Source of the DNA: Candidatus Poribacteria bacterium
Lineage (GTDB): Bacteria > Poribacteria > WGA-4E > WGA-3G
Assembly: GCA_964291315.2 (NCBI GenBank)
Contig: OZ219753.1
Coordinates: 2,784,001-2,848,000 of the forward strand
Direction of reading: 5' to 3'
Length of the DNA stretch: 64,000 nt
The position numbers and the translations under genes were made by a program. Under the pieces are notes generated by a model. It was not told the DNA's origin. It saw nothing but the letters and a program-made list of their open reading frames with translations, and made no database searches. Numbering within the stretch: position 1 is the stretch's first letter; every line of letters starts with the position of its first letter. Below, piece after piece: positions 1 through 64,000 of this stretch.

Positions 1-1
1 T

Positions 2-124
2 GTAGAAGTTGCGGGTGTCACCCGCGGGGCGATGTTGGAAGATGAAGCCGCTACCGGTCCGCTGATGTTGCAGGGTGACCATGGCCCTGTAGCCTTCCGC
101 AATGTCGTGCTGAAACCGGTTTGA
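2..124 (+). CDS. C-terminal fragment of a DUF1080 / 3-keto-disaccharide hydrolase family protein (truncated by window start)
   Basis: Manual translation from base 2 gives VEVAGVTRGAMLEDEAATGPLMLQGDHGPVAFRNVVLKPV*. GPxxLQGDHGPVxFRN is the typical C-terminus of this family. Confidence 0.75.
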   Translation, partial: VEVAGVTRGAMLEDEAATGPLMLQGDHGPVAFRNVVLKPV

Positions 125-164
125 GCTATCTCAGCAAGAAATATATATATGGTAAGGAGACGTT

Positions 165-1223
165 ATGGAAAGACTAAAGCTTGGCGTTGTGGGTGCTGGT
201 GGCATTGTTTGTCGGATGCACTTGCCTGACCTTGTGCGGGGCAGCGATTTTGAAGTAAGTGTCATCGGGGGCAGACGGGAGCATCGTCTTAAGCATCAGT
301 GTCAGGAATTTGGCATCCCGCGCTGGACTCAGGACTATGAATCGATCGTTGCGGATGACACCTTGGACGCTATTTTGATTGGTACGCCGCATCCGTTGCA
401 TGTTTCGTGGGGGGTGAAAGCGCTTGAAGCGGGCAGACATGTGCTTATGCAAAAACCGCTCTGTGGTGATATGGACGAAGCGAACCGGTTTGTTGATGTC
501 ACTGAAGCGAGTGGTAAAACGGTGATGTGTCTCCCGCATTTCAACGCTGCTATCTACAAAATTCGTCAGTTGATTGCAGAAGAGGCAATCGGGCGTGTTT
601 CTGGGGCGCGGATGCGGAGCAGCCACGGTGGTCCCGAAATCTACTATGCCGAGATTCGTGATATTTTCGGTGAGACTGGAGACGATTTGTGGTTTTTTGA
701 CGCTAAGCAGGCGAGCGTTGGTGCGCTTTTTGACATGGGGGTCTACGCTGTTTCGGGTTTGGTTGCCATGCTGGGTACGTTTAAACGGGTAACCGGGCTT
801 GTGTCGACGTTTGACAAACCGACAGAGTTAGAAGATGTTGGCACGCTTGTGCTTGAGATGCAATCGGGTGGTATTGTCACTGCGGAGACGAGTTGGTGCG
901 ATCCTGCGCGGACGGGGGAAGCGAGCGTACACGGGACGGCGGGCAAATTCACGATGCCCGGCAAAGATGGTGCCACGCTCAGTCAGTGGACCCCGACGTC
1001 TTACACACGCGAGCACGCGCCAGTAGATGTCAAATCGGTTGACTGCTCAGATGCTGCTCCAAGCGGGATGCATGAACACTTCGCAGCGCATATCCGTGAA
1101 GGCACACAACCGCCGCTCTCAAACGTGTATACAGCGCGTCACGTCACTGAAATTTTGCTTGCGGGTCTTGAATCTTCGGCAGCGGGTAGGACAATAGAAC
1201 TGACAACAGAAGCGGACAAGTAG
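165..1223 (+). CDS. Gfo/Idh/MocA family NAD(P)-dependent oxidoreductase
   Basis: N-terminal GVVGAGGI Rossmann motif, HVLMQKP (EKP-like), GALFDMGVY; AGGAG RBS upstream. Confidence 0.9.
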   Translation: MERLKLGVVGAGGIVCRMHLPDLVRGSDFEVSVIGGRREHRLKHQCQEFGIPRWTQDYESIVADDTLDAILIGTPHPLHVSWGVKALEAGRHVLMQKPLCGDMDEANRFVDVTEASGKTVMCLPHFNAAIYKIRQLIAEEAIGRVSGARMRSSHGGPEIYYAEIRDIFGETGDDLWFFDAKQASVGALFDMGVYAVSGLVAMLGTFKRVTGLVSTFDKPTELEDVGTLVLEMQSGGIVTAETSWCDPARTGEASVHGTAGKFTMPGKDGATLSQWTPTSYTREHAPVDVKSVDCSDAAPSGMHEHFAAHIREGTQPPLSNVYTARHVTEILLAGLESSAAGRTIELTTEADK

Positions 1224-1245
1224 TTAGGCGGGGAGACAGGTGTGT

Positions 1246-1278
1246 TTCATGTAGGCGCGGACAATGCGCCTACATGAA
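1246..1278. terminator. 13-bp perfect inverted repeat between convergent genes (bidirectional terminator or GTAG-type REP-like)
   Basis: TTCATGTAGGCGC (1246-1258) / GCGCCTACATGAA (1266-1278). Confidence 0.7.
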
Positions 1279-1291
1279 GGTTCTCAAACGG

Positions 1292-1729
1292 TTAGCCTAA
1301 GCTGGCGTGAAATTCGTACCAGTCATCGAGGTTGTTGAGATTGACAGCGTCCAAGATAGAGCCGTGGTCTTCAATACCGTTCGCGCTGAGGATGCTTCCA
1401 CGGGTATCGTCGTCGTGATTGTACCCGGAAATTGCGGCGTTTAATGTATCAACGGCTGCTTGATCAAGAGTTCCGCCGTTCTGTTCCAAAACCCATGCCT
1501 CAAATTGCGGGTAGGTGGGCGAATTGTCGCTGATATATGCCAACGTGGTGTTCTTGTCGAGTCCAAGTGCATCTAATACCATTTGATCAAAGCCTGCGCC
1601 GCAAGCTGGGTAATCTTCATGTAGCACCCCTTTAGCGTCCATCAGCGCTTTTGACCAAAATCGGGGGAGGTGTAACACGCCGAGCGGTCCAGCAACCCCG
1701 GAACTAATTGTGGGAATCCTTCCTGCCAT
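1292..1729 (-). CDS. DUF5069-like conserved protein
   Basis: GPLGVLHLPRFWSK, DY..CG.GFDQMVL and C-terminal LDDW motifs; start moved to ATG 1729, which follows an AGGAG RBS. Confidence 0.65.
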   Translation of the reverse strand: MAGRIPTISSGVAGPLGVLHLPRFWSKALMDAKGVLHEDYPACGAGFDQMVLDALGLDKNTTLAYISDNSPTYPQFEAWVLEQNGGTLDQAAVDTLNAAISGYNHDDDTRGSILSANGIEDHGSILDAVNLNNLDDWYEFHASLG

Positions 1730-1859
1730 TTCATTTCTCCTTTTTTGAAACGTTAGAAATAGAGAGTCGTTGCACAATAGGCGCTATTGCCTCTCGTTTA
1801 AGATACAGTGGTATTGTAGCACAACCTGTAAAGAAGTCAAGGAAAATTTGAAACATCTA

Positions 1860-3122
1860 TCACTCACGTATTTGACCGTCTCCGTATACGATGTACTTAT
1901 AAGTCGTTAACCCTTCAAGACCCATAGGCCCGCGGGAGTGGAGTTTTTGGGTGCTGATGCCGACTTCTGCTCCCAATCCGAATTCATAGCCGTCGGTGAA
2001 GACGGTGCTTGCGTTGACGTAGACAGCGGCAGAATCTACCTCTTTGAGGAACCGTTGTGCTGCGCTATAACTTTCGGTGATAATTGCATCGGAATGGTGT
2101 GATCCGTAGGTCTCAATGTGGTCAATTGCTGTGCTTATGTCGTCTACAACTCGGATAGATAAGATGTAATCGAGGTATTCGGTTCTCCAATCCTCTTCGG
2201 TTGCAGGTTTCGCCTTGGGACAGAGGGATTGTGTGCGTTTGCAGCCGCGAATTTCGACATTGGCATCCTGTAGGGACTCACAAAAAGTTGGAAGGAACTT
2301 GTCGGCTGTATCGGTATGGACAAGGAGTGTTTCTACTGCGTTGCAGACGGCGACTTTGTATCCGACTTTCGCGTTGATACAGATGTTGTGTGCCATTTCA
2401 GTGTCAGCGGTCTTGTCAACGTAGATATGACAGATACCGTCGGCGTGCCCGAGCACTGGGACATCGGATTCTTTCATCAAAGATTGGACGAATTCGTTGC
2501 TGCCGCGCGGAATGACGAGGTCGATGGACTCCGGTAGACGGATGAGCTCGTAGACCGCCTGCCGATCGGTGGTGTTAACAAACTGTATGGAATCTGGCAC
2601 TCCTTCTGCGGTGGCGGTATCGCTGAGGATGCTTGCAAGTGTTGCATTGGAGTGAATTGCCTCGGAACCGCCCCGGAGGATAACGCCGTTGCCGGATTTG
2701 ATACAGAGGGCGGATACTTCGACGGTAACGTCCGGGCGCGATTCATACACGACGGCGACAACCCCGATAGGGACGCGGACTGTACCGATTCTGAGTCCGT
2801 TTGGGCGTTCTGCCATGCTGATGACTGCTCCGATCGGGTCGGGAAGTGCGGCAACTTGGCGGAGGTTGTCTACCATTCGTTCTATTTTTTTGTCGTCGAG
2901 TAAGAGACGTTGCATGAGCGGAGCGGCGAGTCCTATCTTTTCGCCATTTTCAAGATCGATGCGGTTGGCTGCCTGAATTTTGTCTTTGGAATTCTGCAAG
3001 TTTTCAGCCATGGCTAAGAGTGCATGATTCCGGATGTCTGCGGAGCTTCGGGATAGAATCCGCATCGCTGATTTTGCCTTCCGCGCTTGTGATTGGATGA
3101 GTTGTTGGATGTTTTGGGGCAT
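1860..3122 (-). CDS. proA: Glutamate-5-semialdehyde dehydrogenase
   Basis: PIGVVAVVYESRP, LRGGSEA, CNAVET, EFGLGAEVGISTQKLHSRGPMGL; start at ATG 3122 (MPQN). Confidence 0.97.
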   Translation of the reverse strand: MPQNIQQLIQSQARKAKSAMRILSRSSADIRNHALLAMAENLQNSKDKIQAANRIDLENGEKIGLAAPLMQRLLLDDKKIERMVDNLRQVAALPDPIGAVISMAERPNGLRIGTVRVPIGVVAVVYESRPDVTVEVSALCIKSGNGVILRGGSEAIHSNATLASILSDTATAEGVPDSIQFVNTTDRQAVYELIRLPESIDLVIPRGSNEFVQSLMKESDVPVLGHADGICHIYVDKTADTEMAHNICINAKVGYKVAVCNAVETLLVHTDTADKFLPTFCESLQDANVEIRGCKRTQSLCPKAKPATEEDWRTEYLDYILSIRVVDDISTAIDHIETYGSHHSDAIITESYSAAQRFLKEVDSAAVYVNASTVFTDGYEFGLGAEVGISTQKLHSRGPMGLEGLTTYKYIVYGDGQIRE

Positions 3123-3368
3123 AGTGTTCCTTCTAATGCTCAAGCGATAGATAATTAGGGGCTGGTTAATATTATAATGCAACACCTATAAAATTTGCAA
3201 GGGGGTTTGTAGTCAAACAGGATAGTATGCCAGGACTGGAATTTGGGAATCTTTGACCTTATTATATTTCTCTACTATACGCTCGACTTGCAATGCAATC
3301 TGGATAATGAAGCTGCATGTGTCTATTTTTCCTTGTGAGGCGTGCTATGGCAGTGAATTTATCCGAGG

Positions 3369-4202
3369 CTAAAGCAAGAGACGTAATCTATCTTCTGCGA
3401 CTTTGCAGTATTCGGGGGATATGTCTATTCCTATGTAGGAACGTTGATGTTTAAATGCGGCGACACAGGTTGTTCCGACACCTGAGAATGGGTCCAAAAT
3501 AATATCGCCTTTGAAACTGAACAGTTTTAGGACTCGGTGTGCTAATTCCTCGGGGAACATTGCGGGGTGTTTGAATTTTCCCATATTTCGTTCGGGTGCG
3601 ATTGTCCACTTTGCGGTTACCCACTCTTTGAATGAGTTGGCATCAATATCGGCATTTTTTGGGTCGCCTGCTTTTTTTAAATTTCCCTTGCAAAAGACCT
3701 CTAAGAACTCCCATGTGTATTTGAGATAGGGGCTAGATGGGCTTTTCCAGCTACCCCAGGCTGTGAATTTGCAGTTGTAGTGGTTTTTCTCCCATAAGAT
3801 CTCACCTTTCCAGATAAGTTTTTTCTGCATAAAGTGTTGAGAGATAAGATGATGTGTTGGAATGTAGTCTGAAAATAGGGGCTGAATGTTAACGATGATC
3901 CGTCCGCCATATTTCAAGACTCTGATACATTCATCAAAGATAGAGAATAGTACTTTGAAGTAAGAATCCCATGCGAAGGCATCTTCGGTATTCTCATAGT
4001 CGAGTCCGAAGTTGTAGGGCGGTGACGTGAAAATGAGGTCGATACAATTATCCGGTAGATTCTTGAGGACGACTTCTGAGTCGCCACAGATAATTTTATC
4101 GGTAAACCCAGGCGGCAGCGGGTTGTTTGCCTTTGTCCAATTATGGGTGTTGGCGTAATAGTGCTTTCCACGTGCTGCTTCTTTCTCTTTTCTGTTTTCC
4201 AC
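3369..4202 (-). CDS. Beta-class site-specific DNA methyltransferase (N4/N6 family, SPPY, likely m4C)
   Basis: Motif IV TSPPY precedes HPAMFP and motif I DPFSGVGTT; lies directly downstream of res. Confidence 0.9.
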   Translation of the reverse strand: MENRKEKEAARGKHYYANTHNWTKANNPLPPGFTDKIICGDSEVVLKNLPDNCIDLIFTSPPYNFGLDYENTEDAFAWDSYFKVLFSIFDECIRVLKYGGRIIVNIQPLFSDYIPTHHLISQHFMQKKLIWKGEILWEKNHYNCKFTAWGSWKSPSSPYLKYTWEFLEVFCKGNLKKAGDPKNADIDANSFKEWVTAKWTIAPERNMGKFKHPAMFPEELAHRVLKLFSFKGDIILDPFSGVGTTCVAAFKHQRSYIGIDISPEYCKVAEDRLRLLL

Positions 4203-4217
4203 TTTGCGTTCTCTGTT

Positions 4218-6785
4218 TTATTTATCATCATTCAGCTGAGCGGAAATTTCAAGAAATTTATTCTCGCTGAATATCAATTGAAACATGCCTTTCCGTTTAG
4301 GTCCATCATGTACGACCATAGTTCCGGCGGCATTGAAAGCGCCCTCAAGCGTTTCCAGCACTTTGCGTTTATATTCGGTGTCAAGGTTGCCTGCAAGATG
4401 TTCTCCCTTTGTGTCAAAAATTAGGACGCGGGTTCCGCCGCTGGCTTCATTCGCCATGGCGACGAAATCGGGATAGATGCGTCCCTGTTTCCAACCTTGC
4501 AAGTAGTACTCACCGCGTTGACGCGCGGCGACTCGGTGCCACCATCGCAATGCTTTTTCTTCATCAAGATAGTAGGCAAATTTCTTTTCCAACTCGCTAT
4601 CAAATTGCTGTTCAAATACCGGCTCAAATAGACTTAGCTGCACGGGTTCATAGTTGCTGGTGAGTAGCGGTCTATCCTCCGTGTGTACGTGTATTTTGTA
4701 GCTATCCACTATTCGATAATTGGGTTCCCGCGTTTCTAAGTCAAATCGGATTTCGCCGCAATCGAGTTTGTTACGGAAGACCTGCTCCGCCTGTTTTTCG
4801 ACGGTGTGTTTTACGTGCTCACGCAGGAGATGTGCAAGGTAGGAGCGTCTATCGTAAATTTCGGATTCAGTTGTGCCTTGGGCTGTAAGCGTTTCGTGTA
4901 GCTGTTGTGCAACGCGAGCGGCTTGCCAGAGATTCGGTATAATATCAGACAGGCGTCGCGCGAAATCGGAAACTCCGAAGGTTTTGTCAATGTGGGGTTC
5001 TTGGTCGGGATGGAAAACAGGCGCTGTCTCGTCAACGTCCACGGTTGCAGATTGGCGTCGGACGCTTTGGGAGGCGGAGTCCGCTGGATCCGGCGGTTCA
5101 ATTGCACACCAATCTATATGAGGTAAGATATGTGCTTGATAATTGAGGCGTATCCAATTGCCGCGGCGATCTTTATGGAGTACCATGGGTAGGTAAATAG
5201 ACTGATTCTGAAATCTTTCACGGCGCTTTATAGACTGCGTCTGAATTTCTTGTTTATCCGCTAATTGTTGTGAATTTGATGCCCCCATTACTTCGTTTCC
5301 TAAACCGGTGAGTCCTTCGGATTCCAAGCCATTTTTGACTTGTGTGACAACGGTTCCGACCTCAACGTTATTGCAGTAGACGTAACACTGGTCCAATAGC
5401 TCGTTCCCGGTGCGTTGTGCATGTGGCTGTCGCATCACACGGCCCACGAGCTGCGTAATAGCTCTTTGTGCCTGTGTATTGTCGAGCATTACCAAGAGAT
5501 AGGCGAACGGGCAGTCCCATCCTTCCATGAGTGCGGATTTGGTGATGATCCAGCGGACCGGGGACAATTCTGAGAGGAGGTTTTCGCGTCCTAGTTCATC
5601 GTTTTCGGCTGACTTAACGCGAATTGCGTCCGGTGGTAATCCGAGTCTTATAAGGTATTCCCGAACATCTTCGGCATGGATATGATCTGTATCTCGTTGG
5701 TCTTTTCCGGTTCGTTCTACTCGTACAACGGCAATAGGGCGGATATATCGCCCGGTGCTGTTTTCAAAGGCCTTGGCTTCGGCATCAAGTCGTTCAAGCT
5801 CATCGACTGCTTGACTCAGTGTGAGCTGCCACTCGGCATTCGGGAACGAAGTTACCTGCACCGGCAGCTTAATCATCTCTTCTTTTTTGAGATCGGGGCC
5901 GCCGATATCTACGAGAAGATTGCTGATACCGCGGTTGGGCGTGGCAGAGAGTTCAATGACCATACGCGGGTCAAGGCGGTTGATGGATTTGGCAAATTCT
6001 TCGTTTGACACCCGATTTCTTGCGCCATAGGCTTTATGGGCCTCGTCTAAGACGACGACAGGCTGGAGCACCTTGAACACGTTGAACAAGCTCTGTTTGA
6101 TGAGGCCTCGTTCGGTATGACACTCCAGATCTGGATACATATTCAGCATTTCCGTATTGCGAAAGATTTCGTCTATGTCTGGGAAAAAAGTGGGATAGCG
6201 ACCCGTATCCCGAAACATCCGCAGGAATTCTTTGCCTTTCTGACGGTTTGCTGATGGCAACATGAGGAGCATGACACAGAGATAATTGGCAATGTCGTCT
6301 CTGTTGAAAGGGTCCTCTTTTTCGAGGAGCTTGATTCGCCCGCCACTTGCCCGGTTCAACATCTTACGGTACGGGTGTTGTTTGTTCCATAAGGCGGCTT
6401 TCGTTTGAGTATAGATTGCCTTGCTGGGCACAATCCACAGAACCAGACCGCGCTGCCAAGGCAGATGCTCTAACGCAGCGGCAGCAAGCAAGGTTTTACC
6501 GCCTCCCGTGGGAACTTTGAAGCAGATATGGGGTATAGGGCGGTTTGCATCATCGGTGCGGTCAACATATTCGCCGGCGGTCGCTGGAACGGCGTCGTTT
6601 TCTCTTAATTTTTTCCACGCAGCTTTCGGATAATTCCGCAACTCATCGGGGATCGGAATGTCAGTCGGTGTTTGTCTGAACACCTCCATCATTTTTTCTA
6701 ATTCATGTTGTGTCTCTGCAAGCGTCTCTAACCAACGTGCCAAGGCATCAAGGGCCTCGCGTTGATATTCTTTCAGTTCCATCAT
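4218..6785 (-). CDS. res: Type III restriction enzyme Res subunit (DEAH helicase plus PD-(D/E)xK nuclease)
   Basis: Walker A VPTGGGKT, LDEAH, SATP, LMEGWDCP, QLVGRVMR; C-terminal YPDF...FDTKG; adjacent to mod genes. Confidence 0.9.
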   Translation of the reverse strand: MMELKEYQREALDALARWLETLAETQHELEKMMEVFRQTPTDIPIPDELRNYPKAAWKKLRENDAVPATAGEYVDRTDDANRPIPHICFKVPTGGGKTLLAAAALEHLPWQRGLVLWIVPSKAIYTQTKAALWNKQHPYRKMLNRASGGRIKLLEKEDPFNRDDIANYLCVMLLMLPSANRQKGKEFLRMFRDTGRYPTFFPDIDEIFRNTEMLNMYPDLECHTERGLIKQSLFNVFKVLQPVVVLDEAHKAYGARNRVSNEEFAKSINRLDPRMVIELSATPNRGISNLLVDIGGPDLKKEEMIKLPVQVTSFPNAEWQLTLSQAVDELERLDAEAKAFENSTGRYIRPIAVVRVERTGKDQRDTDHIHAEDVREYLIRLGLPPDAIRVKSAENDELGRENLLSELSPVRWIITKSALMEGWDCPFAYLLVMLDNTQAQRAITQLVGRVMRQPHAQRTGNELLDQCYVYCNNVEVGTVVTQVKNGLESEGLTGLGNEVMGASNSQQLADKQEIQTQSIKRRERFQNQSIYLPMVLHKDRRGNWIRLNYQAHILPHIDWCAIEPPDPADSASQSVRRQSATVDVDETAPVFHPDQEPHIDKTFGVSDFARRLSDIIPNLWQAARVAQQLHETLTAQGTTESEIYDRRSYLAHLLREHVKHTVEKQAEQVFRNKLDCGEIRFDLETREPNYRIVDSYKIHVHTEDRPLLTSNYEPVQLSLFEPVFEQQFDSELEKKFAYYLDEEKALRWWHRVAARQRGEYYLQGWKQGRIYPDFVAMANEASGGTRVLIFDTKGEHLAGNLDTEYKRKVLETLEGAFNAAGTMVVHDGPKRKGMFQLIFSENKFLEISAQLNDDK

Positions 6786-6797
6786 GTTAGCGTCTCT

Positions 6798-7322
6798 CTA
6801 CCTTTCGTGGAGTGCATCGGGAAGTTGGCAGAATACGATGCGCATGCGGGTGAGTTCCCGCTGCCCTATGTAATTGCCTGCTGCATAGACTATCGCCTTT
6901 CTGCCGGTCTGATCGCTCGCCTCCCGCACCCGCTCTGCACGCTCAATGTTGAGAATAGCGGCATCGCTGCGGAGGTATGCAAGATCGGGTTTGTAAATGA
7001 GATAATAGTCGTTTTCAGCGTCGCTGTGAAAAAGTCCGTCGTCATTTTTCGCCGTCAATGCGTTGGATCCGACAGAGGTGCCGGAGGTGGTATATAAGAG
7101 GTTTGCGGCGAGTGCGGCATATGAGGGCAGAGCCTCTCCGGTGAGCATTGTCTCTACCTCCATCGGTTTTCCGAGGGTGCAGTAAGTGAACGATCCGCCC
7201 AGGCCGTCGCGAAGAGCGGTGTCTCGGGCCTTAGGGACACCTTTGATGACGCGTCTGACGCGTTCCGCGGTGATGGTATCGGCATAGTTTTCGCACTCGA
7301 TGAGGATAAACTTCCGATTGCC
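6798..7322. repeat. mod C-terminal direct repeat, copy A (partner 8882-9406, offset 2084)
   Basis: Visually identical apart from a few substitutions near the stop codon. Confidence 0.95.
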
Positions 7323-8416
7323 ACCATCCTCTCTGTTTAAAGCAAGAACGGCGTGGGCAGTGCTACCGCTACCAGCGAAGGAATCAAGGATAATAGCATC
7401 TTTGCTGTTTAACAACTCAAGTAAAAACTGAATAAATCTCACGGGTTTGGGCTGGGGGAAAACACCACCTTCACCAAATATATGCGAAGTTCGCGTGTCC
7501 CTTCAGAATTAAAACCTACAATTTCTGGTGAAAGGAATACGTCTGGCGGCTGCCCTTCTTGAACTTCAGACAGATAGCGTTTTACCCTCGGTTCATTGCC
7601 CGAAAAATCTATACGGCCCTCACTTTCCATACGGCGCAATGTTTCTTGCGCATAACGTGGATGCTGTCCAGAAGGGGGTGACCATACAACCCCATTTTTA
7701 AAAGTGAATGTGTAGGACGGGTAATAGTTTCTAGCACTGAGTGGATCAAGTTTATATTTGCCCCTCCCATCATTATCGTCATGCCGATAATTCGCTGACT
7801 TATCGATAACATAACGAATATATCGACTCTTATCTTCTCCAAACCATGATTTTTCTTTAGCATAGACCAAAGTGTAGTCAGCATTCAGATTAAAATCCTT
7901 GCTGGAGTTACGCACAGTATGCATTGCCCGTCGCGTAAGCACTGCAAAAAAGTTTTTCTCATCGAAAATCTCATTCATCAACATTCGGAGGTGGTGTACT
8001 TCATTGTCGTCAATAGAGACGAAAATGATACCGTCTTCTGAGAGGAGTTCCTTAAGAAGATGCAGCCTCGGCCACATCATGCAGAGCCATTTATCGTGGC
8101 GTTCCAAGTCCTCGTTATCCACGGGGGCGTTCTCCGTCAACCACTGCTGCATAAGGGGGCTATTCACGTTATCGTTATAGACCCAGTTCTCGTTGCCAGT
8201 GTTATAGGGTGGATCGATGTAGACGCACTTGATACGATTGGCATAGCGTGGGAGCAGTGCTTTGAGGGCGTGTAGGTTGTCTCCGTGAATAATGAGGTTG
8301 TCATCTGTATCGGATGGGTTGCAAGAGCGGTTTTCATCGGGTTCGAGGGGTCGATAAGGCACGGTGAGGTGGTGTGCGTAGATGTGCTGTTTGCCTTTGA
8401 ATTCAAGGGTCGGCAT
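6798..8416 (-). pseudogene. mod: Type III Mod methyltransferase allele 2, split by a single frameshift near 7478-7483
   Basis: ORF 8416-7439 carries DPPY and the TRD; ORF 7442-6798 carries FAGSG and the C-terminal domain. The -1 frame reads ELR-x-IFGEGGVFPQPKPVRF, matching KSIFGKKVFDNSKPVEL in allele 1. Confidence 0.85.
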
Positions 8417-8448
8417 ACCGGGAACTCCTTTAGAAAAGCACCAATGGA
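8015..8448. repeat. mod N-terminal and RBS direct repeat, copy A (partner about 10115-10548, offset 2100)
   Basis: Same protein sequence with scattered synonymous changes; similarity extends about 30 bp upstream of the ATG. Confidence 0.92.
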
Positions 8449-8491
8449 ATAATGCATAAACGCTGCTTTTATAGGGTAACGTGTGGCGCTA

Positions 8492-8719
8492 CTATTCAGG
8501 TGCTTTCAGCTGTGAAGCGGAGAAACTCAGGCACTTATACATTTGTCCATTGTGGTCGCTAAATTCTACTTCAAATGCTTCTCCGTTTGAAAGGATTTCA
8601 ACGACGGTGCCGCTTTCTCCGCGTTTGAGATTATGATTAGGTAAGCCTTGTGTGAGCGCGACAACATCCAGAAGTTTGATTTTGTTTTTTTGAGTGTGTG
8701 CATGCTTGTGTTCAGGCAA
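8492..8719 (-). CDS. DUF4926 domain small protein
   Basis: LLDVVAL...LKRGESGTVVEIL...FEVEFSDxNG is the DUF4926 pattern. Confidence 0.8.
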   Translation of the reverse strand: MPEHKHAHTQKNKIKLLDVVALTQGLPNHNLKRGESGTVVEILSNGEAFEVEFSDHNGQMYKCLSFSASQLKAPE

Positions 8720-8763
8720 TTTCAGCTTGTTCTCATCTATCTTGCTTTCAATTTGTTTAGTTA

Positions 8764-8793
8764 ATTATACTCAATTTGTTAAGCGGTTGTCAA
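8764..8793 (-). promoter_or_regulatory. Sigma70-type promoter for the DUF4926-mod2-res-MTase unit
   Basis: Minus strand TTGACA (8793-8788), 18-nt spacer, TATAAT (8769-8764). Confidence 0.65.
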
Positions 8794-8861
8794 GGTTTTC
8801 CGGTGGGTATCCGGACCAAGCATTTGATCGACAGGTAGTGCTGCGGACCCGCAATTGGCAC

Positions 8862-8885
8862 CGGCACATGGAGTGTGCCTATTAC
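8862..8885. repeat. REP-like palindrome overlapping the mod1 stop codon
   Basis: GGCACA-TGGAG-TGTGCC hairpin; the minus strand reads GTAATAGGCACACTCCATGTGCCG. Confidence 0.45.
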
Positions 8886-9406
8886 CTTTCGTGGAGTGCA
8901 TCGGGAAGTTGGCAGAATATAATGCGCATGCGGGTGAGTTCCCGCTGTCCTATGTAATTGCCTGCTGCATAGACTATCGCCTTTCTGCCGGTCTGATCGC
9001 TCGCCTCCCGCACCCGCTCTGCACGCTCAATGTTGAGAATAGCGGCATCGCTGCGGAGGTATGCAAGATCGGGTTTGTAAATGAGATAATAGTCGTTTTC
9101 AGCGTCGCTGTGAAAAAGTCCGTCGTCATTTTTCGCCGTCAATGCGTTGGATCCGACAGAGGTGCCGGAGGTGGTATATAAGAGGTTTGCGGCGAGTGCG
9201 GCATATGAGGGCAGAGCCTCTCCGGTGAGCATTGTCTCTACCTCCATCGGTTTTCCGAGGGTGCAGTAAGTGAACGATCCGCCCAGGCCGTCGCGAAGAG
9301 CGGTGTCTCGGGCCTTAGGGACACCTTTGATGACGCGTCTGACGCGTTCCGCGGTGATGGTATCGGCATAGTTTTCGCACTCGATGAGGATAAACTTCCG
9401 ATTGCC
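8882..9406. repeat. mod C-terminal direct repeat, copy B
   Basis: Near-identical to 6798-7322. Confidence 0.95.
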
Positions 9407-10516
9407 GCCGTCCTCTTTATTCAGGGATACGACAGCATGTCCAGTCGTGCCGCTGCCAGCGAAAGCATCCAGAACAATCGAGTCTGGCGAGGTAGACAAC
9501 GAAACAAGCCGCTTTATTAGCTCAACCGGCTTGCTATTGTCAAAGACTTTCTTGCCGAAGATAGACTTCTGCTCGTTTGTAGCGTCGGTTGTTGTTGCGA
9601 GATCGTAGTAAATCGTGCGCTCTTTAATAACTTTGTCTTTATCTGCCATCTCGTCAAAATAGATGACCTCGTAAGGGGTCCAACGCCCACTTCTTTTGAT
9701 CCAATGAATATGCTCTTGATCTAAAGCTGCAGGACGAATTCTCCAACGCCCCTCATTTCCGTCTGGGGCTTGTGGAAAGAAAGGGTTGCCATCAGGGTCA
9801 TCGATCGGATAAAACATTGTTGGTCTATCGGTTCTATAGGCTCCGGATCCCCATTTTTCGAGTTTCAGGAATTTACATTTTCGCCCATTCTTGACTTTAG
9901 GGAACTCGGTTTGCGTTCGCTGTGAAGTTCTGAAGTTCATTGTGTATGCATCGGTTTTTCGGTAACAGAGGAGGTCTTCATGCTCTCTGGCGTAGTATTC
10001 AGAATCTTGTCCGCCGCCCGCCTTTTTTCTCCAGATGAGATGTGCGACAAAATGTGTTTCCCCGAAAATTTCGTCCATTAGCATCCGGAGGTGATGTTGT
10101 TCGTTATGATCAATAGAGATGAAAATGATACCGTCTTCTGAGAGGAGTTCCTTGAGTAGATGCAGCCTCGGCCACATCATACAGAGCCATTTATCATGCC
10201 GTTCCAAGTCCTCGTTATCCACGGGGGCGTTCTCTGTCAGCCACTGCTGCATCAACGGACTATTCACGTTGTCGTTATAGACCCAGTTCTCGTTGCCGGT
10301 GTTATAGGGTGGATCGATGTAGACGCACTTGATACGATTGGCATAGCGGGGGAGCAGTGCTTTGAGGGCGTGTAGGTTGTCCCCGTGGATAATGAGATTG
10401 TCATCTGTATCGGATGGGTTACAAGAGCGGTTTTCATCGGGTTCGAGGGGTCGATAAGGCACGGTGAGGTGGTGTGCGTAGATGTGCTGTTTGCCTTTGA
10501 ATTCAAGGGTCGGCAT
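8882..10516 (-). CDS. mod: Type III Mod adenine methyltransferase allele 1 (intact, 544 aa)
   Basis: MPTLEFKGK start after AGGAG; HGDNL, YIDPPYNTG, HDKWLCMM, SID, KPVELI, DAFAGSGTT, GGNRKFILIE. Confidence 0.93.
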   Translation of the reverse strand: MPTLEFKGKQHIYAHHLTVPYRPLEPDENRSCNPSDTDDNLIIHGDNLHALKALLPRYANRIKCVYIDPPYNTGNENWVYNDNVNSPLMQQWLTENAPVDNEDLERHDKWLCMMWPRLHLLKELLSEDGIIFISIDHNEQHHLRMLMDEIFGETHFVAHLIWRKKAGGGQDSEYYAREHEDLLCYRKTDAYTMNFRTSQRTQTEFPKVKNGRKCKFLKLEKWGSGAYRTDRPTMFYPIDDPDGNPFFPQAPDGNEGRWRIRPAALDQEHIHWIKRSGRWTPYEVIYFDEMADKDKVIKERTIYYDLATTTDATNEQKSIFGKKVFDNSKPVELIKRLVSLSTSPDSIVLDAFAGSGTTGHAVVSLNKEDGGNRKFILIECENYADTITAERVRRVIKGVPKARDTALRDGLGGSFTYCTLGKPMEVETMLTGEALPSYAALAANLLYTTSGTSVGSNALTAKNDDGLFHSDAENDYYLIYKPDLAYLRSDAAILNIERAERVREASDQTGRKAIVYAAGNYIGQRELTRMRIIFCQLPDALHER

Positions 10517-10548
10517 AGAGGGAGCTCCTTTCGAAAAGCACCAATGGA
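10115..10548. repeat. mod N-terminal direct repeat, copy B
   Basis: Near-identical to about 8015-8448. Confidence 0.92.
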
Positions 10549-10767
10549 CGGCTGCGGTTGTGCAGATTCCGCTGTGAGTTTTGTTAACATTGCTTCGCTT
10601 GTGCGGGGGCATCATTGCTCTGATATTCTAGGCTTCCATGTTAGCATATTATTTCGCAAATGCCTAACATTTTTGATACTGTCTAAGCGAGAATTTAATC
10701 CAAATGTGTGTCGCAAAATTTGTTTTAAACGGCTATGTAGCGTATAATAGGGACACACTACAAAAAC

Positions 10768-12309
10768 ATGATTGAGTTCAGCTCGGAGGACGCTGCGATA
10801 ATGAAACATTTTGATACTCCTACATACACCCCGGTATTCCCAGGCCCCAATACAGAGCTGCTTGAGGCGCAAGCGAAGGTTTGCACGGGGCCGCATCAGA
10901 CGCGTCCGTTAGGTATAACGTCTTCGGATTCACCGCAGCCAGGGGCGCTCCTTGCGGTAATTTTAAAGTCTCTAGCAGGCGGACTCCCGGAAGCAGAGAC
11001 TGCTTCGGCGGCACAGATGGGTGCGTTTTTCGCAGCGATGCGGCTCCGCTCCTATTTTCCAGCATCAACACGGTGGAGCCCGGCAGAGGAAGCAGCGTTT
11101 CATAAATATCACTCGGCGCTCACAGAGCAATTACCGCCGGAGATTCAATACCTGATGAGTGCTGATCATGGCTACGCCGCGCGGAATCCGAGGGAGGCGG
11201 TTGTTGTGAAGGCGCTGGCAAAGATTTTACGGGCAGAACATCTGAGTTACATTGAGACCCGCGAGATGTGTGAAGCGATTCTTAGTGACGAAGTAGCGCC
11301 GGCGCTCAAAGGTGCTGCGTTGATCGGACAACGGATGAACCGCGAAACCTATGAGGAGGTACGCGGCTATTTAGATGCATTTTTTGGACCTGAAGCGGTT
11401 CAATCGATTGATATTGCCTCCCTCACGCATTTCGGACAACCTTACGATGGGGCGACCCGCTATTTTCGGCCCACGCTCTTTGTAGCAGCGGTGCGCGCAG
11501 CGCTCGGTGAAGCGTCACTCCTTCACAGTGTAGATGTGATGCCGCCGAAAAATGGGGTGACAGAAGAAGCTATCTTGAAAGCGCTTGGTGCCAACACCCA
11601 ACTCTCGCTTGAGCAGACGGTGTCACTGATTACGAACGAATTGGTAGGATTTGGGTATATTGGTCAGCGTGAATATAACCGTGCTGCTTATGATTTGCGG
11701 GAGTTGCGGGTGCACATCAAGAAACGTCCCCCTTGGGCGGCCACAGAGAAGGCGCAGCAGTTCTTTTCGGCGCGGGAGTCGAACTATATGGTGCTTGGCT
11801 ATTATCATATCGGTTACGAGAAGCCGCTTCTCCGGCTAGCGTGGGAGCGCGAATTTGACGCTGCCCTCGCTGTGAAAGGAGAAGAAGGGACGAGTCATTA
11901 TGCGCTACGGCTTGGTAAACCGTCTACAGCTGACAGAATGGCGGTCAATTATTCACAAGGTTTTCGTCGTGTGCGGGGAGACCGCGAAGACTTCGCTATG
12001 GATATAAACCCGGAAATTTACGGATTCGACTATGCGCGGAGTCCACGTCCGGAGGTCGTAAGTGCCCAGGCGTTTGCGGAAGCAGGTGTGGCGGCTCTCT
12101 CTGGCGAAAAAGGACATATCTACGATAGGATTTTGCTGAACGCAGCGATGGTTGACCATCTATTAGGAATCTGCCCGGAACCCGATGAGGCTTTTGCGCG
12201 TGCGAGATCTGTGATGGATGATGGAAGTGCTTTGAAGCATCTTCAGGCGTATGTAGCAAATAGCCGCAAGTTGCCTGCATCCAACGGTCACGGGAACTGC
12301 TGCCCGTAG
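10768..12309 (+). CDS. Anthranilate phosphoribosyltransferase-like protein (TrpD2/YbiB-like, glycosyltransferase family 3); start may be 10801
   Basis: AQMGAF, GQPYDG..RYFR, MPPKNGVT, LRxxIKKRPP, KGEEG; lacks the canonical TrpD GTGGD motif. Confidence 0.7.
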   Translation: MIEFSSEDAAIMKHFDTPTYTPVFPGPNTELLEAQAKVCTGPHQTRPLGITSSDSPQPGALLAVILKSLAGGLPEAETASAAQMGAFFAAMRLRSYFPASTRWSPAEEAAFHKYHSALTEQLPPEIQYLMSADHGYAARNPREAVVVKALAKILRAEHLSYIETREMCEAILSDEVAPALKGAALIGQRMNRETYEEVRGYLDAFFGPEAVQSIDIASLTHFGQPYDGATRYFRPTLFVAAVRAALGEASLLHSVDVMPPKNGVTEEAILKALGANTQLSLEQTVSLITNELVGFGYIGQREYNRAAYDLRELRVHIKKRPPWAATEKAQQFFSARESNYMVLGYYHIGYEKPLLRLAWEREFDAALAVKGEEGTSHYALRLGKPSTADRMAVNYSQGFRRVRGDREDFAMDINPEIYGFDYARSPRPEVVSAQAFAEAGVAALSGEKGHIYDRILLNAAMVDHLLGICPEPDEAFARARSVMDDGSALKHLQAYVANSRKLPASNGHGNCCP

Positions 12310-12313
12310 TCAA

Positions 12314-13858
12314 TTACCATGGATGCGTCCGAAACGGCGATGCTGGTAGTCCGTCCTTGTTTATCAAATTGGGTTCGGCATTTTGATGCCAGCCGAATCG
12401 GGCTGCGATTGGCTTTGCGAGGGTGTGGCTGGAAACGACGACGGTATCGCCCTCAATTATTGCTTTTGCTTCAACGAATTTCTTGTTTTCACCGGCGATT
12501 TCAAACCATGTGAGTGGGTTCTCGTCTCGTGCCATCAATCCGCTACCGACGTGGTCGAATTTGAGTCGAATTGTGTTTCCCTCCACCGTCATGGATTCGT
12601 AGAGTGGCCCGGAATAGGTTGTATCCGCCTGCCCGTAAGTTTTGGCAAGGGCCCATAATGCTAATCGTCTCCCGACCTCTTGTTTGTTTTGGGGGTGGAT
12701 GTCGTTGAGGTTGCCGATGTCTGTGGTCACAACCATGCCGGTGTTTGGGACGGATAAGGTTGCGGTTTGTGCTTCCCAAATTTGTGGCAGAGAAAGTGGA
12801 TTTTTGATCCAACCGCTGTAATCGAAAGGTGCTAGTTGCACGAAATAGAAAGGGAAATCGCCTTGTTTCCAGACTTGGCGCCATCCTTTAATCAGGGCTT
12901 TCATCTTGTCATGATAGAGCATTCCATCTTGCAGATTTGATTCGCCTTGATACCAGAGTGCGCCTCGTATAGCGTATGGAACAAGCGGATGTACCATACC
13001 GTTGTAGAGCCCTGTGGGTCTTGCTTGGTGCCTCAACGGATGTCTATTGTCAGGCATCTGCGTAAGGTGTCTCCCGGTTTCTAACGCCTCTCGTGTCTCC
13101 GTTATCCATACCTCAATTTCTTTCATTTTTTTCGGCTGCTGCTGGCGGTAGGCGGAATGTACCTCCTGAATCTCTTTAGATATGGATTCAAGGGTCGGGA
13201 CACTGGCGAAACCAACAGGCGGTGTCCACGGTTCGATGCGGGTGCCACCCCAGGAGGTATTGATTAATCCGATCGGTACATCGAGGTTTTTATAGAGTTT
13301 CCGACCGAAATAGTAAGCGACGGCAGAAAAATTAGCGGCTGTCTCTGGCGTGGTTTCGGACCAGTCGGCTTCTACATCGTTCTGAAGCAATCCGGATGGA
13401 ACTCTCGGCACGTAGAACAGTCGGATATTCGGATAGTTCGCTGCGGCAATCTCTACTTCACTGTCTTTTGAGGCGCTGACAGACCACTGCATGTTTGATT
13501 GTCCTGAGCAGACCCAAACCTCTCCAAACAGAACGTTCGTCAGTTCAAGCGTGTTACGGCCAGCGACTCGGAGTGTATAGGGACCCCCGGCCTGCATAGC
13601 GGGAATTTTGATTTGCCAGTTGCCTTCTGCGTCGGCAGTCACGGTGGTTGAGAAAATGGGTTCGGCTCCTTCCTCGTCGGCGCTAAGATCTATTGTGACT
13701 TCTTCGCCCGCAGCGGCCCAACCCCAAATAGGGACCTCCCTATCGCGTTGCAATACCATGTTACTACCGATGATGTGTGGCAGGGTAACCTGAGCGTGGA
13801 CGAGGGGTTGTGTGAAAAGTAATAGAAAAGTGATAAGACATAGTTTGATTCGTTTCAT
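12314..13858 (-). CDS. Secreted sialate O-acetylesterase (SGNH family)
   Basis: Signal peptide; NMVLQR, GEVWVCSGQSNM, WGGT, WYQGESN, DIHP. Confidence 0.93.
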   Translation of the reverse strand: MKRIKLCLITFLLLFTQPLVHAQVTLPHIIGSNMVLQRDREVPIWGWAAAGEEVTIDLSADEEGAEPIFSTTVTADAEGNWQIKIPAMQAGGPYTLRVAGRNTLELTNVLFGEVWVCSGQSNMQWSVSASKDSEVEIAAANYPNIRLFYVPRVPSGLLQNDVEADWSETTPETAANFSAVAYYFGRKLYKNLDVPIGLINTSWGGTRIEPWTPPVGFASVPTLESISKEIQEVHSAYRQQQPKKMKEIEVWITETREALETGRHLTQMPDNRHPLRHQARPTGLYNGMVHPLVPYAIRGALWYQGESNLQDGMLYHDKMKALIKGWRQVWKQGDFPFYFVQLAPFDYSGWIKNPLSLPQIWEAQTATLSVPNTGMVVTTDIGNLNDIHPQNKQEVGRRLALWALAKTYGQADTTYSGPLYESMTVEGNTIRLKFDHVGSGLMARDENPLTWFEIAGENKKFVEAKAIIEGDTVVVSSHTLAKPIAARFGWHQNAEPNLINKDGLPASPFRTHPW

Positions 13859-13986
13859 GTAGTTGCTCCTTATATGAATCAGCGAGGTTACTTGTTTGTT
13901 CTTCTAATAGTGTTGAGTCTTTCCAAATCCCGAGCGACCTTTCTCAGGGACTCAAACGTGTCATTTGGATCAAGGCAACGAATGTG

Positions 13987-16362
13987 TTAATTGCCATTCT
14001 CACTGCCTTGTAGACGTTCAGCGAGGTAGCTGTTACGTTCCATCACTTGATTATTTCGGATACAAATGGAGAGTGCTTGTTTGGTACCGACGATCACGAC
14101 GCGTTCTTTTGCCCGGGTAATACCGGTGTAAAGGAGGTTTCGTTGTAACATAAGATAGTGTTGCGTGTGTAAGGGGATAACGACTGCGGGGTACTCGCTG
14201 CCTTGTGCCTTGTGAATCGTTGTGGCGTACGCTAGGACGAGCTCGCCGAGGTCTGCTGTATCGTAAGCGACCTGTTTATCAGGGAACCGGACGCACACTT
14301 TTTTATCCACATGTTCGATTGCGACAATCCTTCCAATATCGCCGTTAAATACGTCGTAGTCGTAATTATTGCGGACCTGCATCACCTTATCGCCGATGCG
14401 GAAACCGCCTGCGGTGCGAGATCGGCTGTGGAACTGCGATACTTGCGGATCCGTACGAGGGGCGAAGCGTGCTTTTTCCAAGGGGTGGGTTGCTGGTGCA
14501 GCATATTCAGTGTTCAAAACTTCTTGAAGACGTTCATTGAGATTTTCGGTGCCGAGTGCGCCACGCCGCATTGGGCAGAGGAGTTGGATATCATCTATGG
14601 GATGGTAGTTGTAGTGTTGCGGCAGCCGGTGAGCAATGAGGGAGCATATTACCGTGACGATTTTGTCAGGGTCGTCCTCTTGTATAAAGAAGAAGTTTCG
14701 ATCGGCATTGCCAGTGAGTTCTGGGAAGTCTCCTTTGTTAATACGATGCGCGTTCATAACGATCATGCTCTCTTGTGCTTGCCGGAATATTTCAGTTAAT
14801 TCTATGACGGGGATCCGACGAGAGTCAATGAGCGATTTAAGCACATTGCCTGCTCCGACAGAAGGGAGCTGATCAACATCACCGATGAGGATAACGGAGG
14901 TCGTCGGCCGGATAGCTCGCATCAAACTATTCATTAAGATAATGTCGACCATAGACGTTTCGTCGACAATGACGACATCGGTGTTTAACGGGTTTTGGCG
15001 GTCTCGTTTAAATCTGTTAATGTGTGGCGAAAATTCGAGAAGGCGGTGAATCGTTTTGGCTTCCCCGGCGGTTGTTTCGCTGAGCCGTTTTGCGGCGCGT
15101 CCAGTGGGGGCGGTTAAGGTGACGTGTTTGCCTTGTGCTTCAAACAGGCGAATCATGCCGACAGTTGTTGTCGTTTTCCCGGTGCCGGGGCCTCCAGTGA
15201 GAATCATCGCTGGCGCGGTCATCGCTGTATGGATTGCCTCGCGTTGCTGGGGTGCAAAATGAATCTCCATTTCCGTCTCTAACTCAGTCAGGGCTGCATT
15301 ATTAATAAGCGAGGAAGGTTTCGGGGCTCCGTAATTGGGGGCGTGTGCTTTGTTAGATAGGAGTCTCAAGAGCTGGTTTGCGATTCCCATTTCAGCATAG
15401 TAAAAGGGTGCGAGGTAGATAGCAGAATGATTTTGAGGTGTTGACTGTTGGTCGTTGGTTGAGGGAGTCCCTGGAATCTCTTGTGGATCGCTAATTTTGT
15501 AGTTATCCAAGGGTTCTTCGACAGCAGCTTGTTGATCGGGGGGCATGGTGTCTGCAACGTCTAGACCGACGACTTCCTCTTTTTCGATGAGGGTGCGGAT
15601 GCCTTCTTCGATTGCTTCATGTTTTTGTTCAAGGATGGTTTGACACGTCTCAATAAGTTCCTTATGGTGCTGAAAGACGTGTCCTTCATCTGCTTTTTGG
15701 CTTAGAACGTATTTGATTCCTGCTTGGACTCTGTGGGGTGCGTCCTTTTCTATACCGAGCTTCTGCGCGATTGTATCGGCTGTCACGAATCCGATGCCGT
15801 AAATATCGTCTGCGAGCTGATAGGGATTCTCCGTGACAATGGCGATTGCATCGTTTTTGTAAGTTTTGTAAATTTTTGCGGCGTGCGTTGTGCTCACATC
15901 GTGAGATTGAAGGAAGAGCATAACGTTTTTGATTTCACGTTGTGCCTCCCATGCCTCTTTAATGATTTTCACCCGGTGCTGTCCGATGCCAGGGATACGC
16001 GCGAGCTTTTCAGGTTCCCGCTCGATGATATCCATGGTATCCATGCCGAATTTTTTAACGATGCGTGTTGCCATTTTTGGACCGATCCCTTTAATCAGAC
16101 CGGATCCGAGGTATTTCCTTAATCCGACTACATTTGCCGGCAAGATTGTTTCGTATTTCTCGATTTGGAACTGCCTACCGTATTTAGCGTTATCTACCCA
16201 CTCGCCTTGGAGAAGAAGGCTTTCCCCGGGGTTGACAGTTGCTAGATTACCGACGACAGTGATGAGTTCGGAGTGGGCGCGCGCTGCTAGTCGTCCGACA
16301 GTATAGCCGGTGTCAGGGTTCTCATAAACAATACGTTCAAGTATGCCGTGTAGCGTTTCCAT
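13987..16362 (-). CDS. recD2: ATP-dependent RecD2-like DNA helicase
   Basis: HhH region (GIGPKMA), GGPGTGKT, APTGRAAKRL, DETSM, GDVDQLPSVG, YATTIHKAQGSE, LYTGITRA. Confidence 0.95.
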   Translation of the reverse strand: METLHGILERIVYENPDTGYTVGRLAARAHSELITVVGNLATVNPGESLLLQGEWVDNAKYGRQFQIEKYETILPANVVGLRKYLGSGLIKGIGPKMATRIVKKFGMDTMDIIEREPEKLARIPGIGQHRVKIIKEAWEAQREIKNVMLFLQSHDVSTTHAAKIYKTYKNDAIAIVTENPYQLADDIYGIGFVTADTIAQKLGIEKDAPHRVQAGIKYVLSQKADEGHVFQHHKELIETCQTILEQKHEAIEEGIRTLIEKEEVVGLDVADTMPPDQQAAVEEPLDNYKISDPQEIPGTPSTNDQQSTPQNHSAIYLAPFYYAEMGIANQLLRLLSNKAHAPNYGAPKPSSLINNAALTELETEMEIHFAPQQREAIHTAMTAPAMILTGGPGTGKTTTTVGMIRLFEAQGKHVTLTAPTGRAAKRLSETTAGEAKTIHRLLEFSPHINRFKRDRQNPLNTDVVIVDETSMVDIILMNSLMRAIRPTTSVILIGDVDQLPSVGAGNVLKSLIDSRRIPVIELTEIFRQAQESMIVMNAHRINKGDFPELTGNADRNFFFIQEDDPDKIVTVICSLIAHRLPQHYNYHPIDDIQLLCPMRRGALGTENLNERLQEVLNTEYAAPATHPLEKARFAPRTDPQVSQFHSRSRTAGGFRIGDKVMQVRNNYDYDVFNGDIGRIVAIEHVDKKVCVRFPDKQVAYDTADLGELVLAYATTIHKAQGSEYPAVVIPLHTQHYLMLQRNLLYTGITRAKERVVIVGTKQALSICIRNNQVMERNSYLAERLQGSENGN

Positions 16363-16421
16363 TTTTTTACGATGAACTCTGCGTACTGTTCCACTCCGTT
16401 AGTTCTCTGGATCATGAAAAG

Positions 16422-16488
16422 TTTTTTAACAATTGGGAAGGCTGCAAGGTCGACGGACGCAGCAACTTCGGCTTCAATTGTTAAAAAA
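16422..16488. terminator. Long stem-loop between thrC and recD2
   Basis: Perfect 14-bp inverted repeat TTTTTTAACAATTG / CAATTGTTAAAAAA enclosing a second GAAG-GCTGC / GCAGC-aa-CTTC pairing. Confidence 0.55.
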
Positions 16489-16560
16489 AATGCCTTTGGC
16501 GATAGGCTGCTGTCTCCTGCTCAGTTTTTTAGTACTGTAAATAAAAGGAACGATTAAGGT

Positions 16561-17793
16561 TTAATTAATTTCTGTCATCAATTTCTGAAAAGCATTGAGT
16601 TGCGGGGGAATGGTATATGGTTTATCCGTTTTTTCTTGGAGAGCTTCAACGGTTTTGAGTCCGTTGCCTGTGATGGCGATGACTATCGATTCATCTCGTG
16701 CAATATGTCCGTTGTCTATCAATTTTTTGGTTGCGGCGAGTGTAACGCCGCCTGCGGTTTCAGTGAAGATTCCTTCTGTTGCGGCGAGGAGTTTGATTGC
16801 TTCTACGATTTCCATATCGGTAGCGTGTTCTCCGGCGCCGCCTGAGTTTCGAACGGTATCAACAGCATAGATGCCGTCTGCAGGATTACCTATGGCGAGC
16901 GATTTAGCGATCGTGTTGGGTTTCACAGGTTTTACAAAATCGCCACTTTCTTTGTATGTATTGACTATAGGGCCGCAGCCCTCTGCTTGGGCAACGTGGA
17001 TTTTGGTGTTGGGTTTATCTATTAACCCTAGAAGGTGGAATTCTTTAAGTGCTTTGCCAATTTTGGTAATAAGAGACCCCCCCGCGGCGGGTGCTACAAT
17101 ATGTGCGGGTGCTTTCCAGTCGAGTTGTTCGATAAGTTCAAAACAGAGGGTTTTTGAGCCTTCAGCGTAGAAAGGGCGGATATTGATATTGACAAATGCC
17201 CATGGGTAGACGCCTCCGATTTCGCTGCAGAGTCGGTTGACGTCGTCGTAAGTTCCGGTGATACCTACAACAGTGGGTCCGTAAACGAGGGATGCGACGA
17301 CTTTACCTACTTCGAGATCTGCTGGGATAAATAGGAAGCAATTGAGTTTGGCGATAGCGGCATGTGCGGCGACGGCGTTAGCAAGATTGCCTGTAGAGGC
17401 GCAGGAAACGGTGTCAAAATTGAATTCTTTTGCTTTGCTCAAGGCGACAGCGACAACCCGGTCTTTGAAGGAGAGTGTTGGATGGCAGACGGAGTCGTCT
17501 TTGATATAGAGCTCTTTGACACGGAGGGCCTCTGCGAGGTTTTTAGCCCGGATGAGGGGTGTAAACCCGGTGTTGTCGCCGTCGGTTGGTTCTCTGTCTA
17601 TGGGTAGGAGATCTGCATAACGCCACAAGTTTTCGGGTCCGTTTTCTATTGAACGTCTTGAGATGGATTTCTGTATCTCTTCATAGTTATAGTCTACTTC
17701 CAGTGGCCCGAAGCAGAATTCGCAAACGTGCAGTGGTTCTTTGGCATAGGTTTTATCACATTCGCGGCATCTGAGGCCCAATACTTTTTCCAT
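16561..17793 (-). CDS. thrC: Threonine synthase (PLP-dependent)
   Basis: N-terminal CxxC..CxxC, PTLSFKDR (PLP lysine), CASTGNLA, EGSKT, ITGNGLK; start at ATG 17793. Confidence 0.9.
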   Translation of the reverse strand: MEKVLGLRCRECDKTYAKEPLHVCEFCFGPLEVDYNYEEIQKSISRRSIENGPENLWRYADLLPIDREPTDGDNTGFTPLIRAKNLAEALRVKELYIKDDSVCHPTLSFKDRVVAVALSKAKEFNFDTVSCASTGNLANAVAAHAAIAKLNCFLFIPADLEVGKVVASLVYGPTVVGITGTYDDVNRLCSEIGGVYPWAFVNINIRPFYAEGSKTLCFELIEQLDWKAPAHIVAPAAGGSLITKIGKALKEFHLLGLIDKPNTKIHVAQAEGCGPIVNTYKESGDFVKPVKPNTIAKSLAIGNPADGIYAVDTVRNSGGAGEHATDMEIVEAIKLLAATEGIFTETAGGVTLAATKKLIDNGHIARDESIVIAITGNGLKTVEALQEKTDKPYTIPPQLNAFQKLMTEIN

Positions 17794-17911
17794 TGTTTTT
17801 TCCTTTGGATTTTGGCGCCGATTTTCCGTTTTCAAAACCGGATTTCTCAATAACCTTATCGCCTGTGAGGATAGATACAGCGTGATTTATGAATTATCTG
17901 CAGTTAAGAAA

Positions 17912-19249
17912 TCAGATCGACAGTTGAATGTTAAATTCGTTTTTTCCTGGTTGCAATGTGAGGCGGAGAAAAAGGAGGTGTTCGCCGATCCATTTGACAT
18001 CATCAGCGTTGGACTCTGTCAATTGCAAACCGTGGTGGTTGCCCCATATTGTTACGCCGTAAGGCATTGTGCTCGTTGATTCTACGGTGATAGCGATGTG
18101 TAGTTTTGTCCGGTGTCGCGTCGGTGAAAAGTCGATGAGTACTGGGTTTTGTGTAACGGCGTGCGTTGTCCGTTCGCCAGTATAATTTTTGATTTCAACG
18201 GGTTCCATGGTTCCTTCGACAAAGGTTAATTCGCAGTCTGCGTCGTAATAGAGCATTCTTAGCGCCGACTCTGGATCGTCAGTTTCGTGTTGTGCAGGCG
18301 TTGCCGGTTTTACAATAGCTGTTGGTTCGGTTCGCTTGCAATGTGCTATATAATCATCAACTATTTCAGAGAGCAATCGTGGTTTTGTAGTCTGATTAGC
18401 CACGACGTGAGCGAAGTATGCGTCCAATCGTTCTAGTCCGTCTTGCCCGAGTTGTGAGACGGTAAGGGGGTTCATGTGTTCCACGTAGCCGAGCCAGTTG
18501 TTCCATGGGGTGCTTTCTAGATAGATGTTGTAATGTTGTATGGCTGTTTCGTTTAAAAGCAGTGCGCGAAGATTATGAATGTCTTCGGCGAGATGTCTGG
18601 CGGTATAATAGGGCATGCCGACTATCTTCTTAAATGGGGCTGCGAGGTTTTCATGAGTATCAGTTTGGGTTAGGAAGGTATCGATATGTGTTGGATTTTC
18701 AAGCGGATAGAAGCATCCGAAGCCGCCTCTGTCGGTTTCCGTGGTGGATGCTTGAGTATCTGCGTGGGTATCTTCCTGTTTCCAGTGATAGCCCCAAACG
18801 CCTCGGAATGGTGTTTGTTCAAGTGCTTGGAGGAGAACATCATTTTTGAATGTTGCTCCTACGACGTTGGGTTCTGCCCAAGGGAGGATTCGCTTGAATC
18901 GCTCCCATTCTGTGTTGATATATTGTGGCAATCGTTCTCGCATTGTAACGAGATGTGATGCCATAGCTTCTGTGCTATTCGCGTGGTTAGCGGTTTGTTC
19001 TGCTTTCCAATTCGCGTCCCAGATTGGTTTAGTATCGAGCATGAGCAAAGGGGCATCGTTCCTATAATATTCGAAATCTGTGTGCCATGTTGTGAGCACC
19101 CTAGCGATGGATCGGGCGGACTTGGTGTCTGTTGCCCATGTTACCGGTATGTGGTGCTTGTGTGCGATTTCTGCAAGCGTCTGGACGCCTTGGAGCAGTT
19201 GTTTTCGGTCTTCGCCTATTGCTGTGCTTACCAATCCATAATTCAACAT
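17912..19249 (-). CDS. Hypothetical protein (445 aa)
   Basis: Long ORF co-oriented with its neighbours; no family confidently recognised. Confidence 0.7.
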   Translation of the reverse strand: MLNYGLVSTAIGEDRKQLLQGVQTLAEIAHKHHIPVTWATDTKSARSIARVLTTWHTDFEYYRNDAPLLMLDTKPIWDANWKAEQTANHANSTEAMASHLVTMRERLPQYINTEWERFKRILPWAEPNVVGATFKNDVLLQALEQTPFRGVWGYHWKQEDTHADTQASTTETDRGGFGCFYPLENPTHIDTFLTQTDTHENLAAPFKKIVGMPYYTARHLAEDIHNLRALLLNETAIQHYNIYLESTPWNNWLGYVEHMNPLTVSQLGQDGLERLDAYFAHVVANQTTKPRLLSEIVDDYIAHCKRTEPTAIVKPATPAQHETDDPESALRMLYYDADCELTFVEGTMEPVEIKNYTGERTTHAVTQNPVLIDFSPTRHRTKLHIAITVESTSTMPYGVTIWGNHHGLQLTESNADDVKWIGEHLLFLRLTLQPGKNEFNIQLSI

Positions 19250-19331
19250 ATCTGTGAACAGTCATCAGCAGTCGGCAGTGAGTTAAGAGGCGTTTAATGA
19301 CATTAGAGATACCTTCACTGTTTGGTAATCT

Positions 19332-20051
19332 CTAGGATTCTAAAAAGACGGTAACGCCGAGGTCAGCGTATTTTTGACGGGTGCCGGGGTTGCCGTTTCT
19401 AAAGCAGACAGCTGTCGTGGTTTCCTCCAGGGCTTTTGCGACGTATTCAACACAAGCGTCTACGGTTTGGAGTGCATGATTCGGGTGGCTCTCAATACTG
19501 AAGGTTAGGTCGGCGGGTCCGAAAGAGAGGCAATCCACGCCGGGTTTCGCGAGGTGTTGAGCGTGTGTGACAGCCTCTATGGATTCGATTTGCATCCAGA
19601 GCATGCCGTTGGTATTCCACCAATTGGCGTATTCAAGTCGTTCTCTTCCTTCAGAATTCACTCGGGCGGTGCCGCCCCAACTTCGGATTCCCTGCTGTGG
19701 GTAGTAGAAAGCAGCGATTGCTTCGTGTACAGTTTCGTCTAACTCAACCTGTGGCACTTCAATGCCAGAGGGGCCTAAGTCAAGATAGTTACCTATGAGA
19801 TATGCGTTCCGGGTATGCTTAATTCGAAAGTTGACGGGGATTCCGAGTTCGTTCGCCATATTACAGAAGGCGACGAGGCGATCCTCGTTGTACGCGGAAT
19901 GCTGACTATCTACGGAGACAAAATCATAGCCGCCGTTTTCGACTTTAGCGACGAGTGCTTCGGCTGTTGTTGCCATAGACACATTAGCCCCATAGACGTG
20001 TTTTCTGTTATGAATTCGCTGTTTTAAATTTGATGCTGACATTGTCGTCAT
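19332..20051 (-). CDS. HpcH/HpaI aldolase family protein
   Basis: DFVSVDSQH, LDLGPSGIEVPQV, YYPQQGIRSWG, QIES, FGPADL. Confidence 0.88.
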   Translation of the reverse strand: MTTMSASNLKQRIHNRKHVYGANVSMATTAEALVAKVENGGYDFVSVDSQHSAYNEDRLVAFCNMANELGIPVNFRIKHTRNAYLIGNYLDLGPSGIEVPQVELDETVHEAIAAFYYPQQGIRSWGGTARVNSEGRERLEYANWWNTNGMLWMQIESIEAVTHAQHLAKPGVDCLSFGPADLTFSIESHPNHALQTVDACVEYVAKALEETTTAVCFRNGNPGTRQKYADLGVTVFLES

Positions 20052-20392
20052 CCCTTGCTTTTTTACTACAGTCTGTGAGCCAAAATTGGGTGTGAAATAT
20101 TGCCTGTGACACTTTTCTATGCTTCCGTTTTTCCATAATCTGAATTGAGGCAGACATTATACATCCAATTTAAATTTAGTATTATAATTATACTCTAAAA
20201 ACGCTTTTCTGTCAATGGATTTGTGTTTGGCATTAGGCATACTTAGTTTTCGGCTTTTTTGTTTATTTTCATCGGAAAATCACGGGTGGAAGATTGTTCG
20301 TACAAGCTGCGGAATCTGTCCAATAGCGAGGGAAATTCGTTCTACAAATGGCTATCCGCTGCCAATGATCCTGTGTGTAGAACGTTAGTGTA

Positions 20393-20421
20393 TTGACAAG
20401 AGAGAATTTTCGGGGTATGAT
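20393..20421 (+). promoter_or_regulatory. Sigma70-type promoter for archease
   Basis: TTGACA, 17-nt spacer, TATGAT. Confidence 0.6.
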
Positions 20422-20459
20422 ATTTGTGGCATGGGAAATCTGAAACGTTGGAGTGTTGC

Positions 20460-20879
20460 ATGAAACCTTATGAATACCTTGAACATACGGCTGATATGGG
20501 GCTTTTGGTTCGGGGTAAAAGTCTGTCAGAACTTTTGAGGAACGCGGCGCAAGGGCTCTTTGAGACGATAGCGGTGGTGGATACGGTTGATGAGACAGAC
20601 GCAATCGAGATTCAGCTCAGAGCTCCATCTGTGGAGGAGCTATTTGTGGCGTGGCTTGATGAGCTCATTTTTCGGCACGAGACAGAGGAGGTCTTTTTCT
20701 GTCGTGCGGAGATTCGCCGATGTAGTGAAACGGAGATGTGCGCAGTGGTCTATGGTGAATCTGCGAATTTTGAGAAACACGAAGTGTATACCGAGATCAA
20801 GAGCGTCACCTATCATCAATTGAAAGTTCAAGAAAAAGAGAATGGTAGTTGGTATGCGCAAGTAATTTTTGATCTCTGA
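20460..20879 (+). CDS. Archease
   Basis: YEYLEHTAD at the N-terminus, EIKSVTYH, and IFDL at the C-terminus; start at ATG 20460. Confidence 0.92.
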   Translation: MKPYEYLEHTADMGLLVRGKSLSELLRNAAQGLFETIAVVDTVDETDAIEIQLRAPSVEELFVAWLDELIFRHETEEVFFCRAEIRRCSETEMCAVVYGESANFEKHEVYTEIKSVTYHQLKVQEKENGSWYAQVIFDL

Positions 20880-20888
20880 TAGGCGGCT

Positions 20889-22811
20889 TTAGGGGTAGAA
20901 TTGATACATGGTGGTATTCAAAAGGATGTTCAGCAGGCTCCACGTGCTCCCTAACAGGTAATCGCCGAGGACTAACCCTAGGAAGAATGGGATTGCTCGT
21001 CGATAGCTCTGGATCCCGCCGTGTCGGAGGATGAGCCACTTCAATGTCAATGCAATCAATAGCGGGATCCAGAGATCGGACATCTCTTGGTTACTTGCCA
21101 TGACATATCCGAGTGGATGCAGGGGCAGCCAGAAGAATTTTATGCGTAGATAGGTTAGGATCATCATGACAGAAAAGCCGACTCCGATGAATGTTACGCC
21201 GATCCAGTCGGTGCTAAGGGGATAAGTGATCCAGTTGGTCAATCGCCCGAAGTATTCTCTGCCGTAGCCGAGTGCCCAAGGTCCAAAGTAGCCGGAATCT
21301 GCTCCAAATTGATAGTAGAGATGGAGTTGGACCCAGAAGGCGACGAGCCCGCCCAAAATAGTAGCGATGATGATTGTGAGTAGCATTTGACGTTGGTTAA
21401 TACGGGCGAGTTCGGCGATTTTAAACGCCTCCAATTGATGTGGCATCTGCTGTGGCCGGTAATCTCGGTTGAAAAAGCAGACCGAAAGTGCTGTTAAGTT
21501 TTGTGCCCCGAGGCGGTGTGTTCCGAGAATTGTGTTCAAGATGTATCGAGGGGCTTGCCAGTGATAGGCATGAACAAATATGCCGGATTCTGCCCGGATT
21601 CGTGTTGTCACCAAAGGTGTTATGAGAAATAGAATTGCGAAGGTAAGCGCAAGCCAGGGGGCCATTCCCGCCTTATAAAGTAAAAAAGCAAATAGCAAAA
21701 TACCGAAAACAAAACCGCACACAGCTACCCGATACGGCATCGGTTCATTCGTTTCTTCTAGATCAGGTGCAGGTCCACGGGAAGGTAGCGCGCTTCTCAA
21801 AATGTTGGCGAAATGACGTTTCCCGATCCAACCGAAGAAAACACAGAGTCCGGCAAAAGCCCCGATGGTCTGCTCATTTAGATACGGGAAATGAGGAATG
21901 CTACTCCATCCGACTGTTTTTGCTAAAGCGACCTCGTTACGATAGAGGAAGTAGAACAACGTTGTTGAAAAGAGAACATCCAACGGCATAAGGAACATAA
22001 TTCCGATAGCAAAGGGATAGAAGGCGGTGGTGATGGTACCGTAAAGACTGAAAGGGGGTTCATGAAACGTGAAAAAGCGGCGTGTTACGGGGATATGTGG
22101 AATGACGGGATAGAGATGACTTAACCCGTTGACAAGGCTGATGCCAGCGGCGATTGTAAAACCGACCCACATTCGTTTATTTCGGAAGAAACCCGAGGTG
22201 GGATTCGTCATTGCCAACGAAAGTTGGATAATCGGGAAGGTAAGACGTTCACGTTGTGTCCACTGCCGCCGGAGAATGGTGTTGAGGCAGAGGAAGATGA
22301 AGGCTATGACCGTAAATAGTAATAACCAAGCGCCAACCACGGGTACCCAAATTTGTAAGTGATGTGGGCGATACAAGCTGGATTCGCCAAGATAGTAGCC
22401 CCGGAGTGCATCTCTGTCTGAAACGGTGAGCCATTGCGGGAGGTGATGCCAAAATAGGGTGCGCCACTCATTTTCGTCTGTTGCGAACCAGAAACTATGT
22501 CCAATTACAGAGAGGACTGCTTGTAAGACATCACATCCGGCAAGTGTTGTGGCAAAGCTGAGGCTTACATAGAGAAGTAAGAGCTCGCCTTGGCCGAGGG
22601 CGAAACTACTCCTTAGGAGCCGGATGACCTCGTTGATCAATATCACCGCAATTAGGATGAAAATGACATTGGACAGCGGAACAACCCATGTCGGAAACGT
22701 ATAGCGCACTATTTCCATCTGAATGAGGAAATAGCAGTTAATGGGCGCGCTAACGGCAAAAATACACAAGACGCGCCAAGTCAAGGCACGTTGTTGCGGA
22801 GAAGGAGTCAA
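20889..22811 (-). CDS. Polytopic membrane protein, DUF6785/DUF6784-like (putative peptide transporter)
   Basis: Many TM segments; RRQWxxxERLxFP, TRIRAESG, WLPLHPLGY, GGIQSYRRAIPFFLGLVLGD. Confidence 0.75.
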   Translation of the reverse strand: MTPSPQQRALTWRVLCIFAVSAPINCYFLIQMEIVRYTFPTWVVPLSNVIFILIAVILINEVIRLLRSSFALGQGELLLLYVSLSFATTLAGCDVLQAVLSVIGHSFWFATDENEWRTLFWHHLPQWLTVSDRDALRGYYLGESSLYRPHHLQIWVPVVGAWLLLFTVIAFIFLCLNTILRRQWTQRERLTFPIIQLSLAMTNPTSGFFRNKRMWVGFTIAAGISLVNGLSHLYPVIPHIPVTRRFFTFHEPPFSLYGTITTAFYPFAIGIMFLMPLDVLFSTTLFYFLYRNEVALAKTVGWSSIPHFPYLNEQTIGAFAGLCVFFGWIGKRHFANILRSALPSRGPAPDLEETNEPMPYRVAVCGFVFGILLFAFLLYKAGMAPWLALTFAILFLITPLVTTRIRAESGIFVHAYHWQAPRYILNTILGTHRLGAQNLTALSVCFFNRDYRPQQMPHQLEAFKIAELARINQRQMLLTIIIATILGGLVAFWVQLHLYYQFGADSGYFGPWALGYGREYFGRLTNWITYPLSTDWIGVTFIGVGFSVMMILTYLRIKFFWLPLHPLGYVMASNQEMSDLWIPLLIALTLKWLILRHGGIQSYRRAIPFFLGLVLGDYLLGSTWSLLNILLNTTMYQFYP

Positions 22812-22877
22812 ACTAGGTTTCCTCGATTAGTGTAGATTTGCAATGATCAGACCAGTGCCTTGTGTTGCGCTAACTCT

Positions 22878-24149
22878 TTACCACTGCCCATGCACTGGTG
22901 TCTCGCGTGCTTTCTCGAAGAGGTCTGCCCATTCGTCAGTGCCGTCGTCAAAGGTTAATTCAAGGCGTGCCCCATCTACTTGTGCCTCGCCGTTGCCGGC
23001 GTTGAAATAACTCAGTGCATCACCGGCCATGTGGATACAGCTGCCGTCAGGATAGACAGCGGTTTTGATAATGCGTGGCACCGGGTGAATTGTGTAACCG
23101 TCAGCATCTAATTTATCAAGGGGTACGCGGAAACGTTCAACTGCGTCTTCGTTGACTTCAACACCTAATCCGGGGGCATCAGGAACCTGATGGCACCCGT
23201 CTGAAACCTGTATGGGTTGCGTGAGTAGATGGTCACTGTAGAGATTAATGCAAGTGATTGCGGGCCATGTGGCGTGCGTAAGTACACTGCCGAGATGTCC
23301 TGCCCAGGTGGTTGTTAATCCGTTGCCGACGATTTGGAGCCAAAACGGCATATCGGCTGCGGCGCTGAGTTGTGCTTCATGCATTACTTGTGACTTACCG
23401 CCGCCGATGACAAAACCGGTGCACACATCCTCACGGATACAAGTGGTATAGGGAGGCGAGCCGAAGTGCATTGCTATTTGACAGTCGACTGTCTGGCGGA
23501 TCTGTCTGTTTCCATCAACATCGTTCTGTGGAATGGGGGTCTCAAACATCGCTACGTTTGGGTGTGCGGCGAGTTTCTGTAAGATCGGAATAGCAGTTTC
23601 TGCGTCGCGCAAGGAGCTGTTTGGGTCGAGATCCAGTTTGAAATCTGATGGAACGACTTTTGCGACAGCCTCTACCTGGGCGATGATATCCCACCATGGG
23701 CGCGGCTTATTTTTGAAACTAGTATACCCGTTTTTCACAGCATCTGCGGCTTCCGCTGCCCAGTTTTCGGGGGAAGAATCAATACACCACCATGAGATTG
23801 GCACTGCCTGACGACAGGGGTTGCTGATGAGTTGGTGGACGGGTACTTCTAAAATTTTGCCAACGACATCAAAGAGTGCCATCTGCAGGCCAGCACCCAG
23901 TGAATCATCATTCATGAGTGCTGCGGGGCTCTGTCCAAGGACTCGTTTGATGCTGGCATCGCTAACACGAGAATAGGTATAGTGAACGACGGTCTCGCCC
24001 CAACCGACATGCCCCGTGTCGGTGGTAACCTTACAGAGTTCAAGGATCGACCAGTTGTAAACGGTTGATACGCTTTGGGCGGTAATGTGTTGTTGTCGCG
24101 GTGTGAACGGGACATCTACGAGTAGGCGTTCAACATTTGTGACTTTCAT
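22878..24149 (-). CDS. Mandelate racemase / muconate lactonizing enzyme (enolase superfamily)
   Basis: GWGET, MALFDVVGK, KxK (FKNK), LDPN, FETP, PGLGVEV. Confidence 0.88.
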   Translation of the reverse strand: MKVTNVERLLVDVPFTPRQQHITAQSVSTVYNWSILELCKVTTDTGHVGWGETVVHYTYSRVSDASIKRVLGQSPAALMNDDSLGAGLQMALFDVVGKILEVPVHQLISNPCRQAVPISWWCIDSSPENWAAEAADAVKNGYTSFKNKPRPWWDIIAQVEAVAKVVPSDFKLDLDPNSSLRDAETAIPILQKLAAHPNVAMFETPIPQNDVDGNRQIRQTVDCQIAMHFGSPPYTTCIREDVCTGFVIGGGKSQVMHEAQLSAAADMPFWLQIVGNGLTTTWAGHLGSVLTHATWPAITCINLYSDHLLTQPIQVSDGCHQVPDAPGLGVEVNEDAVERFRVPLDKLDADGYTIHPVPRIIKTAVYPDGSCIHMAGDALSYFNAGNGEAQVDGARLELTFDDGTDEWADLFEKARETPVHGQW

Positions 24150-24266
24150 GGGCGGGCTCCTTAAGTATGAATGAAAGGAACAGCGTATGTGCCCTGGCAC
24201 ATCGCTGATAGAAAGAAAAAGGGCGAGAGGAACTGTTGAGATTATCCGCCTCGCCCTATTAAGAGA

Positions 24267-25094
24267 TTAATACGAGGCTTTAACCGCGCTCCAAGTGGTG
24301 GCGAGTTTATCTTTAGCATCGACATTAAACCCGTTTGCGGTTGTGACGAGAATGCTATCGATTCTGCCCATTCCCCAGCTTTCGTGCCAGACGCCGACGC
24401 TACCGGCACTCGTGTTAGTGGCCTCGTTAAATTCAAGAGTAGGCTCGCCAAGTTCGCTAGAAGGGCCGAAAAGGTCTTTGACTTCCTCAAGTTTCATGTA
24501 CCAGATTTTGACGTTTTTGCCTTTAACTTCGACGCGCCCGAGATAGGGGACAGCGTGGGTCTGGTCGAGTCCGCCTCCTAGGCCGTGTGGTGCGCTGTCT
24601 AGTTCTTTGCCCCCGTTTTCACATCCACATTGGTCGAGACATTGTGCGGTTGGGCAACAGCCATCTGCCAGGCTCATGATAAGAACGAGCGGGGTCTCAT
24701 TATATCCGTAGACAACGAGATACCCTTTATCGTCGCCTTTCCTGCGGAACTGCACACCGAAGCTATCATCATCGCCAAAGGAGAAGACTACTTGTATAAT
24801 ACCGTCAGTGAAGTCCGTTACTTCTGGTAGTTCTGTGTTCCCGGAGATGCCGCATCCCTCGGCGGTTTGTGCCATTGCTGTGTTGCCGCCGATTTTGCCG
24901 CCGTTGAATTCGGCTTCAGCCCAGATTGTTCCGGCGTTCTCGGGTTTATACTTTTTGATGTCGTTGACACCCGCGTCGGGGATTGCGTCCTTAGAACCAG
25001 GCTCAAAATCTGCGTAAAACACAACTGCCGCGGTAGCGTGAAACGAAACAGATAGACTCAAAATGAAGGGTAAAAGAAAGAAACGTATTTTCAT
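24267..25094 (-). CDS. Secreted Cys-rich beta-sandwich protein with C-terminal KLATTW motif (paralog 1)
   Basis: Signal peptide; DGCCPxxQCLDQCxCENGG; ends VDAKDKLATTWSAVKASY. Confidence 0.8.
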   Translation of the reverse strand: MKIRFFLLPFILSLSVSFHATAAVVFYADFEPGSKDAIPDAGVNDIKKYKPENAGTIWAEAEFNGGKIGGNTAMAQTAEGCGISGNTELPEVTDFTDGIIQVVFSFGDDDSFGVQFRRKGDDKGYLVVYGYNETPLVLIMSLADGCCPTAQCLDQCGCENGGKELDSAPHGLGGGLDQTHAVPYLGRVEVKGKNVKIWYMKLEEVKDLFGPSSELGEPTLEFNEATNTSAGSVGVWHESWGMGRIDSILVTTANGFNVDAKDKLATTWSAVKASY

Positions 25095-25271
25095 GAGATA
25101 TATCCTCTTTTTTATCAAGGGTTGTGTTGCTGTTCATTCATAAGTGACAATACAATGACAAGGGTTAGGGTGTTACTTATATTTCCATTAAACAGCGTCT
25201 TGGCCTAAAACTAATGAAGTAGCATTGGGCGGTGCCTGAGGGGCTCATCTAGCAAAGATAAGTAGGACAGC

Positions 25272-25304
25272 GCGGGGTGGCTCTGTTAGAAGCTTTCACC
25301 CCGC
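25272..25304 (-). terminator. Probable intrinsic terminator after 25350-26174
   Basis: GCGGGGTG ... CACCCCGC stem. Confidence 0.45.
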
Positions 25305-25349
25305 AAAGTCAGTGGATCTAAAGGTATTAGCTCATATTATGGAAGGTGA

Positions 25350-26174
25350 CTAATAGCTGCTTTTGACATTGCCCCAGGTTGTAGAAAGTTTAGCATGTGG
25401 GTCAACTGCAGTGAGGAGGCCAGGGCCGGTAACGAGGACACTCCCAACTCTGCCGTTGCCCCAACTTTCGTGCCAGATACCGACGGTCCCGGGGCCCATA
25501 TCATCGGCACCGTCCCATTCGATGCTCGGGTCACCGAGTTCATCGGAGTTTACAAAAATATCTGGGACATCGCCAAGTTCCATGTACCAGACCTGAATGA
25601 GGGTGTCAGCGACTTCAACACGGGCAAAATAGGCGACGCTGTTGTCTTGGGAGAGATCGGCCCCTAAACCGTGGTCGACACTAAGTTCTTCATTCCCGCC
25701 GTTTTCGCATGAGCATTGGTCGAGGCATTGCCCGGAAGGACAGCATCCGTCTGAGAGGCTCCCGATAATAATTTGGGATGTTTCGTTATAGCCGAATGCG
25801 ACGAGATACCCGGTATCCTCTCCGACACGGCGGAATTGGAATCCAACGCCGTCATCGTCTTGCCATGAAAAGACTGCTTGGATGATCCCGTTGGAGAAAT
25901 TGTCAACGTCGGGAAGCGGTGTATTACCAGAAACGCCGCAGCCTTCAGCAGTCTGATGTAAGGCGTTGCCACCATCGGGGAATTCGGTGGATTCCGCCCA
26001 AACGGTGCCAGCATTCTCCGGCACCCAGTTTGCGGGGTCGTTGACGCTAGCATCTGGGACGGCCTCAGTGGAACCGGATTCAAAGTCAGCATAGAAAATT
26101 ATTTGCCCACTCGCGTGACTAATTAGCAGAATCGGAAAAAGCGCGAGGAACATCGTAAGGTAGCTTCTTTTCAT
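25350..26174 (-). CDS. Secreted Cys-rich beta-sandwich protein with C-terminal KLSTTW motif (paralog 2)
   Basis: Colinear with paralog 1 (FYADFE, QTAEGCG, GIWHESWG); ends VDPHAKLSTTWGNVKSSY. Confidence 0.82.
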   Translation of the reverse strand: MKRSYLTMFLALFPILLISHASGQIIFYADFESGSTEAVPDASVNDPANWVPENAGTVWAESTEFPDGGNALHQTAEGCGVSGNTPLPDVDNFSNGIIQAVFSWQDDDGVGFQFRRVGEDTGYLVAFGYNETSQIIIGSLSDGCCPSGQCLDQCSCENGGNEELSVDHGLGADLSQDNSVAYFARVEVADTLIQVWYMELGDVPDIFVNSDELGDPSIEWDGADDMGPGTVGIWHESWGNGRVGSVLVTGPGLLTAVDPHAKLSTTWGNVKSSY

Positions 26175-26515
26175 TTTGTTACTCCTTTACTGGTTGATAT
26201 TTCCTAAAAACTTCAGCAGTGTGCCCTAAAGGCGCTTCTGTGTGCTAAGAGCAGACGTTATAAATAGAATGGTTTCTTGGGAAACCGCTATCCAAAATTT
26301 AGCAAAAATGTAAATTTTTGTCAATCAAAAAATATAAAATGGTTTCCAGCTGCCGGATCAAGTCTTTTTCGGATGACTCACCGACGAACGCTGTCCAAGG
26401 GAATTTTAGGCGAAAGGGGCGGACCTGCACAAGAGGTGCTGATAAGTCTACCCCGGCTGGCATTTGATTAATGGAAGGGGGTTCATTATTTTAAGCTGGC
26501 GGCTGCCTGACAGAG

Positions 26516-27292
26516 CTATTTACCCATCGCCTTTAGGGCTTTCAGGCAGCGTTCCACAGCTTCAAGCGGCGGGAAAGCGTCACTTTCGTATTCGACGATA
26601 TACCATTTTGTGCCGCCGGTGGTTTCGCAGACTCGGAAAATCTCACGCCACGGCACGCTATCCTCGCCAATAACGGGCCGGAAACCGGCACCTCTATCCC
26701 CCGCGCCGAGTGATTCTGTGTAAGGTTTGAGATGTACGGTGCCAGCGCGCCCTGGGTATCTCTCCAGAATGTCCACGAGATCTGCGCCCCCGGATAGGGC
26801 ATTGCCCATATCTAGCTGCATGACGACCCCCTCGTTGGTATTAGCAAAAAAGGTGTCCCACGGCATTTCGCCATCAAGTGGTGTAAATTCTACGTGGTGA
26901 TTGTGATAGCCGGTCACCATGTTGTGTAGAGCGAGCTTATCTGCAATTCGGTTGAAAATATCCGCTAACTTCAACCAGTCGGATCGCGATTGACGCAGGT
27001 TGGCTGGAATGCCCGGAACAATGATATAGCGGTTTTCCAAGATGTCGTTGAACGCAATTGTTTCGTCCAGGGTGTCGTCTTGGACGAGATTGAAGGGGGT
27101 GTGCCAACCGCAGCAGACTAAGCCGAACTCGTCTAACAAACGTTTCAACTCTTGTGCTGAATGTTGGGGTGGTCCGGCAAATTCGACGCCTTCGTATCCC
27201 ATTTCTGCGACCGCTTTCAACGTGCCGCGGGTGTCCTCAGCTAGCTCCTCTCGGACAGAAAACAGTTCCAAACCTATTGGTATTCTTGACAT
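26516..27292 (-). CDS. Sugar phosphate isomerase/epimerase (xylose isomerase-like TIM barrel)
   Basis: GYEGVEFAG, GYHNH, QLD, HLK, YIVEYE. Confidence 0.9.
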   Translation of the reverse strand: MSRIPIGLELFSVREELAEDTRGTLKAVAEMGYEGVEFAGPPQHSAQELKRLLDEFGLVCCGWHTPFNLVQDDTLDETIAFNDILENRYIIVPGIPANLRQSRSDWLKLADIFNRIADKLALHNMVTGYHNHHVEFTPLDGEMPWDTFFANTNEGVVMQLDMGNALSGGADLVDILERYPGRAGTVHLKPYTESLGAGDRGAGFRPVIGEDSVPWREIFRVCETTGGTKWYIVEYESDAFPPLEAVERCLKALKAMGK

Positions 27293-27391
27293 AATTTTCC
27301 TTTCAATTTTTCTTTAAGACAGAGAATCCTCTGCCGAGGGGATGCGTTAACCTCTGTAGGCCCCGCTATTTTCATGCCCTGATCGACAGAA

Positions 27392-27419
27392 GGGCGTGAC
27401 GGCCTCAGCCATCACGCCC
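27392..27419 (-). terminator. GC-rich hairpin 45 bp after the FGE-domain gene
   Basis: Minus strand GGGCGTGATGGC-TGAG-GCCGTCACGCCC followed by TTCT. Confidence 0.6.
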
Positions 27420-27463
27420 CGGGGTGTATCTTTCGCTTATCTCGGGTGCTAATCTATGGAGCG

Positions 27464-29434
27464 TTAAGGCGTTAAAGGTTTCACACAACGAAAACCGACA
27501 TCATCCCGCTCTTGAAAAGTGGCGTGGACAGTGCGTCGATACACCCGTGCGTGTTCAATACGGCCCGCAAAACTCCCGCCGCGTATGGCGCGCTGCGAAT
27601 AGTTAGGTTGGCCCGATCGGTAGGAACCGATTGTTTCATAATTGTCCAATAAGTACTGGATACTGGGTTCACCCGCTAACGGATTCAGAGCAGGCGTGGT
27701 GTCCCGGGGGTTAATCGCCTCATCCAGACACCATTCACGGATATTCCCTATCATATCATACAAGCCGTAACCGTTCGGAGCGTAACTACCGACAGCCTTC
27801 GTACCACCGCTCCGGATGTTGGCTCGGGAGTAAGCCTCCCTATGTAATGGATACAGGTCGTCGTCGTCGTCGGGCCCGCCCCAGGAGAACGTCTTACCGA
27901 CTAAGCCGCCGCGTGCAGCATACTCCCATTCTGCCTCGGTGGGTAGCCGCTTGCCTGCCCACTCTGCATACGCCATCGCGCCATACCAAGTTACATGGGC
28001 AACAGGATGATTCTCATAACCCGAGGCTGCACGATACACCCCTGCTACTAACCCAATCTGCTTATTAGGCTCAGGATAGAGCCGCACAACACCTTCAGGA
28101 TCCTCAACCATCCGCGGATTAGGCCCACTGCCGATCCGCACCCAGGTACGTCCTGCCTGCTGATGTTTGCCTTTTGCATTCAGAAATGCCACGTATTCCG
28201 CAACGGTCACTTCATGCGTATCCATATAGAACGCCTCTAAAGTGACCATACGAGGAGACCAATCGGTATCCCTCAGATCAGTAGAGTCGCTCCCCATTCG
28301 GAACGTGCCGGCTTTGATCAAGACCATGCCGTCAGGAGCTGTGGGTACTTGGATGTTGGTGGGCTCCCCATCGTCCTCCCCATCCGACGGGTTCTCCCCA
28401 TCGTCATCGTCATCGTCATCGTCGTCCCCGTCCGACTCAGCTGGCGGAGAGACCGGCACCCATGCTGAAGTGACAGTCAATGTTGAGCCCCCCACGGTCT
28501 GCATGAAGCCGTCCGCCTGCACCAAATTAGCCGTGGAACGCTGGGAGTAGAGCAGGTCATTTGCCCCCACCGAAGCAGCCATAGCGGATGAGACAACCCG
28601 AAATGACTTTTTCGGATGCACCCAGAAAGCGAACGTTGGGGTGCTGCTTTGCGGTTTTATCGCACCCTGTGCGTTTGAAATACGGAAATAGATGTTGTTG
28701 TTGGACCACGAATGAAACACACGAGTCTTGCCAGGTGCAATGCGGAGGCGCCCGCGCGTCCGATACCCTTCCGGGAACCCTCGATCCGCATTTGCAGTCT
28801 TCCAGGTCGAACTGATCACATACAGATAGTCCTCTGTTGCGTTTGTTACAAGGTTCTCCAGCCATTGTGGCGGAATAGGATCGGCCACTTCCTCAGCGGC
28901 GCTGTTATCCTCACCTCCATCCGTTGGGGGTGCAGGCGTGCTATTTACAAGTACCCAGGCTGGAGTGACGGTCAATGTTGAACCCCCCGAATACTGCATG
29001 AAGCCGTCGGACTGGACCAAATTAGCCGTGGAATGATCGGAGTAGAGCAGGTCATTTGCCCCCACCGAAGCAGCCATAGCGGATGAGACAACTCGAAATG
29101 TCCTTTTCGGATGCATCCAGAAAGCGAACGTTGCGGTGCTGCTTTGCGGTTTTATCGCACCCTGTGCGTTTGAAATACGGAAATAGACACTGTTATCAGC
29201 CCATGAATAAAACACACGAGTCTTGCCGGGATCCACACGATAGGTACCCCGCGTCCAAAACCCTTGCGGGATGCTTTTGTCCGCATCCGCAGCCTTCCAC
29301 GTCGAACGGACCACATAGACAGTCTCACTCGTATTATTGGTTACAAAGCTATTCTGCCATCCTGCTGACGCTGATGAGACAAGCCCACACATGAGCGCAG
29401 CAAAAACGGATAGGCTCAATACTGTCCTTTTCAT
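27464..29434 (-). CDS. Secreted protein with two tandem ~165-aa N-terminal repeats, a poly-Asp linker and a C-terminal FGE-sulfatase (SUMF1/CLec) domain
   Basis: Signal peptide; FRMGS, HEVT, HPVAHVTW, RLPTEAEWEYAARGG, NGYGLYDMIGNIREW, RGGS, GFRC. Confidence 0.9.
   Translation of the reverse strand: MKRTVLSLSVFAALMCGLVSSASAGWQNSFVTNNTSETVYVVRSTWKAADADKSIPQGFWTRGTYRVDPGKTRVFYSWADNSVYFRISNAQGAIKPQSSTATFAFWMHPKRTFRVVSSAMAASVGANDLLYSDHSTANLVQSDGFMQYSGGSTLTVTPAWVLVNSTPAPPTDGGEDNSAAEEVADPIPPQWLENLVTNATEDYLYVISSTWKTANADRGFPEGYRTRGRLRIAPGKTRVFHSWSNNNIYFRISNAQGAIKPQSSTPTFAFWVHPKKSFRVVSSAMAASVGANDLLYSQRSTANLVQADGFMQTVGGSTLTVTSAWVPVSPPAESDGDDDDDDDDDGENPSDGEDDGEPTNIQVPTAPDGMVLIKAGTFRMGSDSTDLRDTDWSPRMVTLEAFYMDTHEVTVAEYVAFLNAKGKHQQAGRTWVRIGSGPNPRMVEDPEGVVRLYPEPNKQIGLVAGVYRAASGYENHPVAHVTWYGAMAYAEWAGKRLPTEAEWEYAARGGLVGKTFSWGGPDDDDDLYPLHREAYSRANIRSGGTKAVGSYAPNGYGLYDMIGNIREWCLDEAINPRDTTPALNPLAGEPSIQYLLDNYETIGSYRSGQPNYSQRAIRGGSFAGRIEHARVYRRTVHATFQERDDVGFRCVKPLTP
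28460..29345. repeat. Intragenic tandem domain duplication (495-bp offset)
   Basis: For example, YFRISNAQGAIKPQSST and FRVVSSAMAASVGANDLLYS each occur twice with near-identical DNA. Confidence 0.9.
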
Positions 29435-29458
29435 TCTACGTCTCCTTTAGATACACTT

Positions 29459-29633
29459 TTGTTAGATTTTTCAATAGAGTCTAACATATTTTAACGATTG
29501 ATGCACTTCTACCAGACTTTGTAATAGAGTTTAACATATTTTGACGATAAAGTCAAACATTTTTTTGATGCCGGCACGTTTTTTTTAGCGTTTTCAATAG
29601 GATCTAACACATTTTGCGGTAGAATCTAACATA
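29459..29633. promoter_or_regulatory. Array of ~22-bp motifs (consensus aaTAGAGTCTAACAtattttga) upstream of the FGE-domain gene
   Basis: Direct copies at 29473, 29523, 29546, 29596 and 29618, plus an inverted partial copy at about 29459-29468. Confidence 0.6.
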
Positions 29634-29997
29634 AGCGTTGCATATTTTGATAATAATTGTTTCCGGGGGCATCATGAGATAGTCTTCTGTCCTACTGAAT
29701 GGAGGATATGGTATCATGAGCGCATTATAGTGTCAAGTCAGCGGCTCAAATGAGCGAGGCGTTGGCGATCGTTCCTCTTATCAGCTACTGTTTCGCGAAT
29801 TTTGGCGATTCTTTAGAGGGCGGTGTCTGCTGTACAACGGGTGAGGATAGCGGTGGCATTGGGACAGCGGTCTTTTTAACGGTTACGGGGGTTTCCGCAT
29901 TTTTCTTGCTGTCAGGGGCTGTGTGTTGTATAATCATTATGTTTTGTATTCTTCAGACTGAATTCACGACAAATCATCATTACAATGGGAGAGATTT

Positions 29998-30798
29998 ATG
30001 CAGGTTGGGCTTATGGAGGGCACAATTCGGCGGGAGACGCTTAGCGAAACGCTGGATGCGGTTGTGGGGTACGGTGTGCGTCACTTACAGTATCATGCGC
30101 CTGTGGCACTACCACTTGCGGAGGTACGCCGAGAATTGGATGCTCGGCAGATGACAATATCAGGGCTCGGAGGCACCTACAATATGATTGATCCCGATGT
30201 TGAGAAGCGGGATGCCGGGTTGCGGAGGTTGCGCTCTATTGCGGAACAGTGCGGGCCGATGGGTACATCCATAATCACGCTCTGTACGGGTACCCGTGAC
30301 GCAGACAGCATGTGGCGCGCGCATCCTGATAATCATTCGGCAGCAGCGTGGCGGGATCTGGTGATGTCTATGCAGCAGGCATTGGAAGTAGCTGAGAGAC
30401 ATGAGGTGACACTTGCGTTTGAACCGGAAGTGGCAAATGTGATTGATTCGGCACAGAAAGCTCGTCGGTTGCTTGATGAGATGCAATCGCCGTATTTAAA
30501 AGTATGTATGGACGGTGCGAATATTTTTCACAAGGGCGAACTTCCAAAGATGCGTGAAATATTAGATGAAGCGTTTCAGCTGCTTGGTCCCGATATTGCA
30601 CTTGCACACGCAAAGGACTTGGATCGGGATGGGCAGGCTGGGCATCTTGCGGCTGGAACAGGGTTGCTGGACTATGAGCAGTATCTCGGCTTGCTAAAGG
30701 CGTGTGGTTATGATGGAGCGGTGGTATTACACGGTCTCTCGGAGGAGCAATTGCCTTATTGCACGGGTTTCTTGCGTGAGAGAATAGCTGCGCTGTAA
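29998..30798 (+). CDS. Sugar phosphate isomerase/epimerase
   Basis: GTYNMIDPD, TLCTGTRD, LAFEPE, DGAN, HAKD. Confidence 0.9.
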   Translation: MQVGLMEGTIRRETLSETLDAVVGYGVRHLQYHAPVALPLAEVRRELDARQMTISGLGGTYNMIDPDVEKRDAGLRRLRSIAEQCGPMGTSIITLCTGTRDADSMWRAHPDNHSAAAWRDLVMSMQQALEVAERHEVTLAFEPEVANVIDSAQKARRLLDEMQSPYLKVCMDGANIFHKGELPKMREILDEAFQLLGPDIALAHAKDLDRDGQAGHLAAGTGLLDYEQYLGLLKACGYDGAVVLHGLSEEQLPYCTGFLRERIAAL

Positions 30799-30858
30799 GC
30801 GTTGTCGCTTTTCGGTAATTTCTCCGGCTGTGGCGAATGGAATGCCTGATGTTTGGTG

Positions 30859-32499
30859 TTAGATGCCATCAGACATCCGTTCTGCTAATCGGGCGAGTGC
30901 GGGCGAGGTGTCCAATTTTTCGAGCTCCGCCTCGATCAGAGTAAAATGGCGTGTCTCAGCAAGTGCTGCTTTAATGGCGTTGTCAAATTCCCCTTCAGTT
31001 CGGACGTGGAACCCGCGTCCTGTTCCAAAGAGCGACGGTATGCCGCTATAGTTCCAGCAGCCTATATCATTGAAAGGGCCTTCAAGCAGTTGGCGCTCGG
31101 TGCCGTATCCGTGATTGTTTAGGACGAGGATGATCGGATTAAAACTGTGGCGTGCAACGGTTGAGAGTTCAGTGCCTGTCATCTGGAAGGCACCATCTCC
31201 TACGATAACAAGGCATCGGGTATCTGGCATGCTCAATTGTGCGCCGACAGACGCTGGCACCGCAAACCCCATTGAGGTATAGTAAGCGGGGCTGATAAAA
31301 TTGGTGTGTTGATGTATCTGTAGCTCTACGGCTCCGAAGAGGCTGTCCCCGACATCGGCGATAACTGTCAGTTCGTCGCTAATAAATTCGTTGAGATGTT
31401 GGAACAAACGGCTAACAGTGAGGGGTGTATCCGGTTCAACAGTGAATGGTTCGGCATCTCGGAGGGTCCAGTCTAGTTTCGGTTTCCGGCGTTTGCGGAG
31501 TTTCGGAGAGTTGATACCGTCAATGAAATCGGCGAACATCACATCTTCATAGGTGCGGTAGCGGACAGTGAGTTTTTCGGACGTAGCATAAATGGAGCGT
31601 CCACGATCGAGATTTGCGGTATAAATTCCGAGGTTCACGTCAGTCATGAAAGCCCCGAGGATGATGACACAGTCCGAATCTTCAACAAATTCTCTAACGT
31701 CCTTTTTACCCATTGCTCCTTCATAAATTCCCAAGTAGAGTGGATGTGATTCGGGTATCACAGATTTTCCGAGGAGTGTTGCCACGACAGGTATTCGTTT
31801 TTCTTCCACCAGCCGGATCAATTTGTCCTGATAGCCGAATCTGTGTAGTTCTACGCCTGCGAGGATTACGGGTTTTTTGCTCTTGTTGATAAAGTTGCAT
31901 GCGTCTTCAACGGCGGCGTCCAACACTTCTGGATCGCTAATATGTTGACTGGTTGAAGGCGCTTGATAGCGTGTGCCGCGGGCATCTACCCTATCGCGCG
32001 GGATCTCAATGTATCCTGGGCGTTTATAGCGATAGACGGCGTCAAGCACCCGGTCGATGTCGTTGAAAGCGGTGAAAGGTGTGTCGAGCAGTGCGGTCGC
32101 GACGGTTATCTCGTCGTAGATGCGTTGCTGTGTATGGAAGTCCCTGACTTTATGGTGCAGGAGTGCGTCGTTCGCGCGTTCCTTGATGCCGGGTGCTCCG
32201 CTGATAACGACGATGGGCGATTTTTCGGCGTAAGCCCCTGCTACGGCATTCACCGTTGACAACCCGCCAACGCAATAAGTGACACAGATAGCCCCCATTC
32301 CTCTTGTACGGGCGTATGCATCTGCTGCATACCCTGCTGCGTCCTCACGAGTCATGCCGATGTGTTGAATGGGACTCTGCTCAATACAGTTATAGAATCG
32401 CAACACGTAGTCCCCGGGGACGCCAAAGATGTGTTCAATACCGTAGCTTTCGAGTTTTCTGAGTAAGTATTCACCGATGGTTGGTGTTCTGTTTTGCAC
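30859..32499 (-). CDS. TPP-dependent alpha-keto acid decarboxylase (indolepyruvate/pyruvate decarboxylase family)
   Basis: FGVPGDY, AGYAADAYAR, LLHH, DVGD, and the TPP motif GDGAFQM...LNNHGY. Confidence 0.92.
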   Translation of the reverse strand: MQNRTPTIGEYLLRKLESYGIEHIFGVPGDYVLRFYNCIEQSPIQHIGMTREDAAGYAADAYARTRGMGAICVTYCVGGLSTVNAVAGAYAEKSPIVVISGAPGIKERANDALLHHKVRDFHTQQRIYDEITVATALLDTPFTAFNDIDRVLDAVYRYKRPGYIEIPRDRVDARGTRYQAPSTSQHISDPEVLDAAVEDACNFINKSKKPVILAGVELHRFGYQDKLIRLVEEKRIPVVATLLGKSVIPESHPLYLGIYEGAMGKKDVREFVEDSDCVIILGAFMTDVNLGIYTANLDRGRSIYATSEKLTVRYRTYEDVMFADFIDGINSPKLRKRRKPKLDWTLRDAEPFTVEPDTPLTVSRLFQHLNEFISDELTVIADVGDSLFGAVELQIHQHTNFISPAYYTSMGFAVPASVGAQLSMPDTRCLVIVGDGAFQMTGTELSTVARHSFNPIILVLNNHGYGTERQLLEGPFNDIGCWNYSGIPSLFGTGRGFHVRTEGEFDNAIKAALAETRHFTLIEAELEKLDTSPALARLAERMSDGI

Positions 32500-32568
32500 A
32501 ATGGTACCCTCTTATGTCTGTTTGTTCCCTAAAAATTTTGGATGTCAACATGAGCGGTATCTGGAACT

Positions 32569-33378
32569 TTAATCTTTTCGTAGTAGCTGTAGTTGCTTAT
32601 TGTATGCGTTCTGGATTAAGTATCTTTCCGACTCAAGTCGGTCAAGTGCAAATTCATAATATGCAGGTACAATCTCAAAGCCTATATAATGGCGTTCCTT
32701 CATTTTGCTGACGACAGCGACCTGCCCGGATCCTAAAAACGGGTCCAAAACGACATCTCCTTTTTGGCTAGAATAATCCAGGATTTTCTCAATGAGCGCC
32801 ATCGGCAATTTGGTGGGCGTTTTAACTGCGCCTTGCCAATATTCTCTCTTGATTTCCCACACATCTTCTTTGTCTTTATAGTGTGCTGATCCGCCGTTTT
32901 CTGTTTTTGTATCTTTATCAAATCGGCAATACGGATAAAACTTCCGTTTTCTATCGTTTTTACACAGGAAAAGGCAGTGGTAGTGAGAGGTGACGTATTT
33001 ACGTTTGGTAACAACTCCAAACTGATATTTCCAAATCAGGTGATTGACTGTAGTAAGTTCACACTCATCAATCGCTATCAAAATATCTTTTAAGTGATTC
33101 CAACCAGAGAAGATATACATACTGCCGGATTCTTTTAGAATTCTGGTTGCGGCTGAAAGCCATTCAAGCGTGAAGGTGAAATAGTCGTCTGCTTCAATCT
33201 CATTGTAACCTTGAAGGACTCGGCTCCCTTTTCGATTGTAGTTGTGTCGAGTGGCTTTGAAGTCGATAGCAAAGGGTGGATCGGTTATAATGAGATCAAC
33301 ACATTCATCCGGTATCTTGGCCATCAACTTAATACAGTCGCCCTGTTTGATGGTGTCAATGTATTCGGGATGTTTCAT
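32569..33378 (-). CDS. Solitary beta-class DNA methyltransferase (N4/N6 family)
   Basis: TDPPF motif IV, PTKLP, DPFLGSG motif I; no adjacent nuclease; start at ATG 33378. Confidence 0.9.
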   Translation of the reverse strand: MKHPEYIDTIKQGDCIKLMAKIPDECVDLIITDPPFAIDFKATRHNYNRKGSRVLQGYNEIEADDYFTFTLEWLSAATRILKESGSMYIFSGWNHLKDILIAIDECELTTVNHLIWKYQFGVVTKRKYVTSHYHCLFLCKNDRKRKFYPYCRFDKDTKTENGGSAHYKDKEDVWEIKREYWQGAVKTPTKLPMALIEKILDYSSQKGDVVLDPFLGSGQVAVVSKMKERHYIGFEIVPAYYEFALDRLESERYLIQNAYNKQLQLLRKD

Positions 33379-33498
33379 TCTGTTCCTTATTGCGGGAATA
33401 TGTGCGTTATCGTTGCGTTTCTGGCTTTCAATTTCCAGGCCCTGCTCCAAAAGTCGCGATGACGCATCTTACGAGCGATTCTTTCCTTTTGTGGGGGT

Positions 33499-33948
33499 TC
33501 AAAATTGTTTTTCGCTGTCCAATAAAATTGTGACGGGCCCGTCGTTAACCAGTTGTACATCCATCATTGCCTGAAAAATGCCGCCTTGTGTCGGTATATT
33601 CTGTTTTTCCAGTGCAATAATGAATTGTTCATAGAGCGCGTTCGCCGGTTCTGGGCGGGCGGCTTCTATGAAACTGGGTCGTCGTCCTTTACGGCAGTCG
33701 CCGTAGAGCGTAAATTGCGAAACAACGAGGGCTGCCCCGCGGATTTCGAAAAGGGAGCGATTCATTTTGCCTTCTTCGTCTTCGAAGATCCGGAGATGGG
33801 CGACTTTATTAGCGATATATTGAATTTCTGTTGCGGTATCTTTGTGGGCGATGCCGAGAAGAACAAGAACGCCTGTCCCGATTTCAGAGATGGGTTTGCC
33901 TTGCACTTTAACACTTGCGGATTTGACGCGTTGAATGACTGCTCTCAT
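33499..33948 (-). CDS. dtd: D-aminoacyl-tRNA deacylase
   Basis: [29 protein letters not shown]. Confidence 0.97.
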
Positions 33949-33971
33949 TGGTGCTTCTTGAGTCTTTTCTG

Positions 33972-34946
33972 TTAAAACAGCAAATTCTCGCCTTCGAGTG
34001 CTTGGGTACCGTCGCCGCCGAAGGTGAGGTTGAATTGGAAGCCGGGCCGGCTGTTGAACCCGAATTGACATGCAAGTGTATTTGAGATTTCGTAGCGGAG
34101 TGTGAGTCCGATGAGGTTTGTCACGTGCACGCCGGCGTAGGGCAGTTCGCGTGCGAAGTCGGCTACTAGCCACATATCCTCTGAGACGGCGACTTCAGTG
34201 CCTACCTGCCAATTGAGGGTAAAGAAGTCGGTTGTTTTTAGGGCCTTTGAGGTTAGGAAGACGCCGACGCCTGCATGAACTCTGAAAAGCCCGCTAAATC
34301 TTTGAGTGCCTATCAGATAGGTATTGACTCCTAGAAAGGGGAATCCGTTTGCTGGGGTGTGGTCGAGGAATTCATTATCTGAATTGAGTCGGTCATCTGC
34401 AGTAAAGCCGAATTGTGCGTCGCCGCCGACAGAGAGGCTTGGCAAATTATCGTTTCGTTCTGGTTTGATATTGTATTTGAGTCCGATGATGCCATCAAAT
34501 AAGGGTTGTTCATAGACACGTCGGTTAAGATTCGGTTCTGCGCCATTTTCTGCGTTGGTACCGTAGAAGTCATAGATAACTTTCCGTGCGCCTCCTGTTG
34601 AAAATGTGCCGCCGAGTATGAGCTCGAGTCTGTCGCTTAATCCGTAAGCGAATCTTACGGGTATAAAGAAAGTCTCAATCTCAAACGTTACGCGGTGTGA
34701 CTCTTCAAACCCGCCGATGTCTACGTTTTGGCTTAAATCGGGTAGCAGGTCAACTTTGGCGTATTGAAGGAGGCCGACTGTGGTGCTAGAGCCTCCTTTG
34801 CCGATCGGTTCCGCTGTTTGGATGTTATTGAGATGTGAGACGGCTGGCAATTGTGCTGCAACTGGCATCGCGGTGCTAACGAGAAGTAAGGTGCAGAGCG
34901 TGTAAATGAGGTATTGTATATTGTGTTTTCTATGTGTAAGGTGCAT
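33972..34946 (-). CDS. Secreted or outer-membrane beta-rich hypothetical protein
   Basis: Signal peptide, alternating amphipathic beta segments, terminal Phe. Confidence 0.65.
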
Positions 34947-35063
34947 TATATTTATCCTTAAGAGTTGTGAGTGTTATAGCTATGGGTGCGTGGTGCGTAT
35001 AGTTTATATTGCTACTGTAGAACTTTCTTATTGAGAGTTGACGGCGGGTCAGTGGCTGTCCTT

Positions 35064-36176
35064 TTACGGTATTGCTTCCACCAGTGCGCTTTCGTCGCGC
35101 CGTCCATCGGGACCCGGGCTGTCGTCAAAGGCGGTGATGTAGTATTTCCTGAATTCTAATGACTGCCCTACGATGATGGGGTCTTCGCCAATGATTGTGA
35201 TGTTGCGGTCCTTGCGCCCGGCTCTGGGGCGCGGGAGTAGATTTCCGTCTGAATCTCTGGTATAGAGTTGATACCCGTCGAGATCGGGTTCGGTGTTGGG
35301 GTTCCAGGAGATAAAAGCGTCGTATTTTGTATTAATTGGGGACCGGCGGAGATAACGGACTCGGACGTTTTTCGGTGGTGCGGGCGGTAGGTTTGGTGCG
35401 GCTGCGGTAATTACGGTAATTGCTTCTGCCCCAAACTCGTCAACCCCTGCGATGCGATAGATTTTTCGGATGCCGTCGTTCTCAAAATGATGGTCAAAAT
35501 AGTAGAGCTGATCCCGCTTTGGTTCAGCGATCAGTTTGAACCGAAGTGCTTTGTCTTCTCCGGTGTCAAGTGCTGCGTAGACGCGAAAAATGGAGAAATC
35601 ATATGGGAATTCGTAGCCGTCCCAAAAGAGCTTGACGGTGAGATCGGTGGGGTCGCCGAGGGTTACGGTAGGTGGGGGCGGTGGCACACTGGGTGTAGCG
35701 AGTGCGGTTTTCCAGCTGCGCCGCGGTTCTTCGTTATCAGTTGGCGGATTTGTCGGATCTGGTGTTTCAACCCCGTTGCTATCTACATAGGTTAGGCGAT
35801 ATTCGTAAGCAAGGATGCGGCCGGAGGTGTCGCGGCGATCGTTTTGGAGGTTTAGGGTATCAACGAATTCGTTGGCGGGTGCGTCAATAGATCCGATGTG
35901 CTTGAATTGTGTATCGGTTCCGCCTGTAGAGCGTCTGTAAATACGGTATTCTTTAATACCTTCCTGGCCTGTGTCGATCCATGTGACTCGTACTTGCTGG
36001 TCTCCGGCGAAGAGTTCAAGGCCGTCTGGTGCGCCGGCGGTGCGCAGATTCTCTGGATCGAGGGGATTCGCGAAGTCTTCTGTATTTGTGCAAGCAATCA
36101 ATACAAGGAGGACGAGGCATATCGGAAAGCTTAGGGAAAGAGTCTTACCGCTGAATAGGGGTTGGATTAAATACAT
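35064..36176 (-). CDS. Putative lipoprotein with fibronectin type III-like domains
   Basis: Lipobox LIAC followed by NPLDP; repeated W...(G)YxxYR and PPAPPKN FN3 patterns. Confidence 0.75.
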   Translation of the reverse strand: MYLIQPLFSGKTLSLSFPICLVLLVLIACTNTEDFANPLDPENLRTAGAPDGLELFAGDQQVRVTWIDTGQEGIKEYRIYRRSTGGTDTQFKHIGSIDAPANEFVDTLNLQNDRRDTSGRILAYEYRLTYVDSNGVETPDPTNPPTDNEEPRRSWKTALATPSVPPPPPTVTLGDPTDLTVKLFWDGYEFPYDFSIFRVYAALDTGEDKALRFKLIAEPKRDQLYYFDHHFENDGIRKIYRIAGVDEFGAEAITVITAAAPNLPPAPPKNVRVRYLRRSPINTKYDAFISWNPNTEPDLDGYQLYTRDSDGNLLPRPRAGRKDRNITIIGEDPIIVGQSLEFRKYYITAFDDSPGPDGRRDESALVEAIP

Positions 36177-36330
36177 TCTGTTTTCTCCTGTGAAGACATT
36201 TTAAGAAAATCCACGTGCATTTCTATAGCATACCACCGCGTATCTACGAGATCAGTTTTTAACCTCCATGTGATGGTGAAGTTTCCGAGTATCGCGGGGC
36301 TTCCGTTAGCTTTTTCCTATCCACTGTAGG

Positions 36331-36873
36331 TTAAAAGAGGTGCAGGAGGCGCAGACTAGCGCAATGCGTTTGAAAGTCATAATGTGGTTGTAATTGGAGC
36401 GTGGTGCGTGGGAGCAACAGGCCAGTGTTTCGAGAGAGACGGTCTGCGGAGCCAATTAGGCGTATCTTTGATCCCTCGACGTTGATTTTTGTCCCGTGTT
36501 CGCCGGAACCTGTGTCCTCTACAGGTTCGGGTGTGACTATCTGATTATAGCATGAAAAAAGCACAGCAAGTCCAATACATCCGCTGCCAATGCTGGCCAT
36601 GATGGTACCGGCATTTCGTCTCGCGCGGAAAGCATTTTTGTGGGTTTGGATGTCGGATTGGATTGCGGCGTTGAGATAGGTATCGTATCTGTCTTGAGCG
36701 GAGGCTTTGAGAATGCTGCTGCCAAATTGAAGGCTCATGCCGGAGGCAAAGAGTGCTATCGATAGGACACGTGAGCGTCGTGCTGCCTCGGCTTGTCCTG
36801 CTGTTAAGATAAAAATGAGGGCGCAACTGCACGCGAATGCGATATATTTTTGAGAGGTGCTATAGGCTTTCAT
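36331..36873 (-). CDS. Hypothetical membrane protein
   Basis: Signal peptide plus two hydrophobic segments flanking a YDTYLNA helix. Confidence 0.65.
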   Translation of the reverse strand: MKAYSTSQKYIAFACSCALIFILTAGQAEAARRSRVLSIALFASGMSLQFGSSILKASAQDRYDTYLNAAIQSDIQTHKNAFRARRNAGTIMASIGSGCIGLAVLFSCYNQIVTPEPVEDTGSGEHGTKINVEGSKIRLIGSADRLSRNTGLLLPRTTLQLQPHYDFQTHCASLRLLHLF

Positions 36874-37070
36874 AGGTTTATTCCTTTATCTATATTACCG
36901 GACTTCTTACTATAAAGTTTACCTCATATGTTTTATAAAGTCAATGCTTTTTGGTGACGGGGCAAGGCGGTTCGGGTTCCTATGTGGAGGCTTTCCGCCG
37001 AATCCCGATTCGGTCTAAAACCATCAGAAGTCCGAAGACTAAACAGGTCTAGCGCCGCGGTCGAGTACAA

Positions 37071-37099
37071 TTGACATTCGACAAAGGACATGGTAACAT
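37071..37099 (+). promoter_or_regulatory. Sigma70-type promoter
   Basis: TTGACA, 17-nt spacer (TG extension), TAACAT. Confidence 0.45.
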
Positions 37100-37185
37100 T
37101 AAAAAGAACTTTATATAATCAAGGTTGTCTTAATTATAAATGGAATTTTGTGCTCACACTTGAGAAAAACAGAGGAGACAAATAG

Positions 37186-38016
37186 ATGAAGTTGAGAATT
37201 GCTAATAGCCAGCATAGCGTTATCGCGAAGTTCGGTGTCGGATGTATAGTGTGCCTGTTTCTTGGTTTTGCGATACTGCTGTACGCGCAAGATAAGACAA
37301 AGCCTGGGGTTGCTGCCGCAAAGCCGGAAATGGATTCTGCGAACAAAACAGAAGTGTCGAAAATGAAGGAGCAGGCTCAACCTAGAATGAAAGGATCTCG
37401 TCAGCGTCAAAACCGTGCTAAAGCTGATTTCGGAGAGAATGCGGCTTTCTACGAAGTGATCATTGATAACAATCTCTTTCGGCCGCTGGGCTGGAGGCCT
37501 CCGAATAACGAACCTGCCTACAGTGTAGTCGGTACTGCTGTTGATGTCGATGGTGTGATAGCACAAGCGACGCTGCTGGAAAAAAGGTCGAATCGCTATC
37601 ATTTTGTTACTATAGGCGATCAATTAGGAGATATGACAGTAAAAGAGATTCAAGCGAGACAGGTGATATTGGAAAAAGGTGGCAAACCGATAACACTGAA
37701 GACAAATGCACTCGAGTTTCTCACAACGAGCCCGCGGGGTGGGGGCAGAAGTGGCAGGGGAGGTGAAGGTGGATTCGGAAGAGAATCGGATAATGCGGGT
37801 AGAGGCGAGGCCAACGTCAAACGGCAGCAAATGGAAGCTGAAAAACGTAGGCAGATGGAAAAGCAGGAGCAAGGTAAGACGTTAGGAATAGATCCTGAAG
37901 AGTTAAAAGAAAAGCTTAAAGATGCCTCGCCAGCGGAACGTCGGGAAATAATGCGGGAAATTAGAAGACGGTCGGGTGAAAGAAGAGGACGTAACAGACA
38001 GCGAAGAGACAGGTAG
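37186..38016 (+). CDS. Bitopic protein with a GspC/PilP-like HR domain and a charged low-complexity tail
   Basis: TM helix; NLFRP...VVGT...IGDQLGDMTVKEIQARQVILEKGGK; Arg/Glu-rich C-terminus. Confidence 0.6.
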   Translation: MKLRIANSQHSVIAKFGVGCIVCLFLGFAILLYAQDKTKPGVAAAKPEMDSANKTEVSKMKEQAQPRMKGSRQRQNRAKADFGENAAFYEVIIDNNLFRPLGWRPPNNEPAYSVVGTAVDVDGVIAQATLLEKRSNRYHFVTIGDQLGDMTVKEIQARQVILEKGGKPITLKTNALEFLTTSPRGGGRSGRGGEGGFGRESDNAGRGEANVKRQQMEAEKRRQMEKQEQGKTLGIDPEELKEKLKDASPAERREIMREIRRRSGERRGRNRQRRDR

Positions 38017-38039
38017 CGTTTGATTGTTTTAACCTTTAT

Positions 38040-38067
38040 AGGCGCGGTTTTAAACCGCGCCTTTTTT
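38040..38067 (+). terminator. Intrinsic terminator or REP-like palindrome between convergent genes
   Basis: AGGCGCGGTTT-T-AAACCGCGCCT followed by a T run. Confidence 0.75.
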
Positions 38068-38077
38068 ATTTTCGACG

Positions 38078-38896
38078 TTATGCTGCCTCTTGTTGATTCT
38101 CTGGTATATTTTCGAGGCGTGAGAGCCAATAGCCGATGTCAAACGAGTCGTCGCCACTAAGGAAACGCCACTGCCTGATACGGTTGACAATTTCAAGTCT
38201 TACATCGTTTCCATACCATTTGTGGTTTCTGCCCAAAATACCGTGGATGCTTGCTGTGTCGATATCGTCTGTGTTCCAAAGTCGGCACTGCCGGACCGTG
38301 GGGTTGAGCCGGAGTTTGAACATATAGCGCGTGCGGTTCGTAAGATTTGGTTGTGCGCAGTGCCACATTCCGTGGTGTACAACAAGAAGCGTGCCGGCTT
38401 TACAGACAACGGGCATTTGTCCGAGGAAGTTTTGGTAACGTCCGATGTCTGTCTCACAGACGCGGCGGTAGTGGCTTCCTGGTAAGATCATTGTTCCGCC
38501 CATTTCGCGCGGTGTGTCGTGTGAGAAATAGAAAAATTGGATGTCAAAATGCATCCGTAGGTCGATGATGGCGTCGGCGTGCCAAATTTGTCCTATTTCA
38601 TTTTCGGGTTTGACGATATGAACAGCATGATGGTCGTAAAGCGGGTTTTCACCGACGAGGCTGTGGATAATGCCTTTCACTTCCGGGAGTTGGAAGACTT
38701 TAGCGACAGCAGAGTCGTTCTGCCAGACTTCATTTAAAGTTGTGCCGCCGCGCCCGCGTACAACGACCCCGGCTTCCATTTCTGCGTGTGCAGCTTCGTT
38801 TAATTCGCGAGGGATCAATTCGTCGAAGCGGAGGTAGCCGTCTGCAACAAAGCTTGCCATTTGTGCCGTACTGAGTAAATTCTTTTTGTCAATCAT
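38078..38896 (-). CDS. Phytanoyl-CoA dioxygenase (PhyH) family Fe/2OG oxygenase
   Basis: WHAD (HxD), GGTMILPGSH, MWHC, R at RYMFK. Confidence 0.9.
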   Translation of the reverse strand: MIDKKNLLSTAQMASFVADGYLRFDELIPRELNEAAHAEMEAGVVVRGRGGTTLNEVWQNDSAVAKVFQLPEVKGIIHSLVGENPLYDHHAVHIVKPENEIGQIWHADAIIDLRMHFDIQFFYFSHDTPREMGGTMILPGSHYRRVCETDIGRYQNFLGQMPVVCKAGTLLVVHHGMWHCAQPNLTNRTRYMFKLRLNPTVRQCRLWNTDDIDTASIHGILGRNHKWYGNDVRLEIVNRIRQWRFLSGDDSFDIGYWLSRLENIPENQQEAA

Positions 38897-39171
38897 TAGA
38901 TTTTCTCCAGTTTCTCAAGGATATATTCGAACCTGAGATATGAAGTGTGATATTCCGTGCCTGGGTAGGCGGGGAATTGTTGTGGGAATTGGATGACTCG
39001 CCAGCCGTCTTGCATAGCATCCACGACTGAGTTATAGGGTGGAGTCTCGCTGTCTCCTGTGGTATAGCGTTTTTGACCGGTGCCGTCGTACATTGCCCAA
39101 GCGACAACGCCGCTGTTCAAATCGGGGGTGTGCAGATGCAACACGAGGAGTTGTTGTCTTAATTCAGACAT
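38896..39171 (-). CDS. Small hypothetical protein translationally coupled to PhyH
   Basis: TAATG stop/start overlap; AGGAG RBS; YDGTG...PPY...DGWRVIQ motif. Confidence 0.75.
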   Translation of the reverse strand: MSELRQQLLVLHLHTPDLNSGVVAWAMYDGTGQKRYTTGDSETPPYNSVVDAMQDGWRVIQFPQQFPAYPGTEYHTSYLRFEYILEKLEKI

Positions 39172-39206
39172 AATACGAATTGTTTCTCCTTAACACTTCG
39201 TGGAGT

Positions 39207-39992
39207 CTATCGAGTGGCGTTTGCTTTAATTTGACTCCATGTGGTGACTAGTTGCCCATTTGGTTGAATATCTAACGCTACGGATATACCGTCGTCTCTC
39301 AGTTCGTTGATTTCATTTTCGCTGAGGGGTCTGTCGTAGAGGACAATTTCGTCGATAGTTCCGGACATCCAATACCCGCCGATATCGCAGCCGCCGATAA
39401 AGAAAGCGTTGTCGTGGGTATCAGGTTCCTTTGCTGGCGAGACTTCTGCGTCTACTTTTCCATTGATGTAGAGTTTGAAGTCGGATCCGTCGTAAGTGCC
39501 TGCGATGTGATGCCATTCGCCGTCGGTGACGACGGTTTGTGCATCAAACGAGTTCCAGGCGCCGCCTGTAGTGAAAGAATAGTGGATGACTCCGGTGTTA
39601 ATATTGCCGAAGAGTCCGTAATTTCTACCGACAGGTCCTCGGTTTTCTTTGGAAGCAATGATTTGCCATTTCCCGGAGATTTCCGGAATATTCACCCATG
39701 CAGCGAGCGTGAAGTTTTCGAGGTCGAGAGCGTCATCATCGGGGACGGTCACCATATCGGCTCCGCCGAACTCCATAGCGCCGTCAAATTTCCCGTCGAC
39801 CCACTTGGGTTTGCCTTGGGCAATTTCCCCGTCTAGGCCGTTATTAGAGGAGTCTGTGACTGCTTCCCCTTTGCCTTCATCAAACAACCATGCCCCGACG
39901 AGCCCATCGGTATTTAGTGCTGTAGCGTGTGGTAGCGTGAAAAGTATCAGACTAAAGAGGCTTAGGGTTAAACATGTTAGCGTTTTGCACAT
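39207..39992 (-). CDS. Secreted LamG/concanavalin A-like domain protein with C-terminal TTW motif
   Basis: LVGAWLFDEG, GKFDGAMEF, WHHIAGTYDG, GTIDEI; ends IQPNGQLVTTWSQIK. Confidence 0.9.
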   Translation of the reverse strand: MCKTLTCLTLSLFSLILFTLPHATALNTDGLVGAWLFDEGKGEAVTDSSNNGLDGEIAQGKPKWVDGKFDGAMEFGGADMVTVPDDDALDLENFTLAAWVNIPEISGKWQIIASKENRGPVGRNYGLFGNINTGVIHYSFTTGGAWNSFDAQTVVTDGEWHHIAGTYDGSDFKLYINGKVDAEVSPAKEPDTHDNAFFIGGCDIGGYWMSGTIDEIVLYDRPLSENEINELRDDGISVALDIQPNGQLVTTWSQIKANATR

Positions 39993-40044
39993 TAGAGATT
40001 CTCCTTGTTAGGTATGCTTTTGCGTATAAAATAGAGGTTGTAGA

Positions 40045-41337
40045 TTAAATGACAGTTTCGGGTGGTATTGCTGCATCCTTTGGAACAATCACAATTCCAT
40101 CTCGGATGTAGTAGTTTTCGCCGTCATGACTGTCAATTCCCTCTTGGTTGACAAGTACAGAATTATTACCGATGCGTGCGTTTTTGTCAATAATTGCGTT
40201 TTGAATCAGGCAATTGTGTCCGATGCCAAGATTAGGGGTGCCTTCTTTGGCGTTTTTTGCTCGTGATGCTTCTGATTCGTAGTAGTCTGCGCCCATAAGT
40301 ACAGATTGGTAGATTCGAGTGCCGTTGGAGATAATACTTCGGATGCCGACAATGGTTCTGTCGAGCTCGGAGTCATCTACGATAGACCCCTCGGAGAGAA
40401 TTGAGGATCGGACGCTGCTGCTATTGACTTTTGTGCTGGGTAAGTGGCGGCGGTTGGTGTAGATAGGTGCTTGCTCGTCGTAAAAATTGAAAGCGGGTGA
40501 GGTATCCGTGAGTGCGATATTTGCGTGATAAAAGGAACGGATTGTTCCAATGTCTTCCCAGTAGCTGTCGAAAAAATAGGCGGAGATTGGGAGGGTCTGA
40601 ATACTTTTCGGAATAATATCTTTGCCGAAGTCCATATTTGCGTCGTCTTGAAGGGCGTTTTGAAGGATGTCTCGGTTAAAGATGTAGATCCCCATTGATG
40701 CGATATATTCTCTACCGTGTGGTTCTATACCTTGCGCCGTAAAGACCTCAGGATCAACGCGTAGCGGCAGTAGTTCTTCTTCGGTTTGTGGTTTTTCAAC
40801 AAAATTGACGATGCGTCCATTCTTATCAGCTTGGAGAATGCCCAATCCGTTTGTGTCCTCTTTTCTCACGGGAATAACAGAAACGGTGATAGCTGCTTTG
40901 GATTCCGTGTGAACTTGTAGCATTTTGCGGTAGTCCATGCGATAGAGATGGTCGCCAGCGAGAATCAGGACATAATTGTCTGGGAACCGTGGATTAAGGA
41001 TATAGGGTTGGTTGTGTTTAACGGCATCTGCTGTTCCTTGATACCATTTTTCGCCTATTAAAGTTTGCTGTGCAGCCAGGATTTGGACGAATCCGCGGCG
41101 GTAACTATCGAAGCGGTAGGCTTGTGCAATGTGTCGGTTGAGGGAAACAGAGTTGAATTGTGTCAACACATAGATACGGTCGAATCCGGAATGAAGGCAG
41201 TTGCTGATGGGTATGTCTACGAGTCGAAATTTGCCGGCGATTGGTACGCTCGGTTTCGCCCGGTCTCTGGTGAGTGGGAACAGACGGGTGCCGCGCCCGC
41301 CGCCAAGGATCACTGCGATAACGCTCCCGTTATTCAT
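40045..41337 (-). CDS. glgC: Glucose-1-phosphate adenylyltransferase
   Basis: GGGRGTRLFPLT, RAKPSVP, LTQFNS, WYQGTADAV, GDHLYRMDY, FVEKP, ASMGIY, YWEDIGT. Confidence 0.97.
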   Translation of the reverse strand: MNNGSVIAVILGGGRGTRLFPLTRDRAKPSVPIAGKFRLVDIPISNCLHSGFDRIYVLTQFNSVSLNRHIAQAYRFDSYRRGFVQILAAQQTLIGEKWYQGTADAVKHNQPYILNPRFPDNYVLILAGDHLYRMDYRKMLQVHTESKAAITVSVIPVRKEDTNGLGILQADKNGRIVNFVEKPQTEEELLPLRVDPEVFTAQGIEPHGREYIASMGIYIFNRDILQNALQDDANMDFGKDIIPKSIQTLPISAYFFDSYWEDIGTIRSFYHANIALTDTSPAFNFYDEQAPIYTNRRHLPSTKVNSSSVRSSILSEGSIVDDSELDRTIVGIRSIISNGTRIYQSVLMGADYYESEASRAKNAKEGTPNLGIGHNCLIQNAIIDKNARIGNNSVLVNQEGIDSHDGENYYIRDGIVIVPKDAAIPPETVI

Positions 41338-41355
41338 AAAAGTCTCCTTTTAATG

Positions 41356-41464
41356 GTTATCGGTCGTCGATGAGATAGAGGTTTTTTATAACGGATCGTC
41401 CTTTTTTTTGAAAATTCTGGGAGCCGGTTAGTTGTGAACTGATTCCTAACTGACAACTGATAAC
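41356..41464. repeat. ~110-bp intergenic element with imperfect heptamer-type terminal inverted repeats
   Basis: GTTATCGGTCGTCGATGAG ... CTAACTGACAACTGATAAC; similar to 53689-53800. Confidence 0.45.
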
Positions 41465-42051
41465 TATAAACTTCCTTTTGTGGATAGTACCCCTGTGATG
41501 GATGCATCGAGACGGGTTGCGATGTGCAAAGCTTTCGCAACTGCTTTGAAGATGGCCTCTATGATGTGATGTTGGTTTGTGCCGTAAGGGACATTGATAT
41601 GCAGCGTTGTGCCGCTATGGTTCACGAATCCGTGGAAAAATTCTTCTACAAGTTCAACATCGAAATCACCGACTTTTGCGTCTCGGAGCGGTGTCTCGTA
41701 ATGTAAGTAAGGTCGCCCGCAAACGTCAAGGTCAACTGTGGCAAGGGATTCATACATTGGAACGGTGAAGCTGCCGAAGCGACACATTCCTGCTTTGTCG
41801 AGCACTGATTTTTGGAGGGCTTGCCCTAGACAGATACCGATGTCTTCGGTGGTATGGTGTGCGTCTACGTGTAGGTCTCCGTTTGCTTGAATTTCTAGGT
41901 CGAAGAAGCCGTGCTTAGCGAAGAGGTTTAACATGTGATCGAGAAATCCGACCCCCGTGTTAGTAGTAGAGGCCCCTGTTCCGTCGAGGTTCAGCCGGAG
42001 CTGGATACGGGTTTCTGCTGTTTCCCGGACGATTTCTGCTGTTCTGTCCAT
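41464..42051 (-). CDS. hisB: Imidazoleglycerol-phosphate dehydratase
   Basis: RETAET, FLDHML, DAHHTTED, NQHHIIEAIFKA, STKGSL. Confidence 0.97.
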   Translation of the reverse strand: MDRTAEIVRETAETRIQLRLNLDGTGASTTNTGVGFLDHMLNLFAKHGFFDLEIQANGDLHVDAHHTTEDIGICLGQALQKSVLDKAGMCRFGSFTVPMYESLATVDLDVCGRPYLHYETPLRDAKVGDFDVELVEEFFHGFVNHSGTTLHINVPYGTNQHHIIEAIFKAVAKALHIATRLDASITGVLSTKGSL

Positions 42052-42064
42052 ATTTTCTGCTCAC

Positions 42065-44662
42065 TTAAGCCCATGTTATGAGGCCAAGTTCATAGAGAGA
42101 TTCCAAATCCTCGTGATAGGGTAAGGCGCGTACGGTGTACCCGTGTAGTCCGGTCTCTTTCAAAGTGAGTGTCCCTTCAAAGAGGTAAGCCCCATCGCCC
42201 AAATCTTCGCGATATTCCATTGGGGTGACCTTACCGTTGTGAATTTCCCCTGTGGCATCTAATACGCCGTGGTAAATTTGAACTGCGAGCTCGTGTGGAG
42301 ATAAGATGTCAGTGTGAGCGATTACCTGCACGGTTGTCGATTGACCGACACCGAGTTCAAGATTTTGGACTGCAGTGAATGTTTTTGTAGAGGGTTTTGT
42401 CTCAATCCAAAGATTGTGCCAGTGATCGCGGACGTATTTTTTCCAATGTGCTAGAGCGAGTCCGCGTTTCGCTTCGTCTTCATTGAGTTTTAGCCAACGT
42501 CGGTGCGTTGGCAAATAGAGCTGTTCGGCGTATTCTGTCACCATTCGTTTGGTATTGAAAATAGGTACTAGGTTCTGCATTGCGGTTTTCATGCAGGCGA
42601 CCCACTCATAAGGTACATTGTCGACCGGGTTACGTTCATAAAAGAGCGGGACGATTTCTTTTTCAAGGAGATCATAGATAGCGTTAGCATGGGTTTTGTC
42701 ATCAGACTTTGTATTGTCTGGGGTGGTGCCGATGTCAATGGTCCATCCGCCGCCTAAATAGTTTGCTTCTGCCCACCAACCATCTGCGATGCTGAGGTTA
42801 AGTGCACCGTTTGCTGCTGCTTTCATGCCGCTTGTGCCGCTGGCTTCGTTGGGGCGTAGAGGGTTATTTAACCAGATATCGACTCCTTCAACGAGATAAC
42901 GTCCGACGCAGATATCGTAGTTTTCAATGAAGACGATTTTGTGATAGAAGCGTGGTTCTGCTGCGATACGTGCGATACGTTGGATGAGCAATTTTCCTGC
43001 ATAATCGTGGGGGTGTGCTTTCCCGGAAAAGATAATTTGTACCGGATGTTCGGGATGATTGAGAATTTTATCAAGTCTGTCAACATCGTGAAAGAGCAGC
43101 GTTGCGCGTTTGTAGGTCGCAAATCGGCGTGCGAAACCGATGGTCAATGCGTCGGAGTTGAGTTCTTTAATCGTTGTCCTGTCTGATTCTTGGCGGCGAG
43201 CAAAAATTGTACCTTCTTGTGCTTGTTTTTGTTCTTGCCGTTGTCGCGTAAAGGTGATCAGGCGTTCGCGGCGGCGTTCGTGTATACGCCACAATTCAGG
43301 ATCAGGGATTTGGGATATCTGCGTCCAGAAGGCTTGGTTGGTCAGTTCGACAATCCAGTGGGGTCCGAGGTATCTGTCGAAGAGGCTTTGCATATCGTTG
43401 GAGACCCAGGAGCGTGTATGGATTCCGTTGGTAATTGCGTTAATAGGTACTTCATGTACAGGAATGCCGTCCCAAAGATTTTTCCACATATCGCGGGCAA
43501 CCTGCCCGTGTAGTTGACTCACGCCGTTGCGCATTGCAGAGAGTCTTAGTGCGAGGAGTGCGGGGCTGAATTCACTATTGGTGTTGGCGGGTTCTGTTCT
43601 GCCGAGGCCGAGGAAGGTTTTTGCGGAAACGCCGAGTTCGTCGTAATAGTCACTGAGGTAGTAATTGACCAAATCAGGTGAAAACCAGTCAATGCCAGCT
43701 GGTACCGGTGTGTGCGTTGTGAAGATATTTCCGCTTTTTGTTGTTTCAGAGGCTTCTTCGAAGCGGATGTCCATTTCCTGCATCAGTTGCCGAATGCGTT
43801 CAATTGTGAGAAACGCGGCATGTCCTTCATTCATGTGGCAGACAGTGGGGCGGATACCGAGTGCGATCAGGGCGCGGTATCCACCGATGCCTAGCAAAAT
43901 CTCTTGTTTAATGCGGAGCCGCTCATCTCCGCCGTACAAGTAGTCGGTGATGTTTCGTAATTCTTCGGTTTCGTTTTCTGGGATGTTGGTATCTAAGAGG
44001 TATAACGAGACGCGCCCGACCTGAGCGCGCCAGATTTTGGCGAAGAGCGTGCCTTCTGGATATGCGACTTCTATTAATACGGGACTTCCATCAGGGTGCT
44101 TTTCTGGTTGGATAGGCATATTGTAGAAATCATTTGTCGGGTAATCTGCCATTTGCCATCCGTCTGCGGTAAGTGTCTGTCGGAAGTAGCCATGTTGATA
44201 TAACAGGCCCACACCGACCAACGGCAGCCCGAGGTGGCTTGTGGACTTCAAATGGTCCCCGGCCAAGACTCCTAAGCCGCCGGAGTAGAGTGGCATACAC
44301 TCGGTTAACCCGTACTCCATTGAAAAATAGGCGATTTTCAGATTGTTGAGCGCGTCATCATTATAATTGGACTCAAGCCATGTAGGGATTTTATGGTATT
44401 CTTTGAATTTTCTGTGGATAACCTGAAGGTGTGCTAGGAAGGTGTTGTTTTTTGATGCTGCATCCAACTGTTCTTGGGAAATCTGTCCGAGCATCGCAGC
44501 TGGGTTGTGGTAGGTTTTTTCCCATAATTCAGCATCTAGGTAACGAAACAGATCCAGTGCTTCACGATCCCAAGTCCACCACAAATTTAAGGCGAGCTCG
44601 CGCAGAGGTTCAAGATTCGGCGGTAGAGTAGGTACCACTGTTAATTGACGAAGTGGTTTCAT
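42065..44662 (-). CDS. glgP: Alpha-glucan (glycogen) phosphorylase
   Basis: AYFSMEYG, YSGGLGVLAGD, HMNEGH, ARRFATYKR, GKAHP, EASGTSGMK. Confidence 0.96.
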   Translation of the reverse strand: MKPLRQLTVVPTLPPNLEPLRELALNLWWTWDREALDLFRYLDAELWEKTYHNPAAMLGQISQEQLDAASKNNTFLAHLQVIHRKFKEYHKIPTWLESNYNDDALNNLKIAYFSMEYGLTECMPLYSGGLGVLAGDHLKSTSHLGLPLVGVGLLYQHGYFRQTLTADGWQMADYPTNDFYNMPIQPEKHPDGSPVLIEVAYPEGTLFAKIWRAQVGRVSLYLLDTNIPENETEELRNITDYLYGGDERLRIKQEILLGIGGYRALIALGIRPTVCHMNEGHAAFLTIERIRQLMQEMDIRFEEASETTKSGNIFTTHTPVPAGIDWFSPDLVNYYLSDYYDELGVSAKTFLGLGRTEPANTNSEFSPALLALRLSAMRNGVSQLHGQVARDMWKNLWDGIPVHEVPINAITNGIHTRSWVSNDMQSLFDRYLGPHWIVELTNQAFWTQISQIPDPELWRIHERRRERLITFTRQRQEQKQAQEGTIFARRQESDRTTIKELNSDALTIGFARRFATYKRATLLFHDVDRLDKILNHPEHPVQIIFSGKAHPHDYAGKLLIQRIARIAAEPRFYHKIVFIENYDICVGRYLVEGVDIWLNNPLRPNEASGTSGMKAAANGALNLSIADGWWAEANYLGGGWTIDIGTTPDNTKSDDKTHANAIYDLLEKEIVPLFYERNPVDNVPYEWVACMKTAMQNLVPIFNTKRMVTEYAEQLYLPTHRRWLKLNEDEAKRGLALAHWKKYVRDHWHNLWIETKPSTKTFTAVQNLELGVGQSTTVQVIAHTDILSPHELAVQIYHGVLDATGEIHNGKVTPMEYREDLGDGAYLFEGTLTLKETGLHGYTVRALPYHEDLESLYELGLITWA

Positions 44663-44686
44663 TTAATGTTGTGCTCCTCCGGCAAT

Positions 44687-44911
44687 CTATTCAACATCTG
44701 TCTGTGATTCTCGTACTTTGAGCGTTATGTAAGTGCCTTGTTTTCGTTGTTTAAAATCTATTTTTCCTTCGCGAGCTAGCCAACCGATTCCCATAAGGAT
44801 TGAACGTTGCGTTTCGCCAATTTCACGGATCATTTTTGTAACAGTGGCTTCGTTGTTTTGGTCAAGATATTTCCAGATAGCCCCAGCAACGTTTCCTATA
44901 TTGTCTAACAT
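44687..44911 (-). CDS. Winged helix-turn-helix protein, DUF2582-like
   Basis: IGxxAGxIWxYL...MGIGWLAREGKI. Confidence 0.85.
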   Translation of the reverse strand: MLDNIGNVAGAIWKYLDQNNEATVTKMIREIGETQRSILMGIGWLAREGKIDFKQRKQGTYITLKVRESQTDVE

Positions 44912-45048
44912 TCTTACCTCCGAAAGGTTATTAAGTGATTACTGATTATTAATTATCAGATGTCGGCTGAACTTAAGAGTGCCCAACCGGATAGTGAATT
45001 GTTACATTCAGGTCTTTTAGGTGCTGACGGCGGGCCTCGCTTATAATT

Positions 45049-45215
45049 ATAATAGTTGCTTTTCGTAAGTTTGTCAAGGAGAAAAATAAGATCCAAAGTT
45101 CTAACGGAAGGATGGTATATAAAAAGGCAGAAGTACAGATGAAACAGACGATATTCGAAAGTTGCGTTGCCTCGTTTGAAAAATGTCTTGACAACTTCCT
45201 GTTTCACATGATAAT
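45049..45215. promoter_or_regulatory. Divergent sigma70-type promoters of the glycogen cluster
   Basis: Minus strand: TTGACA (45077-45072), 17 nt, TATTAT. Plus strand: TTGACA (45188-45193), 16 nt, GATAAT. Confidence 0.55.
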
Positions 45216-45307
45216 TTTAAAACGGTTGTAGCATGGTATTAAAATTTCATAATTTTATATTGCAAGCCATGGATTCATAGAAAAAAATACGGAGTGAGGT
45301 AAAAAAT

Positions 45308-47056
45308 GTGAGCGTTGTTGTTCATGTTACACACGAGGCCCTCCAAAAGATAGGGGGGATCGGGGCAGTTTTAGAGGGGCTGTTGACAACCCATAGTTAC
45401 AATGAAACGATTGGGCGTACTTTTCTCGTCGGTCCACTTTCTCCTGGTGCCGATTTGCGGGAATTAGAGACTGTGCTGTATCACGCTAGTGCGGGTACAA
45501 AAGATACGCGGCATGCGGATGTTCTGAGTCGGATTGAACAGACCTATCATGTTGAGATTGTCTACGGTCAACGTCGATTTGAGGACAAAAATAAAAAAGT
45601 TACGACCCTTACAGATGTTATCTTGGTGAATGTATCAAGCAGCGACGAGGAACGGACGGGGCGGTTTAAATGGCAGCTCTACGAACATTTCCATCTCGAA
45701 TCAAGTCGTTACGAAACTGAATGGGAGTTTGAGGAGTACGTCCGTCTCGCTGAACCGGCTTATGATGCATTGCGGGCTTTAATCGATGATGTGACAGCTC
45801 CTCCTATTTTCGTTATTTCTCATGAATTTATGGGGATGCCGCTTGCACTGAAAACGCTCATTGAGCGGAAAAACGGCGAAGGTGCCGAGAACATGCGCAC
45901 CGTTTTTTATGCTCATGAAGTGGCAACCGTCCGTCCGCTTGTTGAGGAACATCCTGGGCACGATATCCGTTTCTATAACGTTTTAAAACAAGCGACGGCG
46001 CATGGACAGATGGTTCGGGATGTTTTTGATGATCCGTTTTGGTATTTCAAACATGCGTTGATCGATAAAGCGCATCTGTGTGATGCTATTTTTGCGGTTG
46101 GGGATCTGGTTGTAGAGGAGCTCCGGTTTCTAGCAAAGCCGTTTGAGCATTTCCCGATTAACCTCGTTTATAACGGTGTTCCGGCGTTTCGGGTGACTCT
46201 GCAAGAAAAATTAAAATCAAAGGCACTGCTCCAGAAATACACAGCGGCCCTGTTGGAGTACCGTCCAGATTATGTTTTCACGCATGTAACGCGTCTTGTC
46301 AAAAGCAAAGGGTTATGGCGCGATTTACAAGTGCTTACACACTTGGATTCGTTACTTGCCTCCAACGATAAGACAGCGGTTTTGTTCATTCTCTCCACAG
46401 AAATTGCGACGGGGCGCCCGTATGAAATTGTTCATGAAATGGAGCGGGAATACGGTTGGCCGGTGCACCATAAAATTGGTTATCCTGATCTTGTAGGTGC
46501 CGAGGTGGAGTTAAATAACGGGGTTGCAGCCTTCAATTTGCAGTCTAAGGCGATCAAGGTGGTTTTTGTCAATCAATTCGGATGGAGCCGAGAAGCTTGC
46601 GGGGAACGGATGCCTCCGGAGATGGCGTTCATGGACGTTCGTAAGGGAAGCGATGCGGAATTTGGTCAGTCAATTTATGAACCTTTTGGCATTGCCCAAG
46701 TGGAACCGCTCAGCTTCGGTGCGATCTGTGTTGTTAGTAATGTGTGTGGGTGCTGCGGATTCATCCATCGCGCAACCGAGGGGCAGGAGGTGCCGAATGT
46801 CGTTGTTGCTGACTATACGCAGCTCCAGATACCCCCGAAAGTATTAGAAGATGTGATTCACATCGGTTCGGCGGAAAGGAGCGCGATTGAGTTGGAGAAC
46901 AGCAGAGATATCGCGGCGAAACTCCTCGGTCGTCTGCCGCGCAAGCCTCGTGATGTGGAAGATATGATCCGAACGGGCTACGACATCGCCTCTCGTATGA
47001 GTTGGGAGGTTGTCGTTGAAAATTATTTCTTGCCTGGATTAAAACGGGCGTTGTAA
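45308..47056 (+). CDS. Putative glycogen synthase, divergent GT-B / GT3-like glycosyltransferase
   Basis: N-terminal HEALQKIGGIG (KxGG) and C-terminal SIYEPFG...E...G..CVVSNVCG; lies within the glgC/glgP/glgB cluster. Confidence 0.65.
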   Translation: MSVVVHVTHEALQKIGGIGAVLEGLLTTHSYNETIGRTFLVGPLSPGADLRELETVLYHASAGTKDTRHADVLSRIEQTYHVEIVYGQRRFEDKNKKVTTLTDVILVNVSSSDEERTGRFKWQLYEHFHLESSRYETEWEFEEYVRLAEPAYDALRALIDDVTAPPIFVISHEFMGMPLALKTLIERKNGEGAENMRTVFYAHEVATVRPLVEEHPGHDIRFYNVLKQATAHGQMVRDVFDDPFWYFKHALIDKAHLCDAIFAVGDLVVEELRFLAKPFEHFPINLVYNGVPAFRVTLQEKLKSKALLQKYTAALLEYRPDYVFTHVTRLVKSKGLWRDLQVLTHLDSLLASNDKTAVLFILSTEIATGRPYEIVHEMEREYGWPVHHKIGYPDLVGAEVELNNGVAAFNLQSKAIKVVFVNQFGWSREACGERMPPEMAFMDVRKGSDAEFGQSIYEPFGIAQVEPLSFGAICVVSNVCGCCGFIHRATEGQEVPNVVVADYTQLQIPPKVLEDVIHIGSAERSAIELENSRDIAAKLLGRLPRKPRDVEDMIRTGYDIASRMSWEVVVENYFLPGLKRAL

Positions 47057-47081
47057 CTATCTACTTTTAGGAGAAACGTTG

Positions 47082-47921
47082 ATGTCACATCAAACTTCAT
47101 GGGATGTGCCGGTCGCGATGACACCGGAGCAGAAGTTTTTCTTTGATCTTCGCGGGTGGATTCTGATACCCTCGGTACTTTCGGATCCGGAAATCGAGGA
47201 GATGAAAGCTGATGTCTATGCCGGGGCTAGACAGAGCTATCAAGGTGCTTTACAGATTTTGCTTGACCATCCTGCGATTGTTGGAATCTTGAGCGAGATT
47301 TTGTCGGAGGATCCGTTTGTATTGGATGACTGTTACAGTTTTCGGTGTGAGGGTTCCTTTACGACTGTGAGGTCTCCGGGCTGGAGTGCATCCGCGCGCG
47401 GCGACAATGGTATGCCGCATGTCGTACGTCCGCCGCAGCAAGCGAACGCGATGCGTTATCAGGTTGCTGGCGGGAAGATCTTTTCGGGATTAACACGCGT
47501 GGTATGGGAACTTGAGGAGGTCAAATCGGGACAGGGCGGTACTTCTTTCCTCAGCGGTTCACACAAAGCTCATTTCAATTATGGTGGGCCTGATCCGTAC
47601 CGTCCAAACATCAGTGGATCGCCGTGGGAGGCGAGCATGCGTGAACTGATGGACGACTACAGCTGCCCGCCGGGTTCGGTTGTTATCTTCACTGAAAGTC
47701 TTATCCATGCTGCTAACGATTGGACAAATCCGTCAAACCCACGTTGCGCGGTCTTCAATTGTTACAATTCGATTTGGGCGCAGTGGCACCGGCTGAATCT
47801 GAGTCATGAGATCATTGAAACGATGCCGTCGAAGCGGCAATCGTTGTTCCGTGGCACGTGGGCAATAGGCGGTGGTCCCGGTGGCAACCGTGTGTATTCG
47901 ATAGAGAATAACACGATCTGA
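47082..47921 (+). CDS. PhyH-like Fe/2OG oxygenase with a non-canonical metal motif
   Basis: QKFFFDLRGW, LLDHP, GGTSFLSGSHK, IFTESLIH, R; the first His is in PHVV. Confidence 0.8.
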   Translation: MSHQTSWDVPVAMTPEQKFFFDLRGWILIPSVLSDPEIEEMKADVYAGARQSYQGALQILLDHPAIVGILSEILSEDPFVLDDCYSFRCEGSFTTVRSPGWSASARGDNGMPHVVRPPQQANAMRYQVAGGKIFSGLTRVVWELEEVKSGQGGTSFLSGSHKAHFNYGGPDPYRPNISGSPWEASMRELMDDYSCPPGSVVIFTESLIHAANDWTNPSNPRCAVFNCYNSIWAQWHRLNLSHEIIETMPSKRQSLFRGTWAIGGGPGGNRVYSIENNTI

Positions 47922-48150
47922 TACCAAGTGTTCGTTTGGCGGGTTCAAGAGGTTGAGCTCAGCGCGCCTACCGCGAAATAGATATAAAAGAGCTGGAGGG
48001 TTTGGCTTCAGGTGTCCAGCAGCCTTCTGGCAGCCTTAATTTATTTTGGTGCATGCCGTAGTTTCCAGAGCATCACTGTTCGATCCTCACTGCTGCTTGC
48101 GATTGTCAAAGCGGTCTATAAAGCGAATCGATGATGAATTAAATTCCGTT

Positions 48151-50199
48151 TCAAGTGGCAAGAACCTGTGCGCTCCGGGCGGGTACATACAGTTGGATGG
48201 ATTGCCTATGTCCGTCTATGGGCATATCTTGCCATGGGTAATTGGTACCCTCTACGAGTGCTTGTCCGCCATAGGTTCTGTCGTCGGTATTCAAGATGAG
48301 GCGGTAATCTGCTTGTCGCGGTGCTGGAATGCGCCAATCGGTAACGGATGTGGTTGGATGCAAGTTGAATGCAAAGAGAAGTCCACTCCGTTCGTAGACG
48401 ATCAGTTTGGTGTCTTCGTGGATAGATAAGAGGTTAATCTTTTCATCGGCCAGGAGCTGGTGTTCTCTATCGAGGTGCTGCATTGCGCGGTCGAAGGCGT
48501 TGAGGTATTTGTATCGGAGCGTGTCATTGTCAACGAGGTGCCACTGTCTGCGTGCGTACCAATAAGAATTATGATTTCCAGCTCGTGGAAAGTCGATCCA
48601 TTCAGGGTGTCCGAATTCATTCCCGATAAAGTTGAGATATCCTTCTCCGCCCAAACTGAAGGTTAGGAGTCGGATGAGTTTGTGAAGAGCGATTCCTCTT
48701 GAAATTACGATGCTTGTTGTGCGAACACTCATGTTGGTGTAAAGTTCTGCGTCCATGAGTTGCATAGCGATCGTTTTATCGCCGACGATTGCTTGGTCGT
48801 GGCTTTCGACATAAGCGATATGTTTTTCGCCTGTTCTGCGGTTGCGCAGCATGCTGTAAATCTCGCCCATATGCCAGTTTTCGTCCTGTTTTTCCTTTAA
48901 TAGTTGGATCCAATAATCTGGAATTCCCATTGTGAGGCGGTAGTCGAAACCGAGTCCTCCTTCTTGGATAGGGCGTGCTAGCCCGGGCATGCCGCTCATG
49001 TCCTCGGCAATGGAAATCGCTGCGGGATTAACTGCGTGGAGGACCTCATTTGCGAGCATCAGGTAAGCGACTGCGTCCTGCTCGACTTCGTCACTGAAGT
49101 AATCGGTGTATCCTTTGAAGTGTCGTCCGAGTCCATGGTCGCTGTAAAGCATACTTGTGACGCCGTCGAACCTGAATCCGTCGAATCGATAGGTTTCCAG
49201 CCAATAGCGGATATTGCTGAGAAGAAAACGTTGCACTTCGTATTTACTATAATCAAAACATCGTGAGTCCCATGCGGTATGTTCGCCTTTATCGCCGGCG
49301 TGAAAATAGTGATGTGGTGTTCCATCAAAGTGGTTTAACCCTTCGTTGAGATTTTTGACAGCGTGGCTATGCACCAAGTCCATGATAACCAGTAGTCCGA
49401 TTCCGTGTGCTGTATCGACAAGTTCTTTTAGTTCTTCTGGTGTTCCGTATCGGCTTGAAACGGCGAAGAAGTTGCTCACGTGATACCCGAAGCTGGCATA
49501 ATAAGGGTGTTCCATCACTGGCATTAGTTGAACGGCATTGTAGCCTAGGTCGGCGATTCGGGGGAGTATGTTTTCTGTGAATTCAACGAATGTTCCGACT
49601 TTTTCGGCTTCCTGCGCTATGCCGACGTGTGCTTCGTAGATTCGCAATCCTTCCGTTTTGGCATTGAAACGGGGTGCTTGGTGTTTCCAGTGATATGGAT
49701 GCGGCGGTGCCCAGTATTGTCCTGTGAAATTGGTGCAGTCTTCCTGAATGACCCGTTGAATATAGGCGGGGAGTCGGTCGCGCGCACCGAGTGCAGAGAC
49801 GACGTGCACCTTGATTTTACTTCCGTGTATGAGTCGGTTGGCATATTTTCTGTCGGGTAGGAAGAGGTGCCAGATACCCCATTCGTCAACGGACATCGGG
49901 TTTGCGGTGCGATCCCAACCGTTAAAATCCCCGATCAGCGAAAGTGCTTGAGCGTTGGGTGCCCACTCTCGGTACCAGATTCCTGTTTCTCCGTTGTTTT
50001 CTCCAGAGTTGAGACCGAAGTAACGATGCCCTTGGCTTATTTTACCTAATAGGCCTTCTGTGTTTTCGATCTCGGTTTTGAAACGTTGGTAGTGCGCGAA
50101 CCGTTGGCGGAGTTGAGCGGTATACGGTTTTAGGAGCGGATCTTGTTGGATGAGTGCAGTGTGGTCTAGCTCTCTGATTTTTGGCGGTTGCTTTCCCAT
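48151..50199 (-). CDS. glgB: 1,4-alpha-glucan branching enzyme (GH13_8-like)
   Basis: YREWAP, IYEAHVG, EHPYYASFGYHV, FDGFRFDGVTSM, IAEDMSG, YVESHDQ, GNEFGHPEWIDFPR. Confidence 0.95.
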   Translation of the reverse strand: MGKQPPKIRELDHTALIQQDPLLKPYTAQLRQRFAHYQRFKTEIENTEGLLGKISQGHRYFGLNSGENNGETGIWYREWAPNAQALSLIGDFNGWDRTANPMSVDEWGIWHLFLPDRKYANRLIHGSKIKVHVVSALGARDRLPAYIQRVIQEDCTNFTGQYWAPPHPYHWKHQAPRFNAKTEGLRIYEAHVGIAQEAEKVGTFVEFTENILPRIADLGYNAVQLMPVMEHPYYASFGYHVSNFFAVSSRYGTPEELKELVDTAHGIGLLVIMDLVHSHAVKNLNEGLNHFDGTPHHYFHAGDKGEHTAWDSRCFDYSKYEVQRFLLSNIRYWLETYRFDGFRFDGVTSMLYSDHGLGRHFKGYTDYFSDEVEQDAVAYLMLANEVLHAVNPAAISIAEDMSGMPGLARPIQEGGLGFDYRLTMGIPDYWIQLLKEKQDENWHMGEIYSMLRNRRTGEKHIAYVESHDQAIVGDKTIAMQLMDAELYTNMSVRTTSIVISRGIALHKLIRLLTFSLGGEGYLNFIGNEFGHPEWIDFPRAGNHNSYWYARRQWHLVDNDTLRYKYLNAFDRAMQHLDREHQLLADEKINLLSIHEDTKLIVYERSGLLFAFNLHPTTSVTDWRIPAPRQADYRLILNTDDRTYGGQALVEGTNYPWQDMPIDGHRQSIQLYVPARSAQVLAT

Positions 50200-50261
50200 A
50201 ATGTATCAGTTTAGCATAAGAGGGCTTGCAATTCAAGTGGTTGGTGCGTTAAGATAGATAT

Positions 50262-51326
50262 ATGGAAACACGTTTCTATCGGTTAACGGTCCCTCTCATC
50301 TTCATTGTGCTGCTGGTACTCCGCGCTTCCGACGTTAAAGCGGTTGCGGGCTCCTTTGAAATTCAGGTATTTGACGGATCAACAGAAGTGATGCAACCGT
50401 ATACGCTGATTTCTGGGAAACGGTACCGGCTTCAGGCGGTCTCTCGGGATAAAAAAGTGCTGTCGGCACGGTGGTTTCTGTCAGGAAATTTAGGCAGCGT
50501 TACAACAGGTGTACGGCCGATGCTAACAGCGGTTTTGGTGGGCGATGGTAGTCTTATCTGCCGTGTGGCAGGTATAGAGCAGCGTGTGGGTTTGAGGGTT
50601 GTGCCTAAGACAGAAACAATAGGAGAGAGTGGTGGGAGGCTCCAAAGTCCGACGGGTGTAACGCTAGAGCTGCCTAAGGGTGCTCTCGATATTGAAAGGG
50701 AAATAGGGGTGGAAATTGTGGCATCCCCCGGGCCTTCGCCGCCGTTGTATCGAGTTGTGCGTGTTATTCAGATATCGCCGCGAGGTTTGGTGTTAAAACA
50801 ACCGGCAGAATTGACATTTCTGTTTGGCCGCGCTGGATTTGTAGGTGTGAAGCCGCAGCTCTATTTTTGGGAGGCGTTTCGGGAAAGGTGGGTACCTTTG
50901 CAAGGTCGTCGGGACGTGTCTCGAGGCGTGGTTACGTCTTCTATTAACCACTTCGGGATCTATACTTTGATGGCATCCGGGCGTGAAGATTTGAAATTGG
51001 GCGGGCAGCTGCAGATTCAGGATATAAAGCTCTCGCCGCGTCTGTTTTTTGGACTGGATAGGCATCGGTTAACGATAACCTATCGCCTCAGGGCTCCAGA
51101 TCCCGCGCAGATATTTGTGAGTATGGACATCTTTGATCTGCGGGGCAGACGGGTGCGCCGGTTGCTTGAAGAGGTGCTGCACTATGTGGGTTCGAACGCT
51201 GCGCAATGGGATGGATTGACGGATGATGGCAGGCTTGTCCGAAATGGGCGCTATTTACTTGTCATTCGAGCGAGAACGGGTGTACAGCGAGCGGTGGGTC
51301 GGAAACTAATTATAGTTTTTAAGTGA
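50262..51326 (+). CDS. Secreted protein with a ZU5-like domain and a C-terminal FlgD-Ig domain
   Basis: IGESGG...LELPKGAL...INHFGIY; IFDLRGRRVR...WDGLTDDG..VRNGRY. Confidence 0.7.
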   Translation: METRFYRLTVPLIFIVLLVLRASDVKAVAGSFEIQVFDGSTEVMQPYTLISGKRYRLQAVSRDKKVLSARWFLSGNLGSVTTGVRPMLTAVLVGDGSLICRVAGIEQRVGLRVVPKTETIGESGGRLQSPTGVTLELPKGALDIEREIGVEIVASPGPSPPLYRVVRVIQISPRGLVLKQPAELTFLFGRAGFVGVKPQLYFWEAFRERWVPLQGRRDVSRGVVTSSINHFGIYTLMASGREDLKLGGQLQIQDIKLSPRLFFGLDRHRLTITYRLRAPDPAQIFVSMDIFDLRGRRVRRLLEEVLHYVGSNAAQWDGLTDDGRLVRNGRYLLVIRARTGVQRAVGRKLIIVFK

Positions 51327-51353
51327 ATGGCTTTAGACTCTCGAAAAAGAGAC

Positions 51354-51382
51354 TTGACACCATCTGTTTAAAATGATAAATT
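51354..51382 (+). promoter_or_regulatory. Sigma70-type promoter
   Basis: TTGACA, 17-nt spacer (TG extension), TAAATT. Confidence 0.45.
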
Positions 51383-51436
51383 GACTTTCAAACGAAGAAA
51401 TCTTTTTAGTTTTTTAAAGAGAGAGAAGGGAACAAC

Positions 51437-52543
51437 ATGGCATCACAAAATGAACTGCGATCACTGCTAAGAGCGCCCATCGCTTTAGCGCCGAATACCT
51501 ATTTGCATTTCTATAATGGTGGGAGGCTTCGTGCCGAGTTTATGGGTGAACCGGATCCGAAAGATGACTACTACTCTGAGGAATGGATCTTTTCCACGAA
51601 CCGAGCGATTACGCCGGGGAGAGATAACCCGCCTGACAAGGGTTTCAGCCGTATAGAACTTCCGAGTGGTGAGGTTGTTTTATTGAAGTCCCTGTTAGAT
51701 GCGTTTCCAGAGGAGACGCTTGGTGGCTCGCATGTTTCCAAGTACGGCACGGATCTCGGGGTGCTGCTCAAGATTTTTGATGTGGGTGAGGGTGCGCATA
51801 TCCCTATCCATTGGCACCCGGATCCTGATTTTTCGAAGGAGCATCTGAATTCACCTTTTGGGAAAAATGAGGCGTGGATTTTGATCGGCACACGGCCGGG
51901 GGCGAAAGCCTGGATAGGTTGGAAGGAAGCGATGAACAAAAGAGAATTTCGCCGTCTGATGGAGGCGCAAGATGTGTCGACTCTGCGGAGCCTCATGCAT
52001 GTTGTCGAGCCGAAGGTTGGAGAAGTCTATTTTCTACGCACGCCAATTGTCCACTCGCTCGGGACGGGGCTCTGTGTGCTTGAGCCTCAGGAACCTACTG
52101 ATTGGAATATACTTGCAGAATGGGAAGGTTTCCCGTTTGAAAGAGAAGATGGGCATCTGGGTCTGGGATGGGATCTAGCAGTCGATGCCGCTGAGTTTGA
52201 TAAATTGGAACTTGAGTATTTGAACAACTATATCCGGCGGAGTCCGGAGCTGGTTCGGGCGGAAGGCGACAACCGTGAGGATCGGATTGTGCCAGCGGAA
52301 GCGTTGCAATTCTTTGGATGCTCACGTCTGACGGTGAATTCGACACTGAGCATGCCGGCAGATAAAGGTTTCTACGCCCTCGTGACATTGGGCGGTGAAG
52401 GGGTGCTGCGCGGCGATTTTGAAGATGTGCTGCTCAAGCGCGGCAAATCTGCATTTATTCCGCGGTGCTTGTCTAGTTATGTGATTGTCAACACGGGTGA
52501 TACGCCGATGGAAATTATCTGTTGCTATCCGCCGAGTGTTTGA
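51437..52543 (+). CDS. Class I mannose-6-phosphate isomerase-like cupin
   Basis: EEWI, LLKIFD, IHWHP, GKNEAW, VHSLG, EPQEPTD. Confidence 0.82.
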   Translation: MASQNELRSLLRAPIALAPNTYLHFYNGGRLRAEFMGEPDPKDDYYSEEWIFSTNRAITPGRDNPPDKGFSRIELPSGEVVLLKSLLDAFPEETLGGSHVSKYGTDLGVLLKIFDVGEGAHIPIHWHPDPDFSKEHLNSPFGKNEAWILIGTRPGAKAWIGWKEAMNKREFRRLMEAQDVSTLRSLMHVVEPKVGEVYFLRTPIVHSLGTGLCVLEPQEPTDWNILAEWEGFPFEREDGHLGLGWDLAVDAAEFDKLELEYLNNYIRRSPELVRAEGDNREDRIVPAEALQFFGCSRLTVNSTLSMPADKGFYALVTLGGEGVLRGDFEDVLLKRGKSAFIPRCLSSYVIVNTGDTPMEIICCYPPSV

Positions 52544-52762
52544 GTAAGGTTCTATGAGAACCGTATACCTTGTTGTATGTACAACCTATAAGAGAGAAAA
52601 AAGAAAAATGGTGGAGTCGATAACCTGCGAGCTTGAAGAAACAGCAGTTCGGGGTTTGGTTAGCGGTATATTCTAGTTGTGCTCTGCCTGAGCGGCGCGG
52701 TGAATGAAGGGTGGGACGGCATTCCTGCTGAGCAAAGCTGCGCCTATAATTTGGAGGAAAAC

Positions 52763-53677
52763 ATGGCAAAAAAATTGTCCATTGGAAGTTGGGCTTATAC
52801 GCTCGGCCCTTATGAAGATAATCCTGTGCCGTTTGACTGTGTCGTCAAAGGTCTCAGCGATCTTGAATTTGACGGCATTGAAATCGGTGCGTTTAAACCG
52901 CACATTGATATTAACGACTATCCGATGAAAAGCGATCGGGATGCTGTCAAAGGTTTAATCGCGTATTATGGTTTGGAGGTTTCCGGGCTGGCGGCGGATT
53001 TCTGGTCGCATCCCGGGCCTGCTACGGATGAAGCACAGGAAGGGGATAGATATTACAACCTCTTCAAAGAGAGTCTCCAGCTTGCGCTTGATCTCGGTTC
53101 GCCCTCGATTCGCGTGGATACAGTGACTGATGCTGAGGAAGAAATTCCGGGCGTGAGTCGGCAGGAGGCGTGGGATAGGATTGCTGCTGTCTGGAAACGC
53201 TGTGCACAGGTTGCTGAAGACCATGGTGTGTTGATGCTGTGGGAATTTGAACCTGGGTTTCTGTTCAACAAACCCAGCGATATTATTAATATGCCGAAGG
53301 CTGTAGATCATCCGAATTTCAAGGTGATGTTTGATACGTGCCATGCGCAGATGTGCGCTGTTGTCGGTTCTCGGCAAGTGGGTGAACAGGAAACGCTTGG
53401 TGATAACGGTGTGATAGAGCTTGCTCGTCAGCTGAAGGGGCAAATCGGTCACTTCCATCTGATTGATTCTGACAATACGCTCCACGACGACCATACCAGC
53501 ACGCATGCGCCTTTCGGCGACGGTGTGCTCGACTTCGACGCGATTGTTCCGGTTATCATGGACGAGACCGGCTACGATGGCGATTGGTTCTCCATTGATC
53601 TCTGTTTTTGGCCCAACGCTTGGGACGTTACAGAGGCCGCGAAGAAATTCCTGACCCCCTATTTGGAAAGGTATTAG
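52763..53677 (+). CDS. Sugar phosphate isomerase/epimerase
   Basis: SIGSWAY, FDGIE, IRVDT, WEFEPGF, FDTCHA, HLIDSD; GGAGG RBS. Confidence 0.9.
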   Translation: MAKKLSIGSWAYTLGPYEDNPVPFDCVVKGLSDLEFDGIEIGAFKPHIDINDYPMKSDRDAVKGLIAYYGLEVSGLAADFWSHPGPATDEAQEGDRYYNLFKESLQLALDLGSPSIRVDTVTDAEEEIPGVSRQEAWDRIAAVWKRCAQVAEDHGVLMLWEFEPGFLFNKPSDIINMPKAVDHPNFKVMFDTCHAQMCAVVGSRQVGEQETLGDNGVIELARQLKGQIGHFHLIDSDNTLHDDHTSTHAPFGDGVLDFDAIVPVIMDETGYDGDWFSIDLCFWPNAWDVTEAAKKFLTPYLERY

Positions 53678-53688
53678 CGGGTGAAATA

Positions 53689-53800
53689 GCAATCAGCTGT
53701 CAGCAAGGAGGCAGTTCAGTAGCGATCCGATCCAACTTTGAATATTCTAAGAGACCGCGAATTGTGCTACAAGAACCGCTCTTAACTGACAGCTGATAGC
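53689..53800. mobile_element. 112-bp MITE-like intergenic element
   Basis: Terminal inverted repeats GCAATCAGCTGTCAG / CTGACAGCTGATAGC (14/15 match); no coding capacity. Confidence 0.5.
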
Positions 53801-53811
53801 GAGTAAAAGAG

Positions 53812-54690
53812 ATGCTTAACTTGCGTTCACTGGATTCCCTAATTGATTTGGCGTTTGAGGAAGACATCGGCAGTGGCGACATAACGACAGAGGCAACGGT
53901 GTCGGCTGTGCAGGAAGGTATGGGAGCGCTACTTGCGAAGAGTGCCGGTGTTGTTGCAGGATTGCCGGTGGCTGAGCGAGTCTTCGCGAGATTGGATTCG
54001 GCGTTGAAATTTCGCTCATGCGTCAGTGATGGGGATTCGGTAAATGCGGGCACCGTGATTGCGGAAGTAAAAGGCAGCGCTAAAAGTATTCTGATCGGTG
54101 AGCGGACTGCGCTTAATTTTCTACAACGGCTTTCAGGGATAGCGACGCTCACAGCACGTTTTGTGGAAGCAGTGGCTGACTATGATACTAAGATAGTGGA
54201 CACTCGGAAGACGGCGGCTGGCTGGCGCGTTGTTGAAAAATATGCTGTCCGTGTTGGTGGCGGTTCCAACCACCGGTTTGGTCTTTACGATGGGGTGCTC
54301 ATCAAGGATAATCACATTGTTGCTGCGGGCGGCGTTCACAACGCCGTGCGGCGTGCGCGGGAAACTGCGCCGCATACAGCGAAAATAGAGGTCGAAGTTG
54401 AGACAGTTGAACAGGTAGACAAAGCTCTTCGAGCGGGTGCGGACATTTTGCTGCTTGACAATATGCCTGCGAGTCTCATACGAGGTGTTGTTCAAGAGGT
54501 GGGCGATCAGGCGATGACTGAGGCGTCGGGTGGCATTACGCTTGAAGGCGTACAGGCTGTCGCAGCGACAGGCGTGGCTCTGATTTCTGTTGGTGCGCTA
54601 ACGCACTCGGCAATGCCGATGGATATTAGTCTAACTTTGACGCTCGTTGAAGCGTGCCGCAAGGTCTCGGATAAGAAACGACGTACATGA
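53812..54690 (+). CDS. nadC: Carboxylating nicotinate-nucleotide diphosphorylase
   Basis: [45 protein letters not shown]. Confidence 0.97.
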
Positions 54691-54713
54691 AAACTACGTG
54701 TGAAAGGAAGATT

Positions 54714-55634
54714 ATGGCAACCACTGCATTTAAGAAAATTGAGCCTACGACGACAAAACTGGGTTGGATTGGCACTGGCGTAATGGGTCGTTGGATGTGT
54801 CAACATCTCATGGATTTAGGATATGGGATGACGTTGTATAACCGGACGCGGGCGAAAGCGGATCCGCTTCTGGCGGCAGGTGCGACGTGGGCAGATTCGC
54901 CGAAAGATGTTGCTGCGGTTTCGGATATTGTGTTCACAATTGTCGGATTTCCGCCTGATGTTCGAGAGGTGTATCTTGGAGATAATAGCATCTTGAAAGG
55001 GGCAAAACCCGGAAGCATCATCGTTGATATGACGACTACGGAGCCCTCTCTCGCTCAGGAAATTTACGCGGCAGCAGAGACACAGGGTGTTGCATCGGTA
55101 GATGCTCCGGTGTCGGGAGGTGATGTGGGTGCTCGGGAGGCGCGCCTCTCGATCATGGTTGGTGGAGACGAGGCTGCTGTACAAGCGGTGATGCCTCTCT
55201 TTACAGCGATGGGTAAAAATATTGTCTACCAAGGCGGTGCGGGCGCGGGACAGCACACTAAGATGTGTAACCAAATTACGATTTCGGGGACAATGATCGG
55301 GGTGTGTGAAGGGTTGATTTACGGTCATAAAGCGGGTCTAGATCTTGAGACGATGCTGTCATCAATTAGCGGGGGAGCTGCCGCCTGTTGGTCTTTGGAT
55401 AACTTGGCGCCCCGGGTTCTACAACGGAATTTTGATCCCGGTTTCTTTGTAGAGCATTTCATCAAAGATATGAGCATCGCTCTGGATGAATCTCGGAAAA
55501 TGAACCTCAGCCTACCGGGATTGGCGTTGGTGCATCAACTTTACACGGCCGTACAAGCACAAGGACACGGCAGGTTGGGTACACAAGCGCTGATGTTGGC
55601 GCTGGAACAGATGTCGGGCGTGGAAACGGACTAA
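54714..55634 (+). CDS. NAD(P)-dependent oxidoreductase, 3-hydroxyisobutyrate / 2-hydroxy-3-oxopropionate reductase family
   Basis: [31 protein letters not shown]. Confidence 0.92.
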
Positions 55635-55874
55635 CCTGCTATCTGATGTTATCGCGTACTCGCCTCCTTGTTGCATTCATAGAGGAGATACTCCTATAGG
55701 CCCAGAGGTTCACAGAGAGCCTCCATTAACAGAGCTAAGATATCTCTTGTTGCAACTGCATGGAGCGGGAATACCTCACAGGCTCTATTAGACATAAGCG
55801 TGTCGGAGATAAAAGCAGTTAGAAAGCGCAAGGCCTGTATGTAAGAAGGAAACAGGCAGCGGCTGCGGTTAAAA

Positions 55875-55912
55875 ACGTTGGGGGGTGGAACGCCCGTTCC
55901 ACCCCCCAACGT
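55875..55912. terminator. 18-bp perfect GC-rich inverted repeat, terminator of the lamin-tail genes
   Basis: ACGTTGGGGGGTGGAACG-CC-CGTTCCACCCCCCAACGT; A run on the plus strand gives a U tail on the minus transcript. Confidence 0.8.
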
Positions 55913-55964
55913 CTTATTAGTTGATTTGTAAGGTTAGCTTGTCTATTTCTAACCACCGTGTCTG

Positions 55965-58727
55965 CTATTTGTCAGACGATTTTAACTCTCCCCACCGCGT
56001 TGTGAGTTTGCCACTCGCAGAGACATCCCCACGCAGATGCGTCGTCCGGAGCGTCGTACGCACCCCGTCCATAGAGACGTCTTCTATCTGGTAGTAATAC
56101 ACCACGTTGGGTTTCGCAGTGGTATCTGTGTAGGTATAGACGTGCTTCTCGGAGGTCGTGCCGTGCCCCGCAATCAGACCCTCGGCGTTGATAGCCTTGA
56201 ACTCGCCCGTCTTGCTCTCGCTGCGCAGGATATTGAACCCGGCGTTGTTGAGCTCGGACTGCGTTACCCAGCTAATCTCAACGTGTCCTGTCGAGACGTT
56301 GCGCACCGGGCGGAAACTTGAGAGTGAGACGGGTAGCGGTCCGCCGAGACGGTAGCCGGGGGTGCCGATATCGCTTCGCTGCCCGTAGAAGGTGAGCGAG
56401 GCACCTGCCAGATCCGAGTGTCGCCAAGAGGCTTCCATCGTGCCATTATCTGCATTGTGCGGTCCAGAACCCTCTGTCATGTCGTTGAACACACCGCCAT
56501 AGACCCGCACAATAGAGGTACGCAGCTCACCGCTTCCGGGCAGATCCCACATCTTCGTGCGTGAAGTGCCGTCTACCTCAAGGTTGCCGGCTGCGTCCAT
56601 AAGCATCGGATCGCCACCGCTGACCTTCGCCCGCAGCTCCAAATAGAAACCTTCCGCATTCAGCAGCTGCCGACCAGACGTTGTCAACCTGAGATCGCTG
56701 CGGTGCTTCTCCAACAAGTTGTAGACATAGTTATCCGCAACATCGTTCGCAGCGCTGCTTGAGACGAGCAGCAGCGTCTGATTCGGCGGGATATACGCCC
56801 CTGCCTTAAAGGTGAGGGTTGCGTCGACATACAAGCTGCCTGCCTGGTTGCGGATATCTAACTCCCACCCTTCAAGGTTCACCGTATCGGTCATAGAGCT
56901 GTTGTAGAGCTCTATCCACTGCACCAAGTTCGAGCGCGGACCCGCATCATACATAATCTCGCTGATGCTCACTTTGCCATCAAACGTGTAGTCGCCCTCG
57001 GAGACGTTGTTCACCGCCATGTTCGGATACCCCGGCGTGCCGGGGGAGGTCGCTGTGTCAAGAGATTTGTCTTTGCCGCGGTCGTAGCCAGTGCCGATGA
57101 ACCCGAACGACTGCCAGTCGTCTTTGTGGACGCGGTTCGCACGAGACTTCGCGCCGTACATGCCCTGCGAATTGATCTGCACACCCCGACCGAACGACAT
57201 ACTTGTAGAGGCGAAGGTATTCATGCTACCGAAGTCCTCAACGTCTCCCGGGGACATCCATCCCACGAACGGCCAGACATCTGTATTGAACTTCCTATCT
57301 TCCATCCGTGTAAAGAAACCGTTGCCCGCATAGTCTATGACATTATCCGCCGTTTTCAGCTTATCTTTTGCGTTGCGCAGCAGGATCAGGAACTTGCCTT
57401 CAGCGGGAAGTTTTAGGTCTTCCGCAACCACATACTTGTGCGTGGCACCCGTGTTGACATCCGATTCGTCCAAGAGGCTCTGAAGGTTCGTACCCCCAGC
57501 GAACTTAATACTTCGCCCCGGGTCTCGGTTGTAGACCACTAGATACTCGCCCGGCTTCATACTGTATTTCGGCAGCACCGCGAGGCTGGTGTCCGTGAAG
57601 TTGGCATCCCCGGACTGGTGATACCCGCTACCGTCCGTCATCATCTTGCCCATCACCAGGCTTAGCTGATAGTTTTCTATATTCACGGAGGCATCCGAGG
57701 CACTATCGCTATTATAGAACAGCTCTATCCAGTCCAAGTTCTCATCTGAAGAGTCGTTTCGCACCTCGTTGATGATAATACCGGTAGGTGAGATAGCCGC
57801 AGGTTTCATATCAAACTTGACGACAGAGGGACCGCCCACAGGCACGTGAACGCTGCCTGGGGACCCGATGTACTGACCCTCGATGTTAATCGAGCCGACG
57901 GAAGCCTCCCAGGACCCGGGGTCATCGCCCTCTCCGAGTCCCTTCAGTTTTCCGTTTTCATAGGCATACGCCTTGCCTGTGGCATCCAGTTCGATCTTCC
58001 GATACATAGAGACCATGGGTGTGGGAGCTATGCCCTTCTCTGTGTTGCCGTCGGTATCGCCGTTGCTGCCTTTCAGCTGCCACTTCCGCCCAAAACGATC
58101 GACCGTGTGTACACGATCCAGAACGACATACTTTTTCAGGACGCCACTTTCAGTAACCTCAAACATCTCCCCTGCGCGATACGCTAGACGGTCAGGAAAA
58201 TATCTAGTATTGTGCATGCCGATGCCATCGTTCTTTTTCATAGCGCCTTGGCTGTAGAATTCAATCCACTGCGGATTATCTGCGGTATAGGCTCTTGAAG
58301 GGTTATCTTCTCCCCACATTATTTCGGTGATAACGATTTGGTGCTTGAGCTTCATCGCCTCCTCCGCTGTCGGATTAGGTTTCAAGGTATACTCATTGCC
58401 CTCGGTATCAAACTGAGCTTGTGTTGGCGCTCGCACTGTAATGATAATCCCATGACCGCCTTCGAGTCTATTCCGTAGGTCACCGAAAGGTTGGCTATAA
58501 TTGTTGGCCGTTGTGCCGTTTAACTTCCCTGTTGCTGCGTCCGTGATGCCGTTATTAGCAGAGACCGTTGGATCCGCGGTAGATTTCGCCCAGATAAAAA
58601 ACGTTTTGGCTTTAAGGAGGTGGGTTTGGGTACCTCCCGTCACAATGTTAAGCGCGGAAGCCTGGGGTGTTGCGAAGAGACACACAAGCCCTAATACTAC
58701 CAAAACTCTCATTTTATTCCATAACAT
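55965..58727 (-). CDS. Large secreted lamin-tail-domain protein (paralog A)
   Basis: Signal peptide; three LTD-like units (ITEIMW/INEV/ISEIMY...WIELY...SPG); PLPVSLSSF domain; ends GKLTTRWGELK. Confidence 0.85.
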   Translation of the reverse strand: MLWNKMRVLVVLGLVCLFATPQASALNIVTGGTQTHLLKAKTFFIWAKSTADPTVSANNGITDAATGKLNGTTANNYSQPFGDLRNRLEGGHGIIITVRAPTQAQFDTEGNEYTLKPNPTAEEAMKLKHQIVITEIMWGEDNPSRAYTADNPQWIEFYSQGAMKKNDGIGMHNTRYFPDRLAYRAGEMFEVTESGVLKKYVVLDRVHTVDRFGRKWQLKGSNGDTDGNTEKGIAPTPMVSMYRKIELDATGKAYAYENGKLKGLGEGDDPGSWEASVGSINIEGQYIGSPGSVHVPVGGPSVVKFDMKPAAISPTGIIINEVRNDSSDENLDWIELFYNSDSASDASVNIENYQLSLVMGKMMTDGSGYHQSGDANFTDTSLAVLPKYSMKPGEYLVVYNRDPGRSIKFAGGTNLQSLLDESDVNTGATHKYVVAEDLKLPAEGKFLILLRNAKDKLKTADNVIDYAGNGFFTRMEDRKFNTDVWPFVGWMSPGDVEDFGSMNTFASTSMSFGRGVQINSQGMYGAKSRANRVHKDDWQSFGFIGTGYDRGKDKSLDTATSPGTPGYPNMAVNNVSEGDYTFDGKVSISEIMYDAGPRSNLVQWIELYNSSMTDTVNLEGWELDIRNQAGSLYVDATLTFKAGAYIPPNQTLLLVSSSAANDVADNYVYNLLEKHRSDLRLTTSGRQLLNAEGFYLELRAKVSGGDPMLMDAAGNLEVDGTSRTKMWDLPGSGELRTSIVRVYGGVFNDMTEGSGPHNADNGTMEASWRHSDLAGASLTFYGQRSDIGTPGYRLGGPLPVSLSSFRPVRNVSTGHVEISWVTQSELNNAGFNILRSESKTGEFKAINAEGLIAGHGTTSEKHVYTYTDTTAKPNVVYYYQIEDVSMDGVRTTLRTTHLRGDVSASGKLTTRWGELKSSDK

Positions 58728-58757
58728 TATTTTTGTTCTCCTCTGTTATTGGTGATG

Positions 58758-58797
58758 CAAGCTTGACACATATTCGCATAAATATGTATCAAGCTTG
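58758..58797. other. Intergenic 17-bp near-perfect inverted repeat between the lamin-tail paralogs
   Basis: CAAGCTTGACACATATT / AATATGTATCAAGCTTG (16/17 match). Confidence 0.7.
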
Positions 58798-58815
58798 TGT
58801 TATATGTTGTGTCTG

Positions 58816-61689
58816 CTATTTGTCAGACGATTTGAGCTCTCCCCACCGCGTTGTGAGCTTACCCCTCGCAGAGACATCGCCCCGCAGATGCGTCGTCCGT
58901 AACGTTGTGCGCACCCCGTCCATAGAGACGTCTTCTATCTGGTAGTAATAGACCACATTCGGCTTCGCAGCGGTATCTGTGTAGCGATACACATGCTTCT
59001 CGGAGGTCGTGCCGTGCCCTGCAATTAGACCCTTGGTGTTGATAACCGAAAACTCACCCGTCTTGCTCTCGCTGCGCAGGATATTAAACCCGGCGTTGTT
59101 GAGTTCGGACTGCGTTACCCACGTAATCTCAACGTGGCCTGTCGAGGCATCGCGCACAGGCCGGAAACTCGAGAGTGAAACCGGCAACGGACCACCGACC
59201 CGATAGCCGGGGGAACTGATATCGTCGCGGTGTCCGTAGTACGTCAGCGAGGCACCTGCTAGGTTTGACTGCCGCCAAGAGGCTTGCATCAACCCATTAT
59301 CGGGATTCGAACCGCCTTTATACGTGCGGGTGATAGACATCCGCATCTCACCGCGCTCGGGCAGATCCCAGGCGTGGGTGCGCACCGTCCCCGCTATCTC
59401 AAGGTTGCCGGCTGTGTCCACAGCTATCAACGCCGAGTCACCGGCTTTGTTGACCTTCGCACGCAGCTCCAGATGGAAGCCCGCCGCACTCAGCAGCTGC
59501 CGACCCTGTATTGTCAAACCCAGGGCAGTCCCGTGCCTCTCCTGCAAGTTATAGATGTAGTTCTCCGCTACATCGTTCGCACCATTGTTCGACACCAGCA
59601 GCAACGTCTGATTCGGCGGCAGATACGTGTCCGCAGCAAATGTGAACTTCGCATTGACATACGAACCTGTCACTGTCCGCTCGTTGCGGACCTCTAACTC
59701 CCAGCCCGCAAGGTCTATGGTCTCGCTCATAGAGCTGTTGTAGAGCTCTATCCACTGCACCAAGTTTGAGCGGGGACCCGCATCATACATAATCTCGCTG
59801 ATGCTCACTTTGCCATCGAAGGCGTAGTCATCGTCAGTCGATGCGGTGTTTTTGTCATCCGCGATCATACTCACCCCTATGTTCGGGTACCCGGGCGTGC
59901 CAGGGGCACTCGCTGTGTCAACCGTTTTATCGCGCCCGCGATCGTAGCCGGCACCCATGAAACCGAACGTCATCCAATCGTCTTTGTGAACGCGGTTCGC
60001 ACGAGACTTCGCCCAATACATGCCCTTCGAGCTCAACTGGGCCCCCCGACCGAACGACATACTCGTAGAGGCGAAGGTGTTCATGCTACCGAAGTCCTCA
60101 ACGTCTCCCGGGGCAGACCACGCTACAAACGGCCACACACTTGTATCGAACTTCTTATCTTCCATGCGCTTGAAGAAACCGTTGCCGACGTAGTCCTTGA
60201 CGTTTGACGGCTTGCCAACGTCATCGGCATGATTCCGTGTGCGCAGCAGGATCAGGAACTTGCCTTCAGCGGGCAGCTTCAGGTCTGTCTCGACCACATA
60301 CTTGTGCGTGGCACCCTTTTTGATGTGCGTTTTCGCAGAGAGATCCTGAAGTTTTTCACCGCCAGCAAACGTAACACTCTTCCCAGGCTCCCGGTTATAG
60401 ATCACGACATACTCGCCCGGTTTCATCTCGTATTTCGGCAGCACCGCGAGTTTGGTCTCCGTGAAGTTGGCATCGCCCGACTCGTGATAGCTCCCATCAG
60501 CCTTCATCTTCCCCATCACCAGGCTCAACTTATAGTTCTCTATATTCACGGGCTTGGCTTCGGGATCATCACTGTTATAGAAGAGCTCTATCCAATCCAA
60601 GTTCGCACTTGAGGGATCGTTACGCACCTCGTTGATGATGATGCCTGTAGGAGAGATAGAGGCGGGGGTCATATTGAACAAAGCTGCACCCGGTCCACCC
60701 GGATTAAGCGAGTGAACGTCCCCCGGACTCGCTATGTAATTACCCCTGAGGATATACTTACCCTTATATTTAGATGCCTCCCAGGAGCTTGCTTCGTTGC
60801 CTTCCCCGAGGCCCTTCGGTTTTCCGTTTTCATAGGCATACGCCATCCGCGTGGCATCCAGCTCGATCTTGCGATACATGGAGACCATCGCATTGGCTGG
60901 ATCGCTTGTATCCCTACCATCCGTAGGTGTATCAGTGAGATCCGCTTCGGTAATGGTAGAGGGATCCGCGTTGTGGTCACCATCGGCATCGGCAGTATCG
61001 CCATCCGCACCTTTCAGCTCCCACGGGTTACCAAAACGATCGATCGTGGCGACACGATCCAAAACAACAAACTTGCGGTCAGCTGTGCCCGCATTATTAT
61101 CAGCGTCCCACATGAACGTCTCGCCCGGTTCGGGGACAACGGCTTTGTCTAAACGGGGATGCGTGTGCCATCTGATATAATCGTTGGCTTTCAAAGCGGC
61201 GCCAGCGTTATAGAGTTCAAACCATTGGGCACCGGTTCTGCGCGGGAAATCCGTTCCCCAATTCACCTCGGTGATGACGATGCGGTGCTTCATCTTCATC
61301 AGATCCGCATCTGAGGCGTCGGCTTTCAGGGTATGGTTGGCAGCGCCATCGGTGGTAATTTCGGCTGCTAGCGGCACCCGCATTGAGATTGTGATTGCGC
61401 CGCCGCGCACCAGTAAATCCTTCAGGTCTGGCAAATCAGGGATCGCCCGCGCATGTACAGTGTGCTCTATACGCTGGTTAGCGAGTTTATCCCTGTACGC
61501 TGAAAACTCGGGATAAACGAGACCGTAACCCTTCATAATGATCGTAAAGCCCTTGGATTTCTTGAGTTCAGTCCACAGCGTATAGCTAGCCCGGCCATCC
61601 CCTGGGCCAGTGACACCAAAAGCGTGTGTGGTTGCAAAAATAGATACGAGTGCTAAGACTACGAAAATTCTAATTTTATTCCATAACAT
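58816..61689 (-). CDS. Large secreted lamin-tail-domain protein (paralog B)
   Basis: Colinear with paralog A; shared RBS context AATAACAGAGGAG places the start at MLWNK (61689). Confidence 0.85.
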   Translation of the reverse strand: MLWNKIRIFVVLALVSIFATTHAFGVTGPGDGRASYTLWTELKKSKGFTIIMKGYGLVYPEFSAYRDKLANQRIEHTVHARAIPDLPDLKDLLVRGGAITISMRVPLAAEITTDGAANHTLKADASDADLMKMKHRIVITEVNWGTDFPRRTGAQWFELYNAGAALKANDYIRWHTHPRLDKAVVPEPGETFMWDADNNAGTADRKFVVLDRVATIDRFGNPWELKGADGDTADADGDHNADPSTITEADLTDTPTDGRDTSDPANAMVSMYRKIELDATRMAYAYENGKPKGLGEGNEASSWEASKYKGKYILRGNYIASPGDVHSLNPGGPGAALFNMTPASISPTGIIINEVRNDPSSANLDWIELFYNSDDPEAKPVNIENYKLSLVMGKMKADGSYHESGDANFTETKLAVLPKYEMKPGEYVVIYNREPGKSVTFAGGEKLQDLSAKTHIKKGATHKYVVETDLKLPAEGKFLILLRTRNHADDVGKPSNVKDYVGNGFFKRMEDKKFDTSVWPFVAWSAPGDVEDFGSMNTFASTSMSFGRGAQLSSKGMYWAKSRANRVHKDDWMTFGFMGAGYDRGRDKTVDTASAPGTPGYPNIGVSMIADDKNTASTDDDYAFDGKVSISEIMYDAGPRSNLVQWIELYNSSMSETIDLAGWELEVRNERTVTGSYVNAKFTFAADTYLPPNQTLLLVSNNGANDVAENYIYNLQERHGTALGLTIQGRQLLSAAGFHLELRAKVNKAGDSALIAVDTAGNLEIAGTVRTHAWDLPERGEMRMSITRTYKGGSNPDNGLMQASWRQSNLAGASLTYYGHRDDISSPGYRVGGPLPVSLSSFRPVRDASTGHVEITWVTQSELNNAGFNILRSESKTGEFSVINTKGLIAGHGTTSEKHVYRYTDTAAKPNVVYYYQIEDVSMDGVRTTLRTTHLRGDVSARGKLTTRWGELKSSDK

Positions 61690-61763
61690 TACGTGCATTC
61701 TCCTCTGTTATTGATATTGGTTAAATATAGAGACGATGAGAGATGACTGCCCTCATGGTCTGT

Positions 61764-62876
61764 TTATGCTGCGGAGGGTTCGAGTCGCATCGGCATAATA
61801 ACTGAAATGTAGTCCTCCGAGCCGACGGGTTTAAGGATGACGGGGTTAAACTCGCCTGAAAATTCTATTGAGACAGACTCGGTTTCTATGTGAGATAAGG
61901 CTTCTGTGAGCAGGCGTGCGTCAAAACCGATTCGGACGCTTCCAGTGCCTGACTCAACAGGGAGTGTCTCGTGTGCTTCCCCTAATGTTGGTGTCTTGGT
62001 AGAGACTCGTATCTCTTCTGGATCAATCTCTAAGGAGATGGAGAAGTTCTTGGGGTTTGAGAGCACGGAGACGCGTCGAGTTGCGCGTAAAATGCGATCT
62101 TTTGCGACGACTGTTCTGCCTTCGCTCATCTCGGGGATGATTTTCTCATAATTTGGATAATCCCCCTCGACGAGGCGTGCTGTGAGTGTGGCGTTGTCGT
62201 CTTTAAAGAGAATCTGATTTTCGGAGAGGGAAACGTCTACTTCCCCGGATTTCTGAAAGGTCCGCTCGATCTCCTTGACGGCTTTCAAGGGGACGATGAA
62301 TCCCTTAGTTTCGCCTGGGGAGTTGAGCGGTTCGCAATATGCGACGGCAAGTCTGTTGCCGTCGGTAGCGACGACTTCTGTTTTGTGTTCGAGGAAGTTG
62401 AAGTAGAGTCCGTTTAGATAGTATCGGACTTCCTCTGTGGATGCTGCATATTCAGTTTTCTGCAGGAGGCTGCGTAGCGTCTCTCCGCCGACAGAGACAG
62501 GATCGCCTTCTATAGTGGGGAGTTGTGGAAACTCTTCGTCAGACATCCCGATAATTTTGTAGACACCATCTCCACAGGTGAGCTCGACACGGTCGTTTGC
62601 GGTTGTGGCGAGGTTTATTGGTTCATCGTTTGGGAGTTCTTTGACGATGTCGCCTAATTTTTTGGCGGAGACCGTAATTGCCCCGTCCTCTGTGATTGTT
62701 CCTTCAACCTTGATTCTGATACCGATTTCAAGGTCGGTTGCGACGCATTCAATGGTGTTCTCTTGGGCGTGAATGAGGACGTTTGAGAGAATAGGCAAGG
62801 TATTCCGTCCGCTTGCAACGCCTTGCAGTACCTGTAGTGCGTATAGGAGGTCGTCTCTTTCAAAAGTTAGTTCCAT
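61764..62876 (-). CDS. dnaN: DNA polymerase III beta sliding clamp, copy A
   Basis: LPILSNV, ATDLE, RYYLNG, ATDGxRL, LVEGDYPNY, IMPMR. Confidence 0.97.
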   Translation of the reverse strand: MELTFERDDLLYALQVLQGVASGRNTLPILSNVLIHAQENTIECVATDLEIGIRIKVEGTITEDGAITVSAKKLGDIVKELPNDEPINLATTANDRVELTCGDGVYKIIGMSDEEFPQLPTIEGDPVSVGGETLRSLLQKTEYAASTEEVRYYLNGLYFNFLEHKTEVVATDGNRLAVAYCEPLNSPGETKGFIVPLKAVKEIERTFQKSGEVDVSLSENQILFKDDNATLTARLVEGDYPNYEKIIPEMSEGRTVVAKDRILRATRRVSVLSNPKNFSISLEIDPEEIRVSTKTPTLGEAHETLPVESGTGSVRIGFDARLLTEALSHIETESVSIEFSGEFNPVILKPVGSEDYISVIMPMRLEPSAA

Positions 62877-62932
62877 TCCAAGTTCTCCTTCTTCTTTTAT
62901 CTGATAAAAAGCTTAACAAGTTCCTCTCATGT

Positions 62933-62961
62933 AGTATAACATATTATTGTAGATATATCAA
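62933..62961 (-). promoter_or_regulatory. Own sigma70-type promoter of dnaN copy A
   Basis: TTGATA, 17-nt spacer (TG extension), TATACT. Confidence 0.6.
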
Positions 62962-63093
62962 AAAAAAACGAATTTTGATCAGAACTGAAAAATATATGCT
63001 TATATCTGTTCTACTCTACAATCGCTTGAAGAAGGCCGGCCCGATTGCGATCGGGAAGTGCGGCTATCTAACACCGCAATCCCCAGGGTCTGT

Positions 63094-64000
63094 TTATGCG
63101 GCGGAGGGTTCGAGTCGCATCGGCATGATAAGCGAGAGGTAGTCCTCCGAGCCGACGGGTTTGAGGATGACCGGGTTCAACTCGCCTGAAAATTCTATTG
63201 AGACAGATTCGGTTTCTATGTGAGATAACGCTTCTGTGAGCAGGCGTGCGTCAAAACCGATTCGGACGCTTCCAGTGCCTGACTCAACAGGGAGTGTCTC
63301 GTGTGCTTCCCCTAATGTTGGTGTCTTTGCAGAGACTCGTATTTCTTCTGTATCCATCTCTAAGGAGATGGAGAAGTTCTTCGGGTTTGAGAGCACGGAG
63401 ACGCGTCGAGTTGCGCGTAAAATGCGATCTTTTGCGACGACTGTTCTGCCTTCACTCATCTCGGGGATGATTTTCTCATAATTTGGATAATCCCCCTCGA
63501 CGAGGCGTGCTGTGAGTGTGGCGTTGTCGTCTTTAAAGAGAATCTGATTTTCGGAGAGGGAAACGTCTACTTCCCCGGATTTCTGAAAGGTCCGCTCGAT
63601 CTCCTTGACGGCTTTCAAGGGGACGATGAATCCCTTAGTTTCGCCTGGGGGGTTGAGCGGTTCGCAATGTGCAAGGGCAAGCCGCTTGCCGTCGGTAGCG
63701 ACGACTTCTGTTTTGTGTTCGAGGAAGTTGAAGTAGAGTCCGTTTAGATAGTATCGGACTTCCTCTGTGGATGCTGCATATTCAGTTTTCTGTAGGAGGC
63801 CGCGCAGCGTCTCTCCGCCGACAGAGACAGGGTCGCCTTCTATAGTGGGGAGTTGTGGAAACTCTTCGTCAGACATCCCGATAATTTTGTAGACACCATC
63901 TCCACAGGTGAGCTCGACGCGGTCGTTTGCGGTTGTGGCGAGGTTTATTGGTTCATCGTTTGGGAGTTCTTTGACGATGTCGCCTAATTTTTTGGCGGAG
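63094..64000 (-). CDS. dnaN: DNA polymerase III beta sliding clamp, copy B (5' end beyond the window)
   Basis: Near-identical to copy A at offset 1330; the frame is open to the window edge. Confidence 0.95.
   Translation of the reverse strand, partial: SAKKLGDIVKELPNDEPINLATTANDRVELTCGDGVYKIIGMSDEEFPQLPTIEGDPVSVGGETLRGLLQKTEYAASTEEVRYYLNGLYFNFLEHKTEVVATDGKRLALAHCEPLNPPGETKGFIVPLKAVKEIERTFQKSGEVDVSLSENQILFKDDNATLTARLVEGDYPNYEKIIPEMSEGRTVVAKDRILRATRRVSVLSNPKNFSISLEMDTEEIRVSAKTPTLGEAHETLPVESGTGSVRIGFDARLLTEALSHIETESVSIEFSGELNPVILKPVGSEDYLSLIMPMRLEPSAA

Follow-up and report, generated by a model that had tools for sequence, protein, structure and literature searches.

The window, a stretch of 64,000 nucleotides from a Candidatus Poribacteria genome, carries a Type III restriction-modification locus in which two tandem mod genes are followed by one res gene. 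We think it rather likely that this is a stable two-specificity system in which selection and gene conversion keep both Mods matched to the single Res, rather than a fast switch. As the DNA-recognition segment is all that sets the mod copies apart, a single nuclease probably covers two target sequences, to judge from the sequence. Type III enzymes hemimethylate a short asymmetric site, and their ATP-dependent cleavage requires two inverted sites.

The genes lie on the minus strand in the order mod-distal (10516..8882, encoding Mod-D), a DUF4926 gene, mod-proximal (8416..6798, encoding Mod-P) and res (6785..4218), with the res ATG 12 nt past the Mod-P stop. The locus therefore has the layout of multi-mod Type III loci, that is, mod paralogs on the same strand with common 5' and 3' regions, unlike recognition domains and one res. 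The genome was assembled from a metagenome (completeness 95.2%, contamination 3.49%) and probably belongs to an uncultured, large-genome sponge symbiont; the locus is on a contig of 3.26 Mb. The 4.4 Mb of this genome hold 56 methylase-like matches, and a second array (L011) has three mods with a G8 tract in each. The small methylase at 3369-4202, downstream of res, was rejected as a conserved third component, since none of its homologs adjoined a mod or res match in the 97 related loci of the searched database; the sole homolog there (L106) was ~3 kb downstream of res. Among 16 genus relatives compared for a conserved insertion site, only one (L118) had mod and res at most 12 kb from the orthologous flanking core gene, and the aldehyde-dehydrogenase flank was not found at that locus.

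Both anatomy and domains supported the sequence-only reading of a Type III locus where two mod alleles accompany a single res. Mod-D is an intact 544-aa methyltransferase with a class D recognition segment. It matches PF01555 (E 1.2e-40) and shows the Type III order of DPPY (aa 68), recognition domain and FAGSG (aa 352). Whole-length homology and fold comparison covered Mod-D. Its phmmer matches to solved Mods included 6k0w (1.8e-46), the EcoP15I Mod 4zcf_A (3.9e-44) and Mbo45V 7dsu (5.7e-37). Residues 1-538 of its model (pLDDT 75.3) span residues 55-644 of the 4zcf_A chain in VIA-align, with 475 residues aligned, a Z of 30.3 and an rmsd of 11.6, and the homology runs the full length of Mod-D, C-terminal domain included. 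Mod-P, with a class P recognition segment, has the same motif order. The single res following the mods, as had been claimed, encodes an 855-aa helicase-nuclease subunit (PF04851, E 3.4e-13). Coded directly after mod, it combines SF2 helicase motifs (GGGKT, and DEAH at aa 247) with a C-terminal PD-(D/E)xK motif (PD-x17-DTK, aa 772).

A frameshift in mod-proximal was overlooked in the sequence-only reading. In the assembly the gene is split by one base at 7483/7484 into two ORFs (8416..7439 and 7442..6798), both of which match PF01555; DPPY (aa 68) is in the first and FAGSG in the second. The break sits in CGC/ATATAT, where there is no long tract. Contigs built from the reads of all four public runs contain an extra base at this position, at 100% of depth, and match the assembly over 7384-8050 apart from it. 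With the added base Mod-P reads through to 539 aa, and in the relatives L031 and L028 the restored codon encodes Asp. The frameshift probably reflects either a mistake in assembly or a private mutation; should the assembled strain really carry it, Mod-D alone would be left to serve Res. Annotations should be read with caution here, as the frameshift is probably not biological.

The two mods share 5' and 3' arms, as the sequence-only reading had it. The 3' arms (6799-7322 in mod-proximal, 8883-9406 in mod-distal; offset 2084) align over 524 bp with three mismatches (6836, 6837, 6864), and their longest perfect run is 458 bp. They encode the end of the methylase core and the C-terminal domain, and the two proteins differ at one of the last 174 residues. 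The 5' arms (8010-8448 and 10110-10548; offset 2100) align over 439 bp and take in 32 nt 5' of the ATG, including an AAAGGAG ribosome site. The word near-identical used for both suits the 3' arms better than the 5' arms, since the latter have 23 mismatches (94.8% identity). The ~700-bp centres were described as highly divergent and were indeed unalignable, with 20-48% identity per 60 alignment columns. GC content is 43.1% in the res-proximal centre (7323-8015) versus 46.5% in the other (9407-10115), which agrees with the greater AT-richness noted for the former; the arms have 55.4% and 50.5%.

The arms differ in age. Over the first 135 codons, the 5' arm has a dS of 0.235 and a dN of 0.006 (17 synonymous versus two non-synonymous differences), so that both mod copies are old and under strong purifying selection. 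Between the tandem copies the 3' arm has a dS of only 0.016, compared with 0.188 and 0.168 to an orphan allele, and it has been homogenised recently. Differences between the tandem copies fall in 4 of the 524 columns of the 3' arm and in 29 of the 438 columns of the 5' arm (Fisher p = 3.7e-7). This difference in divergence indicates that recombination in the arms has happened, as had been proposed. The orphan, a third mod allele without res, lies ~300 kb off and has the same arms, matching at 92%. The copies are mosaic: Mod-D has 32 upstream nt in common with Mod-P, but of its 166 nt downstream 159 align with the orphan, at 92%. Around motif I, Mod-P is closer to the orphan (78% identity) than to Mod-D (63%). 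Compared with its nearest relative, each recognition segment shows purifying selection (class P versus L031, dN 0.082 and dS 1.04; class D versus L033, dN 0.109 and dS saturated). In L033 and L034 the class D segment has an identity of 79-80%, against just 60-61% for the N-terminal arms.

In EcoP15I, the Mods are described as dimerising via their N-terminal and methylase domains, and ModA as contacting Res via its methylase and C-terminal domains, the second of which docks Res in the Mod2Res1 complex (PMC4490356). By homology, the 3' arm corresponds to this Res-docking end. The near-identical parts of Mod-P and Mod-D (the N-terminal 135 and last 174 residues) would then form the Mod-Mod dimer and Res-docking surface, and so the single Res could be recruited by either Mod, possibly also by mixed dimers. 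Each mod has its own start codon, ribosome site and recognition domain, and each Mod should therefore methylate a different short asymmetric motif; it is from the unalignable centres only that we infer two specificities. Both mods would be expressed and both Mods bound by Res, which would restrict DNA lacking either mark. Purifying selection and occasional homologous recombination between the copies would keep the common parts alike, the latest event having presumably homogenised the entire 3' arm as far as the border of the recognition segment.

The population data come from four public runs of one study, which contain more than one strain, some just 95-99% alike. These data are k-mer contigs, which break at the identical 440-525-bp arms and are blind to the joints of 2084- or 2100-bp deletions, none of which was seen; a crossover within identical arms makes no new sequence. 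Both recognition segments and the DUF4926 gene were present in all four runs, strains 95-99% alike included. Contig depth, a poor measure that gives a weak hint, was 990 for segment P, 951/936 for segment D and 1023 for the flank in X1, and 3110-3806, 3454 and 3491, respectively, in X2. A joint of 7401 to 10058 (X1, depth 580) was rejected as a hybrid allele and read as the orphan paralog, whose arms at 92% pass the 90% threshold. Another, of 8122 to 10374, was dismissed as another organism or paralog on account of its low depth (6.5 and 119.9) and 29-nt side. In one X2 contig (depth 2882), position 8801 is linked to 6743, which makes a variant junction on the downstream side of a mod. A res-5' remnant that might explain it, searched for in all loci as 8882-8717 plus the res start, was found in none outside this genome.

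The sequence-only reading saw in the locus a recombinase-free specificity switch or reservoir. On this view, crossover or conversion among the tandem copies and the orphan would be frequent enough to leave the population mixed for the segment beside res. The deletion geometry of the sequence-only reading is right, as crossover would remove 2084 or 2100 bp and the DUF4926 gene would be lost either way. A reservoir also fits the recombination footprint, which stops exactly at the recognition-segment border (7322/7323), the mosaic copies, the class D segment on different backbones in L033 and L034, and the X2 junction. Rare events over evolutionary time, however, would explain these footprints just as well. 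Recombination between direct repeats yields deletions alone, and these are irreversible; there is neither a recombinase nor an inverted repeat at the locus, and the copies have lasted to a dS of 0.235 under selection. An arrangement fixed with the same TRDs had been named as evidence against the idea, and the presence of both segments in four of four runs is such an arrangement, as far as one study goes. We thus consider frequent exchange unlikely: a switch is not supported, and a reservoir holds on an evolutionary timescale but not on any shorter one. Repeat-driven phase variation was ruled out at the locus, since neither mod has the frame-shifting simple repeat of a phasevarion. Inside the mods there was no G/C run of at least 6 nor A/T run of at least 7, and the TRF output (minimum score 30) was limited to a pair of trivial 2-copy repeats, of which one, 9923-9938, falls within Mod-D.

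It is also conceivable, if improbable, that a single Mod works with Res, the second being either a duplicate in decay or a methylase with a solitary or regulatory role. The proximal copy could be truly frameshifted in the assembled strain, where the assembly has it out of frame, or the distal copy could be a separate unit uncoupled from Res. The strong promoter-like site between the mods means that mod-distal need not belong to the res operon, the genome holds a res-less allele of the same gene, and for M. agalactiae 5632 the assignment of a motif to one tandem Mod is reported to have failed (PMC9465063). Against this, the frameshift is absent from all four runs, purifying selection acts on the arms and recognition segments of both copies, and any expressed copy should bind Res, considering that the putative docking domain differs at a single residue. 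That the assembler concatenated two strain alleles of a single mod is very improbable. The source is metagenome-assembled and the runs hold several strains, but between the copies lies unique DNA (the DUF4926 gene and the candidate promoter), and read-derived contigs show separate flanks for each copy (for example X1 record 3, 8402-8801; X1 record 8, upstream flank into 10502; X2 record 14, 8788-8912). The 3.26-Mb contig and four other genomes with the same layout also argue against an artefact, as does, weakly, the depth of each segment, which is about that of the flank and not half of it.

Two full mods with arms 86-95% alike and unlike centres were also found at L029, L038, L044 and L075; res is downstream in three of these, and L038 has none within 8 kb. 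Overall, two mods were present in 3 of 78 related genome loci and none of six metagenome loci. This suggests that a single mod is the norm and that the double state may be transient over longer times. The lineage might keep multi-Mod arrays as a combinatorial specificity system, for which we see only a small chance. The genome would hold at least three Type III loci with two or three mods and one res, and recombination among Mod-P, Mod-D and the orphan would both reassort recognition segments and homogenise the arm that docks Res. Co-expressed Mods could then add, as mixed dimers, specificities beyond those of the two homodimers, and the 8801-to-6743 junction would mark a 2059-bp promoter-DUF4926-mod unit caught in the act of duplication or excision.

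The DUF4926 gene between the mods (8492..8719, minus strand; 75 aa, TTG start; PF16277, E 7.3e-21) is the only one in the whole genome. At L041, L072 and L099, the DUF4926 domain heads proteins of 1442-1510 aa that end just upstream of mod. The one scanned, that of L072, contained in addition to DUF4926 a Cap4 nuclease domain and TPR repeats, with a weak match to a P-loop. The short gene is therefore probably a leftover of a larger upstream defence gene. The candidate promoter (8764..8793, minus strand), located between mod-distal and the DUF4926 gene, is a sigma-70-like TTGACA-18-TATAAT with 12/12 consensus positions, in a region where promoter-like sites (7 found versus 9.4 expected) are not above chance overall.

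Several specificity modules per restriction enzyme are also known from Type I hsdS shufflons, such as the pneumococcal and Mycoplasma pulmonis inverting loci, which switch reversibly through inverted repeats and usually a site-specific recombinase. The present locus has direct repeats instead, and neither shufflon hallmark was found: positions 5000-15000 held no inverted repeat of 40 bp or more, and the genes at 3369-13858 no recombinase domain (Pfam). Closely related Mods with unlike recognition domains and nearly identical Res are also described for EcoPI (EcoP1I) and EcoP15I (PMC8259958), alleles that occupy different replicons in different cells and not, as here, adjacent positions in one operon. 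In Helicobacter pylori, as in our locus, recognition domains are reported to move between paralogous Type III mods by homologous recombination in conserved flanks; the recognition-domain tree conflicts with that of the rest of mod, and homologous domains occur in distant taxa (Furuta and Kobayashi, PMC3467074). The paralogs described there occupy different loci, with a res for each, and recombine via short similarities of 8-117 bp, in contrast to the tandem copies with 440-525-bp arms here.

Tandem mod alleles with one res are already published for Mycoplasma bovis and M. agalactiae, and our locus is a further case. M. bovis PG45 has three mod genes and one res (Mbo45ORF167P), and M. agalactiae 5632 has M1/M2.Mag5632ORF1570P with one res (bioRxiv 10.64898/2026.05.01.722158; PMC5909438; PMC9465063). 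These papers also cite a multi-mod Type III locus in M. pulmonis, and describe one-mod and two-mod strains of M. agalactiae as coexisting. Atack et al. explain multi-mod loci by duplication and the subsequent acquisition of new recognition domains (PMC5909438). The described mycoplasma loci resemble ours in their tandem same-strand mods with conserved 5' and 3' regions and unlike central domains, followed by one res. They differ in that each mycoplasma mod is reported to carry an (AG)n or (GA)n on/off tract, whereas the mods in the window have no simple repeat. The mycoplasma mods are given as 65-71% identical overall, compared with arms that are 95-99% identical at the DNA level and bear a fresh conversion tract here.

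The old 5' arm and fresh 3' arm make this locus a clean natural case of concerted evolution. Since the homogenised part of Mod docks Res by homology, there is a testable tie between gene conversion and subunit compatibility. The design of several Mods with one Res is not peculiar to minimal-genome pathogens, as it recurs without slippery repeats in an uncultured bacterium with a large genome, unlike Mycoplasma, that is probably a sponge symbiont.

Mod-distal (Mod-D, 10516..8882, 544 aa) and mod-proximal (Mod-P, 8416..6798), both with PF01555, are followed by one res gene (6785..4218, 855 aa, PF04851), and all genes of this finding lie on the minus strand. Between the two mods are a promoter-like site with a 12/12 match to consensus (8793..8764), located between Mod-D and the next gene, and a 75-aa DUF4926 gene (8719..8492, PF16277). 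A 277-aa N6/N4 DNA methylase (4202..3369) starts 15 nt past the res stop. Since no homolog of it adjoined mod or res among 97 related loci searched, it seems to be an independent member of the island, either a solitary or a Type II methylase. This island of about 7 kb has housekeeping genes on both sides as judged by Pfam, namely an aldehyde dehydrogenase (1860-3185) and a glycosyltransferase-family-3-like core gene (10768-12309). Only one of the 16 genus relatives examined had mod and res beside an ortholog of the flanking core gene.

The repeats shared by Mod-P and Mod-D are far beyond chance. The 3' arm (6799-7322 versus 8883-9406, offset 2084) spans 524 bp with three mismatches and a 458-bp perfect run, and the 5' arm (8010-8448 versus 10110-10548, offset 2100) spans 439 bp with 23 mismatches, taking in the 32 nt 5' of the ATG, where the ribosome site lies. 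The recognition segments between the arms could not be aligned (20-48% identity per 60 columns). These results confirm the sequence-only reading of two mods with common arms around highly divergent centres. The res-proximal centre is also the more AT-rich one, as had been proposed (43.1% GC versus 46.5% in the distal centre), and we agree that a crossover in either arm would remove the DUF4926 gene.

Mod-D matched solved Type III Mods (6k0w, 1.8e-46; EcoP15I 4zcf_A, 3.9e-44; Mbo45V 7dsu, 5.7e-37). A Mod-D structure model (26 homologs, pLDDT 75.3) aligned to 4zcf_A with a Z of 30.3 over 475 residues, with model residues 1-538 corresponding to chain residues 55-644, through the C-terminal domain. 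Both mods carry DPPY before the variable centre and FAGSG after it, and Res contains GGGKT, DEAH and PD-x17-DTK motifs. According to the EcoP15I study, the N-terminal and methylase domains mediate Mod dimerisation, and Res is docked by the methylase and C-terminal domains of ModA; site recognition is the task of the ModA recognition domain, and methylation that of ModB (PMC4490356). By homology to this domain layout, the 5' arm would code for the parts needed for dimerisation and catalysis, and the 3' arm for the Res-docking end. Mod-P and Mod-D differ at one of their last 174 residues and, if expressed, would have the same dimerisation and docking parts, so a single Res should serve two recognition specificities, with each Mod protecting its own motif.

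One res with two specificities is also the published reading of multi-mod loci in mycoplasmas (PMC5909438; bioRxiv 10.64898/2026.05.01.722158; PMC9465063). These include three mods with one res in M. bovis PG45 (bioRxiv 10.64898/2026.05.01.722158; PMC5909438) and two tandem mods with one res in M. agalactiae 5632 (PMC9465063). As these reports describe it, a dinucleotide repeat switches each mycoplasma mod on and off, whereas we found no simple toggling repeats in the mods of the window. Because they are without such dinucleotide repeats, Mod-P and Mod-D would be on together.

The assembled Mod-P is broken into ORFs of 325 and 214 aa by a frame change at 7483/7484, between minus-strand CGC and ATATAT. 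Four public runs contain this DNA, all from one study and compared as contigs, and all four had one extra base exactly at this position in 100% of the depth. Contigs from two of these runs, X1 and X2, were otherwise identical to the window over 7384-8050. Inserting an N at 7483/7484 yielded a single 539-aa frame. The interrupted codon encodes Asp in the related loci L031 and L028, inside a conserved 'ELRDIFGEGGVFPQPKP' stretch, and the L028 homolog is in frame across the site. The frameshift is thus very probably an assembly error, the alternative being a private mutation, and both mods are intact in the population. In run X1 the DNA separating the two mods is locally divergent (8638-8761): a contig over DUF4926 and the promoter region had nine differences from the window in 400 nt. 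Its contigs over both recognition segments had only 0-1 differences.

The same genome (G000) encodes an orphan allele, Mod-O, at G000:C4:2488962-2490623 (positions 4963-6624 of locus L009). This intact 553-aa gene lies between a GT2 glycosyltransferase and a SurA-like gene, and Pfam scanning of genes in the surrounding 14 kb revealed no res. Its arms are about 92% like those of Mod-P and Mod-D, and its centre is of a third, different type. In the 5' arm the three copies (P, D and O) were equidistant, with 29 (P-D), 33 (P-O) and 28 (D-O) differences per 438 columns and dS values of 0.235, 0.271 and 0.278; dN was 0.003-0.011, and between Mod-P and Mod-D 17 changes were synonymous versus two non-synonymous. 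The P-D pair differed in only 4 of 524 columns of the 3' arm (dS 0.016), versus 34 differences for P-O (dS 0.188) and 30 for D-O (dS 0.168). The P-D divergence thus differed between the two arms (Fisher p = 3.7e-7). These arm-wise differences, dS values and 17 versus 2 changes argue that the Mod-P and Mod-D copies are old and under selection, and that homologous recombination has recently made their 3' arms alike or replaced them in part, its breakpoint lying at the recognition-segment border. We read this as a clear signature of gene conversion. The flanks of the copies are also mosaic: the 32 nt upstream of Mod-D are common to Mod-P, while downstream of Mod-D 159/166 nt match the ~160 nt past the Mod-O stop at 92%, including the consensus promoter-like site. 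Compared with their nearest relatives, both recognition segments are conserved (class P versus L031: dN 0.082, dS 1.04; class D versus L033: dN 0.109, dS saturated).

All six metagenome loci found with Res carried just one mod in the upstream DNA available, 689-5368 nt, the shortest of which is barely informative; in one (L026) the order was DUF4926, mod, res. A tandem mod pair with common arms was present in one of 40 related genomes, the genus relative G004 (arms 87% over 501 bp and 91% over 614 bp). At its locus (G004:C1:2570000-2588000), three CAP12/Pycsar-type TIR-domain genes lie between two mods, and the gap between the second mod and res holds insertion sequences, with a DDE transposase, a TnpB-like gene and a resolvase-type gene. 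Mod-D retrieved 78 genome loci from Candidatus Poribacteria (40), Dehalococcoidia (16), Latescibacterota (5), Spirochaetia (5) and others. Three of these (L038, L044 and L075), all poribacterial, had two full-length mods with different centres and arm identities of 86-91% and 88-95%. A res lies downstream in L044 and L075, and none was found within 8 kb in L038. Class P segments recurred at 69-86% identity in seven loci, two with the same allele, class O at 72-75% in L041 and L046, and class D at 79-80% in L033 and L034, though the N-terminal arms there are only 60-61% identical. Since each class recurs elsewhere, recognition segments move between backbones over time. Across loci L031-L108, the Mod family occurs with arms of 60-92% protein identity in Poribacteria, Dehalococcoidia, Latescibacterota, Spirochaetia, Bdellovibrionales, Synechococcus, Binatia and Nitrospinales. 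This spread suggests exchange within a common habitat.

The DUF4926 gene of the window is the only copy in the genome. In three related loci, DUF4926 forms the N-terminus of 1442-1510-aa proteins (L072 3618-7976; L041 3645-7973; L099 3002-7534), which end about 25 nt (L041, L072) to 470 nt (L099) upstream of mod. In the L072 protein, the one scanned with Pfam, DUF4926 is accompanied by TPR repeats, a Cap4 nuclease domain and a weak match to a P-loop. Shorter DUF4926 forms adjoin mod or res in L026, L039, L046 and L070, and L041 has a DUF4926 fragment between mod and res. The gene for the large protein seems to be a defence gene that repeatedly accompanies Type III loci of this family, and the 75-aa gene is probably a remnant of it.

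Other tandem methylase arrays were found in the same 4.4 Mb genome, which has 56 methylase-like matches to Mod-D. Locus L011 (G000:C1:314000-330000) contains three tandem mods of another family with arms of 89-93% and one res (L011 11999-14650). Each mod is broken at a G8 tract (L011 4426-4433, 6500-6507, 10554-10561) into a 176-aa ORF (PF12564 confirmed in the first copy) and a PF01555 ORF, and tracts of G7 or G10 would give proteins of 653-671 aa. Either these mods are phase-variable in the manner of Mycoplasma, or the same homopolymer assembly error affects all three copies. An uncharacterised 486-aa gene lies on the opposite strand between copies 2 and 3. On contig C4, two mods of 582 and 561 aa (1468112-1472403; arms 94.7% over 910 bp and 90.6% over 542 bp) adjoin an 887-aa ORF (G000:C4:1468112-1475169 in all). 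Also on C4 are a tandem trio of methylases, each about 400 aa (1975995-1979619; arms 90-93%), and two methylase paralogs (1550882-1553484; arms 97% and 89%); the centres are variable in all three of these C4 sets.

Crossover between the arms, deleting 2084 or 2100 bp, had been proposed to act as a recombinase-free specificity switch or reservoir. The recombination footprints support sequence exchange between the arms; for frequent switching there is no support. All four runs of the one study, including strains 95-99% alike, contain DUF4926 and the two recognition segments, and this constancy, as seen in contigs that are blind to deletion alleles, speaks against a switch. The arms are direct repeats, there are no inverted repeats of at least 40 bp within 5000-15000 and no recombinase domain among the genes at 3369-13858, and Mod-P and Mod-D have long coexisted. 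We thus have no evidence for a fast switch. In H. pylori, recognition domains are exchanged through conserved flanks, and that study explicitly reports that tandem Type III paralogs were not found to recombine unequally (PMC3467074).

One X2 contig, at a depth of 2882 (near single-copy depth), runs to 8801, then has three extra letters, then continues at 6743. On the gene strand, this junction places the DUF4926 promoter region after the first 43 nt of res. It would be expected of a tandem duplication or circle with a 2059-bp unit (6743-8801) containing the promoter, DUF4926, Mod-P and the start of res. The junction was not seen in X1, X3 or X4 contigs.

With a clear gene-conversion signature and no evidence of fast switching, the locus is a real, well-formed case that extends a known architecture to a new lineage.
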